Both the position numbers and the translations under genes were made by a program. Positions 1 through 11,904 of a DNA stretch of 11,904 bases are shown piece after piece (positions within the stretch are counted from its first letter, which is position 1; each line of letters begins with the position of its first letter). The stretch covers positions 2,137 to 14,040 of the forward strand of contig DAOOON010000012.1 in the NCBI GenBank assembly GCA_035387745.1, in the 5' to 3' direction. This DNA is from an archaeon (GTDB taxonomy: Archaea; Iainarchaeota; Iainarchaeia; Iainarchaeales; CSSED10-239). The notes under the pieces are model-generated. The model was not told the DNA's origin, ran no database searches, and was given only the letters and a program-made list of their open reading frames with translations.

Positions 1-1027
1 CTGGAGTTTTATAATTATAAATTAAATCTAAAATGTCTTTTTTATTTGCACTAAATGTATTTGGGCCTACAAAACCAATATATGTTTCGCTAACATCTAA
101 TCCTGTTGTGCCACCAGATATTCTTAAGTGATATGGATAATCAGAATTAGTACATAACCCATCATTCACTAATTCAATTGGGTCATTTATTGACAAATCT
201 CTATAACCCTCTATTTTTCCTGAATATATAGGATTTAATTTACTATAACTCAATGTAATTGCTGTTGCTGGAGCGGTAGCATTTGGAGACGCCTCTTGAG
301 CACCTTCCGGATTAGATGAAGAAAAAGGCACGCCATATGCATAATCTACATTATATAAATATTTTATTTTATAGTCATACTCAAGCCACCATTTGCTCTT
401 AGAAAGTCCATTTTTATAAATCAATTCGTTATCCATTCCTAAATCAGAATATCCGTCCTCTCGTTTAATTTCGGTCCGAGTCGATCCTTTTTCTGTAACA
501 TCTTGGCACACAAAAACATTATCTTGTTCCGTAGTACCAGCGCTTTTTGGTTTAAATACATACACATCTAAGCTTTTTGAATTACATTGTTCTGAATTAG
601 ATATATAATATTTGTGTGTTTTTAAATTATCACCGGGAGAAACACAAGATGCTTTTGAAGAACCCGAACACATCTGCCACGCATTTTTTCCTTCTTGTGA
701 ACCAACAACATATATTCCATTCATATAGCTTGCATAATTCTTTCTATATTCTAATGGTACAGAAACAACAATCCCCATAGACGTTAATCCTGTACCGGAT
801 TCTATATTTGTATTTATTATAATTTCCCCACAATTACCATATTGGTCTGACTTATCATACTTAATTAAATTAATTCCTGTTATTTTTAAATCTGAAACAC
901 CATAATCATTATCACACCCTGTTGGTTTTTCACCTTTTTGTCCAGGATTCTCAGCAAATACATTTGCCGCCATTAAAAAAATTGCAAATATTACAAAAAT
1001 TGATAAAATTATTTTTTTTGAATTCAT
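1..1027 (-). CDS. Secreted protein of unknown function, partial (N-terminus at 1027; frame continues past the window start)
   Basis: Absent from the supplied ORF track because it has no stop inside the window. My reverse-complement translation from the ATG at 1025-1027 stays open for all 342 codons down to position 1: MNSKKIILSIFVIFAIFLMAANVFA/ENPGQKGEKPTGCDNDYG... It has a Sec-type signal peptide (basic n-region, hydrophobic core, VFA cleavage-like site). There are 7 Cys in the visible mature part. A GAAGGAAG Shine-Dalgarno-like motif ends 5 nt upstream of the ATG. No family recognised. Confidence 0.6.
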   Translation of the reverse strand, partial: MNSKKIILSIFVIFAIFLMAANVFAENPGQKGEKPTGCDNDYGVSDLKITGINLIKYDKSDQYGNCGEIIINTNIESGTGLTSMGIVVSVPLEYRKNYASYMNGIYVVGSQEGKNAWQMCSGSSKASCVSPGDNLKTHKYYISNSEQCNSKSLDVYVFKPKSAGTTEQDNVFVCQDVTEKGSTRTEIKREDGYSDLGMDNELIYKNGLSKSKWWLEYDYKIKYLYNVDYAYGVPFSSSNPEGAQEASPNATAPATAITLSYSKLNPIYSGKIEGYRDLSINDPIELVNDGLCTNSDYPYHLRISGGTTGLDVSETYIGFVGPNTFSANKKDILDLIYNYKTP

Positions 1028-1104
1028 GGGTTCTTCCTTCTTTTCCTTTTTAAATTTAAATATATAACTTATACTAGTTAATTATTTGTTATTTTCTATA
1101 AAAT

Positions 1105-1142
1105 ATATATTCTTTAGTATTTATAAATATATTCTTTACTAT
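1105..1142. promoter_or_regulatory. Tandem 16-nt direct repeat (ATATATTCTTTA[G/C]TAT, 22-nt register) in the divergent intergenic region
   Basis: 1105-1120 atatattctttagtat and 1127-1142 atatattctttactat differ at one base. Each is preceded by a TATAAA-like element. The repeat lies in the 193-bp spacer between the divergent secreted-protein and corA-like genes. Confidence 0.3.
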
Positions 1143-1220
1143 ATTATTTATATATAAACATTTGTATTTATTTGCTTTTGTTTATTTATTTGACTGCTTG
1201 TTAAAAGGGGCGAAACTACA

Positions 1221-2183
1221 ATGATTGAAATTCTTAAATTTTCTGAACATGGCATTCAAAGACATGAAAGGCCTACAAAGGATGCTTGGATAAATGTGGT
1301 TAACCCTGACGCCTATGAAATAAAGTACTTGGCAGAAATCTGCAAAATTAAAGAAGTAGACTACCAAGAGTTTAAAGATGATATTAATTCTCTACAAGAT
1401 ATGGAAGAAATACCATATATGGAGAAATATAGACAAGAATATTTTATAATTACTAGAACACCACATAAACTTAAAAGCACAGACCCAGAAAGCAAATATA
1501 AGTCTGCTGTTGAGTATATTACTATCCCTTTAGGAATAATGATTAATAAAGACTACATTATTACTATAAGCTTTAGAGAAAACGAAAATGTAGATATTCT
1601 AAAGACAAAGAAATTTAAACATGAAAAAGCAATGGTTCTTCTTAAATTGCTTTTGGTTTCTTCAAAAACTTATATCAAATATCTAAAAGAAATAGATGCT
1701 AAGATAAAAAATATTGAAGAAAAGTTTGAAAGCGTTCAGAGAAACAAAGAAATTTCTGATCTTTTAGATCTTAAGAAGTCTCTTGTTTATTTTAATACAT
1801 CTTTAAAGAGTGATCAAATACTTCTTGAAAAGATTGCAAGAAATAAAGATTTTGTTAATTCTGAAGATGACAAAGATGTTATTGACGATGTAATTGACGA
1901 GAATAAACAGGCAATTGTTGTTACTGCAATCTATAAAAATATTATTGCAGATGCAACAGATCTCTTTAATTCTGTTATTTCTAACAACCTTAACAAAACC
2001 TTAAAATTATTGACATCTATTACTGTTGTTATTGCAATACCAACATTAGTTGCAAGCATCTATGGTATGAATGTGACTTTGCCATTTGATCACAGCAAAT
2101 ATGCGTTTATTATTGTTATGGGAATAATTGCTATTCTTTCAACACTTGGCATAGCGATACTTTGGAAACATGACATGTTTTAG
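1221..2183 (+). CDS. corA: CorA-family magnesium/divalent cation channel
   Basis: 320 aa. The C-terminal YGMNV (GMN signature of CorA-type 2-TM channels) sits between two hydrophobic helices (LLTSITVVIAIPTLVASIYGMN and FIIVMGIIAILSTLGIAILW). A long soluble N-terminal domain is typical of CorA. A GGGG Shine-Dalgarno-like motif lies 10 nt before the ATG. Confidence 0.88.
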   Translation: MIEILKFSEHGIQRHERPTKDAWINVVNPDAYEIKYLAEICKIKEVDYQEFKDDINSLQDMEEIPYMEKYRQEYFIITRTPHKLKSTDPESKYKSAVEYITIPLGIMINKDYIITISFRENENVDILKTKKFKHEKAMVLLKLLLVSSKTYIKYLKEIDAKIKNIEEKFESVQRNKEISDLLDLKKSLVYFNTSLKSDQILLEKIARNKDFVNSEDDKDVIDDVIDENKQAIVVTAIYKNIIADATDLFNSVISNNLNKTLKLLTSITVVIAIPTLVASIYGMNVTLPFDHSKYAFIIVMGIIAILSTLGIAILWKHDMF

Positions 2184-2210
2184 AGCTAATTCTTAAAAAA
2201 ATAAAAAAAG

Positions 2211-2232
2211 ATTTGCCCAATATTGGGCAAAT
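2211..2232. terminator. Perfect 22-bp palindrome, candidate bidirectional intrinsic terminator between convergent genes
   Basis: ATTTGCCCAAT|ATTGGGCAAAT is fully self-complementary, with a GC core GCCC/GGGC. On the minus-strand sense it is followed by CTTTTTTTATTTTTTT. On the plus-strand sense it is preceded by the matching A-tract and followed by a T-rich stretch. It sits in the 60-nt gap between the corA stop (2183) and the stop of the 162-aa gene (2244). Confidence 0.6.
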
Positions 2233-2243
2233 ATACTATTATT

Positions 2244-2732
2244 CTATTGCCCTTTAAAAAGAGCAACCATATCTTTTTGCTTCTGGAATAAATATATTGA
2301 TAAAAAAATAATAAACCCATAGAACGCAATCAGAGTTAAAGAAATTAATCCTAAAACTGGCATAGTAAATAAAAGAATAATTGAAGGAATAATCCCTGTT
2401 AGTGCTAATATCCCTGCAAAAATGTATAACGGAATTAATAACATAATTCTTGCGTAGTTTTTATAGGTCCCAAAACCATAAGCCACTAAAAATGAGTAAA
2501 TCGCAATAATTATCATTATAACGCCCACAACACCTGTTGCTTTACTTGCAAAACTATTAATTTCGCCAATTTCAGAAAACATTGGATTTGCGCCAGTTAA
2601 AGAATTCAACATTGTTGGCGAAATAAAAATTAATATCCCAAAAATTACAAAGATTGCTCCCGCCCCCCAATGCGAAATTGCAACTAATTTTGCAATATAT
2701 TGACTTAAAGATAACTCTCCTAGTTTTTTCAT
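2244..2732 (-). CDS. Small polytopic membrane protein, unknown function
   Basis: 162 aa with at least four long hydrophobic segments (e.g. GAIFVIFGILIFISP, VVGVIMIIIAIYSFLVAYGF, IMLLIPLYIFAGILALTGIIPSIILLF, LGLISLTLIAFYGFIIFLSIYLF). GGGGG motif 6 nt upstream of the ATG. No family recognised. Confidence 0.7.
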   Translation of the reverse strand: MKKLGELSLSQYIAKLVAISHWGAGAIFVIFGILIFISPTMLNSLTGANPMFSEIGEINSFASKATGVVGVIMIIIAIYSFLVAYGFGTYKNYARIMLLIPLYIFAGILALTGIIPSIILLFTMPVLGLISLTLIAFYGFIIFLSIYLFQKQKDMVALFKGQ

Positions 2733-2782
2733 AAATTTCCCCCGTTTATAATTTATATTACTTAATTGATATATCTTTTAGT

Positions 2783-3553
2783 TTAAATATCTTTCTTTTT
2801 CCCAGATACAAAGAAAATCGTCTTCTTCTCAAAAATATTTGTAATCTCTAATTTTTCATTTCTTATATTTCTGTGTCCAATTAAAGAGATATGATTCTCT
2901 TTAAACCAACCTTTTACTTCTCTTAATGTGTGATAACTTTCATGTGGCACAGCATAACGATCATAAAGAGTTGATTTTGGTGCTTTCTGGTTTTTGTTAA
3001 TTTTGTAAACAAAAGCTATTATTTTATCTGGATCTTTTGAAACAAGATTACGAAGAAAAAATCGCTGTAAACGATATTTGGTTCTAGAGTATTTGTGATA
3101 TAGCCCAATAATAATTATGCCTTTCCTTTTTAGTTGCCCAACAATTCGTGAAAAAGATTTTTTTGGATTTTCTGTGTGATGGAGGACACCAAGACAAACT
3201 ATTATATCAAATTTGCCAAGCTCTTCGAGCGGGTATTTTAAAATGTCTTTTTCTTTAAAAACTAGGTTTTTAACTTTATCTTTATTTGCCTTCTTTCTTG
3301 ACTCTTCAAGTTGACCTTTTGAAAAGTCGATTGCTACAACCTCTTTAGCTCCTGCTTTTGCAAAAAAAATAGATTTTTCGCCAGTTCCACAACCTGCATC
3401 AAGTATTCTTTTGTCTTTTAGGTCTTTTTCTTTAAGGCCAGCAGTCTCAAGGATGCCTAATATTATCTTTTTATTTGTTCTTTTCTGATTAGAAGTATAT
3501 TGGTTAGCTTTAGGATATTGATATTTATTATAAAACTCTTTAACTGATTGCAT
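2783..3553 (-). CDS. Class I SAM-dependent methyltransferase
   Basis: 256 aa. Motif I is ILDAGCGTGEKS. An acidic residue ends beta-2 (VVAIDFS). The post-motif FDIIVCLGVLHH is typical of the Methyltransf_11/25-type Rossmann fold. Substrate not inferable. Confidence 0.85.
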   Translation of the reverse strand: MQSVKEFYNKYQYPKANQYTSNQKRTNKKIILGILETAGLKEKDLKDKRILDAGCGTGEKSIFFAKAGAKEVVAIDFSKGQLEESRKKANKDKVKNLVFKEKDILKYPLEELGKFDIIVCLGVLHHTENPKKSFSRIVGQLKRKGIIIIGLYHKYSRTKYRLQRFFLRNLVSKDPDKIIAFVYKINKNQKAPKSTLYDRYAVPHESYHTLREVKGWFKENHISLIGHRNIRNEKLEITNIFEKKTIFFVSGKKKDI

Positions 3554-3584
3554 AATTATGAGATTTAGAAATATTTTATTGAGC

Positions 3585-4538
3585 TTATTTCTTCTTTTTT
3601 CTAGAATATGCTTTTATCTTTGACCATAGAGACAATAAAACAATGCCAGAAACAGCACCTGCCCCAACACCTGCAATATTACCAAATAGTTTAGATTCTT
3701 TCTGCACAAAATTTAGAACTTCTCTTGATTGTCTTGGATTTTTTGAATCTTCGTTATAGATTTCTAAACTTTTTATTACTTCGTTTAATCCTTTAATTAC
3801 TTTAGGGTTATTACCAAATCTTGCAGCAAATTCTTCAACAGATAAACTAGACAAATAATTAATTCTTGCTGTATCGTTTAGTTCTTTCATTTTAAGCGCA
3901 ACTTCTTCAGAGAATTTGTCACTAGTCTTTAATTCTTTTACAATATCTGCATATATATTGTCTAGCTGTGCCTTCTCAGAAGAATATAATTTATCATATA
4001 TGTATCTTAATTTTGCAACGCCTAAATCAAGTTTAGAAATTTTATCTCCATTCCAAAAATATACTTCTTCTGGCTTTGCGTTTTTGTTTAATTCAGTTAC
4101 TTTCTTCTCAATAATTTTATCTAATCTTTCAAAGTTTGCATTTTGTTTTTTTTCTATCTCTGTGGCTTTTTTTACATCCATTTCTAAAGCTACAATTTTA
4201 TTTTGTTTTTCATCATAAAAATATAGTTTTCTTTTAATTTCTTTGTTTTTACTTCTTAACAACTTCTGTGAATATTCTTTTTTTGCATTAGTATTTAATT
4301 CAGTAATTCTTTGACCAACAGATTTAATTTCAGAAAGATAATTGCCTTTTGCCAAAACTATATTTTGGTTTACAATTGATGGTTTAGTTGCAGAATATAC
4401 TTTCTTTCCCACATAATAAGATGGGGCAGCTGCTAGCGTTCCAATAAGTGCACCCATCGCAACTTTCTTTCCTACCTTTTTTGCAGTTATTCCTATTCTA
4501 CTACCAATTGTTGATTTTGGTTTAGGTTTTGGTGACAT
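3585..4538 (-). CDS. Hypothetical protein with N- and C-terminal hydrophobic anchors and a Lys/Glu-rich helical middle
   Basis: 317 aa. Hydrophobic segments at about residues 26-43 (VAMGALIGTLAAAPSYYV) and 287-305 (NIAGVGAGAVSGIVLLSLW), followed by a KKKK tail. The motif [TK]ELN-x-[NT]A[KR] occurs at residues 79, 149 and 219. GAGGGA Shine-Dalgarno-like motif upstream. Confidence 0.7.
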   Translation of the reverse strand: MSPKPKPKSTIGSRIGITAKKVGKKVAMGALIGTLAAAPSYYVGKKVYSATKPSIVNQNIVLAKGNYLSEIKSVGQRITELNTNAKKEYSQKLLRSKNKEIKRKLYFYDEKQNKIVALEMDVKKATEIEKKQNANFERLDKIIEKKVTELNKNAKPEEVYFWNGDKISKLDLGVAKLRYIYDKLYSSEKAQLDNIYADIVKELKTSDKFSEEVALKMKELNDTARINYLSSLSVEEFAARFGNNPKVIKGLNEVIKSLEIYNEDSKNPRQSREVLNFVQKESKLFGNIAGVGAGAVSGIVLLSLWSKIKAYSRKKKK

Positions 4539-4592
4539 AATTCTTCCCTCTTAAATATTTATTTTCTGCTTAAAGACAAAAGAACAAAACAC

Positions 4593-4600
4593 TTTATATT
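4593..4600 (+). promoter_or_regulatory. TATA-box-like element positioned for a leaderless transcript of the 4623 gene
   Basis: TTTATATT is centred about 26 nt upstream of the ATG at 4623. There is no Shine-Dalgarno-like purine motif between it and the ATG. The geometry matches an archaeal TATA-to-TSS distance. The AT-rich background makes chance occurrence likely. Confidence 0.3.
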
Positions 4601-4622
4601 TGTTTTCTTTTTTAATGAGTAT

Positions 4623-6110
4623 ATGGCTTTATTAAAAGAGCAAGAAAAACTATCTTTTCTTCTTGAAAAATCAATTGCAAATCTTACAAAAGATAAATCT
4701 AAAAGCTATGGTTTACTTTTCAGTGGCGGTGTTGATTCTTGTCTTCTGGCTCTTCTTTTAAAAAAACAAAAAGCTAAGTTTACTTGTTTTTTTGCATATG
4801 TTAAAGATAATACCGAGGCCAAAGACCTGGCTTTTGCAAAAAAAGCAGCAAAAGAACTTGATTTAAAACTTGAAATAATCTCTGCGGACAGAAAAGAGAT
4901 TTCAACTATTCTTCCTAAGATTATTGATATAATTGATTCTACTAATCCTGTTTCTGTGGGAATTGCAATTCCGATTTATCTCTCTTCTAGAAAAGCAAAA
5001 ACCAAAAAGATTGATACAATTTTTTCAGGTCTTGGTTCTGATGAGCTGTTTGCTGGCTATAGCAGATTTACTACTTATAATCAAAAGACCGAAACAAAAA
5101 AATGCCTTGATAATATTCAAAAGGACAATCTCGATAGAGATGAGGCAATTGTAAAACATTTTAAATTAGCAATTAAATGCCCATATCTTGATAAAGCAGT
5201 TATTGATTATGCTTTAACTTTGCCTCCAAGGCTTTTTATTTCTTCAAAACAAAATAAAATAATTATTCGTAAAATTGCAAAAAACTTAGGGCTCTCTACA
5301 GGGCTTGCAGAAAGAAAAAAACTTGCTTGTCAATACGGTAGTAATTCTGATAGAACACTTAAAAAACTTGCAAAAGCTAAAAAATTTAAAACAAAAAGCG
5401 AATATCTTTCTTCTTTTAAAAAAGAAAAAGTTGGCGTGCTTTTCTCCGGAGGTAAAGACTCTAATCTTTCATTATGGCTTGCACAAAAGGACAGAAAAGA
5501 GATCTCTTGTCTTATCTCTTTAATTCCAGAGAATGTTGACTCCTATATGTTTCAAACACCAGAAGTTAATTTCCTAAAAATGCAGGCTTTTGCTTTAGAT
5601 ATACCTCTTCTTGTTACTAAAACAAAAGGACAAAAAGAAAAAGAACTTGTTGATCTCAGAAAAGCAATAGTTTTTGCTAAAGCAAAATTTGGATTAAATG
5701 GAATTGTTGCTGGAGCTCTTTATAGCAATTATCAAAAGGACAGAATAGAAAAGATCTGTAAAGATCTGAATTTAAAATTGATTGCGCCTCTTTGGCATAT
5801 GAAAGAAGAAGATGAAATAAAATTGCTTTTAGATAATAATTTTAAATTTATTATATGTAAGATTGCTGCTTTTGGTTTTTCTAAAGAAATGCTTGGTAAA
5901 GTAATTGATTACAAAGATTTAGAGGAATTAAAAAAACTAAATAGAAAATACCAAACAAATATTGCAGGAGAAGGGGGAGAATATGAAACTCTTGTTCTTG
6001 ATACTCCGATATTTAAAAAAAGAATTATCATTTTAGAAAGCCAGAAAACCATGCAAAATGAATTTACAGGAAACCTAATTATTAAAAAGATAAAACTAGA
6101 AAAAAAATAA
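4623..6110 (+). CDS. Fusion protein: asparagine-synthetase-like PP-loop domain (N) plus Dph6/MJ0570-type diphthine-ammonia ligase-like PP-loop domain (C)
   Basis: 495 aa. N-terminal half: PP-loop LLFSGGVDSC plus FSGLGSDELFAGY, the hallmark of the AsnB synthetase domain, with no glutaminase domain. C-terminal half (from about residue 268, nt ~5424): second PP-loop VLFSGGKDSN and GEGGEYETLVLD, the signature of the MJ0570/Dph6 ATP-binding family. Confidence 0.85.
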   Translation: MALLKEQEKLSFLLEKSIANLTKDKSKSYGLLFSGGVDSCLLALLLKKQKAKFTCFFAYVKDNTEAKDLAFAKKAAKELDLKLEIISADRKEISTILPKIIDIIDSTNPVSVGIAIPIYLSSRKAKTKKIDTIFSGLGSDELFAGYSRFTTYNQKTETKKCLDNIQKDNLDRDEAIVKHFKLAIKCPYLDKAVIDYALTLPPRLFISSKQNKIIIRKIAKNLGLSTGLAERKKLACQYGSNSDRTLKKLAKAKKFKTKSEYLSSFKKEKVGVLFSGGKDSNLSLWLAQKDRKEISCLISLIPENVDSYMFQTPEVNFLKMQAFALDIPLLVTKTKGQKEKELVDLRKAIVFAKAKFGLNGIVAGALYSNYQKDRIEKICKDLNLKLIAPLWHMKEEDEIKLLLDNNFKFIICKIAAFGFSKEMLGKVIDYKDLEELKKLNRKYQTNIAGEGGEYETLVLDTPIFKKRIIILESQKTMQNEFTGNLIIKKIKLEKK

Positions 6111-6111
6111 A

Positions 6112-6119
6112 TTTATAAA
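6112..6119 (+). promoter_or_regulatory. TATA-box-like element upstream of the 6146 gene (near-leaderless geometry)
   Basis: TTTATAAA is centred about 30 nt upstream of the ATG at 6146, with no Shine-Dalgarno-like motif in between. Confidence 0.25.
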
Positions 6120-6145
6120 CTATTTGAGCTTAATTTTGATAGAAT

Positions 6146-6955
6146 ATGGCAGCAATTTTAGCACACATGCAATTTGTAAGAGATGCAGTTAAAGAAAACC
6201 CTAAACTTTTTTCAAAATCTGATTTAAAATATCTACTACAGGGTGCTACATATCCTGATATTTATTATATTACTGGCCTTAGAAGCATAACTAAAAAACC
6301 TAATTTTAGTAAATTTGTTCACGAAACCATGGATGAAGATTATAGCTTTGCAAAATTATTACTTGAAAGAGCAAAAAATCAACAAGAAAAACTTTTTGCA
6401 TTAGGCTTTATATCTCATTTTGTTCTGGATAAACACATTCATAATTATATTAATAGTACAGAACTCGCGCATAGTGTAAAACATCTGGTTTCAGAATATT
6501 ATTTAGATACAAAATTTAAAAATCAAAAAATACCTATCCCTAGATATCCTTTAAAATTAATTAAAACTTGTTTTAAAGAATATTATCCTATGGATTATGA
6601 GAAGTTTAAAAAAAGAATAAAGCTATCAATAAACAGCATAATTTTCTATGATTTTGCAAATAGATTTCTAATTAAGAAAATAGTAAATGCAAGATATAGA
6701 AAAGGAAAATATAAAACAAGATTATCTCTTCTAAATGTCCCTTTTAAACTCGCAAGACTATCTAAATATCAAAAATTCGGATATGATTATAGGGCTTTAT
6801 TAAACCCAGATATTTCTATTAAAATAGAACACACAGAAAAAATGTATAAATTATTTTTAAAAGCAAAAGAAGAGTTTATAGATTTGGTTATTGATTATGA
6901 ACTTCACATCTCGGATTATACTTCTAAACAAAAGAGAATTATAGATTTCGGATAA
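6146..6955 (+). CDS. Hypothetical protein, possibly a metal-dependent hydrolase (zinc-dependent phospholipase C-like His/Asp pattern)
   Basis: 269 aa, soluble. N-terminal ILAHMQF, then GATYPD, then LGFISHFVLDKHIH. This resembles the H...PD...HxxxDxxxH arrangement of small bacterial and archaeal Zn-dependent PLC-family proteins. The functional call is weak. Confidence 0.55.
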   Translation: MAAILAHMQFVRDAVKENPKLFSKSDLKYLLQGATYPDIYYITGLRSITKKPNFSKFVHETMDEDYSFAKLLLERAKNQQEKLFALGFISHFVLDKHIHNYINSTELAHSVKHLVSEYYLDTKFKNQKIPIPRYPLKLIKTCFKEYYPMDYEKFKKRIKLSINSIIFYDFANRFLIKKIVNARYRKGKYKTRLSLLNVPFKLARLSKYQKFGYDYRALLNPDISIKIEHTEKMYKLFLKAKEEFIDLVIDYELHISDYTSKQKRIIDFG

Positions 6956-6990
6956 ATCAGAAATCAGAAAACGCATTTTTAGAATTCTGT

Positions 6991-7017
6991 TTATCATCAA
7001 GTTGATAATATTTTTTT
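6991..7017 (+). terminator. Weak hairpin plus T7 run downstream of the 6146-6955 gene
   Basis: TTATCA(6991-6996)/TGATAA(7003-7008) form 6-bp arms, followed by TATTTTTTT. The stem is all-AT apart from one pair and is thermodynamically weak. The T-run alone could act as an archaeal termination signal. Confidence 0.3.
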
Positions 7018-7225
7018 GTAATTCTACTATTTCTTTTTTTAGTTCAGAAATCTTTTTTTATCTAATTTTGATTCTGAAATTAAGCGCTTAATATCTATCT
7101 GTAAAATTAAAGTCTGTCTTTAAATCTTTTTTATTATTTTTTAACTATCTTTTAAGTTTGGTGGAGCTAATATATCTAGAAGTACTAGATAGATACCTGA
7201 CTGGCTTTTTAGGATTTATAGGCAT

Positions 7226-7576
7226 TTAGATCACAGTTATTGTAACCGTAGTTTCGGTCTTATTGTCTATAACATTATAGTCGTTATTGTGTTCTCCGAC
7301 TCTTATCTTTATTTTTTTTGTTCCGGGATATATACCTACCGCTGGATAAATAGAATATCTTATTTCCTTTACTTGCCCAGGATTAAATTCGCCAATTCTT
7401 TTGTAATCTGTGTTAATTGGCTTAACAGAATTAAAACTTAAATCTTCGTCAATAACTAAATCAATACTTAACATCTTCTTGATCTGGCTATTTGTTAATT
7501 TAATATAAAGCTCTAAAGGCTCTTTACTTTTAGAATCTAATCTATAAGGGTATGTTCTAGTATTTATTCCAATCAT
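7226..7576 (-). CDS. Hypothetical 116-aa protein, predicted beta-rich single domain
   Basis: Alternating hydrophobic/polar beta-strand-like pattern (LELYIKLTN, SIDLVID, VKEIRYSIYP, KKIKIRVGE, TETTVTITVI). No signal peptide or TM segment. GGTGGT Shine-Dalgarno-like motif 7 nt upstream, and a TTTATATT element about 50 nt upstream. Confidence 0.6.
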   Translation of the reverse strand: MIGINTRTYPYRLDSKSKEPLELYIKLTNSQIKKMLSIDLVIDEDLSFNSVKPINTDYKRIGEFNPGQVKEIRYSIYPAVGIYPGTKKIKIRVGEHNNDYNVIDNKTETTVTITVI

Positions 7577-7643
7577 CTTATTACCACCATTTTAATTATA
7601 ATAATACAATAGATAAAAGAAAATATAAATGTTTTCTAGATGG

Positions 7644-7760
7644 TTATTTTTTAAAAAGCTTTTTGAGTTTTGCTTTAGACATCTTTTTAAGACCGTATTT
7701 TTTTAAATGATCTAATTCAAGGGTTTCTAATTTTTCAAGGTATAATTTATTTATATACAT
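7644..7760 (-). CDS. Candidate 38-aa small protein with a helix-extension-helix (SAP/Rho_N-like) motif
   Basis: Below the ORF-track length cutoff. My translation: MYINKLYLEKLETLELDHLKKYGLKKMSKAKLKKLFKK*. The ATG lies 15 nt after the stop of the kinase/dCMP-deaminase gene and is preceded by GTGGGG 3 nt upstream. The pattern L-x-x-L-x-[LV]-x-x-L-[KR]-x-x-G-L-x-x-x-x-K-x-x-L resembles SAP/HeH DNA-binding motifs. Confidence 0.3.
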   Translation of the reverse strand: MYINKLYLEKLETLELDHLKKYGLKKMSKAKLKKLFKK

Positions 7761-7775
7761 ATTCCCCACTCTTTT

Positions 7776-8873
7776 TCATTTATATTTTGTTCCGTATTTT
7801 TCTTTGTCATCAATAATGTCGTTCTTTTTCCAATCTTCTACCCAATCATTTACTTCAAATGATTTATATTTGCCATCTGCTGTTGAACACACTACTCTTT
7901 TGATTCCAGCATTTATTATCATCTTCTTACAGATAAAGCAGGGAAATGCGTCAATTGGTTTTTCTAATCCCTGATATATCTTTTTTCCATAAAGATATAA
8001 CACCCCATCAAATATTGAAACTCCATCTCTTGCTGCATTTATTATTGCGTTCTGTTCAGCATGAACACTAACACAAAGCTCATATTGCTGACCTGAAGGC
8101 ACTCCTAACTTTCTTCTAAGACAATAGCCTTTCTCAAAACAATCTGTTGTGCCTCTTGGTGCTCCCACATATCCTGTTGATTTTATTACATTGTCTTTTA
8201 CAATAACAGAACCAAACCTTGCAGAAAGGCAATTACCTCTTAAAGAAACAACTTCTGCAATCTTTAAAAAATATTGATCCCAAGATGGTTTGTTTCTATT
8301 TTTTATTTGTATTTTTAATAATAAATCATCTACTTGTTTTTCTAAGTCTTTTAGACTTCCATTATTATTTATTGTAAATTCTGCAAGTTTCTTACAGCTT
8401 TCTAGATTTTGAGAATTTGGATCTTTACTGTTTAGTTCTTTCTTTTCTGAATTTTTAAAGTCTTCAAAACTTGAGATGTGTTCTTTCTCTTTTAGTCTTT
8501 CTTTTGCTCTTTGGTATCTAGTCATTGCTTCAGCATCTATAAAAACTAGATTAAAATTGGGAAGTTTTTTTAATTCTTCTATTTCTCCTTCTGTTCTTAT
8601 TGATTCTACTACATAATTCTTGTCAAAACCTTGAAGAGTAATTCTTTCAGCAAGTCTTTTTGCAAGTATATTTGCCCCAAACTTCTGTCTTAGTTCATTT
8701 CCTACTCTTTGAAGATTGTCTCTTGTTATCTCTATATTGTCTTTCTTACATTCTTCTCTAATCTCATCAGAACAAGAATAGACAATAAAACCTTTTTGTT
8801 TTAAAATCTCTGAAACTGCTCCTTTTCCTGAAGCTAAAAAACCGGTTATACCAATTATCATGTTTTTCACCAT
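7776..8873 (-). CDS. Fusion protein: P-loop nucleoside/nucleotide kinase-like domain (N) plus dCMP deaminase (C)
   Basis: 365 aa. N-terminal domain (about residues 1-185): Walker A GITGFLASGKG, with layout similar to archaeal UPF0200/dephospho-CoA-kinase-like small kinases and a basic lid-like YQRAKERLK. C-terminal domain (from about residue 195, nt 7779-8291): SWDQYFLKIA start, zinc ligands HAEQNAI and PCFICKKMI, typical of ComEB-type deoxycytidylate deaminase. The start codon directly abuts the folA stop. Confidence 0.85.
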   Translation of the reverse strand: MVKNMIIGITGFLASGKGAVSEILKQKGFIVYSCSDEIREECKKDNIEITRDNLQRVGNELRQKFGANILAKRLAERITLQGFDKNYVVESIRTEGEIEELKKLPNFNLVFIDAEAMTRYQRAKERLKEKEHISSFEDFKNSEKKELNSKDPNSQNLESCKKLAEFTINNNGSLKDLEKQVDDLLLKIQIKNRNKPSWDQYFLKIAEVVSLRGNCLSARFGSVIVKDNVIKSTGYVGAPRGTTDCFEKGYCLRRKLGVPSGQQYELCVSVHAEQNAIINAARDGVSIFDGVLYLYGKKIYQGLEKPIDAFPCFICKKMIINAGIKRVVCSTADGKYKSFEVNDWVEDWKKNDIIDDKEKYGTKYK

Positions 8874-9359
8874 TTATTTTCTTAAATATGTTATAAAAGA
8901 ATAGCCATCTTTCTTTTCTTCAGCAACAATCGTCCAAGTATTTGTGTTTATTTCTGGAAAAAATGTATCTCCTTCGTATTCTTTATCCAGTTGTGTAATT
9001 TCTAGTTTATCTGCTAAGTTTTGTTCCATTGCTTGTTTGTAAATGCTTGCTCCTCCAATAATATAAACTTGATTATCTATAGTGTGTGCATAATCTATTG
9101 CTTCATTTAGACTATTTTTTATAGTTATTCCTTCTTCTTTCCAAGAATCATCAGGAAAAGTTAAAACTATATTGGTTCTTCCAGGAAGTGGTTTAATTGG
9201 AAGAGAAAGATATGTGTTTTTTCCCATAATCACCGGATGCCCGGTTGTTAGTCTTTTAAATCTTTTAAAGTCTTCTGATATATGCCAAGGAATCTTGTTG
9301 TCTTTACCTATTGCATAATTCTTTGCAATTGCTACAATAATTATTGTTTCTTTTTCCAT
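8874..9359 (-). CDS. folA: Dihydrofolate reductase
   Basis: 161 aa. IVAIAKNYAIGKDNKIPWHISEDFKRFKRLTTGHPVIMGKNTYLSLP...RTNIVLT...YIIGGASIY matches canonical DHFR motifs and length. It sits adjacent to thyA. Confidence 0.9.
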   Translation of the reverse strand: MEKETIIIVAIAKNYAIGKDNKIPWHISEDFKRFKRLTTGHPVIMGKNTYLSLPIKPLPGRTNIVLTFPDDSWKEEGITIKNSLNEAIDYAHTIDNQVYIIGGASIYKQAMEQNLADKLEITQLDKEYEGDTFFPEINTNTWTIVAEEKKDGYSFITYLRK

Positions 9360-9380
9360 TATTTCTCTTTTCCTTTATAT

Positions 9381-10247
9381 TTAAACTGCGATTTCAAATT
9401 TTATGGTTGGCTGTGGTTTATAGTCAATAATCTTAGTATCTGTATATTTCCAATCAAAAATAGAAGTAAAATTTTCTGTTTCAATTTTTGGAAGAACCCC
9501 TGGCGTTCTTGAAATTTGTTCTTTTAAGCCGTCAACATGATTTACATAAATGTGTGTGTCTCCTAAAAAACCAATTAGCTTTCCTTCTTTAAGGTTAGCT
9601 TCTTTTGCTAAAAGATGTAATAGCAATCCGTAGCTTGCTATATTAAATGGAAGACCTAAAGCAGAATCAACTGATCTTTGGTTCCATAAAAGATTTAATT
9701 TTCCATTTATTACTGTTACTTGAAAGCCATAATGACATGGTGGCAAAGCCATGTGTTTAATATCTAAAGGGTTCCAGGCAGAAACAATCATTCGTCTGTC
9801 TGTCGGGTTGGTTTTTAGAGTATCAACTAGTTTTTTTAGTTGATCAACCCCCTCACCAGTTGGCTCTTTATCAAATGATTGATATTTTTTTCCAAAGTTT
9901 CGCCATTGATAGCCATAGATTGGACCTAGTTCTCTTTCTTCAAGCATTTTCTTTTTTGTTTCTTCGTCATTACCATAAGGCACAACATCTGGAGAACACC
10001 ATTCGTCCCAGATATGATTATTTTCATTTCTTAGCCAATTTTTATCAGTTATTCCTTTTATAAAAAATTCAAGTTCGCTTGCAATTAATCTAAAAGGAAC
10101 TTTTTTAGTTGTTAAAAGCGGAAACCCTTCTGACATATAGTGTTCAAACATACAACCAGCAACAGCAATTGTGTCAATTCCTGTTCTATTGTGTTTTAGT
10201 TCTCCTTTTTCCACAATGTTTCTTATAATATCAAGATATGCTCTCAT
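9381..10247 (-). CDS. thyA: Thymidylate synthase (ThyA type)
   Basis: 288 aa. Motifs present: RTGIDT, FPLLTTKKV, catalytic-Cys motif ALPPCH, QRSVDSALGLPFNIASYGLL (Asn of the dUMP-specificity position present) and GDTHIYVNH. AGGAGTG Shine-Dalgarno motif 7 nt upstream. Confidence 0.95.
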   Translation of the reverse strand: MRAYLDIIRNIVEKGELKHNRTGIDTIAVAGCMFEHYMSEGFPLLTTKKVPFRLIASELEFFIKGITDKNWLRNENNHIWDEWCSPDVVPYGNDEETKKKMLEERELGPIYGYQWRNFGKKYQSFDKEPTGEGVDQLKKLVDTLKTNPTDRRMIVSAWNPLDIKHMALPPCHYGFQVTVINGKLNLLWNQRSVDSALGLPFNIASYGLLLHLLAKEANLKEGKLIGFLGDTHIYVNHVDGLKEQISRTPGVLPKIETENFTSIFDWKYTDTKIIDYKPQPTIKFEIAV

Positions 10248-10262
10248 ATTTTTTCACTCCTT

Positions 10263-10694
10263 TTATTTTGCAAAACTCTTTCTTCTTGTTGCTCTTCTTT
10301 TCTTATCTCCTTTCTCTCTTATTCTTTCTTTCGGTATTTCTTCTTTAATATAATAATCCATTAATCTTTGATATGCTTCTCTAACCATTTCTATTTTATT
10401 CAAATGATCTTGTATTCTGTTATTTAATAGTATTTTGTTTTTTCTTCCTATTCCTGAATTTTTTATTTTTTCAATAATATCATTTAGTGCTTTATTTAAT
10501 GATTCTATTCTTCTGGCTTTTGATTTTTTTTCATCTATAGTTGTGCTAACATATACTTCACTTAATGTATCCAATATACTTTTTCCTATAAAATCAATCA
10601 TTCTTTCTTGTTCTTTAATATAAACTGTTAATGTTTTTGATTTGTTTTTATTAACTTCTGCTTTTGCTTTCTGAAAATCAATTATCTTTGCCAT
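10263..10694 (-). CDS. Hypothetical helical protein with basic C-terminal tail (paralogue 1 of a tandem pair)
   Basis: 143 aa. Clearly homologous to the adjacent 137-aa ORF: shared GIG-x-(x)-NK motif and KEEIPKER[IL][RK]EKGDKKR near the C-terminus. The start ATG lies 2 nt after the stop of the upstream paralogue. No known family recognised. Confidence 0.75.
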   Translation of the reverse strand: MAKIIDFQKAKAEVNKNKSKTLTVYIKEQERMIDFIGKSILDTLSEVYVSTTIDEKKSKARRIESLNKALNDIIEKIKNSGIGRKNKILLNNRIQDHLNKIEMVREAYQRLMDYYIKEEIPKERIREKGDKKRRATRRKSFAK

Positions 10695-10696
10695 AT

Positions 10697-11110
10697 TTAT
10701 CTTAAATTTGCTTTTCTTTTAATTATTCTTCTAACTTTTCTTTTTTTATCCCCTTTTTCTTTAAGCCTTTCTTTTGGTATTTCTTCTTTAAGATGATAAG
10801 TTAAAGCTTCTTCATAGCCTTGTCTTGTTGCATTAACTTTTTTTAACTCAAAACTAATTTTTTCAAGTAATTTTCTTTTATTTCTATCACCAATACCTGC
10901 GCCTTGTATTTTTTTTGTAAGGGCATCTAAAGATTTACCTAAAAAAACTAAATAATCTAGTTGCTTTTTTATTTCTTTTTCTGTTTGAGCACTCAATAAA
11001 TCTTTTAGCCCTCTTTGCATAGATTTTGAGATAGTTTCAATATCTTTTTCGCGTTCGCGGATATATTCTGCTAATGTTTTTGCCAAATCTTTCACCTTTT
11101 TATTTTGCAA
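10697..11110 (-). CDS. Hypothetical helical protein with basic C-terminal tail (paralogue 2 of a tandem pair)
   Basis: The ORF-track start at 11108-11110 is TTG, not ATG, and overlaps the upstream gene by 11 nt. A more plausible start is the in-frame TTG at 11084-11086. It lies 5 nt after a GGTGA motif and gives an N-terminus (M)AKTLAEYI..., parallel to MAKIIDF... of paralogue 1. The coding call is supported by paralogy. Confidence 0.75.
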   Translation of the reverse strand: MQNKKVKDLAKTLAEYIREREKDIETISKSMQRGLKDLLSAQTEKEIKKQLDYLVFLGKSLDALTKKIQGAGIGDRNKRKLLEKISFELKKVNATRQGYEEALTYHLKEEIPKERLKEKGDKKRKVRRIIKRKANLR

Positions 11111-11750
11111 TAGATTTTCTTACTGTTCTTTTTTTGTATAATTCTTGCTTTCTTATTATCTTTCTATCCAAATATGTTGGTTTTGCTTCTCTGTCTGCAA
11201 AGGTATTATTAATACTATAATTAAAAAGAATATTTTTTTTCTTAACATTAAATCCTTTTTTAATTAATTTCTCATTTGCATATCCTAACCAAGCCGAAAC
11301 ACAAGCATTTCCATATTCTCCAAAGGAAGAAATTTTTAAATCCTTATTTAGTTTTGAATATAATGCTGGTTTTATATATTCTGTGTGGCCTGCATATTCT
11401 GGATGAAAATCAGTTACAACTGCCCTTTCTCCAAGTGTTTCCTTTGAGTGCTCAATTAGCTGTTTTATGACTTTATTATAAGCTGCAACAGGTTCTTTAC
11501 CACTAAATTTATCCTCTTCTGCCGGGAGAACCATAACAAATAATGCAGTAGGTCTTTTTTCTTTAATAACATTAATTGCTCTTTTATATGCTTTTAATGT
11601 AGTGTTAATAGCAATCAATTCATCTTTGTTATTGTTTATGTGATTTAAAAGATCTTGGTGTGTTCTAAATTTTATACCATAATCTCTTGCGAAAAATGTA
11701 TCAAACAATGGATGAACTAACTGTATTATTTCAGTATATTTTTGAGTCAT
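11100..11750 (-). CDS. Hypothetical alpha/beta protein with basic C-terminal tail, with a possible distant isochorismatase/cysteine-hydrolase-like signature
   Basis: 216 aa. Alternating beta/alpha pattern (EIIQLVHP, ALFVMVLPA, RAVVTDF, LKISSFGE, NILFNYS). The segment LKISSFGEYGNACVSAWLGYANEKLIKKGFNV resembles the G-x(5)-C-V nucleophile-helix region of isochorismatase-like hydrolases. The tail KKRTVRKSIAK resembles the tail of paralogue 1. The start ATG overlaps the glyA stop (ATGA). Confidence 0.7.
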   Translation of the reverse strand: MTQKYTEIIQLVHPLFDTFFARDYGIKFRTHQDLLNHINNNKDELIAINTTLKAYKRAINVIKEKRPTALFVMVLPAEEDKFSGKEPVAAYNKVIKQLIEHSKETLGERAVVTDFHPEYAGHTEYIKPALYSKLNKDLKISSFGEYGNACVSAWLGYANEKLIKKGFNVKKKNILFNYSINNTFADREAKPTYLDRKIIRKQELYKKRTVRKSIAK

Positions 11751-11904
11751 ATTTTATCTATTGGATATGCTTTTAACATTTCAATTACTTTTACTTTTAG
11801 ATTTACTTTTAACTCTTGGTTTTCTGGTTTCGAAATTACTTGATTAATATAATCTGCAATGACTTTTATTTGCTGTTCTTTAAAGCCACGGGTGGTTATT
11901 GCGG
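11747..11904 (-). CDS. glyA: Serine hydroxymethyltransferase, 3' end only (5' part outside the window)
   Basis: Not in the ORF track (edge fragment). My translation of the minus strand from 11902: AITTRGFKEQQIKVIADYINQVISKPENQELKVNLKVKVIEMLKAYPIDKI*. The (GTP)AITTRGFKE motif, followed by a regulatory helix and a short C-terminus ending in 'YP', is characteristic of the SHMT C-terminus. The TGA stop at 11747-11749 overlaps the next ATG. Confidence 0.8.
   Translation of the reverse strand, partial: AITTRGFKEQQIKVIADYINQVISKPENQELKVNLKVKVIEMLKAYPIDKI

Follow-up and report, generated by a model that had tools for sequence, protein, structure and literature searches.

Two putative new protein families inserted in a thymidylate-cycle operon of a DPANN-type archaeon

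Introduction

What are three genes of no recognised family doing in the middle of an operon for thymidylate synthesis, a pathway that is among the best understood and in which unknown conserved operon components are not expected? The question is raised by a window of 11,904 nt, the whole stretch of archaeal DNA analysed here, in which three ORFs of 216, 137 and 143 amino acids lie between the genes for serine hydroxymethyltransferase (SHMT, glyA) and thymidylate synthase (TS, thyA). Genome-reduced archaea of this kind depend on hosts for nucleotides and folate. A sequence-only reading of the window had treated the three genes as one accessory module of dTMP and folate metabolism; a search of the literature found nothing on them. 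Here we ask whether the three genes form a unit, what ties each of them to the operon, and which known systems they resemble.

Results

Operon organisation and gene identity

Re-reading the minus strand confirmed all ORFs and junctions as originally listed (Table 1). The flanking cycle enzymes were likewise correctly named: ThyA, dihydrofolate reductase (DHFR) and the kinase/deaminase fusion are identified by Pfam, and SHMT, of which the window holds the 3' end, is a 405-aa protein (PF00464) at full length in identical parent contigs. The gap between the 137-aa and 143-aa ORFs is 2 nt, that between thyA and folA 21 nt, and that between folA and the fusion gene 0 nt. The 137-aa ORF overlaps the 216-aa ORF by 11 nt if TTG 11110 is its start and follows it after a 13-nt gap if TTG 11086 is used; the latter start, giving a protein of 129 aa, is the most likely one, since a GGTGA element lies 5 nt upstream and the same start is called in the NCBI record.

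Table 1. Features of the thymidylate operon in the window (positions are those of the window).
Feature	Position	Strand	Basis or remark
P-loop kinase-like + dCMP/dCTP deaminase fusion, 365 aa	7776..8873	-	PF13238 AAA_18 + PF00383 dCMP_cyt_deam_1
folA, dihydrofolate reductase, 161 aa	8874..9359	-	PF00186 DHFR_1, E = 5e-50
thyA, thymidylate synthase, 288 aa	9381..10247	-	PF00303 Thymidylat_synt, E = 4e-96
thyA Shine-Dalgarno AAGGAGTGA	10254..10262	-	inside the 15-nt spacer between 143-aa ORF and thyA, 6 nt from ATG
143-aa ORF	10263..10694	-	gene directly 5' of thyA
137-aa ORF	10697..11110	-	ORF listing; 129 aa more likely, from TTG 11086
Presence/absence block, 1,042 nt (216-aa gene + 137-aa paralogue)	10701..11742	-	pairwise alignment of L006 and L040
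GGTGA, Shine-Dalgarno-like element	11092..11096	-	5 nt upstream of TTG 11086; read from sequence
216-aa ORF	11100..11750	-	start overlaps glyA stop (ATGA)
glyA 3' end, serine hydroxymethyltransferase	11747..11904	-	translation; full length in parent contigs

The claim that the three inserted ORFs match no family also held, as searches against Pfam, PHROGs, NCBIfam, PADLOC and PDB sequences, run with single sequences as well as profiles, did not rise above noise, and profile and structure searches revealed no homology of either family described below to any characterised protein. The three ORFs are genuine genes, as they are kept in relatives with dN/dS values of 0.20 (216-aa ORF), 0.18 (137-aa ORF) and 0.38 (143-aa ORF). 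These values are all below 1, yet the genes evolve far faster than their neighbours (0.18-0.38 versus 0.05-0.17 for the flanking genes). However, the 137-aa ORF is a tandem paralogue of the 143-aa ORF (40% identity, BLASTP E = 8e-27), so that the three inserted genes, although all real, represent two families. We conclude that the three ORFs are real, selected and co-transcribed protein genes belonging to two unrelated new families.

The small basic family

The family of the 137-aa and 143-aa ORFs (hereafter the small family) has 17 database members, restricted to one clade in a word-indexed search. The 143-aa ORF begins with the N-terminal peptide MAKIIDFQKAK and closes with an Arg/Lys tail ending in KKRRATRRKSFAK, while the 137-aa ORF is a type-B paralogue (clade support 100/100) without the conserved N-terminal peptide of the family. 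The small proteins have a pI of about 10 (10.1 for the 137-aa ORF), and their tails carry 12-14 Lys and Arg among the last 25 residues (14 in the 137-aa ORF) versus 4.4 in background ORFs. Basic tails are in part a compositional habit of AT-rich genomes. The AlphaFold model of the 143-aa ORF is a three-helix bundle spanning approximately residues 22-118 (pLDDT 79, about 90 in the core), for which Foldseek returned generic helical bundles only. No Pfam match was obtained with 14 members, and none was found in the viral contigs of IMG/VR.

We considered whether the small protein might be an all-α NTP pyrophosphohydrolase of the MazG or dimeric dUTPase type and rejected this candidate: none of the 14 members gave such a Pfam match, MazG and dUTPase structures were absent from the top 50 Foldseek matches in either library, and the EExxE...ExxD-type acidic motif that is a hallmark of these enzymes was not seen by eye in the family alignment. 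A C-terminal tail module common to the small and 216-aa families was rejected as well, as a profile HMM of the small tails scored at most 5.9 bits on 216-family tails; what the two have in common is limited to overall basicity and a weak Φ-[AV]-[KR] terminus.

Position of the small gene and translation of thymidylate synthase

Small-family homologues lie between glyA and the TS gene in every lineage with readable context, and a small gene stands directly 5' of the TS gene in the window and in L003, L010, L012, L014, L015/16, L022 and L040. In L014, thyA and folA are replaced by thyX and the small gene is still directly 5' of the TS gene. The small gene of most lineages ends 1 nt from the TS start codon, and among its final codons (ACA AGG AGA AAT GTG AGA) are AGGAG and GTGA elements that probably serve as the Shine-Dalgarno sequence of the TS gene. 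Across the lineage junctions, all 8 cases have GTG at the small-gene 3' end and 6 of the 8 have AGG, although GTG accounts for 5.4% of Val codons and AGG for 7.6% of Arg codons in overall usage. Part of the conservation of the small-protein tail is explained by this embedded ribosome-binding site and not by protein function. In the window, the equivalent thyA element sits in the 15-nt spacer instead, so the coupling of thyA is predicted to be looser here than in lineages with an embedded site. No conserved RNA structure and no sequestering hairpin is predicted at the junction of the small gene and the TS gene, and the window contains no Rfam family and no tRNA.

Does this adjacency carry any functional information? 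All small-family loci belong to one syntenic clade and share the same neighbourhood of about 20 kb, so the linkage of small gene and TS is one ancestral arrangement retained, a single historical event rather than many independent ones. Inheritance, with later entrenchment through the embedded site, could therefore account for the adjacency without any functional link. Extended to all three genes, this becomes the explanation that they are lineage-specific orphans lodged in a conserved array of a compact genome, which would also agree with the tight packing of many other neighbours, several of them without known function, and with selection more relaxed than in the flanking genes. We consider this doubtful. 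The small gene has stayed exactly in place despite at least four types of local rearrangement (insertion of tmk, insertion of a 216-family gene, duplication, and replacement of thyA and folA by thyX), and subfamilies of the 216-aa family hold specific operon positions across deep divergence (see below). Moreover, the probable TS ribosome-binding site lies within small-gene codons, which would tie TS expression at least mechanistically to the small gene.

The 216-aa family

An exhaustive profile search with the 216-aa ORF recovered 80 cluster representatives of an archaeal family with invariant H13-P14, G144-E145 and C150-V151 motifs. The protein has a pI of 9.7 with a basic C-terminal tail, and AlphaFold predicts, with moderate confidence (pTM 0.67, pLDDT 68), a Rossmann-like α/β fold of five strands alternating with helices, in which C150 opens helix 148-164 after strand 134-144. 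There was no Pfam match in 61 members, no PDB match, and no member in the IMG/VR viral contigs.

Two enzymatic identities were examined and rejected. The first, an isochorismatase-like hydrolase, arose from a motif resemblance and from the top Foldseek match of the model, 2b34, which is itself not significant (E = 0.019, TM = 0.33). With hhalign, the 61-sequence profile reached a probability of 0.6% against an alignment of Escherichia coli EntB, PncA and RutB (PF00857), in the range of the controls (0.1-1.0%). Nor is the Asp-Lys-Cys triad present: the invariant residues are H13, E145 and C150, with no invariant Lys and no invariant Asp at the end of β1. The second candidate, a nucleoside 2-deoxyribosyltransferase (NDT/DNPH1, PF05014), was suggested by an apparent likeness of the 216-family motifs to two NDT motifs, 'AGPLF' and that of the catalytic Glu; with eight annotated phage NDT proteins, hhalign gave a probability of 0.1% and left the motifs unaligned.

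The genomic contexts of the family are several. A genome can encode more than one paralogue (three in one MAG, locus-tag prefix WCX82), and subfamilies occupy distinct sites: some follow glyA, others separate top6B from top6A, and others again follow a PAC2-family gene, where they precede HerA if the contig extends far enough. Further members have, for example, RelA/SpoT, HIT or ABC-transporter neighbours. The context-specific clades have bootstrap values of 93-100% and identities of 33-43%. Five lineages have a 216-family member immediately next to glyA, and in one distant archaeon the order is glyA, 216-family member, thyX. Homologues in unrelated contexts, which the sequence-only reading had named as evidence against its proposal, thus exist for the 216-aa gene, but the five glyA-flanking lineages leave room for an SHMT- or thymidylate-specific role of that subfamily.

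A variable slot downstream of glyA

The 216-aa gene is absent from L003, L012, L014, L015 and L040, that is, from most of the relatives that keep the small gene. In the pairwise alignment of L006 with L040, the latter lacks L006 positions 10009-11050 (window 10701-11742), and its single small-gene copy is the orthologue of the 143-aa ORF (90% identical). The flanks in this pair are 81-90% identical towards glyA and 95-100% identical towards thyA, and dS across the slot jumps from 0.40-0.48 to 0.05-0.12. A second clean indel of the 216-aa gene (648 nt) separates close relatives that are approximately 97-99% identical. Both indels fall exactly at gene boundaries, and both are accompanied by a divergent tract in the adjacent 3' part of glyA, with the remaining locus 95-100% identical. 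In one lineage, the variable slot holds tmk. The 216-aa gene of the glyA slot is a dispensable cassette, filled or empty between close relatives, and it was probably gained or lost via homologous recombination.

The kinase-deaminase fusion and other neighbours

The fusion gene downstream of folA matches the PADLOC dCTPase model (1.7e-47) and scores 104 bits against the NCBIfam anti-phage dCTP deaminase, below the cutoff of 400. Its two-domain architecture of P-loop and deaminase resembles that of the anti-phage dCTP deaminase (AvcD-like), while its place in the operon hints at a housekeeping function, the supply of dUMP.

Other genes of the neighbourhood are tightly packed too, and p319, p116 and a 317-aa ORF are without known function. 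For p319, which had no Pfam or PDB match, homology to thymidylate kinase was considered and rejected, as the P-loop regions align but with a probability of only 1.8%.

Discussion

One module, a selfish element or a defence cassette

The proposal of the sequence-only reading was that all three genes form a single thymidylate/folate accessory module; in the version weighed here, the 216-aa protein would supply a missing hydrolase or salvage step and the small proteins would act as scaffolds for a ThyA-DHFR-SHMT metabolon. The tight junctions within the operon, the constant adjacency of the small protein to TS, the 216-family members flanking glyA in five lineages (including the distant archaeon with thyX) and the presence of a true pathway gene, tmk, in the variable slot of one lineage are all in line with it. 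Nevertheless, we regard the proposal as improbable. The small genes occur in loci without the 216-aa gene and vice versa, the 216-aa gene is dispensable between relatives that are nearly identical, and its paralogues are found in topoisomerase VI, HerA, RelA/SpoT, HIT and transporter contexts. The small protein is kept with both ThyA and ThyX, which are structurally unrelated, and this argues against a specific TS-binding scaffold; in addition, the enzymes to which they would have to be fitted evolve much more slowly than either family. The link to thymidylate synthesis survives for the small genes, through their position between glyA and TS and the apparent TS ribosome-binding site in their 3' codons, but not for a three-gene unit.

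The behaviour of the 216-aa gene raises another alternative, in which it would be a selfish cassette resembling freestanding homing endonuclease genes, inserted at conserved boundaries of DNA-metabolism genes with co-conversion of its flanks, and the small genes would be unrelated residents. Two independent and clean presence/absence polymorphisms at gene boundaries, each with a divergent glyA tract beside an otherwise nearly identical locus, are what such an element would leave behind, as are the discontinuous dS, a multi-copy family with subfamilies tied to glyA, top6B/top6A and PAC2/HerA, the basic tail and the fast evolution. However, ordinary homologous recombination between strains yields the same mosaic without a nuclease. 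No homing-endonuclease family or nuclease domain was matched in Pfam, PADLOC or PHROGs, the predicted Rossmann-like fold is unlike known homing-endonuclease folds, no members occur in viral contigs, and the context-specific clades, at 33-43% identity, look vertically inherited. We therefore judge this explanation unlikely, at about the same level as the orphan explanation discussed above.

Far less probable than any of these is the arrival in the operon of a toxin-antitoxin or defence cassette. The 216-aa and 137-aa genes do form a two-gene indel block, and the kinase-deaminase nearby is similar in architecture to the anti-phage dCTP deaminase, but PADLOC, Pfam and PHROGs gave no match for either family, neither is found in viral contigs, each gene commonly occurs without the other rather than in an obligate pair, and the small gene is fixed in the clade and not sporadic. 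This toxin-antitoxin or mobile-cassette alternative, which the first reading had itself raised, finds no family-level support in PADLOC or in IMG/VR contigs.

Two families with distinct ties to the operon

We favour, with a probability of roughly 0.42, the reading that the locus combines two families with distinct ties to the operon: the small protein as a TS-coupled nucleic-acid partner or regulator, and the 216-aa protein as a variable cassette of DNA-related operons in general. According to this tentative model, TS would be translated by termination-reinitiation after the small ORF and hence at a constant stoichiometry with the small protein. The small protein would not be an enzyme of the cycle but a nucleic-acid-binding partner or regulator that ties the expression or location of TS to RNA or DNA; its basic tail is consistent with binding to nucleic acid. 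The 216-aa protein would carry a domain for catalysis or ligand binding that depends on Cys and His or on a metal and is tethered to nucleic acid, and it would serve DNA-precursor and DNA-transaction operons generally rather than the thymidylate cycle specifically.

A bolder version of the favoured reading would make the small protein an obligate stoichiometric partner of thymidylate synthesis in this clade, produced by ribosomes that go on to reinitiate on TS, whose Arg/Lys tail binds its own mRNA or DNA to autoregulate or localise dTMP production with ThyA or ThyX alike. We consider this version improbable; if true, prokaryotic DNA-precursor synthesis would have a control or tethering factor of a kind not known before. 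Orphan genes are common in DPANN-type genomes, and the roles given here are inferred, not demonstrated.

In summary, our analysis points to two new protein families in the thymidylate operon of a DPANN-type archaeon. In one clade of genome-reduced archaea, TS is preceded by a dedicated small basic protein, whichever type of TS is used, and if this protein regulates or localises dTMP synthesis, it would add a new layer of control to the supply of DNA precursors. The 216 family would seem to represent an accessory factor of archaeal DNA metabolism that has gone unrecognised, or else a selfish cassette of a new type. Its invariant His, Glu and Cys represent a testable candidate active site in about 80 clusters without Pfam coverage, and either way a whole set of DPANN proteins would no longer be unannotated.

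Comparison with known systems

The predicted structure of the 216-aa protein recalls the isochorismatase-like cysteine hydrolases (PncA, EntB, RutB, ISOC/'MAR1') in its apparent three-layer α/β architecture and in a conserved Cys that starts a helix, six residues past a Gly that ends a β-strand (G-x5-C-V). Besides 2b34 at the top (E = 0.02, TM = 0.33, not significant), the Foldseek results include a cysteine hydrolase and a nicotinamidase lower down, and the best local hhalign segment falls on the Cys motif of the family, at the overall probability of 0.6% given above. In contrast to these hydrolases, the 216 family has a His where the catalytic Asp belongs and lacks the invariant Lys.

In T4-like phages, freestanding homing endonuclease genes (seg/mob) lie between conserved nucleotide-metabolism and topoisomerase genes. 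The 216-aa gene is similarly intergenic between genes of nucleotide and DNA metabolism, present or absent among close relatives, and accompanied by a divergent tract in the adjacent conserved gene. It thus displays the homing trait of sporadic occurrence at a fixed site with co-converted flanks, a pattern that homologous recombination gives equally. Unlike seg/mob genes, the 216 family shows no recognised nuclease motif or fold (GIY-YIG, HNH, LAGLIDADG, PD-(D/E)xK, EDxHD), its host is an archaeal cell and not a virus, and its subfamilies look vertically inherited.

For the small protein, a possible structural likeness is to the four-helix bundles of Avd and the 23S rRNA IVP proteins (PF05635), and to other small basic helical proteins that bind nucleic acid. 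The Avd and IVP proteins are also small (approximately 130-150 aa), highly basic and helical, and their superfamily gave weak, non-significant Foldseek matches in two libraries (2rld; Avd-like; E = 0.09-0.6, TM = 0.34-0.41). The small family differs from the Avd and IVP proteins in having no Pfam match and no reverse transcriptase or diversity-generating retroelement nearby. At the level of organisation, the eukaryotic nuclear dTMP-synthesis complex and the dNTP-synthetase complex of phage T4 co-organise SHMT, TS and DHFR, possibly near DNA. The co-expression of basic proteins with the same three enzymes described here is an analogy to these complexes and involves no homology.

The termination-reinitiation operons, such as those for ribosomal proteins and trp, resemble the small gene-TS junction in the distance of 1-2 nt between the stop codon and the next start, in the Shine-Dalgarno-like AGGAG...GTGA written in rare codons at the end of the upstream gene, and in the lack of a predicted sequestering RNA hairpin. 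The coupling proposed here is read from the sequence of the junctions. In contrast to those operons, the upstream ORF here is a lineage-specific orphan that precedes the gene of an essential enzyme, and it is kept even where that enzyme has been exchanged for a non-homologous TS.

Gene order and junctions

The open reading frames (ORFs) and junctions described in the sequence-only reading were borne out when the gene order and every junction of the operon were re-read from the DNA (Table). The glyA gene and the 216-aa ORF share an ATGA overlap, the 137-aa ORF overlaps its predecessor by 11 nt or follows it after 13 nt, depending on the start chosen, and the thyA–folA and folA–fusion gene gaps are 21 and 0 nt, respectively. 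The TTG at 11086, preceded at 5 nt by a GGTGA element, is also the start in the NCBI record, so the middle ORF is probably 129 aa long. No Rfam families or tRNAs were found in the window, which has a G+C content of 23–35%. Identical or near-identical contigs are present in archaeal MAGs (e.g. GCA_964645375.1), and RNA polymerase, L7Ae, S12, S7 and EF-2 genes lie upstream in the parent contigs. The host is probably an archaeon of the DPANN type with a small genome.

Table. Features of the window and of related archaeal loci (L handles; L006 is the parent-contig locus matching the window)
Feature	Position	Strand	Basis or remark
glyA, 3' end	to 11747	-	Full-length SHMT confirmed in parent contigs
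216-aa ORF	11100-11750	-	ORF
137-aa ORF	10697-11110	-	ORF; probably 129 aa
143-aa ORF	10263-10694	-	ORF
thyA	9381-10247	-	Pfam
folA	8874-9359	-	Pfam
P-loop/deaminase fusion	7776-8873	-	Pfam
Block lacking in L040	10701-11742		1,042 nt
Strain-variable segment	7577-7775; L006:12889-14442; L007:12889-14442; L008:12878-14107		Just downstream of the fusion
116-aa ORF	7226-7576	-	Downstream of operon
495-aa protein	4623-6110	+	Asn_synthase-type and Diphthami_syn_2 domains
317-aa Lys-rich ORF	3585-4538	-	KKKK terminus
319-aa protein gene (p319)	L006:7819-8778		Directly upstream of glyA, just past the window's right end
Long ThyX	L014:7443-8960; L018:2444-3988		505 aa; 514 aa
top6B/top6A insertions	L029:2388-6826; L032:3186-6886		Junctions of 8-54 nt
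RelA/SpoT-domain gene and 216-family gene	L001:8347-10194		Also L028, L030

Across lineages, the flanking proteins are 56–98% identical to those of the window, the small proteins (the 137-aa and 143-aa products and their relatives) 25–50% (one orthologue reaches 71%) and the 216-aa protein 26–75%. The dN/dS values are 0.18, 0.38 and 0.20 for the 137-aa, 143-aa and 216-aa ORFs and 0.05–0.17 for glyA, thyA, folA and p319. Together, these values and identities indicate that the three ORFs are genuine genes under purifying selection with loose constraint.

A small-protein family with probable coupling to thymidylate synthase

The 137-aa and 143-aa ORFs are paralogues (40% identity over 122 residues, E = 8e-27) of a family for which a profile search through 5.8 billion proteins returned only 17 members, each of archaeal metagenomic origin. 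The alignment contains a conserved N-terminal peptide, MAKIIDFQxAK, which the 137-aa copy of the window lacks, the blocks YI[KR]EQExxID and AGIGxx[DN]KxxL (a turn), and an Arg/Lys tail, KDKKRKAIRxNTRRNVR, ending in RRKSFAK in the window. With a pI of about 10, the proteins carry 12–14 Lys and Arg in their last 25 residues, versus 4.4 in background ORFs of the same loci. AlphaFold predicts a confident three-helix bundle (residues ~22–118, pLDDT ~90) with less confident termini, for which Foldseek returned generic bundles only (E ≥ 0.09); a Pfam scan of all members gave nothing consistent. Types A and B are robust subtypes (100/100 bootstrap each), alongside the group of the 143-aa protein; any of the three can be the sole copy of a genome.

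A small gene lies directly 5' of the thymidylate synthase (TS) gene in every locus whose context could be read. The order is glyA, small, thyA, folA in L003, L012 and L040; glyA, small, small, thyA in L010; glyA, tmk, small, small, thyA in L015/L016; and glyA, 216-family gene, small, thyA in L022. In L014, nearest to the window organism among the compared relatives by flanking genes (EF-2 98% identical), it is glyA, small, thyX, kinase-deaminase, with a 505-aa thyX product (Thy1, E = 1e-45). As the small gene is still 5' of TS there, the association outlasts a swap to a non-homologous enzyme. The long ThyX, which has two Thy1-matching stretches, replaces thyA and folA in situ in L014; the lack of folA in the L014 locus fits an enzyme that has no need for DHFR.

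The association extends to the nucleotide level. In L003, L010, L012, L014 and L022, the small-gene stop codon lies 1 nt from the TS ATG, and the last small-gene codons, ACA AGG AGA AAT GTG AGA, hold AGGAG and GTGA, the latter 6 nt from the TS start. At the position of this element GTG is used in 8/8 cases and AGG in 6/8, although in these genomes they make up 5.4% of Val and 7.6% of Arg codons, respectively. This rare-codon usage reflects a nucleotide-level constraint and is best explained if the end of the small ORF contains the TS ribosome-binding site; this would also account in part for the conservation of the protein's tail. In the window lineage, the thyA Shine-Dalgarno has shifted into the 15-nt spacer, which contains AAGGAGTGA; the 143-aa ORF follows the 137-aa ORF after 2 nt and with no Shine-Dalgarno, a junction that appears to be purely of the reinitiation type. 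No conserved RNA secondary structure was predicted at the small/TS junction.

All small-family loci share the same ~20-kb neighbourhood, and the linkage to TS is a single retained ancestral arrangement rather than many independent associations. Such common descent is what a pure hitch-hiker reading would draw upon; set against the putative embedded site and the retention across the ThyA to ThyX swap, we consider it unlikely.

The 216-aa family and the variable slot after glyA

While a word-indexed search found four relatives of the 216-aa protein, an exhaustive HMM search recovered 80 representatives at E ≤ 1e-3 (55 of them at E ≤ 1e-10), mostly 200–260 aa long, with no covering Pfam family or PDB sequence. 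Over 61 members, H13-P14 ('LVHP', directly after β1), G144-E145 ('FGEY', at the end of β4) and C150-V151 (at a helix N-terminus) are invariant, and Y55, P76 and L162 nearly so; most members have a basic tail (9.7 Lys and Arg in the last 25 residues). The AlphaFold model (pLDDT 68, pTM 0.67) has helices alternating with five β-strands. Its best PDB match by Foldseek, an isochorismatase-family protein, is non-significant, and profile-profile tests against genuine members were negative for both the isochorismatase and NDT families.

The slot after glyA may be empty or contain a 216-family gene, a 216-family gene with a second small gene, or tmk. L040 cleanly lacks a block comprising the 216-aa gene and the 137-aa paralogue. 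Identity between it and the window lineage is 81–90% in the 3' half of glyA and 95–100% from ~100 nt inside the 143-aa ORF onwards, and dS falls from 0.40–0.48 to 0.05–0.12 across the slot. Similarly, L022 and L012 share ~97–99% identity along 7 kb apart from a 648-nt block, which coincides exactly with the 216-family gene; in the final ~800 nt of glyA, identity is only 86–92%. These patterns mark the slot as a recombination-active variable site.

Five lineages have a family member directly beside glyA: the window, L021 (75% identical to the window's protein), L022 (40%), L018 (27%; a different archaeon, with the order glyA, 216-family member, thyX) and L010, where the member lies upstream (hhalign 99.9%). 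Others lie between top6B and top6A (L032 and, as a tandem pair, L029), between PAC2 and HerA (L023), downstream of eIF2α and PAC2 (L033, whose contig ends inside the gene), upstream of a DUF87 ATPase gene (L034), after RelA/SpoT (L001), and in several loci beside HIT, ABC-transporter, MFS, β-CASP or membrane-protein genes. At least three paralogues occur together in a single MAG (locus-tag prefix WCX82). In a neighbour-joining tree, context-specific clades are recovered (glyA-downstream 93/100, top6 99/100, PAC2 100/100), with the L018 copy outside the glyA clade. A homing-type selfish cassette would produce filled and empty alleles such as these; given the context-specific clades, which look vertically inherited, we regard this as a viable though unlikely reading of the 216-aa gene.

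One 216 subclade follows, after a ~108-nt gap, a RelA/SpoT-domain gene (355 aa, PF04607, 3e-19), an arrangement suggestive of a tie between that paralogue and nucleotide signalling.

Neighbouring genes

The p319 gene heads the operon in most lineages and is missing from L015 and L021, the two loci with a canonical tmk. This conserved protein has no Pfam or PDB match. The N-terminal stretch, IVICGPDMSGTSTQ, is similar to the P-loop of thymidylate kinase, IVIDGTDGTGKHTQ, except that the Lys is absent; hhalign aligned the P-loops with a probability of only 1.8%. The p319 product may be a kinase-like protein that has diverged or lost its activity.

The kinase/dCMP-deaminase fusion shares its two-domain architecture with anti-phage dCTP deaminases (PADLOC dCTPase, 1.7e-47), and its NCBIfam equivalog score of 104 bits is far below the cutoff of 400. 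Its place inside a housekeeping dTMP operon suggests that it is a cellular protein related to the defence enzyme. Just downstream, strains differ: some have a separate gene (~152–159 aa), a fused product of 517 aa appears in one record, and a remnant ORF of 38 aa is all that is present in the window strain.

The 116-aa ORF, 68–88% identical across lineages and, at 52% identity, present directly upstream of glyA in the distantly related archaeon of L018, is another recurrent companion of the operon genes. The 495-aa protein combines its Asn_synthase-type and diphthamide-synthase domains in all related loci; no Pfam family is recorded for the 317-aa ORF, whose C-terminal part probably includes a hydrophobic segment.

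Discussion

Our analysis divides the three inserted genes, which had been read from sequence as one accessory module for dTMP/folate metabolism, into two families with different operon ties. Shared position between glyA and thyA favours a single module; with the families so divided, that reading is improbable. The proposal of an unknown factor in a thymidylate operon holds for the small protein, which direct evidence of position and coupling marks as a fixed, TS-coupled component of the operon in this clade, and is not supported for the 216-aa protein, a dispensable member of a multi-locus family that is not specific to thymidylate genes. We propose that the small protein would be a nucleic-acid-binding partner or regulator made in a fixed ratio with TS, and that in the 216-aa protein a His/Glu/Cys domain for ligand binding or catalysis may be joined to a tail that binds nucleic acid. 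The features that lend themselves best to testing are the putative embedded ribosome-binding site with the proposed translational coupling, the persistence of the small gene where ThyX replaces ThyA, the invariant His, Glu and Cys residues, and the filled and empty alleles of the glyA slot. Orphan genes are common in the genomes of such archaea; judged by sequence and structure searches, both families appear unrelated to anything characterised and stand far from known kinds.
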